Shown: positions 1 through 64,000 of the stretch, piece by piece
How positions within the stretch are numbered: the stretch's first letter is position 1
How the letters are laid out: each line of letters starts with the position of its first letter
Source of the DNA: Ylistrum balloti
Lineage: Eukaryota
Direction of reading: 5' to 3'
NCBI RefSeq assembly: GCF_031769215.1
Contig: NW_026782115.1
Location: forward strand, 682,001 to 746,000
Length of the DNA: 64,000 bases
Made by a program: the position numbers and the translations under genes
The notes under the pieces: generated by a model
What the model saw: the letters and a program-made list of their open reading frames with translations, nothing else
The model's database searches: none
Told to the model about the DNA's origin: nothing

Positions 1-1622
1 GTCACAGAGTCAATATCAGGTTCAATATACAATATAAGTCCAGCATATTGAAGTTAAATACGAACATAAAGACATGAGAAACATCCAATTTTAAAAACTG
101 TGTGAAATCCTTAAGGACAATAAAATCATTTTTACTCGTAGCCAGCAGCTTGACATTAATGTGTGCTAGCTACTGGTTAGTCCAAGAAAAATGATTTTTT
201 ACTGATAACGTGTACATCATATGTTAAGTATTTTTAAAACTAAAGTTCGAATTTGTGTCTCATAAGTTTGAATGGTATACAGTGATTAAAACGAAAATTA
301 CAAGATGATACATCGAGGGACAAAAGAGAAAAAAAAATGATATTCGTTAAGCTGACAAAGCTTGTCATAAAAATATGCACCTTAATCTCTTTACTTCATT
401 TATAATCTATCATACATACATAGGTTTTGTGGTACTTGTGTAATCACCGATTATACAACTGTAAAACGATGAAAAATTCAAACTGAATTACTCACGTACA
501 TAGGTCCAGTTTTTGAGACAATGACCAGTCATTTGAAAGCTTAAACATGCCTTGTGATTCAGTAAGAGGGATTTTTTAAATACTGACCAAGCATGAGTCA
601 ATATTTACATCGTGGGCGTACGTATCTAAACGGCGTTATGTCATCTGATGTGTTACATTGTAAATCTTGGGTGTTTCTTCATATACTTATATAATAATCT
701 GATTTATGTGGTAAAATGGACATGTTACAAAATGAAAAATTTCTGCTTGAAACAGGATACTTGGTCAGATGTCGACACTGATTAGCCGTGGAAATGACAT
801 TTCTCGTATTAAATTGAACGGAATTGTTTCATTTCAAAAGGAAAATAAAAGCTTTGTGGGAACTGCGTAGTCTTTGAAAAAGAATGAATATGTGTGAAAA
901 TACACAGAGCTACAACTGGCTTATTGTACAACTCCGAGTGTGACGTGTTCCATTTTACTTTGTACACCTTTGTAAATCTCCTGACAGGTAATCTATTCAA
1001 TAACTCTTGACACTTTAATAGACTAGTCAAAAGAGTAAGACATTTAAATTTCAAACATCTAATCCGTAGATACAACGTATGACTAATGCACCAGAGCCTT
1101 TACCAACGCTAGTGTTTTAAACAAAGACCGACACATAACCCTACCGAACATTCACCCAACATGCATTTTAATCTGCATTTGGTGATAAGTAATGCGGTTA
1201 AAATATTTTAACACGATCTTAATTATCTATTAAATGAAGAAAGGTTTTAACTATAATTCCATCGATCACATGCTGTGTTCACTTTAATATTTTCTGGAAT
1301 ACATGTAATAATTGTTTTTCTTTTACGTCACGATTGCGTGTTTAACGTCGTGTTTTAGAAATACCACCCGGAGATTGAACATAATTAATCATTCTTTAAA
1401 TGCATGATGTGATCGTTGAACCCACACACCAAGCATGAAACCATTTATGTATGAAAATACGGTTGCAGCTTTCGTGCAATTAGCGAATTACTTATAACAA
1501 ATTATTTCTAATAGGTAACTGCGGACATTAACCCCATAGGTAGATAAAAAAAATATGTTCAAGGGGCTTTGATGAAAAATAACAAACCTGGACATTATAC
1601 TCAACATTTATAATTAGATCGA

Positions 1623-1755
1623 NNNNNNNNNNNNNNNNNNNNNNNNNNNNNNNNNNNNNNNNNNNNNNNNNNNNNNNNNNNNNNNNNNNNNNNNNNNNNN
1701 NNNNNNNNNNNNNNNNNNNNNNNNNNNNNNNNNNNNNNNNNNNNNNNNNNNNNNN
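1623..1755. other. Assembly gap (N run)
   Basis: Run of N. Confidence 0.99.
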
Positions 1756-2370
1756 ATCATTATTATTTTTATTTTACCGAACGTATTATTTTGATACGTA
1801 CGACATTTAACAATTAAACTTTGTTTACATGGTTACTGTAATGAGCGATCATCGATACGACACATAGATCAGTAATATCTATTCCCTTTACAATGTATGT
1901 AAAATACCTATTTTTGAAAATACTTTTCATTTCCATGATGCCTTATCATGCTGTTGCCTTGACAACTTAATATCTCCATGCGTAATGTTCGTGTCCATAT
2001 TTCTTTATGAATATACACTATAAGTCAGTGACTTTCACGAGAGACAACATAACTGTTCATTGTTTAAACCTTGATAATGCAAATTACTCTCCATATTTAT
2101 CGATCATACAAACTTTATGAATATGATTAGTATTGTAGAAAAGTGTTGTATGTTCAAATGATGTTTTTATATTCAGATTTCACTGCAAAAAATTAATGCA
2201 GTGATGAACTCCTCGGCAAACATATATCTTGGTATTTTTCCATTTCATCTAAAACCCACATTGATAATCACTGTTCTTATAAGATCGCTATCAAATGTTT
2301 GTTTTTATTCACTTTTGTCAAGTAAAATGAATTTATTTACAAAAATTGCTAGACAAGTTTTTTTTTCAAC

Positions 2371-2553
2371 ATATATTTCATCATTCTTGTTTGCTCGGAT
2401 GGAAGCGAACGAGGGTCACTGTGGTAGGAAACTGGAGTACCCTGGGGAAACCCTCGTGGTCAGGCAGGTGACCCCATACCTTTTCACGTCCACAGGAATC
2501 GAACCCCGGACGGCTGCATGAATGGCGAGTGCATTGCCACTGCGCTACCCAAC
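2371..2553 (-). mobile_element. tRNA-derived SINE with V/Meta-type central domain
   Basis: Minus strand has Pol III box A TAGCGCAGTGG (2547-2537) and box B GGTTCGATTCC (2505-2495). These are followed by CACGAGGGTTTCCCCAGGGTACTCCAGTTTCCTACCAC, resembling the GGTTTYCTCCGGGTRCTCCGGTTTCCTCCCAC core of V/Meta-type SINEs, then an A-rich tail. Exact family not determinable here. Confidence 0.8.
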
Positions 2554-5500
2554 CTTACGTTAACAGAATGCTGTACATAAACCTGGTACAATGTATGTGG
2601 TATTGTACGCATTAGAACACCAAGAAATGAAAGAGTATGTCAAAAACGAAATTTGAGAGATATTGAAGATAATTCGCATTTTATTATTGTTTGTCCACTT
2701 TACAATGTTCTAAGAGCTCAATATATTGATAGATATCATAAAGTACGTTCATTTATGTTCAAAATAGTTAATCTTCTCTCCGCTAAAAATAAGAGAAAAA
2801 AGTGACCTTGCGATATTTCTAGTTGCTGTTTCTAAGGTTAGATCAAATATCATTACACATCCTGTTGTCCATCCTCCTTGATATGTCTGTATCCGTGTAA
2901 TCGTTATTGTATTATAATATGTTATAATTGTTTATGCTGATTAGCTGAAAAGCTAAAGGCCACTAAAACAGTAAGTGTATATGTCAGATAACCTCTGGGT
3001 GTTTGATATTCTTGTTTTATCTTTGTAGGAACATACTATCCTCATCATGACGGTCTCTGATACATTGACGAAATAAAAAAAAATGGCACCATGACGTCAT
3101 ACGCAATATTGTCCGTACTCCGGTAATGAAAAGTTTGGTAATGTTCAATGTTTTCATTATATTATCACATCAAATTGATCATAAAACAAACAAACGTCTT
3201 TAAAAAGCAGTCTATAAAATATTTTCATGGGAATGTGTAAATTGCATCAATATATATTTTTAATCTCTCAGAAACACATGCGTGTAACATAAGGTCACTA
3301 GACACAGCCTATTAAACAAAAGACATCACAAAGTACTTACATCAGCTTTATATATTTAGAATCTTTGCCAATTTCTCAACAGATCTGGCAACATTCAAGA
3401 ACAGACGAACATTATATAGAAAAAAAGATACTTTTCGTTTTTAGCAAACTACGACATATACAATAACAAGAAAACCAAAATCACCACCCTCGTTTTTTTA
3501 ATTTCCATTTTAGTTATAAAAATAATGTTCTAATGTATCGTTTAACGCCACAGGTTTAAATGGTCTCCGGGTCTTATAATGATTTAATATCGGACTATAT
3601 TAAGTAACTTTTTAGTTAATTTTTTTTTCAATTAAAACAAGAATAGCATGATATTGGATGTAGGCAGTAAATCTAGACGGAGTTATGGTATATCAATTAC
3701 AGCGATAAGGAAGACTTAACATGGATATAGGTATTGTATTTCCAATAACAATATCTGGATCGTAAATCAGAGATAAGTTCAGACTTAACTAAGGTGATTG
3801 ATTTAAATTAAATTTGCCAGATCATTCACATCTTTGAATTATTTTTATTACTTCCTCACATGTTGAAATTGAAACGCTGTCACCATGGAACGCTTGTAAT
3901 GTGTTACAAAATGCTACAAAAAAATGATTTTATTTTGGAAAGAGTTATAACTCTTTGATCTACGACATTTTAAGGTTTTTTACTTTTCTTTATAACTTGC
4001 TGAATTATGAAAAATCGAATCTCATACTTTATCATTGTTGTATAAAACCTTGACCAAGAAAATGAATACTGCAACGATAACTATAATTATCAAGGTTGTC
4101 AATTTTAGTTAGTGACAGCGCGTGTCGTTAGGAGCTTTTACCTCACCGTGATTCTAACTTCCTGTAGAGGATAGTTTATTGAAGTAGCTGTGTTAAAGCT
4201 GCACTGGATTGATATATGGACTTCAGAATAATGGTATAAAAATATGAAAGAGACATTTTTGTCATAAAATGTTTTTTTCACGTTAATACATATAGTAAGT
4301 CTTTGGCGGCAAAACCTGTGCTATATGAAAACGCAGCTTGCAAAATCACATGAAAAGTTTTTTGATAGTGAAGAACCAAAATGGCGAACCGTTAACAAGT
4401 TTAAAGTCAATGATTTTTTTTTTTTCATCGAACCGTTTATTCAAAGGCAGCATAATAAAATGTATTAGCTATTTCTTTCTGTTATATTATCCTCTACATT
4501 GTGATAAATAATTATGTTTACATGACTAAATCAAAACCAAATACGGGCTGAATCTTAATTAAGACTCAAACGCGATGTAATTAGAGGAAAATTTGATCAA
4601 AAGAAAAAAAACATACAATAATCCATGAGTCAAAAACAAGGAGAATAAGACCAGGCGTTCCGGAAGGATATGAATTTCAAAACAATGCAACCTCTTTTTA
4701 CATGTTACCCGACAGGAAAAACATTTGTTAATCTCATTAAACTTTGCTCATACATATACGGTGTACGTTAGGCATTATTCGTGTTACAAACGGGATTTTC
4801 CCTCTTTTTATGGAATAGCATTTCCTAAAAATAATGTCACTTTTTTTTCATATTTTTAAAATTGTGCTTTTAATTGTTCCTTTTACATGTCCTTGATTTG
4901 TCACAGCAAATGGATGCATTACGCTGTAAGGTAAATTTCTAGCTATTTTTCAACAGAGCAATTTTATTGGAGTGAAACGTTTAATATACGTTTTGAATTA
5001 ATCTTTTAATGTTTTATTGTAGTCATATCTGGAAATGAGGTCTCCAATAGGCCAAATGTTCCGTTTTCAACACTTAAGCTACATGTGTCTTACGTCCTGA
5101 TATATATGACATGCTCCAACATCAAAACTCAAAATTGAAGTGTTTGAAATGATATCTTTAAGTGTCAAAAACAGCTATAAGAGATCAAAGCAAATCACAA
5201 ATTATTGATTATACATATTTCTTCAAGTTTTATTTCAAATTAATTTTGTATATCCTTATTTAGTTCACAAACCGTTGTAACTTATCGAAGAGGCCATAAA
5301 CTTTATTGTTAATCAATAAGTGTTTGATGAACCTATTGGCTCAGGATAAACCAACGACAAGGGGATTAATCTAATTTCAATGTGCTGCCTTAAAATGAAT
5401 TATTTTTGTTAAGTTTCACAATCACTGACACGAAAGACAAATAAATTTAATATAGGCCTCAATAAAATGACGTTTATAAATGGGTTTTAACACACCTGTG

Positions 5501-7498
5501 TGTGCTTATCTTCCCGATTCGCTTCACAGGTGGGACAACATATCACCATTTCAAAGGTGTTAATGAGGTAAAATTGTGTTGATAAACTGCATTGTCGGCT
5601 GAAAGATTATATAATATAAATTTCTTATCGATCTGTTTTGGTAATTAACCCGATACGACAATTTTGAAATCTGAGTAGAGTTATTTGGGCCACGTACCTC
5701 CTGCATTTCAACAATACTTAAAGTAGTAACGTTATCCTCACGTGACGTCCTCTACACGTGCATCTCACGGGCATTTGGTAAACAATTGTAAATGTAACTC
5801 GAAAGTTTTGATTCAGCCCTAAAAAACCAACAAATATCAAAGCGACGTTTTACAATTCAATGCAAACATGCAACTTTATATGAGAGACGAAATATACAGA
5901 GCAATTCAGTCACCATTGTTTCTGTAGAAGATAGCCATCTGTGACATTGTAACTGAACTAAGGAAGAGAGGATGTAACTCTATATCGGCCTCGTAGTCAG
6001 ACAAGGAACGGAATGTAACTCTATCTACGTCTGACGTGGGAGCGTTTTTACCAAGTGGGTGCACACAATAAATACCTTATACACAAAATGCTAAATTAAG
6101 ACATTTTGATACGTTTATAGATTTTGTCGTTTCAGATATTCAAAAGGCTGTCTTATTTATATCTCACACCAGACATACTTGCTGAAGAAGCAACCCTCGG
6201 TGTGTTTAAATAAAAAAAAACTCTCAAGAATTTTTCGCGATTTATTTATTTGTTTAAATGTTGACAGATATTTAAAGTAATTCTTCTTTTCACTTACTGA
6301 TCGTATATCTTCATTTATTCCATTTAAAAATCTTAGCAAATAAAAACGTAAACCCGTCATCCATTTAGTTTACAACGAGATTCAATTAAAAGCAATAATA
6401 TCAAAATAGATATGCAGTTTTACTCTCACTAAAATTTTTAATGAGATTTTTATTCGCGCATTCAATATTCGACATTAAATCAAATGACACTTTATGGGTG
6501 TCAGACTGAGTGACACAAAATAACTAATTTCTAATTAATGAAACCATCAGTCACTGCCACGTTAGGTCTTTGGCAATTAATTACTGATCAGCCAATCAAA
6601 CATGAACAATCATATCTTAATTACCTAATCAATATCGATCGTTTTATTCGTCAGATCACTGACATGAGGACAAATAGAATGAATTCTGTTATCTTTCGTA
6701 AACTGACACACACATATATATAGAATATATGTAGAATGATAAATATGTTTATCTCCTTCTCAGTCAAACCACTGCCACGGTATTACGGGTCTAATTCATC
6801 AGTGTTACTGGGGTGAAAACGTAAAAATGTATTGTTTCTTTAATGATTTCAATCTGGCATGTTTGTTAATCTGTATTGACAGTAAACTCGTGAGGTCCAC
6901 TTTTTAATTCGCCCAAACATATATATATATTCGCCATTTGGATCAGAGCGATAAGCTTTGTTTATTGGGTACAACGCTATCGCTTTGTCACGTTTGTGGT
7001 AATTACTTACATCGATTGGTGGCATTTTTTAATTAATATTTCCGTGTTTCCGTTTCCTTTTAATTGTAATTACTCCTCACTTAGCTCCGAGGCTCATTAC
7101 TAATTACATTTTAGAATATGATAGATATGTGCACTTACAACACAAGGAACAAGCCAGACAAAATATTGTAACGAAAACGTATATCTTTATTGAATTTACA
7201 AAAAAAGCGTCTAGGACGAGACTAAAATATATCTTTGATTGAACACAAATATGAATGTTAAGTTAATTTGCATACGAATAGATGTTGTTTGTGTCATATT
7301 TTATATAAATTGTTTTTCCCAATCACTTTAGAATAGATACTATTACACACTTCAATACTATCTAGGTAGGGTCCGTATTATATATCTATACTCCTATCAG
7401 ATCTTCACTTGTGGTTAACGTTACGTAGCCCCCTAACAGACTTTAGAGTGACTTGGTACACATAATCACAAGTCACAGTTATCGAAAAAGACACACTA

Positions 7499-7918
7499 NN
7501 NNNNNNNNNNNNNNNNNNNNNNNNNNNNNNNNNNNNNNNNNNNNNNNNNNNNNNNNNNNNNNNNNNNNNNNNNNNNNNNNNNNNNNNNNNNNNNNNNNNN
7601 NNNNNNNNNNNNNNNNNNNNNNNNNNNNNNNNNNNNNNNNNNNNNNNNNNNNNNNNNNNNNNNNNNNNNNNNNNNNNNNNNNNNNNNNNNNNNNNNNNNN
7701 NNNNNNNNNNNNNNNNNNNNNNNNNNNNNNNNNNNNNNNNNNNNNNNNNNNNNNNNNNNNNNNNNNNNNNNNNNNNNNNNNNNNNNNNNNNNNNNNNNNN
7801 NNNNNNNNNNNNNNNNNNNNNNNNNNNNNNNNNNNNNNNNNNNNNNNNNNNNNNNNNNNNNNNNNNNNNNNNNNNNNNNNNNNNNNNNNNNNNNNNNNNN
7901 NNNNNNNNNNNNNNNNNN
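7499..7918. other. Assembly gap (N run)
   Basis: Run of N. Confidence 0.99.
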
Positions 7919-7935
7919 ATGTAATGACAATCCCA

Positions 7936-8056
7936 TCAACATCATCATCGTCTTCTTGTCATTATTACCACCACCACCACCATCATCGTCGTCATCATCA
8001 TTATTATCATCATCATCACCATTCACCATCATCATCATCATCGTCGTCATCATCAT
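7936..8056. repeat. Imperfect (CAT)n/(CAC)n/(CGT)n trinucleotide microsatellite
   Basis: catcatcat, caccaccac and cgtcgt runs next to the gap. They explain the poly-His/Asp/Ser ORFs in the track. Confidence 0.95.
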
Positions 8057-8619
8057 GACGAATTTTTCGTAGTCATTGCTACTTATTTACCTTTGGTTCC
8101 ATCCAATGCATTTAGTCATAATATTGTGCTATATCGTCATAACCACGTGTATGTAACCACGTGCACGTTGCTCATTTCCGCATTCCTGAGCCGGAGTAAC
8201 CAATCAATTTCAGTATAGTTACACGATGTCGTAAATTCAAACTCTGCACTTCCCGTGGAGACAAGAGATTTCCTCATTCCTGAGTCGAAGTAACCATTCA
8301 TGTTCAGCACAAGATTTATCCTGAACAATGGATAACAAAATAGTCCAACAAAACCCCAGGACTTCCCGATTTTTCAGTGAGAAGATATACGAATTACAAT
8401 GGTTGGATTAGATCGACTGAAACATGTATCCGCTGAGATATACAGCGAGTTGTCATTAATTCAAGTAGCAATGTGCATCTTCTGTATTAGATACCTTATC
8501 AAATAACCATGTGAAGTTATGTATTTAACAGTAATTAAAACAAATTGCCTCGTGCAGATGATTGTACATGTTGGATTTTAGTATAGTTGTGAATATTTTC
8601 ATTGACTTTCGGTTATTTA

Positions 8620-8705
8620 TCTATTCATTTATTTATTTATCTATTTATTTATTTATTTATCTATTTAGTTATTTATCTAATAATTTATCTATTTATTTAT
8701 TTATT
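8620..8705. repeat. (TATT/TATC)n tetranucleotide microsatellite
   Basis: Repeated tatt/tatc units. They explain the FIYL-repeat ORFs. Confidence 0.95.
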
Positions 8706-11700
8706 TCAAAGCTTATCATTACTACAGATTTCAGTTATGCTCATAGATAATATAAATTATTATATTCTTTTGTCTATGATATTGTGAAATAACAATTTAA
8801 TATACATGTTTAACGTATTAATCGTTAATATTTTACCCAACATGTAAATTGACATAATAAGAGCGTTTTTTTTCTGTCTCTGATTTACATTACATATTTG
8901 CGAACAATTCATTAATGTGTGTCGAAAAAAACGAACTGGTCTTATATGACAAAAAACGTCAAACAAAACCACACCAGCTTACTGAGATAACTAAGATTAC
9001 TTAGTGTATGATGTATTACGACTGGAACGCTTATTCGTTTCATTCAAACCTTATTTGTAAAACTCGTATCAGGAAGTTTCCACCCACTGTGTATGGAAAT
9101 ATATATATATATCGTTTTTTATTTAAAAGTGGATTTCCATCATTATTTTTTTTTATATTTTTTTTTTTTTTTCGTGTGATATTGTATCTTTTTCACGAGT
9201 ATGGCAGAATATATATATTCTGTACAAGTGCGGTGTATAGTACGATGACGTAAAAATACTTACATTCCATGTCGACTTACATATAGGAAGTACAGGAAGA
9301 TAGAGTTACATATCCGGGTAATGTATCTATTACTATAACCATCTGTTGTGATTTAATCAATACCAGGTGTTTCTACGTCATCAACATTTAAATAGCATGT
9401 TCAAGAAAACAAACATTTGTATATAAAACAAGTTATATTGTAAGATTTTGACAAAATATAGTGTGACCATTTAAACAATTTTGCTATAGTGCTATTTTTT
9501 CGTCGTTATATGATTCCTGTGTTAGCTTTCTTAGATGCTTACATAAGACATCGATTTTCTTTATCTGTAATGTGTAATGTAGATCACATAATTACATATC
9601 TACAGTATACAAGAAAAAAAATTAGGTTAAACTTTAGTTTTTATTCTGAAGGAGTTTTGGTTTATGTACTAACACGCAAGTTTCGATTTTCAAAACACGA
9701 AATTGTTTAAGTGTAAATCTTGGCGCCCAACATCGTTTTATAATGTTTATAGGTTCCGTTTTCTCCCTCTCTTCTTATATAAGTAACTACTCGTTGTTTT
9801 ATCGCAATGCTACATCGGTCGACAAGGAGATATTTTCAGCACATTCTGACAACTAGCAATATGATATGCAAATACCAAAATCTGAAATGGTTGCCCGTCA
9901 GCCTGTACTGAGAAAGGATTGACAAACTTATTTTACCGGCTTTTGCGTGTTTTGATGAAGCCCTCGGCGGATCTATGTCTAACTACATTCTGCCATTTGG
10001 TGCCCGCGTCAGTCTTCAGTTTAAGATGCCCAAATAACAACCAAAGGATTCCTAACGTGGATTTGAAATAGGACATGGCTACCTGTCAGCCACTTGTATT
10101 GGTTGTACAAATCTATATAACAAGGCGGAACCTGCTTTGAAACATGAGAACGATTATTCGAGCACTTTTCAATATTGATTCTCAAAACAATCGATACAAG
10201 ACGTTTTGTTAAACTGATCATGTACAGCTAGGTCATTCACATGTGCTATAAATTATCGATAAACGAAAAAAAAATTATAATGTTCGCAGGAGAAGACGGT
10301 TGTCATTCAAACTAATTCACATATGGTAATCTATATCTTATCCTTCATGTATCTATGTAGGTTTTTTGTTAATTTCCTGTTCTATATATTGAATTAACGC
10401 GACAGCTAGAATGAGATCAGCTATATATAGACATTCTACGTGTTTACGTAACAGACTGTCAGTCAGTGCATTTTGTAGGCTAAGAATTCAACGTTCTTTT
10501 TATAAAAAAAAAACATAAAAGAGCATACATCATGATCTTCGTTCACGAATATGTATCTATTTGGCGCGAGTTTTGTAAGAAGTTCTTAAACAGATAAAGT
10601 GGAAGTTACGTTAGATTTAATGTCGACTAGCACCGACATACACGTCGCTATTAAACAAACAATTAATTCAAATTCAATTGGCATAAAATGTCAAAGATAT
10701 GAAAATTTATTGTTAACAAAAATAGAATATATCGCTTCTGGTCATAGCTTGTAATTGGCCGGTCGGCAAGAGTTATTGTTCTTGGAAATGGTGTACGAAC
10801 ATTAATGAAATATAAAGAGGGATATTGACTAAACCACATGCTGAAGTATTCAGTACAACTTTATATCTCTGAACAGTATCATAAGTTTTTCATCAATAGA
10901 TAAATGACAAAATAAATTACAGTCGACCGTATACACATTTGTGTAATAAACGATCAATTCCCTGTCACGCAGTCAAAAAGCTGATTTAAGCGACTATTGA
11001 GCAGTCCAAACATAAATTTCTAGAAAATCCCCTGGTTCGGGAGGAAATCGAAAGCTGGATTCCCATTTTCATACATTCGACAGAGATGTGCTATATAAAC
11101 GACACATCTATCTATAGTCATATGTACACGTATTAAGATTCGTGTTCTTGTGATTTGACCAATTTCACAAAATGAACAGCTCACATCATCAACTCAAACT
11201 AAACAGACTGAATGATAATGCTGTCCTTTAGATGTTTGACCTACAGATACGATAGAAAACTGTGCTATGTTATTAATTGGTACAGTAAATCGACAGAAAC
11301 TATTCTACGTTCAAAACATTTTCATCGAATCTTTTACAAAAATATTCCTTCAAAACAACTTCGGTAGATGAAAAAATCAAAGTCCAAATTAAATCAACAA
11401 TGACCGGATACAGAAAAATTATCTCCGAGTGAGGCGGTATTGGCCGGCTTGGGTGTGAAGACAGCATTGTGTGATGGAGGTAATCTCGATATCAATTGTT
11501 TAAAAACGTTTGAAAAATAATTTTCCACAGACTTCCCCTTACAAGATCTGCTAACAACACGTTTCCGTTTCATTTGTGTAAAACGGCAGAGAACATATTG
11601 GTAATTAATTACGAATCTGCAGTTCCAAAGGTTTGGGTAACCTGCATTTCGCGTCATTTGAATTTTAGAGTCAGTACTGTCTGGTTTTTTCACTTATATT

Positions 11701-12503
11701 CGACCATACTTTTTAATATTATTATTATTTTCCTCGGTCGTCACCCATAATTTTCAACATGATTTCGCACCACAGATGAGACCTAGTATAACGAAATGGA
11801 TGTATGATTCAGTTTGATGTATCATTTGCTATTTAATTCAAAATATGTATTAAGTACCGAATGCACTTCAATCCTCGTTGAGTTACAAGATCTGATCAAG
11901 CACATATCCTCAACGAAAAGAAGAATTCAAAATTTCGAGAATTAAGTTGTTATTTCCATTATGTAGCATACAAAATGAGATTTTAATCGAAAATTTTCAA
12001 CAACATTTTCATATTTTATTCCTACCGAAGTGTACAGCAACATATAAAAGCTTGCACAGAATATTTTTCAAAATGTTGACGCACCAAAAGATTTCTCAAT
12101 TAAAAAATAAAACATGCTTCAACAGTAATTTAAACAATCAAGGTATCGCTAAACAGAAAAGCCCATGATGAAATTAGGAGTATAATAATGATCAGCGGGG
12201 CGTTAATCCAAGTTATACGATACACCGATATTTTAACCATGTCAAAATTGACTGCACAGCTGTCATACTAAGGGAGATAACTCGTATTCGTTTTCATGTG
12301 GCACCGCCCATATTACTATATAAGTAAAGTGCCACGTAAGCAATCGACCTGCTTCGTTATTTTATTTTTCGGCAGCACAAGGCAGTTGTTAGATAAAATT
12401 TTGACCATATCATATAATAATACCGTTGTTCTTTGAGGAATTAATATATTACCAGCAACTTTCATTTAGTATAATCATTTTTGGTACCCGTTTTATAACG
12501 AAG

Positions 12504-12575
12504 GGGGATATAGCTCAGTGGTAGAGCATTCGACTGCAGATCGAGAGGTCCCTGGTTCGAACCCGGGTGTCCCCT
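12504..12575 (+). tRNA. trnC-GCA: tRNA-Cys (GCA)
   Basis: GGGGATATAGCTCAGTGGTAGAGCATTCGACTGCAGATCGAGAGGTCCCTGGTTCGAACCCGGGTGTCCCCT, 72 nt. Acceptor stem GGGGATA/TGTCCCC, anticodon GCA at 12536-12538, intact box A and box B, no intron. Confidence 0.98.
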
Positions 12576-12577
12576 CA

Positions 12578-12584
12578 TTTTTTT
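12578..12584 (+). terminator. RNA polymerase III oligo-T terminator of tRNA-Cys
   Basis: T7 run two bases after the discriminator base. Confidence 0.85.
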
Positions 12585-12837
12585 ATAAATTCCTGTGTTC
12601 AAATAACAACATAGAAGGAAAAATCAACACCATTATTTACATATCTTCATTGTTCCTCAAAACCTTCACGTGCAGTTACTTGGAAAATAACAAAACCTGC
12701 TTTCACAGATCAAAAGGGAATCTTACTTTATAAATAAATTTTAATCCCTCTTAAACCTCATGACACTGGAAGTAGTACTAAAATCAAAAGATCTTGATAT
12801 CCTGTTACCATATTTATCTCCTATTGAATTACAAAAA

Positions 12838-13030
12838 TGGCCTTTCACATAGTTGCCCGCAGTTTGATTCCCAGAACAGATGTGAAAAGATTTAGGGTTA
12901 TCTGCACAACCATGTGAAGTTTTCGCGGGGTACTCAAATTTCCTCTCATATTAAAACACTACTTTACTTACATCCCAGCCGAGTGATTAGTACAGGCTGA
13001 AATAACTTGTTTCACAATTGTTGTAAAACA
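12838..13030 (+). mobile_element. Degenerate tRNA-derived SINE, same head/core type as 2371-2553
   Basis: gtttgattccc (decayed box B), gatgtgaaaaga and gttttcgcggggtactcaaatttcctctca align by eye to the head and core of the 2371-2553 copy. The 3' tail differs. Confidence 0.65.
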
Positions 13031-13829
13031 AATGAAGCTTACATCATGTAACTTAATGTTGTATACTTAATACATGTCACCAGGTAGATTATATAACATA
13101 TGGAAATAAATCAGACATATTCAATAAAGCTTAATTCAGAGCTGTGTGGGAGCATAAAGGTAAAATACATGCTTTCAATGCTTGGTTTCAACGAGCACTT
13201 TGTAATTTTCGAAATGGTCAGGTGGGTAAGCATCGGTCTTTTGATTTTACTATGACAAATTCAAAACAGTACATAGGACAAATGCAGGTGATAAGTCTGT
13301 AACCTCAAAATCTTGTATAAAAGAACATAGTCAATGGATGATAAAGTTAAATTGTCTGAAATGGTTGATATCTATTTAAAGATCATTCATACCACCATTG
13401 CGATGAAAAAATATTTCATTGTTACTCACAAATCCAATGATAATTAAGAATGAATGCACTATTTAGATTATTTTTCTAAAAATGAGGTAGACTGTATCAA
13501 GTTGAACTTTGACCTTTGTTTGTGAGTGTCAACAAAGAGCCAGACAAAAAAAACAACATGTAAGTCATCATAATCAAGTTTAGACACAGGACAAGGGCAT
13601 AACGTAAAAAGTCTGACACAATAATATTAATCCAGAAATAAGCCCATGTTCGGTAATAAGCCCACCCAACAAGAACTACTTCAATACAATATCATGTAAT
13701 AAGTCTATCACTGACTTACAGTCAGAAGAGATGTGTTGGCTCCCTGGACTTATTGCAGCAGTAGGATATGTAACAATATCTCAACTAGGCAGATTTTAAA
13801 AAACAACAATAAACAATGTTTGTTTTACA

Positions 13830-13835
13830 TTTATT
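13830..13835 (-). promoter_or_regulatory. Polyadenylation signal AAUAAA of the SNF/U1A gene
   Basis: AATAAA on the minus strand, followed about 20 nt later by a GU-rich tract (tgtttattgttgttttt, 13815-13799). Implies a 3' UTR of about 840 nt. Confidence 0.7.
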
Positions 13836-13866
13836 AGTACATTTGTGATTCCAGTGTCATCTGTTC

Positions 13867-14246
13867 ATTACCAGACAGCCCTAACAGAAGTGCAAGGCCA
13901 GGGACATCTGGTAATATCCAGTACAACACAACCACCAAATACAACAACAGAACTGGCCTGGTGCAATGCCAGTAGTCAACAAGAAAACAGCCTGTGTGCA
14001 ATGCTGTATAGTGACAGCGATACCTGTTTAATCGTAGCACAGAGACCACAGTGAAACTTCCTTAGAGCAGGATACAAAAGAATACGGTGTATTAATCATA
14101 ACACATGCTGTTAACACCCATTCCGTTTTTGGATGAAATTGTTACTGGTCATCAAAATACATATCAAAATAAACAGGTTTCACTGCACAAAACAAATAAG
14201 ATACAAAAAAAATAAATGGATACAACCAGCTGAAGTGCAATGCTGG
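13867..14246 (-). promoter_or_regulatory. Array of U1 snRNA stem-loop II-like hairpins in the SNF/U1A 3' UTR (putative autoregulatory element)
   Basis: mRNA sense: CCAGC-AUUGCACUUCA-GCUGG (14246-14226); ACAGC-AUUGCACACAG-GCUGU (14007-13987); ACUGGC-AUUGCACCAG-GCCAGU (13973-13952); and a long stem with loop CUUGCACUUCU (13915-13867). Confidence 0.8.
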
Positions 14247-14377
14247 ATCGACTAACTTAATATATTGACAATTTTGAATGATGTATAAAAAGAATGATAA
14301 GAAATTGCATTATGATCATGATATGGGAAAGATTTCTTGTATAAAGACTTCATCTGCATCTTTATATGACCATTTGA

Positions 14378-14485
14378 ATGTAGTAATGTCATTACTTTTT
14401 GTATGTAGCAATGTCATTACTTTTTGTATGTAGCAATGTCATTACTTTTGTATGTAGTAATGTCATTACCTTTTGTATGTCATTA
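14378..14485. repeat. 24-25 bp tandem repeat, four copies plus a partial, in the SNF/U1A 3' UTR
   Basis: Unit atgtag(t/c)aatgtcattac(t/c)ttttgt at 14378, 14403, 14428 and 14452. Confidence 0.95.
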
Positions 14486-14653
14486 ATAAGTCTGGTCAAT
14501 TCAATATTTAATCTCAACATTTCTATGAAGAAAATCAATTTGGAATAATATTTGCACAGAGCAATGATCATGATTTCCTGGACACACCCCTCGCATCTAA
14601 CACATTCATGCACACATGAAAAACACACCAAAGACAGCACCATGTTATATTGT

Positions 14654-14813
14654 CTACTTCTTGGCGAATGAGATTTTCATGGCATTGCTAGGCGTGATCT
14701 TGAAGCCCTGTAGGGCATCCTTAGCAGCAGCAGATTGAACCTCATTTTCAAATTCAACGAAAGCAATGTCATGTCGACCAGGCACCAATCGCACTTCCTT
14801 GAATCCAGGAAAT
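14654..14813 (-). CDS. SNRPA: SNF/U1A coding exon 6 (RRM2 C-terminus, stop)
   Basis: [55 protein letters not shown]. Confidence 0.96.
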
Positions 14814-17800
14814 CTACAAGGAGAAACAAAACATGAATTGTCTTTTTATATTAATATATCATCAATCTTAACAGTTATTTTCACATCATTCAAACAATGA
14901 GGAAGGTGAGAAATTAGCTTCATCTTTTCTCTTTAAGCATAATCAGATGTTGGAAATACATCAGATATTACTATATTATACATATGTTGAATGGGTTTGA
15001 GGTTAACATGTGTTATGTTTAACAAGAGGACTAAACTGTTGTCTGAGGCCAAAGGAAACAGTGTGGTCTGCAGGTTCAGCATAAAACATCCAGTCTACAC
15101 ATGTTTTGTTATACCTCTATCACTGACATCTAAGAGAACGAATCATTACAGATATATATAAAGATGATGGCAGAAATTGTCAAGTAATAACCGGAGAGTA
15201 CAGCACAGTAATGAGCTGTGATGTAAGCAGTCAACATCGAGAAGTTGACAGGTAACCATTGTCATTGGGCAAACATCTAGAATTTCAGGCTTTATTCACT
15301 ATAGAAAAGTATAGGAAATGAATAGTATGGTGTAACAAAATATAATGTTCAATACAGAAAAACATATGGAAATTATTCCATCTGTTTGCTAATACTTTTC
15401 ATTCTGAAACATCAAAACTATGACCGCAGAAAATTTGTTTGAATATGTATCCTGCCATACAATATACATTGTGACTTAGTAACTGGAAAATTAATCTTTA
15501 GCATAAATTATTATAATATTATATTATTTTATTAATAAATTAAGTATTTTGAAACATATACCGAACAATCCTATGTAAGTTACGTACTGATTAAACAACA
15601 TGGACAACATCATTTCATTGGTTTCCTCAGGCAGGTTTGTTAAGAACAAGATCTGGTTGGGTGGTTGTTCAGGAATAGCTGTAGGAGCTGGGGCTGCAGC
15701 GGCTGCTGGTGCTGCTGCTGCTGTAGAAAGAAAAACTCACATTAAACAGGCAAACAGAATCAAATCATTCTTAGGTGAGATCACAACCAACCCATCTTAT
15801 ATTGAAGAAGGCTACCTGGCAGTAGTTTCTTCAGAGTATGCTCCTGACTACCTAAAATATGACAACTCGTGAGTGACAGAACATGTCTACTTTTCGTTAA
15901 GACTCTTCAGATTTAATGAGAAGGACTTTTGACTTCTGCAACTGCTACAAATATTACAAAAAAGTGAAAAGGTCAGCTTGAAGATTTGTCACACATATAA
16001 GGATCTCAAATATCATTTACTAAAAGACTGTCACAATCTACACCCTGTATTTCATATGTTACTACTTTTTGTACTACTCTAACCACCAACATCATTCAAT
16101 ATCAGTGACACTTCCACAAACAAAACAGACCAGTTCTATGAATACTTACCTGGCTGTACTTGTGGTGCCATCGGCGCGACTTGTTGTACTTGATTCAAAA
16201 CTGGGGCAGCTGCTTGTCTGTTGGAACACGGAAAGAAAGATCATTATCCAACATTATGTACAGGTACAATGTTTTAACTTCTAAACTATCACTTATATTT
16301 ATCTTATTGCCAAAATAGCATTCAAATATTTATCTGCATTGTAGCATTGGAAAAATTAATATTTTATCAATTCCCAAATTTTGCAATTTACATCGGATAA
16401 CTTCCTTCCTGATTCAACAATTTTATTCCTAAAATGAGGCTAAAATGCTTCATCCCAAACTAGTGAAAAAAGACTGACTTGTATCAAGACTTTAACAACT
16501 GTGAAAGATCAATGGTATATTATGAATGATTGTCTTTTGTAAATAAAGTTTAAGTACAGTTACAATGAAATCCTGATACAAAATCTCAATGACATCTTAC
16601 TTTTGTGCTGCATTCTTTTTCTTAGATTTTTTGGCTACCTCTCCCTCCTCTTCCTTCTTTCTTTTTGGGCGCTCCACAAAAGTGCCTTTTATTTTAGCAA
16701 TGATGTCCGAGTCTTTCTTAGAATATTGAATTCTCTACAAGAAAAATGTACCAAGTGAATCAAGCTGATCAGCTATGTAAATGATCTTTGTTTCTGCAGT
16801 CCTTAAAAAAAACCTAAAATATAGGTACATTTATGTTTCTTTATGTTACATCTCTACATTTTTTATTTAATTAAAATCTAATACTGATTCCGTTCTTTAC
16901 AAACATCTGAATAAAACCAATTAAATTTTTAATAGTTAGTGTGAATTTTTTGAAGATTAATGTTTAATATTTACATAACAAAATGCATTAACGTGCCATC
17001 AGATATACTTCTCGTTATATCTAAACTCTCAGAAGTATTTCGAAAAACAAATGGCACAGTCTATGAACAGATCTGTAACGTCAAAGCTCAAGTTTTCACC
17101 ATTATAATATACCACCTAAGCTTAGAGTGTTGAACAGTTTGAACGACACCACCAAGCTCTCAGAGCACCGGGCAGTAGAGACTGTATCATCATAAATTTT
17201 ACCATTGGTTTGTCATAGAAAGGGAATCCCTGCATTGATCTTATAGCATTGGTGGCACTGCTAATATCCTTAAATATAACAAACGCTTGTCCTCGCATCT
17301 TCAGTGTCTTCATAGCTACAATGTCTAGGATTTGTCCAAATTGGGAGAATATGGCATACAGTGATTTCTTCAGGTCTGAAAAACCGAAATAAAAAGGTAA
17401 ATGCAATTTTCCTTAAATTTGTTTTGTCAATCAATTTCTGTCTCTTGATATTTTATGAAAATTCATTGTCCATAAAAAATTAATCTACACTGCTGTGAGG
17501 AAAAAAAAAATGCAATTATTAAGTACTTCACAACAAATTATTTGAACCATTTGACTGTTCATATCGAGAAATGCCTATTCTTACTTTCTGACAAGTGTTA
17601 AAGCTTACTATCTGCAGCTAAAAGTAAAAAATTTTCCCAATTTATAAGTATTAAACACTTACAAATCATTCTCAATCTATCATAAACAGTAACAATAGAA
17701 ACATACAAGTTTATTCAAGTTTTCAACTTTTCTACCTTAAACAGAAGTAAGCTTATCATGGATTCAATGTGAACTAATGGTATGATGAAAACCAACATTT

Positions 17801-18203
17801 ATGAATACATTGAATGGTATATCTTTTTTTGTTTACTGAATTTATTAGTTTCATATTCAATTGACAATTTGACAAATGTAACAAATATTTTAATCAAATT
17901 GAATTAACTGTTTACTGACTTGGTATGAAAGAAGAATTTGTGATAATGCACTATTAATTAGAATCAGAAAAGACTAAGAAGCAAAATAAATTCTAAAAAC
18001 AATATTATAGCAAAATCTCTCAATGTGAAACTCCCTGGACATGGTCAATGGCAGTGAAGTGATTTGTCCTTAATTCCTCAATCATCAATTGTCTACTGCA
18101 TGCAAACGTTGCTGATTTCACTTTGATAGTAATACTTACCATCTTTCTTGATTTTTTCATTCAGGTTGTTAATGTAGATGGTTTGATTCGGGCGAATATC
18201 CAT
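14654..18203 (-). CDS. SNRPA: U1A/U2B''/SNF family snRNP protein (two RRMs), 243 aa, 6 coding exons
   Basis: complement(join(18140-18203, 17203-17375, 16601-16734, 16150-16217, 15588-15720, 14654-14813)) = 732 nt. All introns are GT-AG with consistent phases (1,0,2,1,2). Translation begins [57 protein letters not shown] and ends [50 protein letters not shown]...KISFAKK*. Equivalent to Drosophila snf. Confidence 0.97.
15588..15720 (-). CDS. SNRPA: SNF/U1A coding exon 5
   Basis: [44 protein letters not shown]. Splice sites ctacag| and |gtacgt. Confidence 0.95.
16150..16217 (-). CDS. SNRPA: SNF/U1A coding exon 4 (linker)
   Basis: [22 protein letters not shown]. Splice sites caacag| and |gtaagt; phases bridge exons 3 and 5. 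Confidence 0.9.
16601..16734 (-). CDS. SNRPA: SNF/U1A coding exon 3
   Basis: [44 protein letters not shown]. Splice sites ttgtag| and |gtaaga. Confidence 0.95.
17203..17375 (-). CDS. SNRPA: SNF/U1A coding exon 2
   Basis: [15 protein letters not shown]...RGQAFVIF (RNP1)...FPFYDKPM. Splice sites ttcag| and |gtaaaa. Confidence 0.97.
18140..18203 (-). CDS. SNRPA: SNF/U1A coding exon 1
   Basis: [21 protein letters not shown] (RNP2). Acceptor upstream at 18209-18210, donor G|gtaagt. Confidence 0.96.
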
Positions 18204-18879
18204 TTTATCTAGAAAAAAAAAATAAAAAAACAAAAAATAGTAATAAAACAATTATCCTCATAATACAGTCAATAACAAAACTCCAGCTCAAATTGAGAAC
18301 AGAGATTGACCACACAAAATTAAACCCCCAATTACTTAATCATATTTACATATTCAAATTTTGACTACCTTGAAGCTAGCTGTTGGGTTATTCTGAATTA
18401 TTCTAACGGTTTATTGTCTTATTATATCGTTCAGAAATCATTCACCAACACAAGACCGATAAAAAATGTTGATTATTTGTAAGAGTTGTAGATCACAATC
18501 AGAATGACAATCACATCACAACGTCAGAATAATTCGGTCTTAAATCACAAACCTGCTCCGTGAGAACACGGACCTAGATAAGATCAAAGTCCGTGATAAC
18601 AGAAACCAACAGACATGTACAAGCATCGCATATCCCTTCAAAATATCAGTTTCAAACCATTGGTATATGGACAGAATTGGTCGGTCGTGTCAACGAGCAT
18701 GTAAAATATCGTTAACTTGATAGTCGAGTTGAGGGGGGTGCTTTGTCGTCGATTCGTGTTCATATCTTAATGTCAACGGGTTATAAACAATTCGTTTGGA
18801 ATACAGCACTTCAGCTTCTTAATTACAAACCTGATATTTAGAGAAAGCTTCAATGCAAAAGTCGTTTACGAATCAGACA

Positions 18880-18960
18880 ACGAAGTAGAAGCCGGTACAA
18901 TAGAGCTAAGGCACGCACGTTGGACAACGTTTGCCGGAAGTTGAAGGCGCGCGAGTCGCT
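18880..18960 (-). promoter_or_regulatory. Probable SNF/U1A housekeeping promoter
   Basis: CpG-rich patch with ETS-type CCGGAAGT (18934-18941) and GGCGCGCG, about 700 bp upstream of the ATG and next to candidate 5' UTR exons. Confidence 0.45.
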
Positions 18961-19917
18961 TCATAGGTTAACACTAAAGTAAAAAAAAAGAAATATCCGG
19001 AATTATTTTTATCTTATTTCTGCCAGATGTTAATCGGGTTCAAGGAATTTGAAGTTTAGTGAGACACTAAGCAAATAATTCTTGTCTTATTAGTTTTTAT
19101 TCAAGTTGCGTTTCGCTTCATTATACAGTATATCACAAACGCCAATGCCCCTTCAAGCGCGTACATAGGTAGATACATAGTGATATAATAATCAATAGCC
19201 GCATGCCTTGTGGTTAAGGTTATTTTAATTATTTTTGTCCTTTTGTTATATGAATTTTAAAAATGGAAACCACCTATATTATATATATATTGCTCTCCAA
19301 TGCCGACTTCTATTAAAGCAGGCATAGGGCTCCAAGGGGTTTTCTCGCTTACCCATCTATTACATGCCGTAAAAAGGATAATGGAGATGTGCTGCGGTCG
19401 GGTTCCATTTTGTCCTTTTCGGATGAGACTACACTCAAAGTTCATTGATCGATGTCCTGTTTTCTCCGATGTCGGTCTTAGAAATACAAATTTTGTCAAT
19501 TTATTTTAAAATAAATTTACCGTAACTATATAAAAGGTATTGGTCTGAACTATCATCATACAGATACAGACTTGTAGCTATAAAGTGTTACCAAAACGGA
19601 ACCCCTTTACCGTCATGCTTCACACTTGATTTATCTCGTATTAACTAAACATTATTTTGTTTTCTTTTTAAAAAAAAATAGCATGCATTCTGCGGAGTAG
19701 AGCCTTACACTGTTGTCATTGAGGTCCAGTGTTTTGACCTGGCGAAGGAACACTTAAATTTGAATTTAAAACATGAAAACGATTTTTATATTCTATTCTA
19801 CTTCCGGTGACCGACCTACCAAAGTTTGTCAGTGTCACCGTCATCAAATGAAAAAAAAAGAAGGAAAAAAAACAGAACATGTGCGTTATGACTTAAATAT
19901 AAACACGAAATAAGGCG

Positions 19918-20627
19918 AAAACAAGAGGTCCGCATGGCCAGTATCGCCCACATGGTTTTACTTTACCCAATCTAAAGGAAACTGATTTTAATCATTCTTA
20001 AAACACTGTCATTTCTACAGTATAAGTACTTCAGAATTTGCTTTATCATTTTAGGTCCCTCTCCGTGGGCTAGTCCAGACCAAAAGTGAAGTTCTCTTTC
20101 ACCTAAGGATGCTCTAGGCGGGCCTACATTTCCCCTTTTGGGCCTGGCTCCTGCCACCCCAGGGAACTACGACCAATCATTTATATGAAATTAATCTCTA
20201 CTCATTAACGGATACCAAATTGGAACAGAATCTAAGAATTCGTGTAGAAGAGAGATTTTAAAGGATCTGCTCTATTTCCTATAATAGGCGCCGCCCCTCC
20301 GCCCCAGGGGGGCACTGTTTATACAAAATCTAATCCCATTCACACCAGAATGCTTAAGCCAAAATAAAAAACAAAATCTAATCATTCCTATAGAACGGAA
20401 ACGATTTTAAAGAATTCGTCAATTGTTTTGGACCCTCCCCTCAGACCTCTGGGGACCGAGAAAAAGTATTTATACAACTTCCCTTAAGGATGTCCCTGAC
20501 CAAATTTGGAAAAAAAAACCGTTCCGGCGTTCATAACTAGTAGCGATTTTTAATTACGAACGCCAGGCGGACGACGGACACTGGGCCATGGCATAAGTTC
20601 GCCGGTACTTCTTCGGACCAAGTTATA
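19918..20627 (-). mobile_element. Non-autonomous Helitron/Helentron-like (HINE/pearl-type) element
   Basis: One end reads aaaacaagaggtccgcatggcc. The other end reads, on the minus strand, ggtccgaagaagtaccggcgaacttatgccatggcccagtgtccgtcgtccg, i.e. a terminal stem-loop plus a gtcc/gacg microsatellite remnant. Internal ccaaatttgg and accccagggaac motifs are typical of this mollusc repeat class. Classification is from recalled architecture, not a search. Confidence 0.6.
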
Positions 20628-23600
20628 TTCCGTGTTCCTGTCCACATCATAACGGAGCGGAAATGTTTGTGATTTTTACTTATCAAAGGTGACACTAATA
20701 CCTGTGGACTTCTGTACAAGTCTGCCATAAAAATATTCTTTCTTTATTTTGTATTCGTACCAGTCTAATCTAATATAAATTAACATGGCGGTAGTTGAAA
20801 AATAAGAATATAGATTTCCATATCTTTGTCTTATTTACTATAAGTTCTTATCGGGAATAAACGCTTATTAACGTTTAATAAAGTCTTACAGAACGTGGTA
20901 GGGGAGTTAACTCTAGCAACCTTAACAAAATTTCCACGTGGTTATTGTGAATAGGTTTCGTAGTTTCCCGTCATATTAGTGTTTTAGGTAAATTAAATCT
21001 GAAATGATGGCGTGTCTTCGTATCAGATGATCCAGAAAAGTGTTCTGAATAAGACTCCTTTAGAATTTTATGTCCTCTTTTTCTCCTAAACTATGTACAT
21101 TGTTACCGTTACCTTCGATAACTTGTACTAACCGAATACACCCTACACTCTTAAGATGTCGTTTTAATGTCTATCTTTGTCTCCAGATTCGTCTGAGGGA
21201 TCTATGTTATGTGGTTAATACATTTTACAAGTCTGAGTATGTATGGTACAAGTATATAGTATACTACTTTCACCCGGGACCGAGGATGTGTATGACACGG
21301 AAGTGTTAAGTATTGCACTGAAACTTAAATACGTTAAGGCCTTTATTTATGGTAAAAACGCAATAAGCCCACACGGAACTATATTGTTTTAACTGATCTT
21401 ATTATAAAGTAGTAGAAAAAGACCGCATAGTATTTTCAATGATCCCTTACGTAGATGAAGGTAAAAAGACAGGTAAATGAACTCAGGTGAAATCTATAGT
21501 TAAACTGAAACTGACTGTAATTGGTTTTCTATTGTCTTCCTAAAACAACACCTTTCTTTGTTTCAAAAAATGGGCAAATCGGGAACATCCTCCTACGATA
21601 TAGTTACTAACGGAAGGCTGTTTGACTTCGTGTCAACAAGATTGAAAAAAAAGATCCGGGGATGAAGACAACTCACCGAAAGGACAAGAATAATGTAAAA
21701 CTATATGTAAATAAAACAGAAATGCACTACAGTGTTAATATACGGCAATCACTGCATAAAAAACGTCAGTCACCTACAGTTACCAAGACTATGTATGTCA
21801 CAGAATATATAGGAATAGTATCGGTCATAAATAATATTGTTCTCGTTGCAAGCAGGGATATCAATATTTAATTATTTTTTTCTCAAAAAGGAAAACAAAA
21901 TTATGATTAAAACACCAACGTTTTATACGTGTTTGGTATCACCTTTAAATGTGACGTCATACAAGTTCGACACCATAAGCTGAGGTTTCGCGCACCACAG
22001 TTGAGACTGTGAATGGATGAAGCACTTCAGTTGTTTCATGGTCAGTTTTACAGCTTTTAACTTACAGGTCTTGATTGTAATAAAGAAAACACATTTAATT
22101 TTTAAGTATATAGATAGACTTCACACACGTGACACATGTTTTCACTTGTTGGTGCATATATGATATTAAACAGAATATTCAACGTAACGCCATGAAATGC
22201 CAATGTCTATATATGTTGAAATTAAACTATCAACATTGATAATGATATATAGCAATGCATTATGACTTGATACAAGGCAAAAATTCCTTGATAGAAAGAC
22301 GTACTTACTTAAATCATGCACACATTTAGCAGGGCAGTGAATACAAATACAGTATATTTTGAAATCAAAATGATTGATCGCATTTTGATACGAATTTGCA
22401 TAAGAAATACTTAACACAAGAAACTAGAAAACACATGTAATGTTTGCCCATCACGTAATCATTCATCTGTAGTCCGGCGACGAGGTAGGTTTAAGTGACA
22501 TCTAGCAGTTTAAATCTCACCCATTTGATAAAAATACCCCCACTGTTATAATCACAACGTAAAGGAGTTGTTCAAATCTGTTTTACAATAAAATCCCGGA
22601 GACGACACAAAAGCACTTCACTGTTTACATGCTCGGTAAAAAAAGAAGAATGTCTGGTTGTATTTGCTCTGTACATTAATAAAGCGTAAAGTGACGAATG
22701 GATGTTTGAAAGGTATAGTAGTGTTCAGTTTTGTTTTACATCTGCAATGTCTACATTCAATATGTAGTGTATGTCGTTTGCACTTTACATAGGTACAAAA
22801 AAGAAGAAGGAAAAAAGAAAAAACAGCAGGGAGTGGAATATTTGATATAAGTTATTCGAAGATAAAGTAAACTTTATGACAAGTGCTGTATTAGTATTTA
22901 TAAGGAACTTAAGAGTATTACATTGAATCAGGCAATTTTGGCTCATTCACTCACAAATCGGATTTCAATATTAGGACTGAAGTGATTAGTATACAGAGGG
23001 TAATACTGACTCAGACGTTTGATTTTTGGCACCTCTTGCTATGTACTGGAGAATGTTCTTTTGACAACCAGATAAAACCTTACTGAGGAGTAGTCGGAAG
23101 TGAAGGTGCTGATCAGAACGAGTTTGTGTTTCGGATATATAACAAGTAAGTTATTTCTTTTCTTATTAGAAATATAGTTGTGTAATGTGAGTGAAACATA
23201 CATGTACATCAACGTTATTTATTTACTTATTTATATCTGACTGTGTGCTACATTGTGTACGACATCATCACAATATTCTATCTATACATATGTGTAACAC
23301 GTTATGAATACAAGAATGATACGCTTCTATATTATTTTACTTAGGAATCGTTTACGAGAATCTGTTAGTATTTTATTGATAATGAATCTGTTTAGAATAA
23401 TATTTTCAGGGTCACCTATTAATTTGTAGATACTTGGAATCGACTATAAGTCCATACATGGCACATATTTACGATATACTAATATACAAGATGATAAGAG
23501 TCATTATTAAAATTATCTTAGAGATATTCCTATATCTTCAAAATGGCTTAAAGGGGAAAAACTGCAATAATACTCAATGAGGACTAGACCCGAATCATAT

Positions 23601-26469
23601 AGCTATGAAACTCATCACAAGTACTGAACTTTAAAGCATCAAACAGCCCTGTGCAATTACGTTTTTATCAAAATCCGCAAATTCAAGTTAATATTGACAT
23701 CTGTCGTGCCACGGTGATTCTAATTTCACCTCCTGATCTGTCTTATCATTTGTGTTACTTTCAGGAAATATTAACATGATAATGTACAGTACTTCCATAT
23801 CTTGTCATCATTTCATAAACAAAATAGCGACAGTGACCAAAACTGTTATCGAAAACACAGTATGATCAAAGCTGATTATATATATAAACATTAATCAGCC
23901 TTATGTTTTGTTGTATTCGGAGGTTAATCATAAACTTTGATTAAGTTTAGAAATAATACAGATATTGAGGACATGGCCGATTACTGATTCTTTAAAGTGT
24001 ATTTCTATAACCATACATTGGGCATGTTTCCACCTTGCGACCTACTTTTTTGTGCACTGTGCCCGTGAGAAAATACATCCTTCTTGACGTTAAATGTTTG
24101 CTCAGAACCAAGGATTGAGTTCAAGTCTTGTTACAATGGTACATGTCGTAATACTACGTAGAAATGTAAAACCTTATTAAAGCGTTATGCGGACCATGAA
24201 TCAGTGCCTGATCTTTTATTGTTGTAACAATATGTTTGTAATATACCTGTTAGATTAGGAAGTTTAGAAAGCATTAATTCATTGACGTGTACATATAAGA
24301 CAGATTAAAACGAATCATAACTTAGTTTAAAAGTTCATATCAGTTTAGAACGCACTATGCTAATTTATTAGTCATACAAACATATCATATATATTTGCCG
24401 ACCCTAAGTTTAACAGGTTTTGATCTTCCTTAAATGCTAAAATGGATTTTGTTTTATACCACACTAAAACATACGTATTCTGGAAAGTATTTTCTGGTAT
24501 ATAGATAAGAGTTCACGTGAATAGATTGTACAGGTACTAGGGAAGGTTATCGAAACTATATATTTCTCTCTATGCTGCTTATAAATTACAATAAGGGTAT
24601 GTATCACAGTATAAGTCCTTCAAAAACAGATAAGATAAGGTACTGGTTGTTTAAATCAAACAAGACTGGATAAGTACTGGGAGTATACGAAACCAATGGT
24701 CGTACATGGATGTTGTAACTCATTAGTCATGTAACGTAAATATTTCGTAATTTCTCGGCTTGAGGACTAATTGTAATTTTTTAAACTTTCTAACTCCATT
24801 ATTCCACGTAAGTTAGGATTAGAAAGTCAATTATCTTTTTAAAAAAGATTGCCTGATATGTCGAACAAGTTTTAGATTGTTCCTGTTGAATATCGCTTAC
24901 TATGAAGTGACGAAAAACAACAAGAAATATCAACATGACAACATAATCCAAACTCAGAGTCGATAAAACTAGGGCAAAATGTGAACAAAAAAGATTTACA
25001 CGGAGACTTGTGTAAAAGAACAAGGAGAACGTAAATAATTTAACATATCATCATATGTTTAAATTCATAATAAATACAAATATATGATCTTTTCTTTCTA
25101 CGTTGGTTGTTAACTGTTGAATTTCAGTAATGTGGTATCAGAAAGCCTGAAATAGTATTGAATGATCGCTTAGGTAGGTCACAGTGAATGTATTTAGCTG
25201 TGGCGAAAAAACTGTTAGATGTATATTATAGGATTGTGAATCAAATCCATTCCTTAAATTTTACTCTTTAAAGATAAATAAATAAAATATAACAGTCCAA
25301 TTTAACCCTTTTATCATTGATACAACAATGCAATCTATTGATTATGAGGATACATTGAAATCAAATATTGATCAAGTAAATAAAATAAAGATTTCTTGAC
25401 AAATAGAGACGGTATACGTCTGAATGAATGCTTTGTAAATATGTTTATATTTACATTTTATCCAATTTGGACAGCGAGCTTTGTATAGATTGTTGACCAT
25501 AGTGTATTGGTCTTCTTTTCTGTTTACATATGGCATCGCCGAGAGGTCGTTAAGGATATCAAACACTCTTTGATTATTCATAGTCCCATGTTCTCTATTT
25601 GATCATTCTGTTGCCCACTTAGCTTAGCTGCTTATTTTTCGTTTATTTTCGATAACTTTTTCACACAAATAACAAAAACTCAAAATTGGAGCTATAAAAG
25701 ACGTGAGAATGTTTTGTAAGATTATAGTTCTGTGTTCGTGTTGAACAATGTGCGAAATCAACAATGACAGATGTATATAAGTTATACGACTGTCATTGTG
25801 GTTTGATCAATAGTGTTTCATCTGTCTACAGCACCATGGTCGTTTGATAACTGTCACTGACCGAGCAAATCCAAAGCATCATAAGCTTTTTGACATGGAG
25901 AGAGAATGTATATATCTATTTTTCTGAAAGGTGTCTGAAGAAATATCGTCACTTTTATTTGTATATCATATGATGATAGATATGTTGAAACCAACGCCTG
26001 TTTTGTTTTTGTTTTACGTATGACTTATTCAATTAAAATTATCGATATATCGTGTCATAAAGCTATAAGGTTTGACATTTGTGTTATGGCGGTGTTTGTA
26101 TGTAGACTATAAAATGAAAACATCCTATTATATATACAATGTGGTAGATCTATATAAGATAACATTCTGAACATATTAAATGTCTTTTTCAATAACGTTT
26201 GCTTCAAGATCAATAAATTTATCGCTTGTGTAGTGGCAAACTAGGCTGTGACATATGTACATTTACATATGTGACTTAAAGATAAAAAATTCTCTATGAA
26301 GATGAACATTTTATAAACACATAACACAACTCCTCTAGAAAATGATTATCATTGTGGTTTATCATACATAACGAAAATCCTTTTCACGATGGTTTTTATA
26401 GTTTCTTATTTCGTTTATAAACCAGTCTTGTCTTAACTGTTGTAGTTATGTATCACTAATCCAGCTAAG

Positions 26470-26670
26470 TGATAAAGTGATTTTGGTAAATAACATTAAT
26501 GTATCTAGATTAGCAATGAAGTTTAAAATCATTAAACTTTTCAACTGACACGTGGATATATCTTTTTTTCCCTTTTGCTCCACAAAGTCCAATTCAGCTA
26601 TATGAATAATAGCATTGGTAATTTGTATAGACATTGAAAATGTCATCGTATCTTGAAATATTGTTGTATA
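26470..26670 (-). pseudogene. Heavily decayed Penelope-like retroelement reverse transcriptase fragment
   Basis: Frameshifted minus-strand pieces YNNISRYDDIFN (cf. FNNTSRYLDDI), KIYP, QLK and FTKI occur in the order expected for the RT palm region of Penelope-like elements. Confidence 0.45.
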
Positions 26671-29600
26671 AAACATTGTCAAGTTGGCCTGTATAAGCTT
26701 CATGAATTTTCTGTATCAACATGTAAACTAAGGATGTTTTGTCTTTGATGTGTGTTAATACGCTTAAGGTTTCGTTTTTCTTAAAGACAGTAGGATGACA
26801 ATCTTACTAAAACGGTGCACCGAGAAAGTTATTTTCATAATAGTATTTTCATATTAAAACTATCATTGATATTTCTTCAAAAATATTTAACGAATTTTTA
26901 ATTGTAAAATATCTATTTATAGAATTGTGCTCTTCACTTGAGTATTCAGACATGCTGTATCCCTGCACTGTATTGTCTCCAGGGACGCTTAAATGTGCAG
27001 ACTTTCTTAGTTACACTCAAGTGTTGTAAACATTTAATATAGATGCAATATTGAGGCAATGACTAGTATATCACACTAGACAACTTATCAAGTAATTTAT
27101 TGATGGGAAAAGATTTCAGAAGAAAATATATACGACTGAAATATTTATTTTCGGAAGGGATTAGAATTTAAGTACCGTTTTGTATGACATCAAATTGAAA
27201 TTTATTATATGACAAGAGGAAATTCGTGTTCGATAAAGTCCATTTTAAGTTTACACCCGCACTTGCAAACATTGCCCAGTGTACAACCAAAGGTAAAGTC
27301 GGCCAACCTGAAGACAAGTGGATGATAGGTTATTCATATTAATAGTTTACAGTAACCTAACACATGTGAAGTGGTCGTACCCCTGGACACTGTGGTCCTT
27401 CCTGCCTTATCGCCAGTACGACACTCAGTCGTTGCTGGCTCGTGTGGAGACAGGCTTCGTGGCGGATACAGGTGATATATATATATACAGGTGTGTGTTT
27501 GTGTGTGGAGATATTGGTAAACGTATAGTCTATGGTTACAGGTGGGCTAAGCAAACCAGAGTGAAGGTGTTCTTTCCCTGCATAAATTCAACAGTGACAT
27601 TCTTGTGATTGATTCATTGTCATTTCTCGGCATTTAATCTGGAAACATATATCATTTTAAGGTAAGGGTTTTATCTGTTAAAACTTATCATATTGTTACA
27701 TAGCCTTGGTGAAGATGCAGTGTAAGAATTTGCATCGATGTAAGTAAGTTTCCCGTGTAACCTCAGTAGATCTAGTGTAAGAGTCTCCTTCGTGGTATAT
27801 GATGTATCCAAAATACATTGCTATGACTGTCTTCTATATTTTGATTATATTTTTTGTTCTTATGTTTTTAATCTATTTTCGATAATAATTATCAATGTAT
27901 TTTATTCCTATGTACTGTATTGATGACACAAACTATGTGGAGTAAACATTGAAAAGGACTTTCCACTTATTTATCGAAAATCTTTACAAACGACAAATAT
28001 GTAAATCGTGAGGGACTCGTGGATTTCATGTCTCAAATCTGTTATGATCTTGTCCATATTCAAACTAATCTTTTCAAAATTTGCAAACTGTTTAGTAAAC
28101 TCTCTCTCGAGATACAGCTGAACAAATGTCAATGCTATCTATTTTCATTAAATTTTAGATTTAGGAATGAAAATAAGCGAATGGGTTTATATTTCTATTG
28201 ACATGACATTTTAATAGTCAATATACTTAATACATATTTCTTTTCAATATTTATTAAATCTCAAAACTTCATGAATACGCTGATTGATGGTGAACCATAA
28301 ATTTTTCTACAGGTGCTGAGATTTAATTCACCACACATTATATCTTTATATTGCTTTAATGTAATTAAAATGCTTTCAACTGATAATACCGTCACCTTGG
28401 CACTATCGACATCTGTTTAATTAGAGTCACAACTTAATTAATCAATACTTGGTTGAAGTTTCATATGTACGCTTTCAATTCTGAGGTATAATGGACCAAC
28501 ATCGAGAATGAAAAAAACTATGCAAACTAGAAATGTACATTTATAGGTAGTGAGTTTCATTGATTTCAAAATGTCCATATGTATATATATAGCTAGCTAT
28601 GAATTGTATCTAGTAAACCAAGGTAAGTGATTAAGTGCTTGGCGTGTGTTTAACGTAAACAGCAGGTAAAGTCAATTAGTGAGACCAGGTAGCATTGATT
28701 TACCTTTGTAGTGATGTCGATTTCTGTTTTAGACGCGTTTCTTCATCTCTATGATATATGGTAGAGATGTAATCTGTTTAACACTTCAGATGAATTCAAG
28801 GACAACGATAAATATTATGAGCTTATCAACAGATATACAATGTATATCTAATAGATATAGTATGTGGTGGTACTCATAAACGTAAATACATTTATTATTT
28901 ACCTGTTAAAACTCCTCAATGTATGATCAAAATCTCATTTCTATTTACATCGAAATCTTCATTTATTTCTTCAGGAAGTCAGATGATCGAGCCTGACATG
29001 TCATTATTCGATATTACATAATATGATGATATTTTTTGCCTATTGCTGTTAACTACAATCCAAAAAGGAGACTATTAATTTTTTTTTTTTTTTTTTTTTA
29101 CTATTTATTATTATAACAGGTTCACGGTAACAATGTGATCAATCACGTTAAAACGATCACGTGATCACCCCATATTTGTGACATGACAATTATGATATTA
29201 ACGGCTTTTCACAGTGCTGATAAGTTAGGTACATTTGTACATGTACCGATATAACGCTCTGACCGACCTTATCATGCCGTTATTGAAAACACAAATCTAA
29301 ACTATCCAATATATATTGGAATATACATTTTCAAATAATCCTAGATTTTAAATGGATAAATATCTTGTAAAAGTAAATAGATTTTAAATTCCGTATTTTA
29401 ATACATTGTGTTGTGCACAGATTTGATCGATTTTTCGCCTCCGATACCCGGAAAAGAATATATCTATGGATTTTATTACATTTGTAACACACTGTGAAAT
29501 TTAAAACAGTTTATTAACGGACTTGTTTGAGAACAGGGTATTATATATATTTTTTTCTGTATTAAGCATTTCGAAGTATCAAATCAATATAGCCTGCACG

Positions 29601-31784
29601 TTACTTTCTTTAATTTGTGTCTTTATCCTGTACAATAAGTTACTTTCTTGAGAAAATTAGTCTAAAAGACCACAGGAAGCATATATTGTTTGTTTGAAAT
29701 ATGAGTAGATATTCGAAAGACATATAATGGTTCGTATTTAATCTTTTTACGATATGTAACACAAAATTATCAACATCATAAAAAATAACCGACTCAAAGT
29801 AACATTACTTAACATAAATTGTGTCCGTCTTCAAATTCATGACATACATTTATATAATAGTTTCATAATATGCCAGTAGAGCACTGAATAAGGAAACATA
29901 TGAATGTTATAAGATTTTTCCTAAGCTCGTCTGAATCAATTTATCACACATGACATTTCAAAATTCGAACTTTACGAAATAAGTGTTAAGTCTGTATATA
30001 TTAGTATACAAATCTTTAGTGTATGTGTTCACGGTGAGAAAGAGACTAACAACACGCGGGTTATATGTTTCTGTCGGTAACAGCTAATGTAGCTTGTAAT
30101 CTGTATCACAGGTATCATAACTATCCATCACTGGTATCAATATCCCCTTATAGTATTTAATGGGTTTTTTAAAACCAGCTTTCAACGGGTAACAGAGGGG
30201 CTCGATCCATTTAAATCCTCCTGGAGATGGACGGTAAGGCGTGTGCATTGTATCCATATATTCGTGTAAGATTTTATGAGGTTGAAAATGATCCATTTAT
30301 CATAAAACGTTTAATCCGAGTCAGAGACGGTGTCATAAAATCTGGAATATAAATTAAAGTACACAGGTGTCGAACATGTTCACTTCATCTACCGCAAAGC
30401 CTTCGTGACAATTTGGAAATTTAAAGGTAGGGCACCAATACACATAATGCTGAAATAGCGTTTGCTGCAAATACTGCAGTGATAGTAATTTTTGATATCT
30501 CGGATTCGCGGTTGAGCCAAAAACTTGAAACAAAACGATACATTCTTCACTGAAGTCATGGAAATCTATTATTTCTGTATCAATTCTATTTTCAGTACCA
30601 GCCTACCTGTTTTTCACTATTTCATACATGTACCACCGCTGAAAATAATGACTCCTCGATAAATTTCCTCAGAATTAACATTCTATCTTAAACCGAAATC
30701 AATATATTTTTCTCACTTCACTATTCAGCATTTAAAATCAATGTTATGCACTACAAACGTATTTAAGATTAAGACAATTCCATGGCTTAAAATCGATTAA
30801 ACAACTGCTTATAATCGTATTTTTCATATTCGATACAAAAGCGGCACTGCTGCTGTCGCATAAGTTCTTTTGGTTTATAGAGCAGCATTTTCCTGTCGAA
30901 GTACTTATTGATAAAGAACAAGATGTTATATATAGCTCCTGTTCGTACAGCGAGACAGGAGAGTGATTGAAACTCCACGCAGTCCTATCAATATGATGGC
31001 GAATCAATACCGATACCTTGCGTAACTCTGTAATGTACTTTGTGTGTTCGTTTTTGCAGAGCAGTTATGCTTAGCCCTATTATGAATGAATATTGAACAG
31101 CAACAGAATAGTTTAATTATTAGCTGTGTGCGGTCATTACCATTAATAAACATGGGCGATTCTGATATTAATTTTGCCCGACAAATAGTAACATTGTAGT
31201 CGCTTTAATCAAACTTCATATATCATTCCCCAAACAGATGGTTGGAATTTGATACTGACTCAATTCAAATATGTAAGCTCATTTGACATATTTGTGATGT
31301 AGATATTATTTATGAAGCTGTGTCAATATAAACGTGACTGTAATGCCAGTTTTTACTACTCAGTTTCTACATAATACGCTTTTTTATTTTCATGGTTGTA
31401 AAACGTCTTCTGTTATTCAAAGTTGTATACATGCTATGTTTTTCAGTGAATACATCAAACGAAAAATGAATGAGAAAATGTCAAACTGTCAGAAAGTATC
31501 ATCATGATGAGAATTGCAGAGCATCACGCTACCAATCTCATGGATTGTGAAACGGGTAGCATCGTATATAGATTATTAAAAGAAACGTTGAAAGAAAAGA
31601 AAGTATACGTGATTCAGAACTGTTAAAAACCCTACATACTAGCATTCTTTAACTTGACAGATAATACATCACCCCTGTTTTTGTATTTTACAGATGGCTG
31701 CTTTGTCATGAAATTCTTCCTGTGTTTGTGTTATCCTCGTGTTAGTCATCTCCGTTGATTTTTTTGGTACAATTCGATGCCAAC

Positions 31785-32774
31785 ATGTCAGCTTTAGAAG
31801 TTCCTAGCTACAACTCCTCAAGGGTTCAGAGAGCATACAGAATCAATAACATAGAAACTACAAAACTGCATGGACGTCTTAATCTTTTGGATAAAGAAAA
31901 AAAACGACAGATTCAGGTGACAAACCAGGATATTCGACTAATATCGGTTACTTTGGATTACATCAATTCGTGCAGTGGGCAAAGTCCAGAAGGACTGGGT
32001 CCAGACTCCGAGGAAGAATATGAAAAGCCGGAAGGTGCGCCATGTTTTTTGTATGGAGAAAGAATTGTGAGCCGAAAAAGACGACGATTTCAACGTCCGC
32101 AATCAGCTACCGAGAGATCACGTGTCAAACCACTGGATTTGTCTGATCTTAGTGACAAATCAAGTGAAGTGTCATCAGCAACACGCCCACAAAGTAGTCC
32201 CGCAAAATCGCGCACGTTTATAACGTCATTAAGAGGAGACGGTGATTTCGATGACGTGTCAAGTATACCTGTTGACAACGACACTGAGTCCACTCTATCG
32301 TATAGCCGTGCATCGACCCCAAGATCAAATCACTCATGGATGACAGAAACTTCCGATATAACTAAAAAATTGCTTCGTGCTAATATAAATGCAGAAAGAC
32401 ATCCCATGGCAAGGAGAGAGAGCATGCGTCAACGTGAGATAGGTCAATTTAACAGTCAAAACGTATTCGATAAGAAAGCTATTGCTCGGAAAATGTATTC
32501 AATGCGTAAGAAACCATCAAGAGACCCTAATGATAAGACTGCTCCTGTTTTCGCAAACACTGCATTGAACAGAAATGCCGGAATTATGGACATTCTTAAT
32601 CAACGACGACCAACTCTTTCAGCGAATGAATGGAAGTCTCATCTTTCTCAATCAAGGAGTCCTATGACGATTGCAGATCAAAGAAAACATGTGATGGACA
32701 TAAAGATGGGTATTAACGAAGATAGAAAAGAAAGAATAAACAATAGAGTGAAAACGTTTATGAGTGAGTCGTAA
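31785..32774 (+). CDS. Uncharacterised 329-aa protein with N-terminal coiled-coil-like segment and Ser/Arg-rich disordered body; single coding exon
   Basis: 990-nt ORF in AT-rich DNA with higher GC; start context gccaacATG; upstream splice acceptor ttttacag at 31693; AATAAA cluster at 33213-33231. The track's TTG start at 31755 is less likely than the ATG at 31785. Confidence 0.85.
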   Translation: MSALEVPSYNSSRVQRAYRINNIETTKLHGRLNLLDKEKKRQIQVTNQDIRLISVTLDYINSCSGQSPEGLGPDSEEEYEKPEGAPCFLYGERIVSRKRRRFQRPQSATERSRVKPLDLSDLSDKSSEVSSATRPQSSPAKSRTFITSLRGDGDFDDVSSIPVDNDTESTLSYSRASTPRSNHSWMTETSDITKKLLRANINAERHPMARRESMRQREIGQFNSQNVFDKKAIARKMYSMRKKPSRDPNDKTAPVFANTALNRNAGIMDILNQRRPTLSANEWKSHLSQSRSPMTIADQRKHVMDIKMGINEDRKERINNRVKTFMSES

Positions 32775-33212
32775 TGGTGCTTTGATTTGGTCCCTGTGAA
32801 AAAACAATGCCACAATTGCCATAAAAGAAAAGTGCTCAAACGCAATAACTTCAATATTTTTCTAATTGTACCTTGCAAATACTTCATAAATGTATATAAT
32901 AAATCATACGAGTTGTCATTCAACATGTATGTAATTTGTCACTTGTTCTCTTCCATTTCCGGATGGAACACAGCTTCGATCTGACCAAGTAAGATGGCAA
33001 ACTGCTGGCAATTTACAATTATTCCATCGTTAATTGTTTTCTTTAGCCTTGGTTTTACGAAAATTGTCTTGATTATATCAATTAAAAATCCCTACGAGGT
33101 TACGAAGGTGGCAGCCAGACCGAAAAAAGGGAACGCTCTCTATTTTCTACCTTTAGACCTTTTCTGTCTGCTCATTTTCCTGACATTTGCCGCTTAATAT
33201 GAGGATGGTATA

Positions 33213-33231
33213 AATAAATAAATTGAATAAA
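33213..33231 (+). promoter_or_regulatory. Candidate polyadenylation signals for the 31785-32774 gene
   Basis: Three AATAAA hexamers about 440 nt after the stop. Confidence 0.4.
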
Positions 33232-35030
33232 TGGCCGCCAACTGAATACATTTATGCTTTTTGATATTCTAATCAACAAAACGTACAAAACAAATAAATA
33301 ATGAGGATAATAATCAGTAACTAGCTGTATTATTTATAATAGGTCCTAAATGATAAAGTGAAGTCCAGAATGTAAAGGCAAATTCAACACTTCAAAACTT
33401 AAATAAATGATATTTATGCAATAGCGTGCAACACATAATTACACACACATCAAAAATGAAAATAATGTAATTTTATTATATCACTTTACATAAAATATAC
33501 ATTTTGATATCAGCGTATAATACGCATTATGCATTCATTTGTTCCATGTAAGAGTAAATTTATAGACAATATTTAGTATTTACGAAACATCTGGGAATAC
33601 AACACAACGTCAAATGTGGGAACAATACGATTTATCACTTTGGAATGTTTTAAATGAGAGAATTGACCAAAATATAATCTAGACAACGATAAGCTACAAA
33701 TATATTGCCTAGGTTTTTATACTTTTCTATGCTGTGTATATATTCTTTTCTCCTCTCCTGCTATATGCTTATATATTACCGAGTAATAGCAATTTACAGC
33801 AAAATGACTAACATACTGAGAAACTTTCGCTGCATTTGAACTTCCTCCTGTTTGGCAAAGTGGTCAAAATAAGACAAAAAAATGGGGGGACAAGATATGT
33901 ATGTAAATGCAGATTTTCTTCTCTTTTTTTTTTCGTTTCTATAGTGATTTCAATATCAGGCGAAACTTAACATTTTTGCCGTTGAGGTTGACTTCCTGTT
34001 ACAGTTTAAACAAATCAGTAAACAAATGTCGATTATTGGTAATCATATGTAAAAATATTTAAAATGAAGATATAGAAATATTTTCAGTTAGGTAAAAACA
34101 TATAGTTTTCTTTAATTAACTTTTCATTTCCCATTGTCCAATGTTGAAAGAATTTACTTGCAATATGATCCGAGGTATAGCTACAGAATGTTAGTAATTT
34201 CAAAATAATTTATTGGTCCTCCAGATTAGTACTGAACTGAAATGGGGGGATGCTGTTAACATATTATTAACGTGCTTATTGTTACTTTGTTCAATAATCG
34301 CCATGCTAACTTCCTTACCAGATCTATATACACTAATTTGAGTAATAATACTATGTTATTATGGTTATTGTCCTTACTGAAAGTTGTGTCAAAAACTATC
34401 GACACGTTTTGTTAAATTATTTGATAAATTCAATAATTACCTCCATGATTCCATATGGCTGTTCCAACAGAAATGTAAGCATTGCCTAGAAATTGTCAGA
34501 GGACATTTTTGACTTATTAAAAGGAGCATGCTAGGACGCTTCTCTCTATAATGAACAATGAAATTAATTGGTAAACCCGTTTTTGTTGCTAACTGGAACA
34601 CATTGTTGAATCTGTCTGTGACATATGAGATTGAAGCAAGTTGGAGAGCTTCTACTTTAAGATTGGTAATGATGTAGTCCTCAACCGTACAGAATTGTCT
34701 TGATTAATTATGTAAGATGCATATGTTCACTTTGTCTGTGTGATGGCCCCTTTGAAGTATCACAAAGTACCACTTCTTCAATGTACTCAACATTACTCCA
34801 TAAAATGTCCTTATGTTTACTACAACACTTCATTATTAATGTTCAAAGTAATTAATATCACCACCGTCTTCTTCTTTCTGGTGTTGTTGCACTTAGTATC
34901 ACATCTTCGAGATATGAATGTAGACCATATGACAAGCATGGATTTCATGACTTTTTCGGTAGTTCCAAGATAACGCTTTCATTAATGCTGATTTCAGGGA
35001 TGTTTCATGCACCAGAATAATGTTAATCCG

Positions 35031-35036
35031 TTTATT
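35031..35036 (-). promoter_or_regulatory. Candidate polyadenylation signal for rapsyn
   Basis: AATAAA on the minus strand about 135 nt after the stop. Confidence 0.45.
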
Positions 35037-35170
35037 AAACGAAATGACTTTACCGCAAATAACGATACAATATATCAACTCTTTGATGAAAGATCTTAAA
35101 CTCCGGTAAAGTGTCTGCAAGTGTATGGTAATCCCCGACTGCTAACACTAGAGCACTTTCTGGTGACACT

Positions 35171-35276
35171 CTATAATTCCAGGATAGGGTTACCAGATGA
35201 CTTGACACGACACGAGGGGCATGGTCTACGTGTGCCTTTCCTTCCCCAGGTGTATCGAGCCAGGTGGGGTCCACAC
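35171..35276 (-). CDS. RAPSN: Rapsyn coding exon 6 (RING end, stop)
   Basis: CGPHLARYTWGRKGTRRPCPSCRVKSSGNPILEL-TAG; acceptor ttttcgcag|. Confidence 0.93.
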
Positions 35277-38200
35277 CTGCGAAAAAAACCAAAATTGTAA
35301 AATTAAAATTCAGAGACAGTTACGTCCGGATCTTGCAATGCATATTTATTTTAGTAATGGATGCAAGTTTACCTGTTATGTATCAAATGGCCGCATGGTA
35401 AGGGATATAACTCCTCTGGAATTTGACCCATTGTCTCACCACAAACACCACAAAAGAGTTCCATCTGCTCCACTAGAGTTCTTGCGGCGCTGCGGTAGGT
35501 GTCAGCCATAGATTGGTTGTCATCATCGCTGTATAGATTCGCTAATGCTACATTACACTGCATGGTCCCGTACTGCAACACACGAATACAAACATAATGT
35601 GATATGAAACAAACAATATCTGCAGCTCAAAAGCACGAAATAAATTGTGATCGAAAGTCAAGGATTTCTGTTTAATCTACAAATCAAACCTCAACTGATT
35701 GATTCAGATTTTATAGCATAAAGATGTCCCCTGACTTTAGGGCGTTCAAAAGTGACACTGATGATGTATTTCATATATTCGTGTACTTTTTTGTCACCAT
35801 GAATACCAGTAACAGAAGCATATTACTATCAAGTCTAATTTAAGTGGTCTTCTCAACCGCAATTGTACATACAGACGGACACTTTGGTTTACTGCTGGTA
35901 AGAAAAAATACCCGAGAAGACTGATGAATTAAAACACATGACGATATATAATACGACGGGTTGCTGAGATTTTTACGACAAAATGTACCACGGAATCCCT
36001 CACAATCCTGTAACAAAATTATGAACTGCTGTTGCCCGTTACGGCATATCTACTCATGACCTCATTTCCGATGCAGTTCGGGAAAACAATGAACATCATA
36101 TTGAGAGTTTATCTCATTGTTCTACCATGCTTACCCTTACTTGAACCATTCCCGATCTCGTGATTGTTACAACAGTTACTAGTTCTATATACGTGTTTTA
36201 TGCTGATACCTCAGATGTACGAGTAAAGTGGTTTGTTGTTGTTTAAGAAGTTTTACTTTACATACCTTCCTTGAATAATCTCAATAAAAAATCAAAGGAG
36301 AGAGAAGAAGGTACGTTGAGGACTAAGGTAGCAATTTAATTTACTTCCACTGGAAGCTTGCTCATATGTTTCGTCTTTTACGAACTAGGCAAATCTTTTC
36401 TAACCTTCCCATTATCCAGTAGCCATTAGAAATATGCGTAGCGTATGTGGGGAAATGGTTCTAAAAATAGCATGCTCGTCTCTAATCCTACCATATTGAG
36501 TGCTTTACATCAATATGTTTGATGAAAATGATAAATTTATGAATATTAAAGCTTATCTTTGCTACACGAGATAAACGTAGTGTACAGGAGTTAAAATTTT
36601 CAAATTCAACGCTAGTCAATACATTTTCAGAATGCAGAGTATGTTTGCTTACAAATGGTTTGCAATCAACCTTTCAATATATCAACTGATAAACTAGATG
36701 AAACATTATTTAATCTGGGGATAATGTCCGAGAAATGTGAAAGTCAGATGAAATATCAGTTAATCTAAGAGAAATGTAAATACCAACATTCACAGCTACG
36801 TTATCGTAGTGGAGGGAAAAGTGTGAATAATAATTCTATACCTTAGGTCACTTGCTAGATTGATTATCAATTATCGCTAATCTCACGTGATTTGTTTTCT
36901 TACCTTGTTCCCAATAGATTCTGATAGGTCCAAAGCTCGCTGGTAGAGTTCCAAAGCCTGGTCAGATAAAACCAATTCATTTCACAAACTTTTAAATGTC
37001 ATCGATGTAATTCTAATCAATCTATACAAATTGTTGATGATATGACGCACCTGTTGACCATGGCACATGGATAAGACGCCAAGTCTAAAATGTTCCTGGA
37101 CAAATATGGAATGAACCGTATAGCCTTAACATATATATCTTTCATGTAGACATATTTCATCACAACTTCTGTTAGAAATGAAAACGTCATTTACTTTATT
37201 TTGTCACAGAACAATTCAAGCTTTATACTTGTTAGCACTAAAGTGATAATAATAATACTTATACAACGAAACCATGTCGACTGTTTTCTAACATCGTAGT
37301 GACGTAATTGTGTCGTGCGTCATTTATATTGTGATAAGCTATGAAATCAGGAAGTGGCAGATTAGTGAAAACTATTATCGTTATATGGCAATAAATCAGT
37401 TTGGTTTTATTGTATAACTGTACATCATATATATATATGCTACACGCTACAGGTACATCTCGTCTTATCGGCTTCTTGAAGTCAATGTAGTCTTTGGATC
37501 TACGTTTGAATGCGTCAACGACATTATTGCCTTCAAATGAAATAAATTATAAACTGATAAGAAGCTTTCCAATTCCCTTTATCTCTGAATAAGTACTGAA
37601 ACCCAGTTTGCTTTATATCATTATATCCCTATTCAAGATAAACTGTTTATTATACTTCTGTGGTATGTATTCATGACCTTTACAACTTTTCTATTACATA
37701 ATCACTTGCTTTTGTCCTCTACGGTAAACCCTTGAACTTCGTTGTATAAATTGATGTTATTCTTTCTCTATGTCATGACCTTGACCTTAGCTATATATAC
37801 CTGATACATGAAACCTGATGTTATTCTTTCTTTGTTTCTCTCTCTTTGTCATGACCTTGACTGACCTAGACCTTAGCTATATGTACGTGATACGCAAATA
37901 TCCTTTCAAAACAGATAACAGTTACGACTTTAACCTTGATTTGAGTTACCTTGACCTTAGTAATACATAATAGTGCTTTGTTTTTCAGATTTGACATCGA
38001 AGTATCAAAATATATTGTTGGTGATAACAATAAAACATTGGCATGATGCTGACCACAAAGAACCCGACCCAATTTGATATTACCTTGACCTATTGAACTA
38101 TAACATTATGCAGACCTGTTGGGTATCTCCAGATAGTGTGGTCGATTTTGCCATCCCGCGTAATGCCTCCATCTGCCCGTACCTGTCGCCAATCTCTGTG

Positions 38201-41200
38201 TAGATAGAGTAGGCTGACTCGTAGCGGGGATTAGCTCGCTGGGTAAAATAAAAGCACAGACTATATAATATTTGTTCTGGTAAAGAATGTTAATCATTTT
38301 TTTCACTGTGTTCATAAGTTCTGATGCTGTACATTTCTACGGGACTTAATTTCTGTGGTTAAAATAATCTCCATTGCGTGGGCACTTTATTTCGAGGATA
38401 GAAATAGCTCTATACATCTCCTTATAGTAATTTTAACAGTTCATGGATATAATTCGTGGAAAAAAGAACCCACGAAATTAATACAAGAAAATTAATCAAT
38501 TTACATGTTACCTATCCACTTTTTGCCTCGTGGTACATAAGGCCCTGGCAGAGCATTATAACATTATATTGATATTATCACATTATAATCATATTATAAA
38601 TCTGGAACTTAAGAGAAAACCTTCAAGAGATATTTTAAAATGCTCGTTTTATTTCCCAGTTTTTAGATTCTACAATTTTAGATTAAATTTTTAGATTTAA
38701 GATAAACCCCTCCCGATATACACAATGCTTTCAACGTTACGCCTTCATGAAATGATTACAAACACTGACCCCAGTAAACAGCAGAGACAAACAACTATAA
38801 ATGGGGCCCCAAATCGACAGAAGAAGCAGTGTTTGCTTTTAAGCTGACAACAGTTTTGTTTTACTTCCACTTACTATTAAGTATTGTTGTGTAAAGAATG
38901 CTTTTGGTTAAAAGTTCTCTAGGTTATTTTATAGTATTATCTTCATATGATATTGATCATGTATCTTTACAACAAACGATTGGAATAATGAAGCGTTAGA
39001 TGACCGCTCTCAAGGCAGGTTAGAGATTCCAGAAGTAATTACTACACATTCCTGGTAAATTGGCATAAGGAACATAATACACGTGATAGATTTGCAGTTT
39101 CCTTCACTTAAAGACATCAAAAGTAACAACCTCCCTTTCTAGAGTAATTTTCCCACCGGTTTGTTTCACACATTACATTGGCTTTTTAATATCCAGACCG
39201 TTCCTCGGCGCAATAGTCCGGATCATAAAACCCTTCTTTCATTAAGGTTGTGATAAGCTATCCCCCGCCCAATACAGTTTGTATAGGATAGATACATAGA
39301 GGATAAATCGTTGATATGTACATCGGCAATGGACCTGTGATATGCTAGTTATTTCTCTTGGCTAAATCTATCAAGGCCTATTTATTTTACGTAAAGTGGC
39401 TCTGCGGAAGAGAGGGATATAAATAGAATTGTTTGAATTTGAAGTATATGTACGTTTATAAACAAACTACATGTTTAAATAGCTTAAGTATTACCCCAGT
39501 TGACCTCATCTAGATGTTCGTGACTACTTTAGATATAAATTGTTTAGATTACTCCGCCTGTGATGATTACCAGTTTTTTACCTCCGTATCCTTCCGCGTT
39601 CGATGAATCTCGGCGAATGTAAATAGACACTTTGCCTGAACTGGACGATCTTTACACTGCATAGCCATCTTCAAGGCATCCTGGAGGATAAAACGTTTAG
39701 GGTAAAGAGTGCAATAGAGATACTACAATCAGAAGGATATGAGTAATACAACCACACATTTCTCTCGCAACGGAACACAATTACACATTATATCTTTATT
39801 TTGGGAATTAACTCTTATTGAGTGGATCTGCTTTTATTCGCTGCGTCTTTGAAAGATTCATCTGATTTAGAATTACAATGGTAATGAAATGATTAATTTA
39901 TATATATATTATTTCAATATCTGTCTTATGATTGTTCGTTATACTTTTACTAATTGATAATAACAAAAGCTAAATAAGTTATTTAGAGGAAGCCGCTTGT
40001 GATATAAAGTAATGATGATAAAACAAGAGCAGGGTGTGCCAGAAGGACTAGAAAATGCGTAACCTTCCGGAACCTTTGTATTTGAATTATGATCCCGTTA
40101 ACATGTCTGTATTTTCTTTGTTGTATTATAGATTGCTGGTTCTATACGTCAAGCGATCACACAAATACTGTAAAAATCGTGCTACCTTGAATGTGAACAT
40201 AACAAGAAAGCATTCATCCACTTCCGCGCAAAAAATACCTCTCTAAACCACGAAAATGTGAACCATCGAAAAACGGCCTACACAGTAGTTATATTATATA
40301 ATGACACACACAAGTTTTTTATTACTCGCGCATAAAAAAGATTAATCTTGTTGACGAAAGCATTTTTTTTCGTCTTCTCTGTGATTCTAAATAACATATA
40401 AAGATTACTTTCTTGTGGTGCTATGTGACATCAGAAGTCTCTCCACATGTTAACCATTTAGATTTTTATGTTGGGCGTAATAGAGGTGTATATGGATATT
40501 ACATAATATCAGACAAAGTGTCATGATCCGCATATCTGTATTCTCTGGTGATACAGAAGGAATGCCTGGTGCGAGGGCGTGAACGTGTCATGTTTGGCAC
40601 TCTAAGACAATCAGACGTGTTATTTTTTATCGTCTCTGTCGACCCTAGTTCTCACAACGTACAGGGTAAAGTATTTCCATGTCTTTTAAAGGCTCAAGGG
40701 TTAAACATTAACATCAAAACAAGTTTTCCTTGTATGAATTTTTCTTTATCATGCCAGCCTTCTCACGCACTTCGGCAATGTTACTGTCATTTCATTGTCA
40801 GTATTGTCCTGCATACCATCTCTATCAAAAGAATATGTTACCCACTGCTGTTTCGTAGCTGCGAAATTGTAACTGACATTACTTGTTTTCTAGCTTGTTG
40901 TGATAACTTGCTGATACAAATATATTTTATATGTACATTATGTGTTCTAGAAATATTTTCAACTATTGACGTGGTTTAACGTCTTCGCAATAACCAGGTT
41001 CAACAGTGAACGGGGGTCTAGAGGGACACTGAGTGTTGGAAATAAAACAAGGAAATAGTAAGAAGGGTAAAGATAGGAGGCTATTAAGATATGAGGTGTT
41101 GTAAAGGGAGTTGCAGATTGAGTTTGGTCCCCGCAATGCCCCCGCACCCTAGAAGAAGATCTGACTAAATGATAGAAACCTTCTATTCTGCAGGTGGACC

Positions 41201-44200
41201 CCTTTTTAGTCACAACATACGAACATGTAGTGAAATACAACAGACCCTTTTCTTGGATCCTCCATAAACAGAAAATATCCAAAAAATTATCCACAATATG
41301 TTGGTCGCCTCGCACGACATGTAATGAGAAACGGTTTCTTGTTATAAAATAAAAGTTTACATTTCTTTCTAACATATAGCAGTTCTTACATTCGATACAA
41401 GTACTTATGTGGTTTATGTTAAATAGTAAATTATTTAACGCCTTTCAGCTGAAATGTTTTCATGGAAAACTGCTAACTTAAAATACGTATATATATATAT
41501 ATATAGGTTTAAAATGTGTATGGTTAGTATGAAATTGTTTACATATGTGTTTAAAGAAATAAATAAAAATTAGTAAGTTTTTTTTTTTTAATTCTGTCAA
41601 TAATTCATAATACGCTTGTACAGTTTGAACAAATAAGCGCCCGGAATAGTAATTGTTCCAAGATGTTATACAATCCTAACACTTCATGTTATAATCACTC
41701 AAACACAAGCAGGAATAGGTAACAAAGTTAAATATCTCAAGCTGAGAGAATTGGGATTATTGTATCTTTTGTAAATTAAAGATTTTCACTCGTGTGAAGT
41801 GTACTTATCTCAGTTATTTCATAGGTGTTTCTTATTATAGCTGCCTATACTTAGCGCCGAGTCATACCGCAGCGCCCTATTACCACCGCTGGTATTTCAC
41901 GTTCAGACGCGAATTCCTACATCACAGAAGAAACGTTCACATTTCATCCGTAACTTGCAAAGAATATACACATAATATTTCAGATGACACGCATGATTAG
42001 ATGTCGATAACAGGTCAAATAACATTGAGGGTAAGATGAATATTATCCGGTATAATGTCGCGCCCTATTTCCGATTTCTGGATCACCATTAAGATGAGGT
42101 TGACTTGAATCGGTGGCACTGGGTCAAAACACAAAGTGTTATGTACATCTGGGAACTCAATTACGATAGCAACACAATAGACATGAAACATTGATTTTCT
42201 TAAAAAAGTATTTCTTCTTTAAAAATGGAGATTTGAAAGTAATGATATGCAACAGCATTGAATATATACGCATAGTATCAAACTGATATTGAACTTACTT
42301 AAATAACACAGACGGATAACGAACGTATGTAGAATTCTGTTTCATGTTTCAGTATTTCGATAGTGTACCATTTTCCTTACTTCTGAAATATCGCTTAAAA
42401 TCTGCAGTCAACGCGTCTTTGGTTTTCACTAACGAGGCTAATCTTAAGTGGGTTTTTTTTTAACAAGAGCCCACGAAAAAAATCGTTACGTGCAATTTCA
42501 CGCGTAAAGACCTATGGCTCTAGACAGGGCGTGGCCTCTACCCCAGTAATGGCCTCATCACTCATGTGTATGTTAGCGCGGGCTAGCACAAGCACCTGAG
42601 AATGTATGGTTACGTCGGGCGCCACATGCCGTCCCCAGAACAGATTAATAAAGAGTATTTAGGATGCATATCGTCTCGTTATCGCCTTTATTCCGTTATC
42701 AGCGGTATTTTAATGAATTTCTATCAATTGTCCTATTTTTTTTTTGATGTCATCACTCATCAAATTGTTCTATTCTGATATTCTAACTTTTCTAAAGTTT
42801 TCTTCTCTGATAGGGGTTCAAATTCGAAATCATATTTTATTTCTTAAATTTTCTCTTTGACAATGAGTAATTAACAAATTATCAAATATTAACAGTACCT
42901 GTCAAATTGATTATACAAATATGTCTTTTGTAAACTTTTCAACACGGATATCTGAATAACTGAAATTTCATCGTTTAAAATGGATGCTTTCCGATGGAGA
43001 TGCAAGATGGCTTTGTAGATACTCGTTATGATTACATTTCCATAGGTCGGGTAAGTCCCGGTTGTGTTAAAAGTAAAGAAAAACATGGAATTTTAAACGG
43101 TATTTAAAATATTCTTTTTTCATATTATTATGAGAGTATCAGTAAAGGAAATCTTTGCAACCTTCAATAATGCATGAAAGCGAGAAACAGTTCCTAAATT
43201 GATAGATAATAATCCGTTTAAAGCATGAAGTGTTGTAATTTAAATGCGTTTAGTTTCTTTAGTCTAAATACCGAAACGGTTGATTATATGTTATAATATT
43301 TTAAGTGTCCGTTGAAAAAGTGATTGTTCCCCGAGAGATTAAACAACGCGTGGTTGTGGTATATGGTTGTTCTTTTACACGAGTTTTAGTGGGTTTTTGT
43401 AACGTTTTCAACATAGCGAACGAGAGAGAAAGAAACACGCTACACAACAACCACGAGTTTGTGAGACTTTCTTCTACGACAATAAAAAATATCATGGAGT
43501 TGAATAGATCTGCTCTGTACCCAAGTATGTTTTGTTTATATACGCAAAACTGACCATTCCAGAAATATTGTAATTCACTACAAATTACAATCAGAAATAA
43601 ACTGGTTATCATCAAAAGAACTTTACTGGTAGAGGGAGGGGTAGAAATCCAAATACATGTCAAATTATTACAAAAACAACCGTTAACTACTTATTGTACG
43701 TTCTTATTTCCACGAGTGCGTGAAATGCCCTTTCGGTCAAAGTTCATCTTGTCGTCAGCATATCAAAACATGCTAAACTGCTATTTTACGTAACAACTAA
43801 AACTATTGATTGATGCCCGGAGAGTTGAATAACATCCTGTCTATTGAGGTAGAAAGAAAATTAATTTAGATTAACCAATTCTAATGTCTTTATAGTGGGA
43901 TTAGTGATCAGTCCGCAATCCAATGTAATTTGAAGGTAAAAAGTTGAGTCATATCAGTTTTAAAATTTCACTAGAAGCAGTTCGTAGACCCTGCTGGTGG
44001 ACATAAAGCCTTGAAACTTGCTATAACCTGCACGCCATATTTTTATTCATTCAAATAGTGGCACTAAACCGACTATACACATGTCCACGACGTTGTTCCA
44101 AAATTATCTGATAAAATAAAAATTACGAAATTTATTTAATTATTGCGCTAGTGCAATTCTCCGCCTTGATTTTCACGTTCTTTTCGATCACATTAGATTT

Positions 44201-47200
44201 TCCTCAATCGACTCATAGGCTTCAAAATCTAGCCCTTGGCATCACTGACGAGTCTTAGAAGGACGAAACAGCTGTATGATGCAGTTCAATTCATTGTTTG
44301 ACTCTACTGTATAAAAAATTCACTTTTGTACCATCTTAGTTCATAGTTTCGATGACTGGTGGTTGTGGAATTGAAGAACGATAACCGATGTATTATTATC
44401 TACATAATTAGCAGATAGATTTCATAGCTCGGTAAAATCATTAAGCGTGATGTTATGTGATCAGTTCAGTGTCTAAGATGCGTTCATCATCATCTTTACA
44501 TCGTTACTGTGGCAATTAGAACAATGTAAATATCAATAACTAAACAAAGTCTCCTCCTTTTTGTTCTTTTTTTTCAATATCGGTGTTGCTTCATTTCCCA
44601 ACATAATAGTGATGTAAGTTTACATGGAGACTAACCCTCTCTTTGCTGACTTGTTTTACATACAAATGTGATTGAAATTATTCGAAGAATCATTCAAACA
44701 GATAACATAGACCTTGCCAAGCTGCTTAATTACTCTAGTGAATATACATTTCGTTTGTCTTGTTTTTCAATGAACAATTAGATTAATTAAATATGTTTAT
44801 TAGGAGATAGTCCGACCAACTTGGAGAAATGACATAACAGGCTATTTCACGTAACACTATCAACAAGGACAGGATTTCAACAAGCTGTATGAAATATGTG
44901 ATGATTTCAATTTCCTTTTTTGAATCCTGCTCCCAAATCTAAGGTCTTTACATGTTGTAGCTGATTTGACATATTTGGAATTTCTTCATTCCTCCATGAT
45001 CGCAAAAAGTCCCAACAGACGATTTGGAACGTTACAGTTTGATAAAAGCCACGAGAAAGTTTAAAGGTCGTCATAACGATTTCATAGCTGAATTTCTTTC
45101 TTGTGTTTTAAAATCTTAAATATGCTTGAAGCTTTCTATATGTTAATTGGTTCTCATTTGGGAATGGTTGTCGCCGATGGAATAGGAGACGCTTCTACTT
45201 CCTGAACGCCATGCTAGGTAGTTTATGCCATAATAGTAATCAGGTTACTAGTCCCTGTGTTTATTTGACGAATTTTGTCGTTGTATGCTCTTAATAACTT
45301 AAACTTATACTCAGAAATATCCAAGAAACAAACAGTTTCAGATTTATTTCATTTTTCACATACTAAAATATCTAGAGGGAGGAGCTAGTCTAGCAAAGTG
45401 ACCACTGGTCAGTGTCTTCTATTGCTTAAGTATCTTAGTAGCGGTGTCTTAGGTCCAATTAGCTACATCACTTATGATTGCCTTTAATACTTAGTAGTTA
45501 TTGTAAGTAGACATAAAAATGCATTACAGGCTGCCGGAATGTACTTTTTGTAAAGCGTAGGGCTTTAAGAGGTTACAAACCACTAAAGAGGTCTTCCAAC
45601 GATTGAAGTTGAGCTATTTGCGTTCTGATCCATTACATTTATTCACTAATAGGAATTTGACCACATGCTGTTAAATTAAAATAGAATTTATATGAAATTT
45701 TGTTTACATGTATTAAAATAATGAATAAATTTCAAAAAAAAAAAAAAAAAAACAGAATAAATATTTGAAAGTTTTGGAAATTTAGCAGTATCTGTAAGAA
45801 TACACTCTGGTGTAGACCTCCTGAAATACCGACAAATTTCCAAGGAGATAACTGATAGTCTGTACAGTTTGCAAATTGAACTTCTGAAAGTAAGGGAGAA
45901 TGTATATCACTTTCACTTCTCGTAATAGACTCCCCAGCTTTAACGCCTGCCCTTATTATCCCATATCCTAGTAACCTTTCCGAACTGTTCTAATTACTAA
46001 TCCTTTTTACGTGTCACTGAAGGACTAGGTTAGCGTAGCGTAACACAGTAATTTGCCCTACATGTATTTCAAATTTTGAATATAGGTCAAACAAACATTG
46101 GTGAAATTCTCGGAGTAAATGTGAGATATTCTTGATAAGGATGGAGGCATTGATTACAAGAAACAGCGGGGAGTTCCCTACCGTAGACTACATAACATAT
46201 ATCAAGTCACAATCCGCCTCCACAACCACTAAATGCACAGTGTAAACCTTTCATTGGCGACTTTTTCCCTTTCATTGTCATGTAGCTGTGTTTAAACATG
46301 TAAGAACAAAGTAAAATTGCTGAAATCAGATGATATGTGTAGGATGTTTATACCGGTATATCGTAGAACTTGTATATTTTGGAAACTTCGTAAGCAAATA
46401 TGTAAAACAAACTGCAGACATTTAAGACCATGTGTATACATTAGGTTGTAAGTGAATATACGTACTCCATTCATAATTGCATAAATCGGACCCAAAATAG
46501 GTATCAGTGTTGGTCAGTGTATAAAAAAAACTCTCACGGTGCAAAATACTTGTATTCACTGATGGATAAACTGTCATCACGTGATTGAAGATTAATCTTA
46601 GGTTATGATTGACATTTTAAACATTTCGACCGTAGTCCATTATTCAGAAACACTGTCGGAACTTTTTCCACATGTTAGTCGGGAACCAGTTAAAAAGAAC
46701 CAGTGTATGTATTCACATACCTATATATTGAGCACCCTACTTTTTGTAAATCGATCGAAAATAATTTGTTTGGTTTAATGTTGCTTTACTTCCTTTTAAC
46801 AGTCGGGGTCATTTCAGGGCGTGCCAGATTTGGGTGGCGAAGGAAAGTCGGCGTTTCTGGAGGAAAACCTGGAGACTGCCCATTATAGACCTCGAACCCG
46901 TGACTTAGAGGTGTAGGGCTAATGATAAAGACAATGAGACGCCTAAAACACTCGACCAACGCCGAGAAAAAACCTTTAAGTTGTTCTGGTGACGACAGTA
47001 TGTTATGTATGTTCCTACTTTTTAAGGAACAAACACACTAACCCTTTCCCTGGTGTTGTCAACGGCGGTGCTTCATGACTCCATATGTACAAAACCAGTC
47101 GCTCACTAACACTATACCCCCTTTCAGTAAACACATATAACCGGCCAAGACTTAAAACAAAACAGCATACAGATATTTTTCCTTTCATCTCAGCTGACAT

Positions 47201-48600
47201 TTTGTCATGTTTGTCTTTTTTCTAAACATTTTTAGTTTTTTAAAATCCTCGACCGAATGGTTTATTGCTAAGAAAAGACAAAACTAATAATGGAACAGAT
47301 TCCTGTTCTATCGCGGGCAGATATCTGTATCCTGTATGAGCGATAACTGTCGTACACTGGACAGATAAACACAGGGCTATTTGATAGCATATCTTAAGGA
47401 TTGTTAAACGGTTGGCATATCTGCTTAATGTTTGGAGTTCTGATAAATGGTATCGTTATTCAGAAACATAGGTACATATATATAAACAGAGCGACATAAA
47501 TCTGCAGTTAAGTGATAATCAGACAGTGCCGGCTACTGTTATATAGCATATTAAAGATCCGGATTTTGTTTTCATGTGCTAAAGTTAGATGAACACTCAT
47601 GTTCAAACGGGATGTGTGAACAGTTTTATTCTGTGTTCTATTTGCAAAGTTTGCCGATTATTTCTTTAATGTTAGAGTTTTCATCAAACGCTTTGATAAA
47701 ATCTAGTGAAACGTTGTTTGCGCGACTATAAAGCGATGCTGAAGAGCGTTCAAGCTGTATGTTTTTATCAGTATATTTGCTTTACAATACTTTTTTTAAT
47801 ACTGGAAATTGCAACCCAAAAAAAATCTTCGTAAAGTACATATAAAGTAACAAACGTGCTCTTCGCGAGCTTTATTTTCTTCTTACTGTTAGAACAGGAC
47901 CTACCTCACATGTTTCCATGGCGTCGTTTTGCCTCCCTTTGCGGAAGTAGGGGACAGCCAGACACACCTCCAGGAGGCGCTGATATTGGTCCAAATTGTC
48001 CGTGTCATTCTGTCCGTGTAAAGTGTCCAGAGCACGCTCGAAGTAGTAGAGAGCGGTGTCATAATCTCTCAGAGCTGTGAACAATGTACCAAAACTTGCG
48101 TTCGCCAATATATCTAAGCGCTTGTCTTTCGTCTGTCGAGCGATTGCCAAACTGAGATCAATATTTTTACAGCAATTACAAAAATCACTCAATCCGAAAT
48201 AAGCGTTCCCTAGGCATAAATGAGAGTATCCAAGAATGTTCGAATGTTTAGAGTTGACGGTTATGCTTTCTTTACAAAATAAAACAGCTTTATCAAACAG
48301 CGAAAGTCGCTCATTCCCACGAGCTAGATTAAAGAATGCTTCCGCTTTCATACAGGAATCTTTTAAACTATTTGCTATGTCAATCTGATGGTCTGCATAT
48401 CGTAAAATGTCGCGGTATTTTCCTGTGTCGTAATAAATTGTACAGAGATATCCGTATATAACGAACTTGTCCGCGGATTTTTCCGTTTTATTCGTTTTTT
48501 TCAGGACATTGAGGAATTCCATAGCAGCTTCCTCAAACAGTTGTTCTTTGTAATGTTCAAGGCCTTTCTCCACGCCTTTCTTCCCGACCTTTTGTCCCAT
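35171..48600 (-). CDS. RAPSN: Rapsyn (43 kDa receptor-associated protein of the synapse) orthologue, 425 aa, 6 coding exons
   Basis: complement(join(47905-48600, 39582-39680, 38116-38238, 36904-36957, 35373-35572, 35171-35276)) = 1278 nt, all introns GT-AG. Features: N-terminal MGQ (Gly2 myristoylation site), TPR repeats, and C-terminal RING-H2 (CGVC...LPCGHLIHNRC...CPSC). It is collinear with vertebrate rapsyn, e.g. AMETCE|DALKMA...DRPVQAKCL vs AMECCE|ESMKIA...DRPLQALCL. Confidence 0.96.
35373..35572 (-). CDS. RAPSN: Rapsyn coding exon 5 (200 nt; coiled coil and RING start)
   Basis: YGTMQCNVALANLY...VEQMELFCGVCGETMGQIPEELYPLPCGHLIHNR. Splice sites ttgcag| and |gtaaac. Confidence 0.95.
36904..36957 (-). 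CDS. RAPSN: Rapsyn coding exon 4 (54 nt)
   Basis: ALELYQRALDLSESIGNK. Splice sites gaccag| and |gtaaga. Confidence 0.94.
37754..38095. repeat. TGACCTTGA(CCT)-rich degenerate repeat with a local 65-75 bp duplication
   Basis: gatgttattctttc...tgtcatgaccttgac...ccttagctatat occurs twice (about 37754 and 37818), with further accttgacct copies near 37950 and 38082. Probably a fossil of a non-autonomous DNA element. Confidence 0.6.
38116..38238 (-). CDS. RAPSN: Rapsyn coding exon 3 (123 nt)
   Basis: RANPRYESAYSIYTEIGDRYGQMEALRGMAKSTTLSGDTQQ. Splice sites acccag| and |gtctgc. Confidence 0.94.
39582..39680 (-). CDS. RAPSN: Rapsyn coding exon 2 (99 nt)
   Basis: DALKMAMQCKDRPVQAKCLFTFAEIHRTRKDTE. 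Splice sites cctccag| and |gtaaaa. Confidence 0.94.
44239..44282 (+). ncRNA. Minimal type I hammerhead ribozyme motif
   Basis: GCATCA-CTGACGA-GTCTT-AGA-AGGAC-GAA-AC-AGCT-GT-A-TGATGC. Stem I is 6 perfect bp; the core is CUGAcGA plus GAAA; stem II starts with G-C; stem III is short with palindrome ACAGCUGU; cleavage triplet GUA (cut after 44276). Confidence 0.85.
46765..46964 (-). mobile_element. tRNA-derived SINE, second family, degenerate
   Basis: Minus strand has box A-like TGGTCGAGTG and box B-like GGTTCGAG, a ggttttcctccagaaacgccgactttccttc core, and a tail ending in aaacaaa-type repeats. Confidence 0.7.
47905..48600 (-). CDS. RAPSN: Rapsyn coding exon 1
   Basis: MGQKVGKKGVEKGLEHY...GRQNDAMETCE; donor GAG|gtaggt. 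An acceptor ttttacttccag at 48639-48640 implies an upstream non-coding exon. Confidence 0.96.
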
Positions 48601-51600
48601 TTTTATAATTTTTTTATGGCAAGCGCACTTAAATGAACCTGGAAGTAAAACCAACGAAATGTGTCTCTTTTAGCAAGAGAATCCCAATCAGTCCGCAAAA
48701 TACAAATATCTTCTTTCCTTTTCACTGCGGAAATCCCTGCTAACTGCCATTCTGTGTCACGGAATGAGATCGGTTTTAAGTTTTGGCTTAAACTTCGTCA
48801 AATTCTTGAGCCAAATCTCTGCCAATCTGGTATACCATGCATGCACACACGTGTACTACACTATGCACGTTCAATACTGCAACGGCCGCTTAGCTCTTCA
48901 ACTATATATAATACTCGGCTACAGAGTTTCCTGATGGCAGCTGCCCGCGGAATGCCTCTCATCTTTGACATTATACTTTAAACAATTCCAATACACCTCG
49001 ATCAATTAACTCTCCAAAACCAAGCAGGAGGTCGGAACAGGAATGTGAAAACCATCCACGCGCCATTCACGCGCATGGTTCAACACCGGGTTCCGACTAC
49101 ACAAAACTTGCATACTAGCACATCTGGACAAACTAGGTCTATAGTAGGGTGTAGCATTCCACTCTTCTCTTGTTTACAAACACTAATAACTTCTTCAAAA
49201 GCATCGGCTATTTGAATTGAGCTTGATTCAGTGGCTGACCGCGGCTAATTGATATAAACAATCCGTCAAAACGTCTTTTCACTCATTTCGTCATTTCAAC
49301 AGAAACAAATCTTCTGTTACTAGAAACACGATACTTGAAGAATTTTTTGTTTTAGAAGGAACTTAAACGAATGTCTTAGCCGTTCAACGCCCTGATCCAT
49401 AAAGCTTACAGACGCATGTAGTACCGGTCATAAGGCACCTGTCAGGATCTCTTTCAGCATAGCTGTTACATTGTAATCGTGGCTGTTACGAATAAGAAAC
49501 TGCCAAGATTTAGAACGATATGATACATCGTATAGTTGACACTAATATCTTATTGTAATACCGGGCCAAAAATACACCAAGATGCCCCAAAAATAAATAC
49601 CATGCCACGTTTGACATACATATAATATAGACACTTGCACTCCACACCTCGTCACGCCGGTGCCAAATAGATGTGCCAAGAAACTGTTTGAAAACTCAGT
49701 AGAATACTGAAATATACTGTAAAATCATATATCTTCGTGGGTCTTCATTTTTGTGGTTTCGAAAAAAAATCGTAAACTCATGATTTCGTGAATAGATATA
49801 CATCTATACATCATCATTCTTATTTTAATATTAACAGTTCGCCGACATATGAATTCGTGGTTTAAAAGTACACACGAAATCAACTGAAATAAACCCACAC
49901 AAAAAATAATCATTTCGCAGTATAAAAGAAAGCAAAATTTTAGCATTGTATCCAGTTCTACTATTTTGCATCGCACAAAAGACACACAAGTGAATAGTAT
50001 CTTTTAAATTACAATAGGATATAGTAAATTAAACAATAAATAGATTCATCTAATTCTGCGTTTGTATTAAAACGTGTTATCCACTCGTGTGCCCTTTGTA
50101 CGTGCATTACGTGTTCTATCGTCAGCATTGCTTTTATGTTGGATGTTAAACAGAGGTCAAAACGGAACTATTCAGTACAGTCGGCATAGTACGGTAGAAG
50201 CTTACTCCAGACTTTGATATATATGTAATTACCATGCTTGTGTTAGAGTATAGGGTTTCTACTGTTTAAGAGCCCGTATGGACTATTCATTTACAGACCC
50301 CTACTGATGATAATATACCTGGTGATGTATGAACCTGGGTACCAATAGTCAGTTCAGTACAACATCAATTCAGGCTTCACTTATTTTACTTTATCTGTCA
50401 ACCACAGGTACGTCTTCTATATGGAATTAATATGGCGTCCTAGATTTATACATAATTAAAACTTTATTAAATGCTTTTAATACAGAGATACGTCTCAATT
50501 TGTAACAAATTATTTTACTTCACTGATATTGAACTCATAAAATCAAATTCAGTTGTCGAAAGAATCAAAATGTCATTTTTAATTATTATAAACATAAAAA
50601 ATATGATTTATAAGCAATCTCGATAAAACATGTTCAAGTTATTTGTTCACTTTGTTAAACATATTCATATACATACAGAAAAAAATAACTTTTGAAAATA
50701 AACGTAAATTATTTTGTGAACAGCTGTGAAACATGTTAAATACTACTGACTCTTTTCGGGTTCAGTGAAACGCGTGTGGCGTGTTGAATTGTACGTAACC
50801 GCACTATCCTTCTCAATCCGACCGCGGTACGAGCAGAGCCAAATCATTTTGCAATGCTGATATTTCGGCGGAGAAGTAACGACTGACAAATGATTGCATT
50901 CTATAATAGATTTGTTGTCAGGTTTGTTACATTTATTGGTGTGTAACATAAATTGGCTTAACTACATACTTATTGGTGCAGAATACAACATACATGTTAA
51001 ATATGAATTTTATACAGCAAAGATTGTGAAACAACTGATACTATTTTTTTATATTCCATTTTTGTGTTGTTTTTTTTTAATTTTCTCCCTGAAAATAAAA
51101 AAGAAAAAAAATAACGCTCTTACGCCTGTGTTCGATCAGAGGTCAATTGACGAAGTTATACTGACAAATGGTGTCAGTATAACGAGACTATTACGAATAT
51201 GATGCAGTTTAATTCGTTATTTGGCTCCACTGTTTCTAATTCTAAATCTGTATTAAAAGGCCCCCTCCACTTGTACATGTGTGTTTTTGTTCAATTTCTG
51301 ACACGTATCGACTGTCGATATAAGAGTTTTTACATGAATGCTAAGTGTCGGAATCCTGCTAGTCACACCGCTTCATCTCTCTATCAATAGCTAGGCACTC
51401 GTTTATAAATTATCATTCAAATTTTCTTGAAAAAAAATAACTGAATTTTCTTGAGACTCAAGGGTACATAACTTACACTTTTTTCGATGCTTACGTATTA
51501 TAATGATAGGTACTTCATGATACCACTTCATCGTTTTATAGCTGGCAAGGTTAGCTGTACAAAGTATTCCTATTTTTTTACTTCTCTTTTTAGTGTCATT

Positions 51601-52020
51601 AACACAAGATAAGCCACATTCTCTTCTTGAATGGAACTGCTCCTGCCACGATTTAATCTAATTTGATATAGACATTTAACTGTAATAAACTAGGGTAATC
51701 ACAAAGAAATTTCTTACAAAGATTTTTTTAAAGAAAAGTAATTCCGAAATCGGTGTTCGGGATGTAGATGTTGATAAAGTTGATATAAAGCAATTTCTAA
51801 AATCGTTCAAACTAGTTGTACGTCATGCCTAGCGTAATTACATTACAAATAGATACCCTGGTACATACGAGATAACATGCTGTTATTATGATATAAATAG
51901 ATACATGATACTCATCTTCACGAGTCAAAGGTGTTCAATTCGATACTCGTCAAACTGAAGAGATTGTAAGAGATCGCACTTGTAACTCTTGGCAGTTTGA
52001 GGAAGAGCACTGTTCTTGTG

Positions 52021-52085
52021 GTATGTCGTGTGGTGTTGTTGTTGTTACTGCTGCTGCTGCTGCTGTTGTTGTTGTTATCGTCGTC
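52021..52085. repeat. (GTT/GCT/GTC)n trinucleotide microsatellite
   Basis: gttgttgtt and gctgctgct runs leading into the gap. Confidence 0.95.
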
Positions 52086-52448
52086 NNNNNNNNNNNNNNN
52101 NNNNNNNNNNNNNNNNNNNNNNNNNNNNNNNNNNNNNNNNNNNNNNNNNNNNNNNNNNNNNNNNNNNNNNNNNNNNNNNNNNNNNNNNNNNNNNNNNNNN
52201 NNNNNNNNNNNNNNNNNNNNNNNNNNNNNNNNNNNNNNNNNNNNNNNNNNNNNNNNNNNNNNNNNNNNNNNNNNNNNNNNNNNNNNNNNNNNNNNNNNNN
52301 NNNNNNNNNNNNNNNNNNNNNNNNNNNNNNNNNNNNNNNNNNNNNNNNNNNNNNNNNNNNNNNNNNNNNNNNNNNNNNNNNNNNNNNNNNNNNNNNNNNN
52401 NNNNNNNNNNNNNNNNNNNNNNNNNNNNNNNNNNNNNNNNNNNNNNNN
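52086..52448. other. Assembly gap (N run)
   Basis: Run of N. Confidence 0.99.
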
Positions 52449-55400
52449 TAAGGGAACGCTACATTCTGTCATCTTTGTTACATTGTTTTATTTTCAATTT
52501 ATCTATTTATTTTCTATTACTAGCACTGCGTTGAAGATCTCTAACCTGTTTTAAAATCGCTTCCGCAAGTAAGTTTTATGTATTTTATTGGAATATATAT
52601 GTGCAAAGATATGAACATGATAAGGCCTGCACTTTTTGTACTATAGCATGTTGGGGAGGATTTTGTATGATTGAAAATGAGGTGTTGGTTAAATTGTAAA
52701 ATTGTATCAGACATATATGAATTCCGAAGTTACGTAATGATACGTGTACAGTTTCCTACTTACATCTACCGTAGTGTTTAATATATTAACATATATTGTA
52801 TAAGAATTAAAATGAGACATTCCGTGTAAATCTGTCTTAAATAGACTGAACACTAGTCTACCCACTAGTAGTAAACGCAATGCTGAAGGAGACACGTGAT
52901 TACTGGTGATTACTACATGTATAATCTCAAAAACATAACGCTAATTGATAGTTACAGAAAGCACTGTGTTGCTCTCCATACCATACCGTGCATATGTTAA
53001 GCGTTTTCTTGATAGTGACATTTTTGTTTTTGACCAACACAAAGATCATCTAAATGTTTGTAGCTAATGGAACAATAAATTATCCTACTCCATAATACAA
53101 TCCTTGTTGATAAAGTACTTGTAAAATGCAAATAGCTTATGTGTACTCATTACCTGTATCTATGCTAACGAATGCTCGTACTACATGGGGAGGGCGCCAA
53201 CAGATACTTAAAAACAAACCACAAAAACGCTTCTACTTTGTCCAGACGTAAATCAAACGAAAATCATAGCATGTCTTCACTTTCTCTGGATACTTAGACT
53301 CAAGAAACCCATAACATCACGGCCATAATCTTTCCATGGTACTTAGAGTTTATATCAGCAACAGAGCTTTCTGGCTGTAGTCTCTTTAGTGAAACCACAA
53401 ACAATACTTCAGTATCGTCTATATACTGTGAAGGCCAGTAAAATTACCGGCTACTTACTATACCAAACTATCGATAGACTTTCCCTTAATCTTGAAATAG
53501 GTTTAGTATGTCTAATAAAATTTACTCACATTCATGTTGGGATAGAAAGGGTTTTTTATGGGAAAACATTTGAATTCCAAGGTTCCTATATGTGTATATG
53601 TGCCGTTTGATCTTAAGTGCAGTGATGCCCTCCAAAGGCACATAACTACCAGTAATAGTACTGAAAAAAGCCAATACGTGTTATCATGAACCATTGTATT
53701 GAGAAATTATATACATTGTAAAACACGAAACATACATCAAACTTCATATTCACAATGACTGTACATATCACTTACTTTGTAATACAAGGTAATCATTGAT
53801 ACCTTCTTACGTAAGACAGACGGTCAAATTTTTTTGTTATTAATGATACATACGAGAACAATAAGTGCAATGAAACACGTATGAGTGTTATAGATATGCC
53901 TTCCGGTACCTTGATGCTGTGTGTGGTTGTAAGCCTGTGTGTGGTCATCAGATTGTCTCGTCAGTATAGCGAAACCTTGCTGTTTATAAGAAAACATTAA
54001 TTAATGTAATTATAATTTTAACATAACGTTTTATTGGTTAAAGGGAGGTAATGAACCAAGACAATGTATGGCATCCCATAATGTGTAGTGTTTCAAGGTA
54101 AGTGTGTTTGTGATATTTCAGATAGAACTGTAAATTATCGAGTTTCAAGCAAGACATCTGGTGGGTTTTTTTCTCTTTGGTAGAATATACAAAACGAGCT
54201 AAAACTTTAAAAAAAAATCAGTTTTTCATTAAAAAAATCAATACATTTTTTATCTAGGTATTTGTATGATTTTATCGAAGTTGAAATGAAACGCATTCCG
54301 TCCTAATGTTTACATACGATCCAGGGGACACAACTCCCCTTACTTTTATGTAAAGGTTGCCCTGTTTGAATCATACGGTCAAAAATTACTTGAAAAAGTA
54401 AACAACCAAAGATTGATATACTTGAACTTGTCCAACAATTAATAAAGATCAATGCAATGTAATGAAACATTGCAACAAATGTTATAAAACTTTATATAAG
54501 TAAACAAGTTTAAATAGCGTACTTATTTAACGTATAGCGTCTATGTTAAATTTTCTCAATGGTCACTGAATCATAGATTTTTATGCCGAGTATTGGGTAA
54601 ATACCCAAGAGTATATGCTGTTCAGTACAATTTCTGCTGAGGTTACAATTTTATTACTTCAGTAGACTTATATTCTGTTGGTTTTATAATTTAAACAAAT
54701 ATTTCATTCTGCAAATTAAATATCATATGTTTGTTTAAATGGTAAATTGAGGTGTCCGATTTCTATAAGAAAATAAGTAGATAATTTTGTACAGTTGTCT
54801 TCAAAACCATCCCAGGAATATCCATTTAATTAGACGTCTTTGTTATAGTTAAAAGTGAATAGAAAGATTTCACAAGGTCTTTGTGACCTTTTTTGATAAA
54901 TTCATCGATAAATCCAACCTCGAATGAAAACAAAAAAGACAGCCCTCCCGTGTAAGGGTTGTCCAATCACGCACGTAAACGATCCTCCTGCAGTTATCCA
55001 TGATAAGAGTAGACGCTTAACGCCGCTCAGGAGCCCATGTAATTCATAACTTTATTCGGCACTAGTGAAATTATTATAACCTATTAGGCATGGACTTCTA
55101 AATTTCTCAATCTGAAAGTCAGGACCGGACATAGGGGCAGCCTGGATGATCGGACAGTGCACCATGGATAGGACCCCCTCAACCACCGGAAGTCCAGACA
55201 CACATCACCAGTGGAAAAGATAGGAACCATTAGGCCTGGGAGTCGTCTCCAAATTCTAGACCAACCCACACTCAGATGACTCCACCCAATGCCTGTTTAC
55301 CTTTCTTAGACAAAAAAAAATTTTCATAACTAGAGATGAAGGCATTCCGTCACTTTAGAATGAAACAGAGTGGTGAACTGAGTTGAAAAATCAAAGGCTT

Positions 55401-55539
55401 CTCATAGAATGAATACATGTATTAAGTAAGATTTAACTAAAGGAAAATACTAGACCTTAAACCAGCCCTGAAAACTCAAGGAACAGATCCCAAAATATAA
55501 AGGCTCAAAATATAAGTCTGCGTCGTAAGTCTCTAAGCT

Positions 55540-55900
55540 GTCGATAGTATCACGATGTAGAAACACTGCAGGTTGAGAAAGCTGGTATGTTACCATTAAG
55601 ACAAGGGGGAAATTGAATTCATCGTGGCAATAAAGTTCAATAGGGTACCTGTTGGTAACGTTGTGATGGAGTTAATTTTCTAAACAACACCTCATCAGTA
55701 TATTTAAATATTGAAGTTGAATAACTTGGTAATCTCTTACATAGCCTCTGATGAATTGAACCTTGTATGAAAACAATAAAAAGTCGGTCAAGAAAGAGAT
55801 ATACATGGTTTAAGAAACTGAAAGACAAGGACAAGGTCTGGGTTCTCAGAAGAACAATTTTGACAAGAAAAACGCAAAGTCGGTTTCCCCGAGTATGCCA
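55540..55900 (-). pseudogene. Decayed Penelope-like retroelement reverse transcriptase fragment
   Basis: Minus-strand frameshifted motifs in the expected order: GIL-G (cf. GIPMG), LDRLF, FKYTDEVL (cf. FRYIDDVL catalytic motif), YPIEL, DEFNFPLV (cf. DDFNFPIV), GNIPA (cf. SNIPA). Confidence 0.7.
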
Positions 55901-56402
55901 GTTGCGAGATATAGGTCCTTGGTACTGATAGCGAAGAAACTGTCATACGGAAATCTGGTCATTCTTACGATTTCAATCCTCACTATAATTCATTACTAAG
56001 CTCAAATATAATTCATACATTTTCATCGCCTCCGTCTCTCAATGACAGGAGCAGTACAACGTAATGTTACATACCTACTGGAATCGACCAAGATTTACAT
56101 GGCGGGTGTCGTCGATGAAGCAGAAGACGTTTATTTTCTGGAACTTCATATAAATCTTTATTTTGCTCATATTCTGCTCTAGTTTCATAGTATTTGATTT
56201 CGAATTAAAATTCCTTTTGAAATGTCGGTATCTTGTAGGTCCTTTGTAACATTTGTAATGAGATGTAGTAATGTACATTGGGGAGAAATAAAATTCTGCT
56301 ATAAAGGAGTCATTTTACAGGCTCAACGGATGTGTCCAAGTCCTTATTCTATTCATTCCATATTTGGAGTATATATTATCGTTAGAAGACTGTAACTTTA
56401 AC

Positions 56403-56581
56403 NNNNNNNNNNNNNNNNNNNNNNNNNNNNNNNNNNNNNNNNNNNNNNNNNNNNNNNNNNNNNNNNNNNNNNNNNNNNNNNNNNNNNNNNNNNNNNNNNN
56501 NNNNNNNNNNNNNNNNNNNNNNNNNNNNNNNNNNNNNNNNNNNNNNNNNNNNNNNNNNNNNNNNNNNNNNNNNNNNNNNNN
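56403..56581. other. Assembly gap (N run)
   Basis: Run of N. Confidence 0.99.
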
Positions 56582-57750
56582 ACGATTCGAAATATTGGTA
56601 GAATTTGTAAAGGGAGATAAGTAAGATAAATGTTAACCTGATACATACTGTCATGTTAACAGATGTTGTGAAGATGTATGTAACAACTGTTTGATCAATA
56701 CATCGAACGAGAATCTCACATCAACGAATCTTAGCATAAAATACTGGAGTTACTTCCCCTTAATCATTTTCGACTTTCTTAGTCTCCGTGTGGTCGGGAA
56801 ACTCAGCTGCAAATCAATAATATGCATATTATACTTATATAGTGCTATTTTAGATTAGTTAACAATCACATTTTTTCCTTTGTGAGCAAACTGAAGAAGA
56901 ATTTGTCCCTTCTGTCTTTAATCAATAGTGTACTCACAGGAATTATTTGTAATTATTATATGATCGCATTTTCATATCATTAGAAGCCAATCGATGTATC
57001 AGGTTTCGTCCTTGTCGTTTATCTGTAATTCAGGTTGTCTGATGAAGTATAAAGGAAGGTGATATTTTAATCATCATGTGATATCATATTTTTTCTCTTT
57101 TTTTATTTATGTATTTATTTATTCTTTATTCCTATTTTTATCATGAGGACGTATGTTTAGGAAAATACTTTTCACTTTTAATCTTTACATATATCCGTCC
57201 TATCGTAATGCTGAATTATTTGATTTCACGAGCAGGTATTTTATTATTACGTCATTAATCTGCACGTCGTTTCTTATGACGTTATTCTCACAAACAAATG
57301 ACATAACAAACAATATCTGCTCACAAGAGCAGATAACTCTGTATTACGAAAACCTAGAATGTAAAGAGGAAAAATAAGGAATCGGCGACAAAACAGGTTG
57401 TTTAGTTTAGGTACGGTTGTAATTATTTGATAATGAGTCAAATAAATTAGGTTGATAAAGTATCTTTTCATCAGTAAAATAATGTCCTCCGCTTCAATTG
57501 ATTTGGTTTTGCAATGGCTGAATTTGTTACGGATTCGTTTCGTCTCAAAAATATTTTGTACCTGATAAATTTTTTGGTGTGATTTGAGTGTATCGTCACA
57601 TGTTTTGTCTGAAAGCACATATCTTAAACCAGGAAGCTATCCGAATAAATTGATATACAAAAACACATAGATAATGATCTATAAATATATGTAGATATGG
57701 AACTCAATATTACATCATAGTTTCACTGTTTGCATTGGATTCACATGTTT

Positions 57751-57792
57751 CATTTTGTAATCAACATTTTGTAATCAACATATTGTAATCAA
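57751..57792. repeat. 14-bp tandem repeat, three copies
   Basis: cattttgtaatcaa twice, then catattgtaatcaa. Confidence 0.9.
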
Positions 57793-60700
57793 AATTGTTA
57801 CCCGAAACAAAATCTCCTTAAGTTGATGAGATATAAAAGGATATTTTGCATTTTAGTACATCAATTAACATATTACTAATTTGTTGAAATAAATATAACA
57901 TTCAGGAAAATATATCAATATTTGCAACGATTGTCTGATAAAGTATTGATAATTTTGATTCGATCGGCATAAAGATATTTTCAAAAATGATTATAGGTCA
58001 AATTTATAAATAATTTCAATTATGAGAGCGTGCAGACAAATAAATCTAAAAAAAAAAAAAAAAATAGCTAATAGCATATACCATCGAAGTGTAAATCTAT
58101 CAACGCTTTTACAAATTTCATCGATGTTGTTCCACCAATGGTAATACCAATGGTTGTTTTGTTACATTTGCATCATCATATATAAAAATAACAAAATACA
58201 TTACCTTGCTCATGCTAACAAAACTCAGAATTACCTCCCTTTCTTTGAGTTAATATTTTTTTCTCGCTCTCTTCTTTTTCATTTTTCTTGTTATTTTTTC
58301 TTAACACCTTTTAAACATCGTACAAAATGTTTCAAAATAGTAAGCATGATAAAAAGAGATGTACATTTAAACTGTACGATAACTATGTGAAATTTATGTC
58401 CATGATCACAATGCTAGTCTAATTTTACACCTTACAAGTATGTTAAGTCTTATTTATAGGGAGGGAATTTACCCTGTTGTAATTGTAATCTAAATTGTAA
58501 GATCTTACACGTAAAAAAAGAAATTCGATAAAACTTTAACACAACTGTTAAAGACAATCAATTCTACAGCCTGGCCTTGAAAAGTTGGAGTGCTCCAAAA
58601 TAAGACAGACTACTACTCCAATGTATAAGTGGCATGTCTAAATTCCTAAGAGCGTAAAATCTGTCGACATTCCGGCAGCATATCTTACGAATGTTTCTAT
58701 TTTTTTCCACTTGTCAACAAAAAATGAACATTATAGATTTATCCAGTTATAAGTTTTGTAATCTTAAAATTGACGACTTATGTGTAAGGTTGTTTTTTTC
58801 TCACTATTCACCCTCAAGGTGATATAAGATACAACACGAAGACAAGTGAGACATATACATGTACATCATGGGTATTGAATGCGAACACCAAGATATATCA
58901 TACATTTGAAATTGCGCCTGCTGTAAAGTATCTTAACTATGCACTGATAAGTCCCTGTATCTATAGCTACACAACATACGAACTTATTATGACACCTCGA
59001 AACCACATAAAGAATATTGATATGAATCAAATACTCCTCGGACTAATTGCTACTGTTTGATCTCTGAGTTTTCGGTCGGTTAAAAAGGGCTGTTTTAATC
59101 TGATAAGTGACGTCATTAACGACCGTGGTAACATTCAGTCAATCTAAAATCAGAAATTATTATAGAATCAGTATGTTTGTTATAATTGTCGATATGTCAA
59201 TGAAACTACAGCAAAGGAAGGCGAGGAAATGAAGAGAAAAGTAATAGAGACGAACGCATGACATTTTTGGAAAATTATCAAATTATTGATGTAGTAATAT
59301 CCGTTATATATATTTTTAATTACACAAGTGTGCTATGACCTATCGAGGTTGTGATTGGTTGAATGCTCCTATTCTTTTCATCGTTGCTTAATGATATTGT
59401 GACGTCACCAAAGGAAGACGTAGAATGAGAACATCGTCAAAATTAGATTTTGTATCGGTCTAATAAAATCCTGTTTTCACGAACGTTAGCAAAATTATCT
59501 TAGTTATGTGATAAACAGGATCTTGCATTCGTGTCCATACATGTGAAACTTGTCACGAATTTATCCTGTATTGCTTTGGGACTCGATACAATGAAACTTA
59601 GGCGAACTCGTTTCATAGACCTAATATGAATTATAACACATTAAAGATCCTATACAAGTTCAATATTTGCGTTTTTAAAATGGATTTGAAACAAACAGAA
59701 ATCAGATTGATTTGTTATCGGATGTTAGGATCTATTTCACGCCTTTAATGACAGTCTTCATATATCGATATGCAGTCATTTTTCCTTTGTTGGGATAATG
59801 TACAAAGTAATAGGAATTAAAAAAAACAAATATTTATTTCAAAGTTTCACAAGAACCCTGTATAATACCGGATGTGATACCAACATCACGATTAATGTGT
59901 TATATATATCTCAGAGGTGTGCATGTGCTTTATAAGATAGCTAGACAAACCTGTCAAATAATATGATAAAATAATTTATGTAATCACAGTATCCTTGAAA
60001 TACATTACGTCTAATTTCTGAGTAAAACATGCTTTACGGTAACCAAATGTATATCTGCATTTGAGAATTTATGTCTGATAAATCAACCGGAATATAAGTG
60101 ATTGATGTAATAAATTGTTACAGCTCAGTAGTGTGGATGATAACGTGCAACACTAGGCATAGAAAGGACTACGTGTGATACATTACAGGGTATTTGTAAC
60201 CAAGCTCCCTCCATATCGTTAATGTTAAAGGATATACACACACAAAAAATCATACCTATGATTGTGTACATGTTATAAAAGTATGCTTTTCCAAGCATGT
60301 GGTTGCAGGTATTGGGGAAAAATAACAACAAACAACAAAGGGGCGTGGCTTATGCTTGAAATAAAACATCGATCTTATAGAATATGTTATAATATTAATA
60401 TGAATATATCAACATTTTTTTAAATAAGACGATGTCAACATCGTTTACATCTTAACATTATCTATATGAGTCAGCATATTTTGTCCAAATTGTAAAATTA
60501 TAGGTAATCGTTTATTTTATCAAGAATATGACCTATAAATTTTGGAAAGTTTCAGTACACAATATGAAAGTAAGGTGTTAACTCAACATAGAAGATTTAT
60601 ATTATGGTTTATCAAGGTAAAGTACAATTATCAGCAACACCTGGTCCTGAGTGACGAAAACACAGCCATTGATTATTAACCGTAAACTATAAGGAGATCA

Positions 60701-63700
60701 ATGTATGGTCATTTGCTTGGTCACGTGACTAGACGAAAGACGACTAAATTTATTCATATTAAATACAATTCTATATAACATTAGGCCAATATACGTCAGT
60801 ATATGTAAAATTGAGACCAAGTATCATGGTCAATTTATTCATTCTTATCTATCTAATTAAGGTAAATCCAACTCAGCCATTTTTAATATGTCTATATCGT
60901 ATAGATTTCTGTTTTTTTTTTTTTTTTTTCCTAGATTTTTTTTATTTATTTTTATTTTTTTTTTTTTTTTTTTGACTCTTTGACTTTTTGTCTCCGAAAT
61001 TTTCACATGAACGAGGTTCAAATCTATAATGATTAAATTTTAATTCCTAATTGCCACTGAAACAGGATCAACATTATACTTGTGGTCTCCTATGTAGGTA
61101 AAACGTTAGTCTGGCTCCGAGAAGAAATTGTAATTGAAAACAAAATTACTTTGTCACGGAATAGATGTCTGAATCTCAATTACACTTGTATAGAATTAAC
61201 GACAACCAGTAAATGCTGTAAACATTTTAGGTTCTACTACACACTATAGCTCAAATTCATAATGGATTAACATAGTCATCATTCAAAATACTCCAACCCA
61301 TTGTTATGTTTTTAATATTACCACATGTCAAATGCAAAGACGCCCATTTAAAATTATGTTTCCTTCAGTTTTTAAGGTAATTTGTTGTTGGCATAACAGA
61401 ATTTTGTAAAGTTTTTTTTCCCTTTCCGCTTAAGTCATAATCGCATTATGTCGTAATATTGTATGTGAGGATATGTTCCGGCAAGGGAACTAACTAATAT
61501 CATGTTTAGCTTAAGTTCTTAGTTAAAACTCTTGAGAAAGGCTTAAGATGATTACCTCGGGGGCGACTCTTTCATTCTGCAGGGCGACTGACGACTTAAA
61601 AATGAATTGATTCCACCGTGTTACAAGGAACATGTCCAATCCTTCCTACATGTAAATCATTTTTATATCTACTACATATCGTATAAAACGGAGTTACTGT
61701 ACTAGATGTCTTTCAATGATAATGAATTAGTTGTGGTCAGCCAGTAAGATACAACTGGTGCAAACTATCCCGAAAACTCTAACATGGTTATGATTATAAC
61801 TCGTGCAGGTTTGTGTGACATTTCCATTTTTTTGTTCTGTTGTTGATCTGTTTAAGCGTTGAGAAATATATACGATATGAACATTCATGTTTGTTTTACA
61901 GATTTTAAGTCACCATAAGTATATTGTCTTTGAAATTATTCACTATCATCTTTGCTAGCTTTGTCGTGAACTTAAATTATTTTTTTTCTACAGTGTTATG
62001 TTGAGAATCGATATATATATATGTGGCATCGATATATATCAATTTTCAACAACAGTGAAATATGATACCAAAGAACAAACGATTGTGTATATGATCAGGT
62101 AAGTTTCAAAATTATGTTTTTTTTTTTTTTTCAGGATTACAACGTCCATAAACGCCATAAAATTTATCCGTTTTATCCCACATTAGTGAAAGTGAATGGC
62201 TCAGACCTACCGTTGGATAAATTCAAATGTGATCTGCAGCAGATTGTAGGAAACGAATCTCTGCCCAAACGAATAAAAATACATCACGGAATATTACTAT
62301 GAGAGAGAGCATGTGTATATTATTTACAAAATAAATAAATAAACAAAAAAAAACAAATAAATAAACGAAACGACACCAACACGGAATGGAAATTTCATTC
62401 ACTTAGGTCTTTGATATTATCTAGCGAACTAAAATATCATATTTCATAAGTACATTTTACATCTTCAGAAACATTTATTGCACCGATAGAGGAGATGAGG
62501 ACTAGAAATAATGATGCTGTCGTCATGGCCGACGCTTACAAGGTAGATACATGCAATAAAAGTATTTAAAAAGTTAGAAATGTGTCCATTAATTATGTTT
62601 CAAATGTCAAAGTTTGTTTGTTCATTGTTTTACACAACGTTGGAAATTATTTACTATCGGCAAGAATAAAGTTCGCTTCCTGGTTATTGCATATTTAATT
62701 AGTTTTATGTTACGTGTAACAGAGATAAAAAGTAAAGTTATAGGCTCCGAACGAACATGATTCATTTTTGAAGTGAAACCATATTCGTAAAAACATGAAA
62801 CACTTCTGTAGATTTAGACGTTGCTATGTGAATTTTTGCAAACACTTCTTAAAACTCAGTTAACACACCTTCCGGAACTGCGAATTAACGAGTTTAAAAA
62901 CAGCGATTCATTCTGAGAGTTATAAGAAAGAGTAGTTTAATACCTAACATCTACTATTAGGGCTAACACCCTATAAATCAGGCATCATTATTGCGTGTGC
63001 ATCACGTGCGTTTTGATGTTTGTCACTACTCGAATACTCATCATCATGATCATCACGTTGATATCGTCTCTCTTTCTTACTCGGGAAGGTATGAACGTTA
63101 TACAGTCATTTGGAGAAGTGGCCAAACTTACACATCCTTCTATGTTATTGCATAATGTGATAGTCTTTTAGACCAACTCAAAGGGAAGGGCTGCGATGTG
63201 TTTTTGCACCCAAAGAGAAATTTGACTTAAAACTATGTGTTTCTCTCCTGCACTTGAAAGTAGTGTTGTTAAGACAAAGTACTTAAAACTACATTAGGAT
63301 TACAGTACATGCGTTCATAGTCGCAGGGCTAGGCATATTCCTTTAATTGGCATATCGAAATGCTGAGGCTAGCTCCAAGTGTAACCATCTGGTTTACTAG
63401 ACAACTTCGTACAACGTTGTTGAGATAAAAGATGCATTGGGCTTTCAACTGATAGTGAGATAGAATCATAGAAACTAGCACAAACGAGACGGTTTTTGCT
63501 ATCGTGTGACCAATGTTACCTATGCCGGATCATAAAACGAAGAAATTAAGTGTATAAGCCAGAATAAAGTGCGTATCGCCATATGAAATTGCACCATTAT
63601 AACCGCGATATTGCTGGATGTGATTATAATAATAGCCACCGTGGGCACTGATGTTGTCCCGTTCCGGTGTATGACACTTTACATAAGACGGTTGCGTTCC

Positions 63701-64000
63701 GTTTCTTTTTTCCACATCCTAGGATTGGACACTTACATAACACTGATTCGTTCCGTTTCTAATCTCCTCTTTGATGTTATAACTACTTGGCCTTGGCAGT
63801 TTGGAGTCTGATACAAAATGTAGCAGTATGCTATTTTTGTGTAATATGTTGCCCTGAGGGTTCGCTTCTGAATCAGTTATAACAAGTTTTTTTAAATAAA
63901 TGAATGATAATCTATTGAATCGAATAAAAAAACATATTGCAGGTTTAATTTCGATTTAAAACAATCATATTAAGAGTTGTAAAGTTTTCAATATCAGATA

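Follow-up and report, generated by a model that had tools for sequence, protein, structure and literature searches.

The SNF/U1A gene of the scallop Ylistrum balloti carries, in its 3' untranslated region (UTR), three copies of the heptamer AUUGCAC, each presented in the loop of a small hairpin. We estimate a probability of roughly 0.7 that these hairpins are sites for RRM1 of SNF in its own message and mediate negative feedback. In the proposed circuit, the three hairpins (HP1-HP3) would mimic stem-loop II of U1 snRNA and in this way offer sites to RRM1 of SNF/U1A, the protein that this very mRNA encodes. SNF in excess of what is taken up into U1 and U2 snRNPs would occupy these sites on its own pre-mRNA or mRNA, and occupancy of the message would lower SNF output, closing a negative feedback loop. 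The comparative data support the view that the snf gene senses its own protein through a hairpin array of this kind.

The host gene and its 3' UTR hairpins

Six coding exons on the minus strand give a spliced SNF/U1A translation of 243 aa. The predicted protein is 99.6% identical to the database entry 'U1 small nuclear ribonucleoprotein A-like isoform X2 [Ylistrum balloti]' and 95-97% identical to its counterparts in Pecten, Argopecten and Mizuhopecten, and its RRM1 matches the PDB structures of Drosophila SNF and human U1A with E ~1e-29. Judged by these similarities, the host gene is the single SNF/U1A/U2B'' orthologue. The features of the gene and of its UTR are as follows, with all coordinates given in the window, i.e., the whole 64-kb stretch of DNA that was analysed.

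14654 to 18203, minus strand: SNF/U1A/U2B'' coding region, in six exons (18203-18140, 17375-17203, 16734-16601, 16217-16150, 15720-15588 and 14813-14654)
14656 to 14654, minus strand: SNF/U1A stop codon TAG, directly after the coding end of the last exon
13836 to 14653, minus strand: SNF/U1A 3' UTR from stop codon to poly(A) signal, its length deduced from the conserved AAUAAA together with L014, an RNA contig of the Argopecten orthologue
14226 to 14246, minus strand: HP1, stem CCAGC/GCUGG, 11-nt loop AUUGCACUUCA, C-G closing pair
13987 to 14007, minus strand: HP2, stem ACAGC/GCUGU, 11-nt loop AUUGCACACAG, C-G closing pair
13952 to 13973, minus strand: HP3, stem ACUGGC/GCCAGU, 10-nt loop AUUGCACCAG, C-G closing pair
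13866 to 13916, minus strand: HP4, a long hairpin with inner stem CCCUGGC/GUUAGGG and C-G-closed 11-nt loop CUUGCACUUCU, bearing the variant CUUGCAC at 13896-13890
13830 to 13835, minus strand: poly(A) signal AAUAAA, within AATAAATGTAAAAC, kept in Ylistrum, Pecten, Mizuhopecten and Argopecten

Database isoform X2 of Ylistrum has 242 aa, one alanine fewer than the 243-aa gene model. At the acceptor of exon 5 (15720-15729, minus strand) the sequence reads ACAG up to the splice boundary and continues with CAGCAGCAG; taken together, the length difference and this sequence fit the use of an alternative NAGNAG tandem acceptor.

On the mRNA (minus) strand, AUUGCAC is found at 14241-14235, 14002-13996 and 13967-13961, all within the SNF/U1A 3' UTR and exactly where an initial sequence-only reading of this DNA had placed its three copies. 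That reading had also described each heptamer as occupying the 5' edge of a loop of 10-11 nt, with a C-G pair closing the loop on a stem of 5-6 bp, which holds in 3/3 cases, and had held that the stems differ in sequence and yet keep their pairing, a point borne out by the extracted stems and by their folds. Indeed, RNAfold returns all three. The starts of the HP1 and HP2 heptamers are 239 nt apart, HP2 and HP3 are separated by 35 nt, and the three hairpins, with each box in its own terminal loop, spread over 295 nt at a distance of 130-400 nt from AAUAAA. The nearest canonical site to the poly(A) signal is HP3, the heptamer of which starts 132 nt upstream of it.

The determinants of U1A binding to stem-loop II are documented: in the complex, A1 stacks on the closing C-G pair, the G of which is contacted by Arg52, and the 3' bases of the loop matter little (PMC2203988). 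When tested for the features of a U1 stem-loop II-type site, HP1-HP3 each proved to have a loop of about 10 nt beginning with AUUGCAC and a C-G closing pair (3/3). The assignment to this type made in the sequence-only reading therefore agrees with the documented requirements, namely a C-G pair and a loop whose 5' edge is formed by the heptamer (PMC2203988). Moreover, the KMRGQAF segment that contains Arg52 is conserved in the scallop protein. Like stem-loop II of U1 snRNA, the scallop hairpins have a C-G-closed loop of 10-11 nt starting with AUUGCAC on a short stem. Unlike it, their loops end in UUCA, ACAG and CAG, versus UCC in human U1, their stems are mutually unrelated, and the element lies in an mRNA rather than an snRNA. 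The invariant parts are the paired C, the AUUGCAC and the pairing G, and the variable parts are the loop's 3' end and the sequence of the stem, a pattern that coincides with the way in which U1A RRM1 reads stem-loop II.

HP4, the 3' end of which lies 30 nt before AAUAAA, presents CUUGCAC in place of the canonical heptamer. An A1-to-C change weakens the binding of human U1A by about 5 kcal/mol (PMC2203988). HP4 is thus a weak or doubtful candidate, although it may constitute a fourth site for SNF RRM1. Three other interpretations of sequences in this region were considered and rejected. As a pre-miRNA, HP4, with its length of 51 nt, has as its sole support a mir-8 match that scores 16 bits where 47 would be the threshold. 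AUUGCAC is also the seed of the miR-25/92 family; the match is irrelevant here, having the same sense as the miRNA and not that of a target. Finally, a 5' splice-site-like 'U1 site', of the sort that cooperates with the vertebrate PIE, was sought in the CAGGU upstream of HP2, which is a poor match and, by eye in the scallop alignment, a non-conserved one.

In the window as a whole, which includes four runs of N (1623-1755, 7499-7918, 52086-52448 and 56403-56581; 1095 bases in all), ATTGCAC is not enriched: counting both strands, 12 copies were found versus 10.52 +/- 3.4 expected. With the window-wide count at the level of chance, the signal lies in the local cluster and in its structural context. 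The count was compatible with a cluster that arose by chance or is a functionless, neutral remnant, whether of local duplication or of a U1 snRNA-derived fragment. Two further observations would fit such an origin: the spacing of HP2 and HP3 could reflect a duplication, and the short hairpins fold no better than shuffles, with unremarkable single-sequence z-scores of -1 to -2. However, three same-strand, C-G-closed copies in about 280 nt are very improbable at a density of 12 per 128 kb, and the mutually different stems of HP1-HP3 exclude recent U1-derived copies.

The nine copies elsewhere in the 64 kb match exactly the estimate of about nine in the sequence-only reading. No stem-loop context had been noticed around these; this stands for eight of the nine and fails for the copy at 21312-21318 (plus strand), which sits in a comparable hairpin, UUAAGU / AUUGCACUGAA / ACUUAA (21306-21328), with a U-A closing pair and an A/U-rich stem. 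This hairpin, upstream of snf and on the opposite strand, is not matched by the covariance model R1 described below and is probably due to chance.

Conservation and recurrence of the sites

To compare the 3' UTR among scallops, we aligned the Ylistrum sequence with its counterparts from Pecten maximus, Mizuhopecten yessoensis and Argopecten irradians. Over most of its length the UTR can hardly be aligned. The islands of conservation are the first ~70 nt, HP1, CAGUGAAACCUGU (14173-14185, minus strand, between HP1 and HP2) and the block from HP2 to the poly(A) signal. HP2, HP3 and the CUUGCAC hairpin are kept in all three other scallops; HP1 is exact in Pecten and Argopecten, and in Mizuhopecten its loop reads AUUGCAU. 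In HP3, a U-A pair of Ylistrum is replaced by C-G in the other scallops, a compensatory change that is accompanied by G-C/G-U variation. The scallop loops keep the heptamer and vary in their last 3-4 bases, and the HP4 loop likewise keeps CUUGCAC in 4/4 species and varies in its 3' part. The positions of HP3 and HP4 relative to AAUAAA are also conserved among scallops. Because conservation extends over the entire HP2-to-AAUAAA block, with its linkers, the scallops alone do not single out the hairpins.

Transcript evidence for the hairpins comes from Argopecten and from the environmental contigs described below. The Logan contig that matches the Argopecten UTR (L014) runs through HP1-HP3 and into HP4, where the contig ends; it represents spliced RNA, since its 243-aa CDS is uninterrupted. 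Transcripts that end upstream of the hairpins had been named beforehand as evidence that would tell against the proposal; the Argopecten contig instead places HP1-HP3 inside the mRNA of that scallop.

Several other features of the scallop locus were recorded. A 25-nt tandem repeat in the snf 3' UTR (14373-14480, with the mRNA on the minus strand; 4.4 copies, 94% matches) is a Ylistrum-specific insertion in the four-scallop alignment. About 40 nt 3' of the stop codon, UGUGUGCAUGAAUGUGUUAGA (14596-14616, minus strand) is kept in 4/4 scallops; it includes UGCAUG, which we take to be an RBFOX-type motif, and may be a separate regulatory site in this UTR. A tRNA gene (67.5 bits) lies at window positions 12504-12575 on the plus strand, opposite to that of snf and ~1.3 kb downstream of its poly(A) signal. 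Mizuhopecten (L016) and Argopecten (L017) each have a tRNA of equal score in the same relative place and orientation, and the linkage is therefore conserved in scallops.

Beyond the scallops, comparable sites were found in the snf 3' UTRs of other named invertebrates. Oyster contigs, the last exon of which is identical to that of Saccostrea, have four hairpins with C followed by AUUGCAC at +93, +262, +290 and +322 after the stop codon and a poly(A) signal at +365, so that 43 nt separate the last site from the signal. Mytilus edulis has three sites (+898, +930 and +995; poly(A) signal at +1035), as does Haliotis rufescens (+284, +311 and +339; poly(A) signal at +394), and the annelid Owenia fusiformis has five, all in C-G-closed 10-nt loops. 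The stems of the oyster, mussel, abalone and Owenia sites are unrelated to those of the scallops. In the wasp Nasonia, no ATTGCAC was found anywhere in 6.9 kb, and the UTR is ~150 nt long. The named sample consists of molluscs, one annelid and one insect.

Two side observations concern these loci. In both abalone (L018, 1-186) and Owenia (L020, 1-720), snf has a divergently oriented Vps26 gene 2-3 kb upstream, an arrangement that hints at old synteny. In the oyster contigs L011 (~694) and L013 (~746), GCUGG / AAUUGCACCC / CCAGC occurs about 1 kb upstream of the stop codon, before the last exon. It lies in an apparent Ala/Pro-rich coding exon, the scallop exon has no counterpart, and the element is probably a coincidence.

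An independent sample was obtained by scanning JGI metagenome contigs. This yielded 80 SNF-like loci, mostly on spliced metatranscriptome contigs, which were reduced to 46 groups with <90% nucleotide identity to each other. Over these 46 environmental groups ATTGCAC is distributed as follows.

Sense strand, 3' UTR: 41 copies in 27.1 kb
CDS plus 5' UTR: 0 copies in 54.8 kb
Antisense strand: 6 copies in 81.9 kb

The count in the sense 3' UTRs corresponds to a Poisson P of ~5e-42. A C directly precedes the heptamer at 38 of the 41 sites, and a stem of at least 4 bp is present at 54% of them, versus 9.7% when the flanks are shuffled (P ~2e-12). Nearly all sites are in contigs at least 66% identical to named animal proteins, and half of the 46 groups have no sites. 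One contig, L024, has lophotrochozoans as its closest named relatives, at 76-78% identity only.

A MAFFT alignment of 26 named-species hairpins (A2) placed length differences on the 3' side and left the stems out of register; it was set aside, and A3 and the model-based alignment A4 were used in its place. The covariance model R1 was built from A3, which comprises 13 hairpins with 10-nt loops. A search with R1 of both strands of 291 kb gave 60 matches at E <= 1, of which 60/60 are on the snf sense strand and 57/60 in 3' UTRs; within the window it recovers HP1-HP3 only (26.7 bits for HP1, 32.6 bits for HP3). In the alignment of the R1 matches, the closing C-G is present in 52/52 distinct sequences, 88% of cells are paired, and several pair types occur at four inner pairs. 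The covariation proposed as a check in the sequence-only reading is seen here, with a score of 0.65 versus 0.20 for shuffled sequences and 0.05-0.15 for controls with the 3' partners slid by 1-3 columns, on an alignment that was fitted to the model and so leans towards structure; the shuffled-flank test has no such bias.

The loop-plus-stem pattern, whose lack of conservation in related species the sequence-only reading had named as grounds for refutation, is thus kept in four scallops with compensatory changes and recurs in oyster, mussel, abalone, an annelid and many environmental transcripts, probably of marine animals. According to the alignments, purifying and compensatory selection has acted on these predicted sites in molluscs and in an annelid. 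The conservation in scallops, the independent recurrence in other phyla and the statistics of the environmental set also bear on the chance or remnant origin raised above, which on these sequence data we regard as effectively refuted.

The same data speak to the identity of the binding protein. RBPMS-family proteins are reported to bind paired GCAC motifs (PMC5311487), and each of our sites includes a GCAC and the sites are clustered. The heptamers could therefore be sites for a protein of the RBPMS/MEC-8/Couch-potato family, or for some other trans factor, with no relation to SNF. We consider this very unlikely. It is the whole C+AUUGCAC octamer that is invariant, beyond GCAC, and the closing C-G pair, present without exception, and the heptamer's position on the loop's 5' edge are determinants specific to U1A/SNF. 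Moreover, R1 finds no further copy in the 64 kb, and the element is tied to snf orthologues across phyla. Binding of SNF to its own message would be the simplest reading of this association. Negative autoregulation in scallops is, in our view, likely, and self-regulation of the U1A type very probably extends well outside the vertebrates.

Comparison with the vertebrate PIE and the regulated step

Autoregulation of U1A through the PIE is a textbook case in which an RNA-binding protein controls its own 3'-end formation. As described in PMC6884704 and PMC2874999, two U1A molecules bound on the vertebrate 3' UTR inhibit poly(A) polymerase; the PIE is credited to Boelens et al. 1993, as cited in PMC6884704, and is Rfam family RF00460. 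The scallop element shares with the PIE its location in the 3' UTR of the mRNA of a U1A-family gene itself, where both precede the poly(A) signal and have the sense orientation. In both there are multiple AUUGCAC/AUUGUAC boxes, each directly 3' of a C in a C-G pair (3/3 in the scallop), and both mimic stem-loop II of U1, with the presumed logic that free protein in excess would bind the very message that encodes it. Moreover, HP2 has the CAGC...GCUG stem that flanks the first PIE box of the Rfam consensus. In contrast, the PIE has two boxes, placed in the internal loops of a single structure of ~50 nt at a distance of about 20 nt from AUUAAA, whereas the scallop has three separate terminal-loop hairpins plus the variant hairpin close to AAUAAA. 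The host protein differs as well, being the single invertebrate SNF of U1 and U2 snRNPs and not a dedicated U1A.

The Rfam U1A_PIE model aligns to HP2 only in the scallop element, with 17.6 bits and E = 1.8, where the threshold is 50 bits. None of 20 related loci (16 invertebrate or environmental lineages) yields a match that reaches this threshold, and the abalone cluster yields no match at E <= 10. The scallop element is therefore PIE-like in its proposed working but not a member of RF00460 as defined. Other invertebrates present the boxes differently. The abalone cluster (Haliotis, L018) forms a single fold of -45.3 kcal/mol (z = -6.0), in which boxes 1 and 3 are opposed on the two sides of an internal loop and the terminal loop holds box 2, a nested arrangement reminiscent of the vertebrate PIE. 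In the environmental contigs L035, L041 and L045, the majority of boxes come after the 3' strand of a small hairpin, reading AUUGCACUCC, an internal-loop presentation like that of PIE box 2. All four have the same boxes, C followed by AUUGCAC, in their snf 3' UTRs as the scallops, where the presentation is in simple terminal loops. The 'non-vertebrate architecture' put forward in the sequence-only reading therefore describes the scallops, with separate hairpins below the Rfam PIE threshold, and does not extend to these nested or internal-loop forms. The same reading knew of no such element in protostome snf genes, and this was upheld: full-text searches, with a coverage largely outside subscription journals, returned PIE descriptions for vertebrate or mammalian U1A only and no invertebrate element. 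The proposed mollusc and annelid variant of U1A autoregulation is apparently undescribed.

By analogy with the PIE, the regulated step may be 3'-end processing or polyadenylation, a proposal that we make tentatively and at somewhat less than even odds. A role at the poly(A) site is suggested by the position of the last site, canonical or variant, which in the named molluscs lies 40-61 nt upstream of the poly(A) signal. Support is lessened because the nearest scallop site is the CUUGCAC variant and because the spacing elsewhere, in the environmental contigs, ranges from 19 to 428 nt; with distances so heterogeneous, a PIE-like distance rule is not general. In addition, there are lineages with one site only, whereas in vertebrates two U1A molecules must be bound for inhibition. 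The segment of the human U1A linker that follows RRM1 is implicated in the inhibition of poly(A) polymerase, and the post-RRM1 linker segment of the scallop protein aligns to residues 103-113 of human U1A with partial similarity only.

SNF might also bind the hairpins for a purpose other than polyadenylation feedback, such as cytoplasmic translational repression or decay, nuclear retention, buffering of free SNF or co-translational snRNP assembly. The variable spacing, the single-site lineages and the remoteness of the canonical scallop sites from AAUAAA are all in keeping with a role of this sort, as is the retention of sites in mature transcripts, with poly(A)-tailed contigs in the environmental set including them. 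However, the distance of 40-61 nt between last site and poly(A) signal in the named molluscs points the other way, as does the sole characterised precedent, the vertebrate PIE, which acts on poly(A) polymerase (PMC6884704, PMC2874999). We consider a role separate from polyadenylation unlikely.

Origin and significance

Self-recognition through stem-loop II mimics in the 3' UTR could be ancestral to at least the Lophotrochozoa and possibly to the Bilateria, in which case the PIE would be a compacted derivative of an older hairpin array, and insects such as Nasonia would have lost the element. We regard this history as possible and lean against it at present. If it is true, nested forms like the abalone element would show how one architecture is converted into the other.

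At the least, conserved predicted self-binding sites are present in the single SNF gene of invertebrates, in at least molluscs and an annelid, and their architectures range from separate hairpins to nested clusters and internal loops. This would move the circuit's origin far outside the vertebrates, or else the circuit would have been invented repeatedly. These genes offer natural variants for asking how the number, spacing and affinity of sites set the gain of the feedback, and it becomes testable whether the inhibition of poly(A) polymerase is ancestral. For the annotation of the element in invertebrate genomes, AUUGCAC preceded by a paired C in the 3' UTR of snf may also serve as a simple and specific signature.
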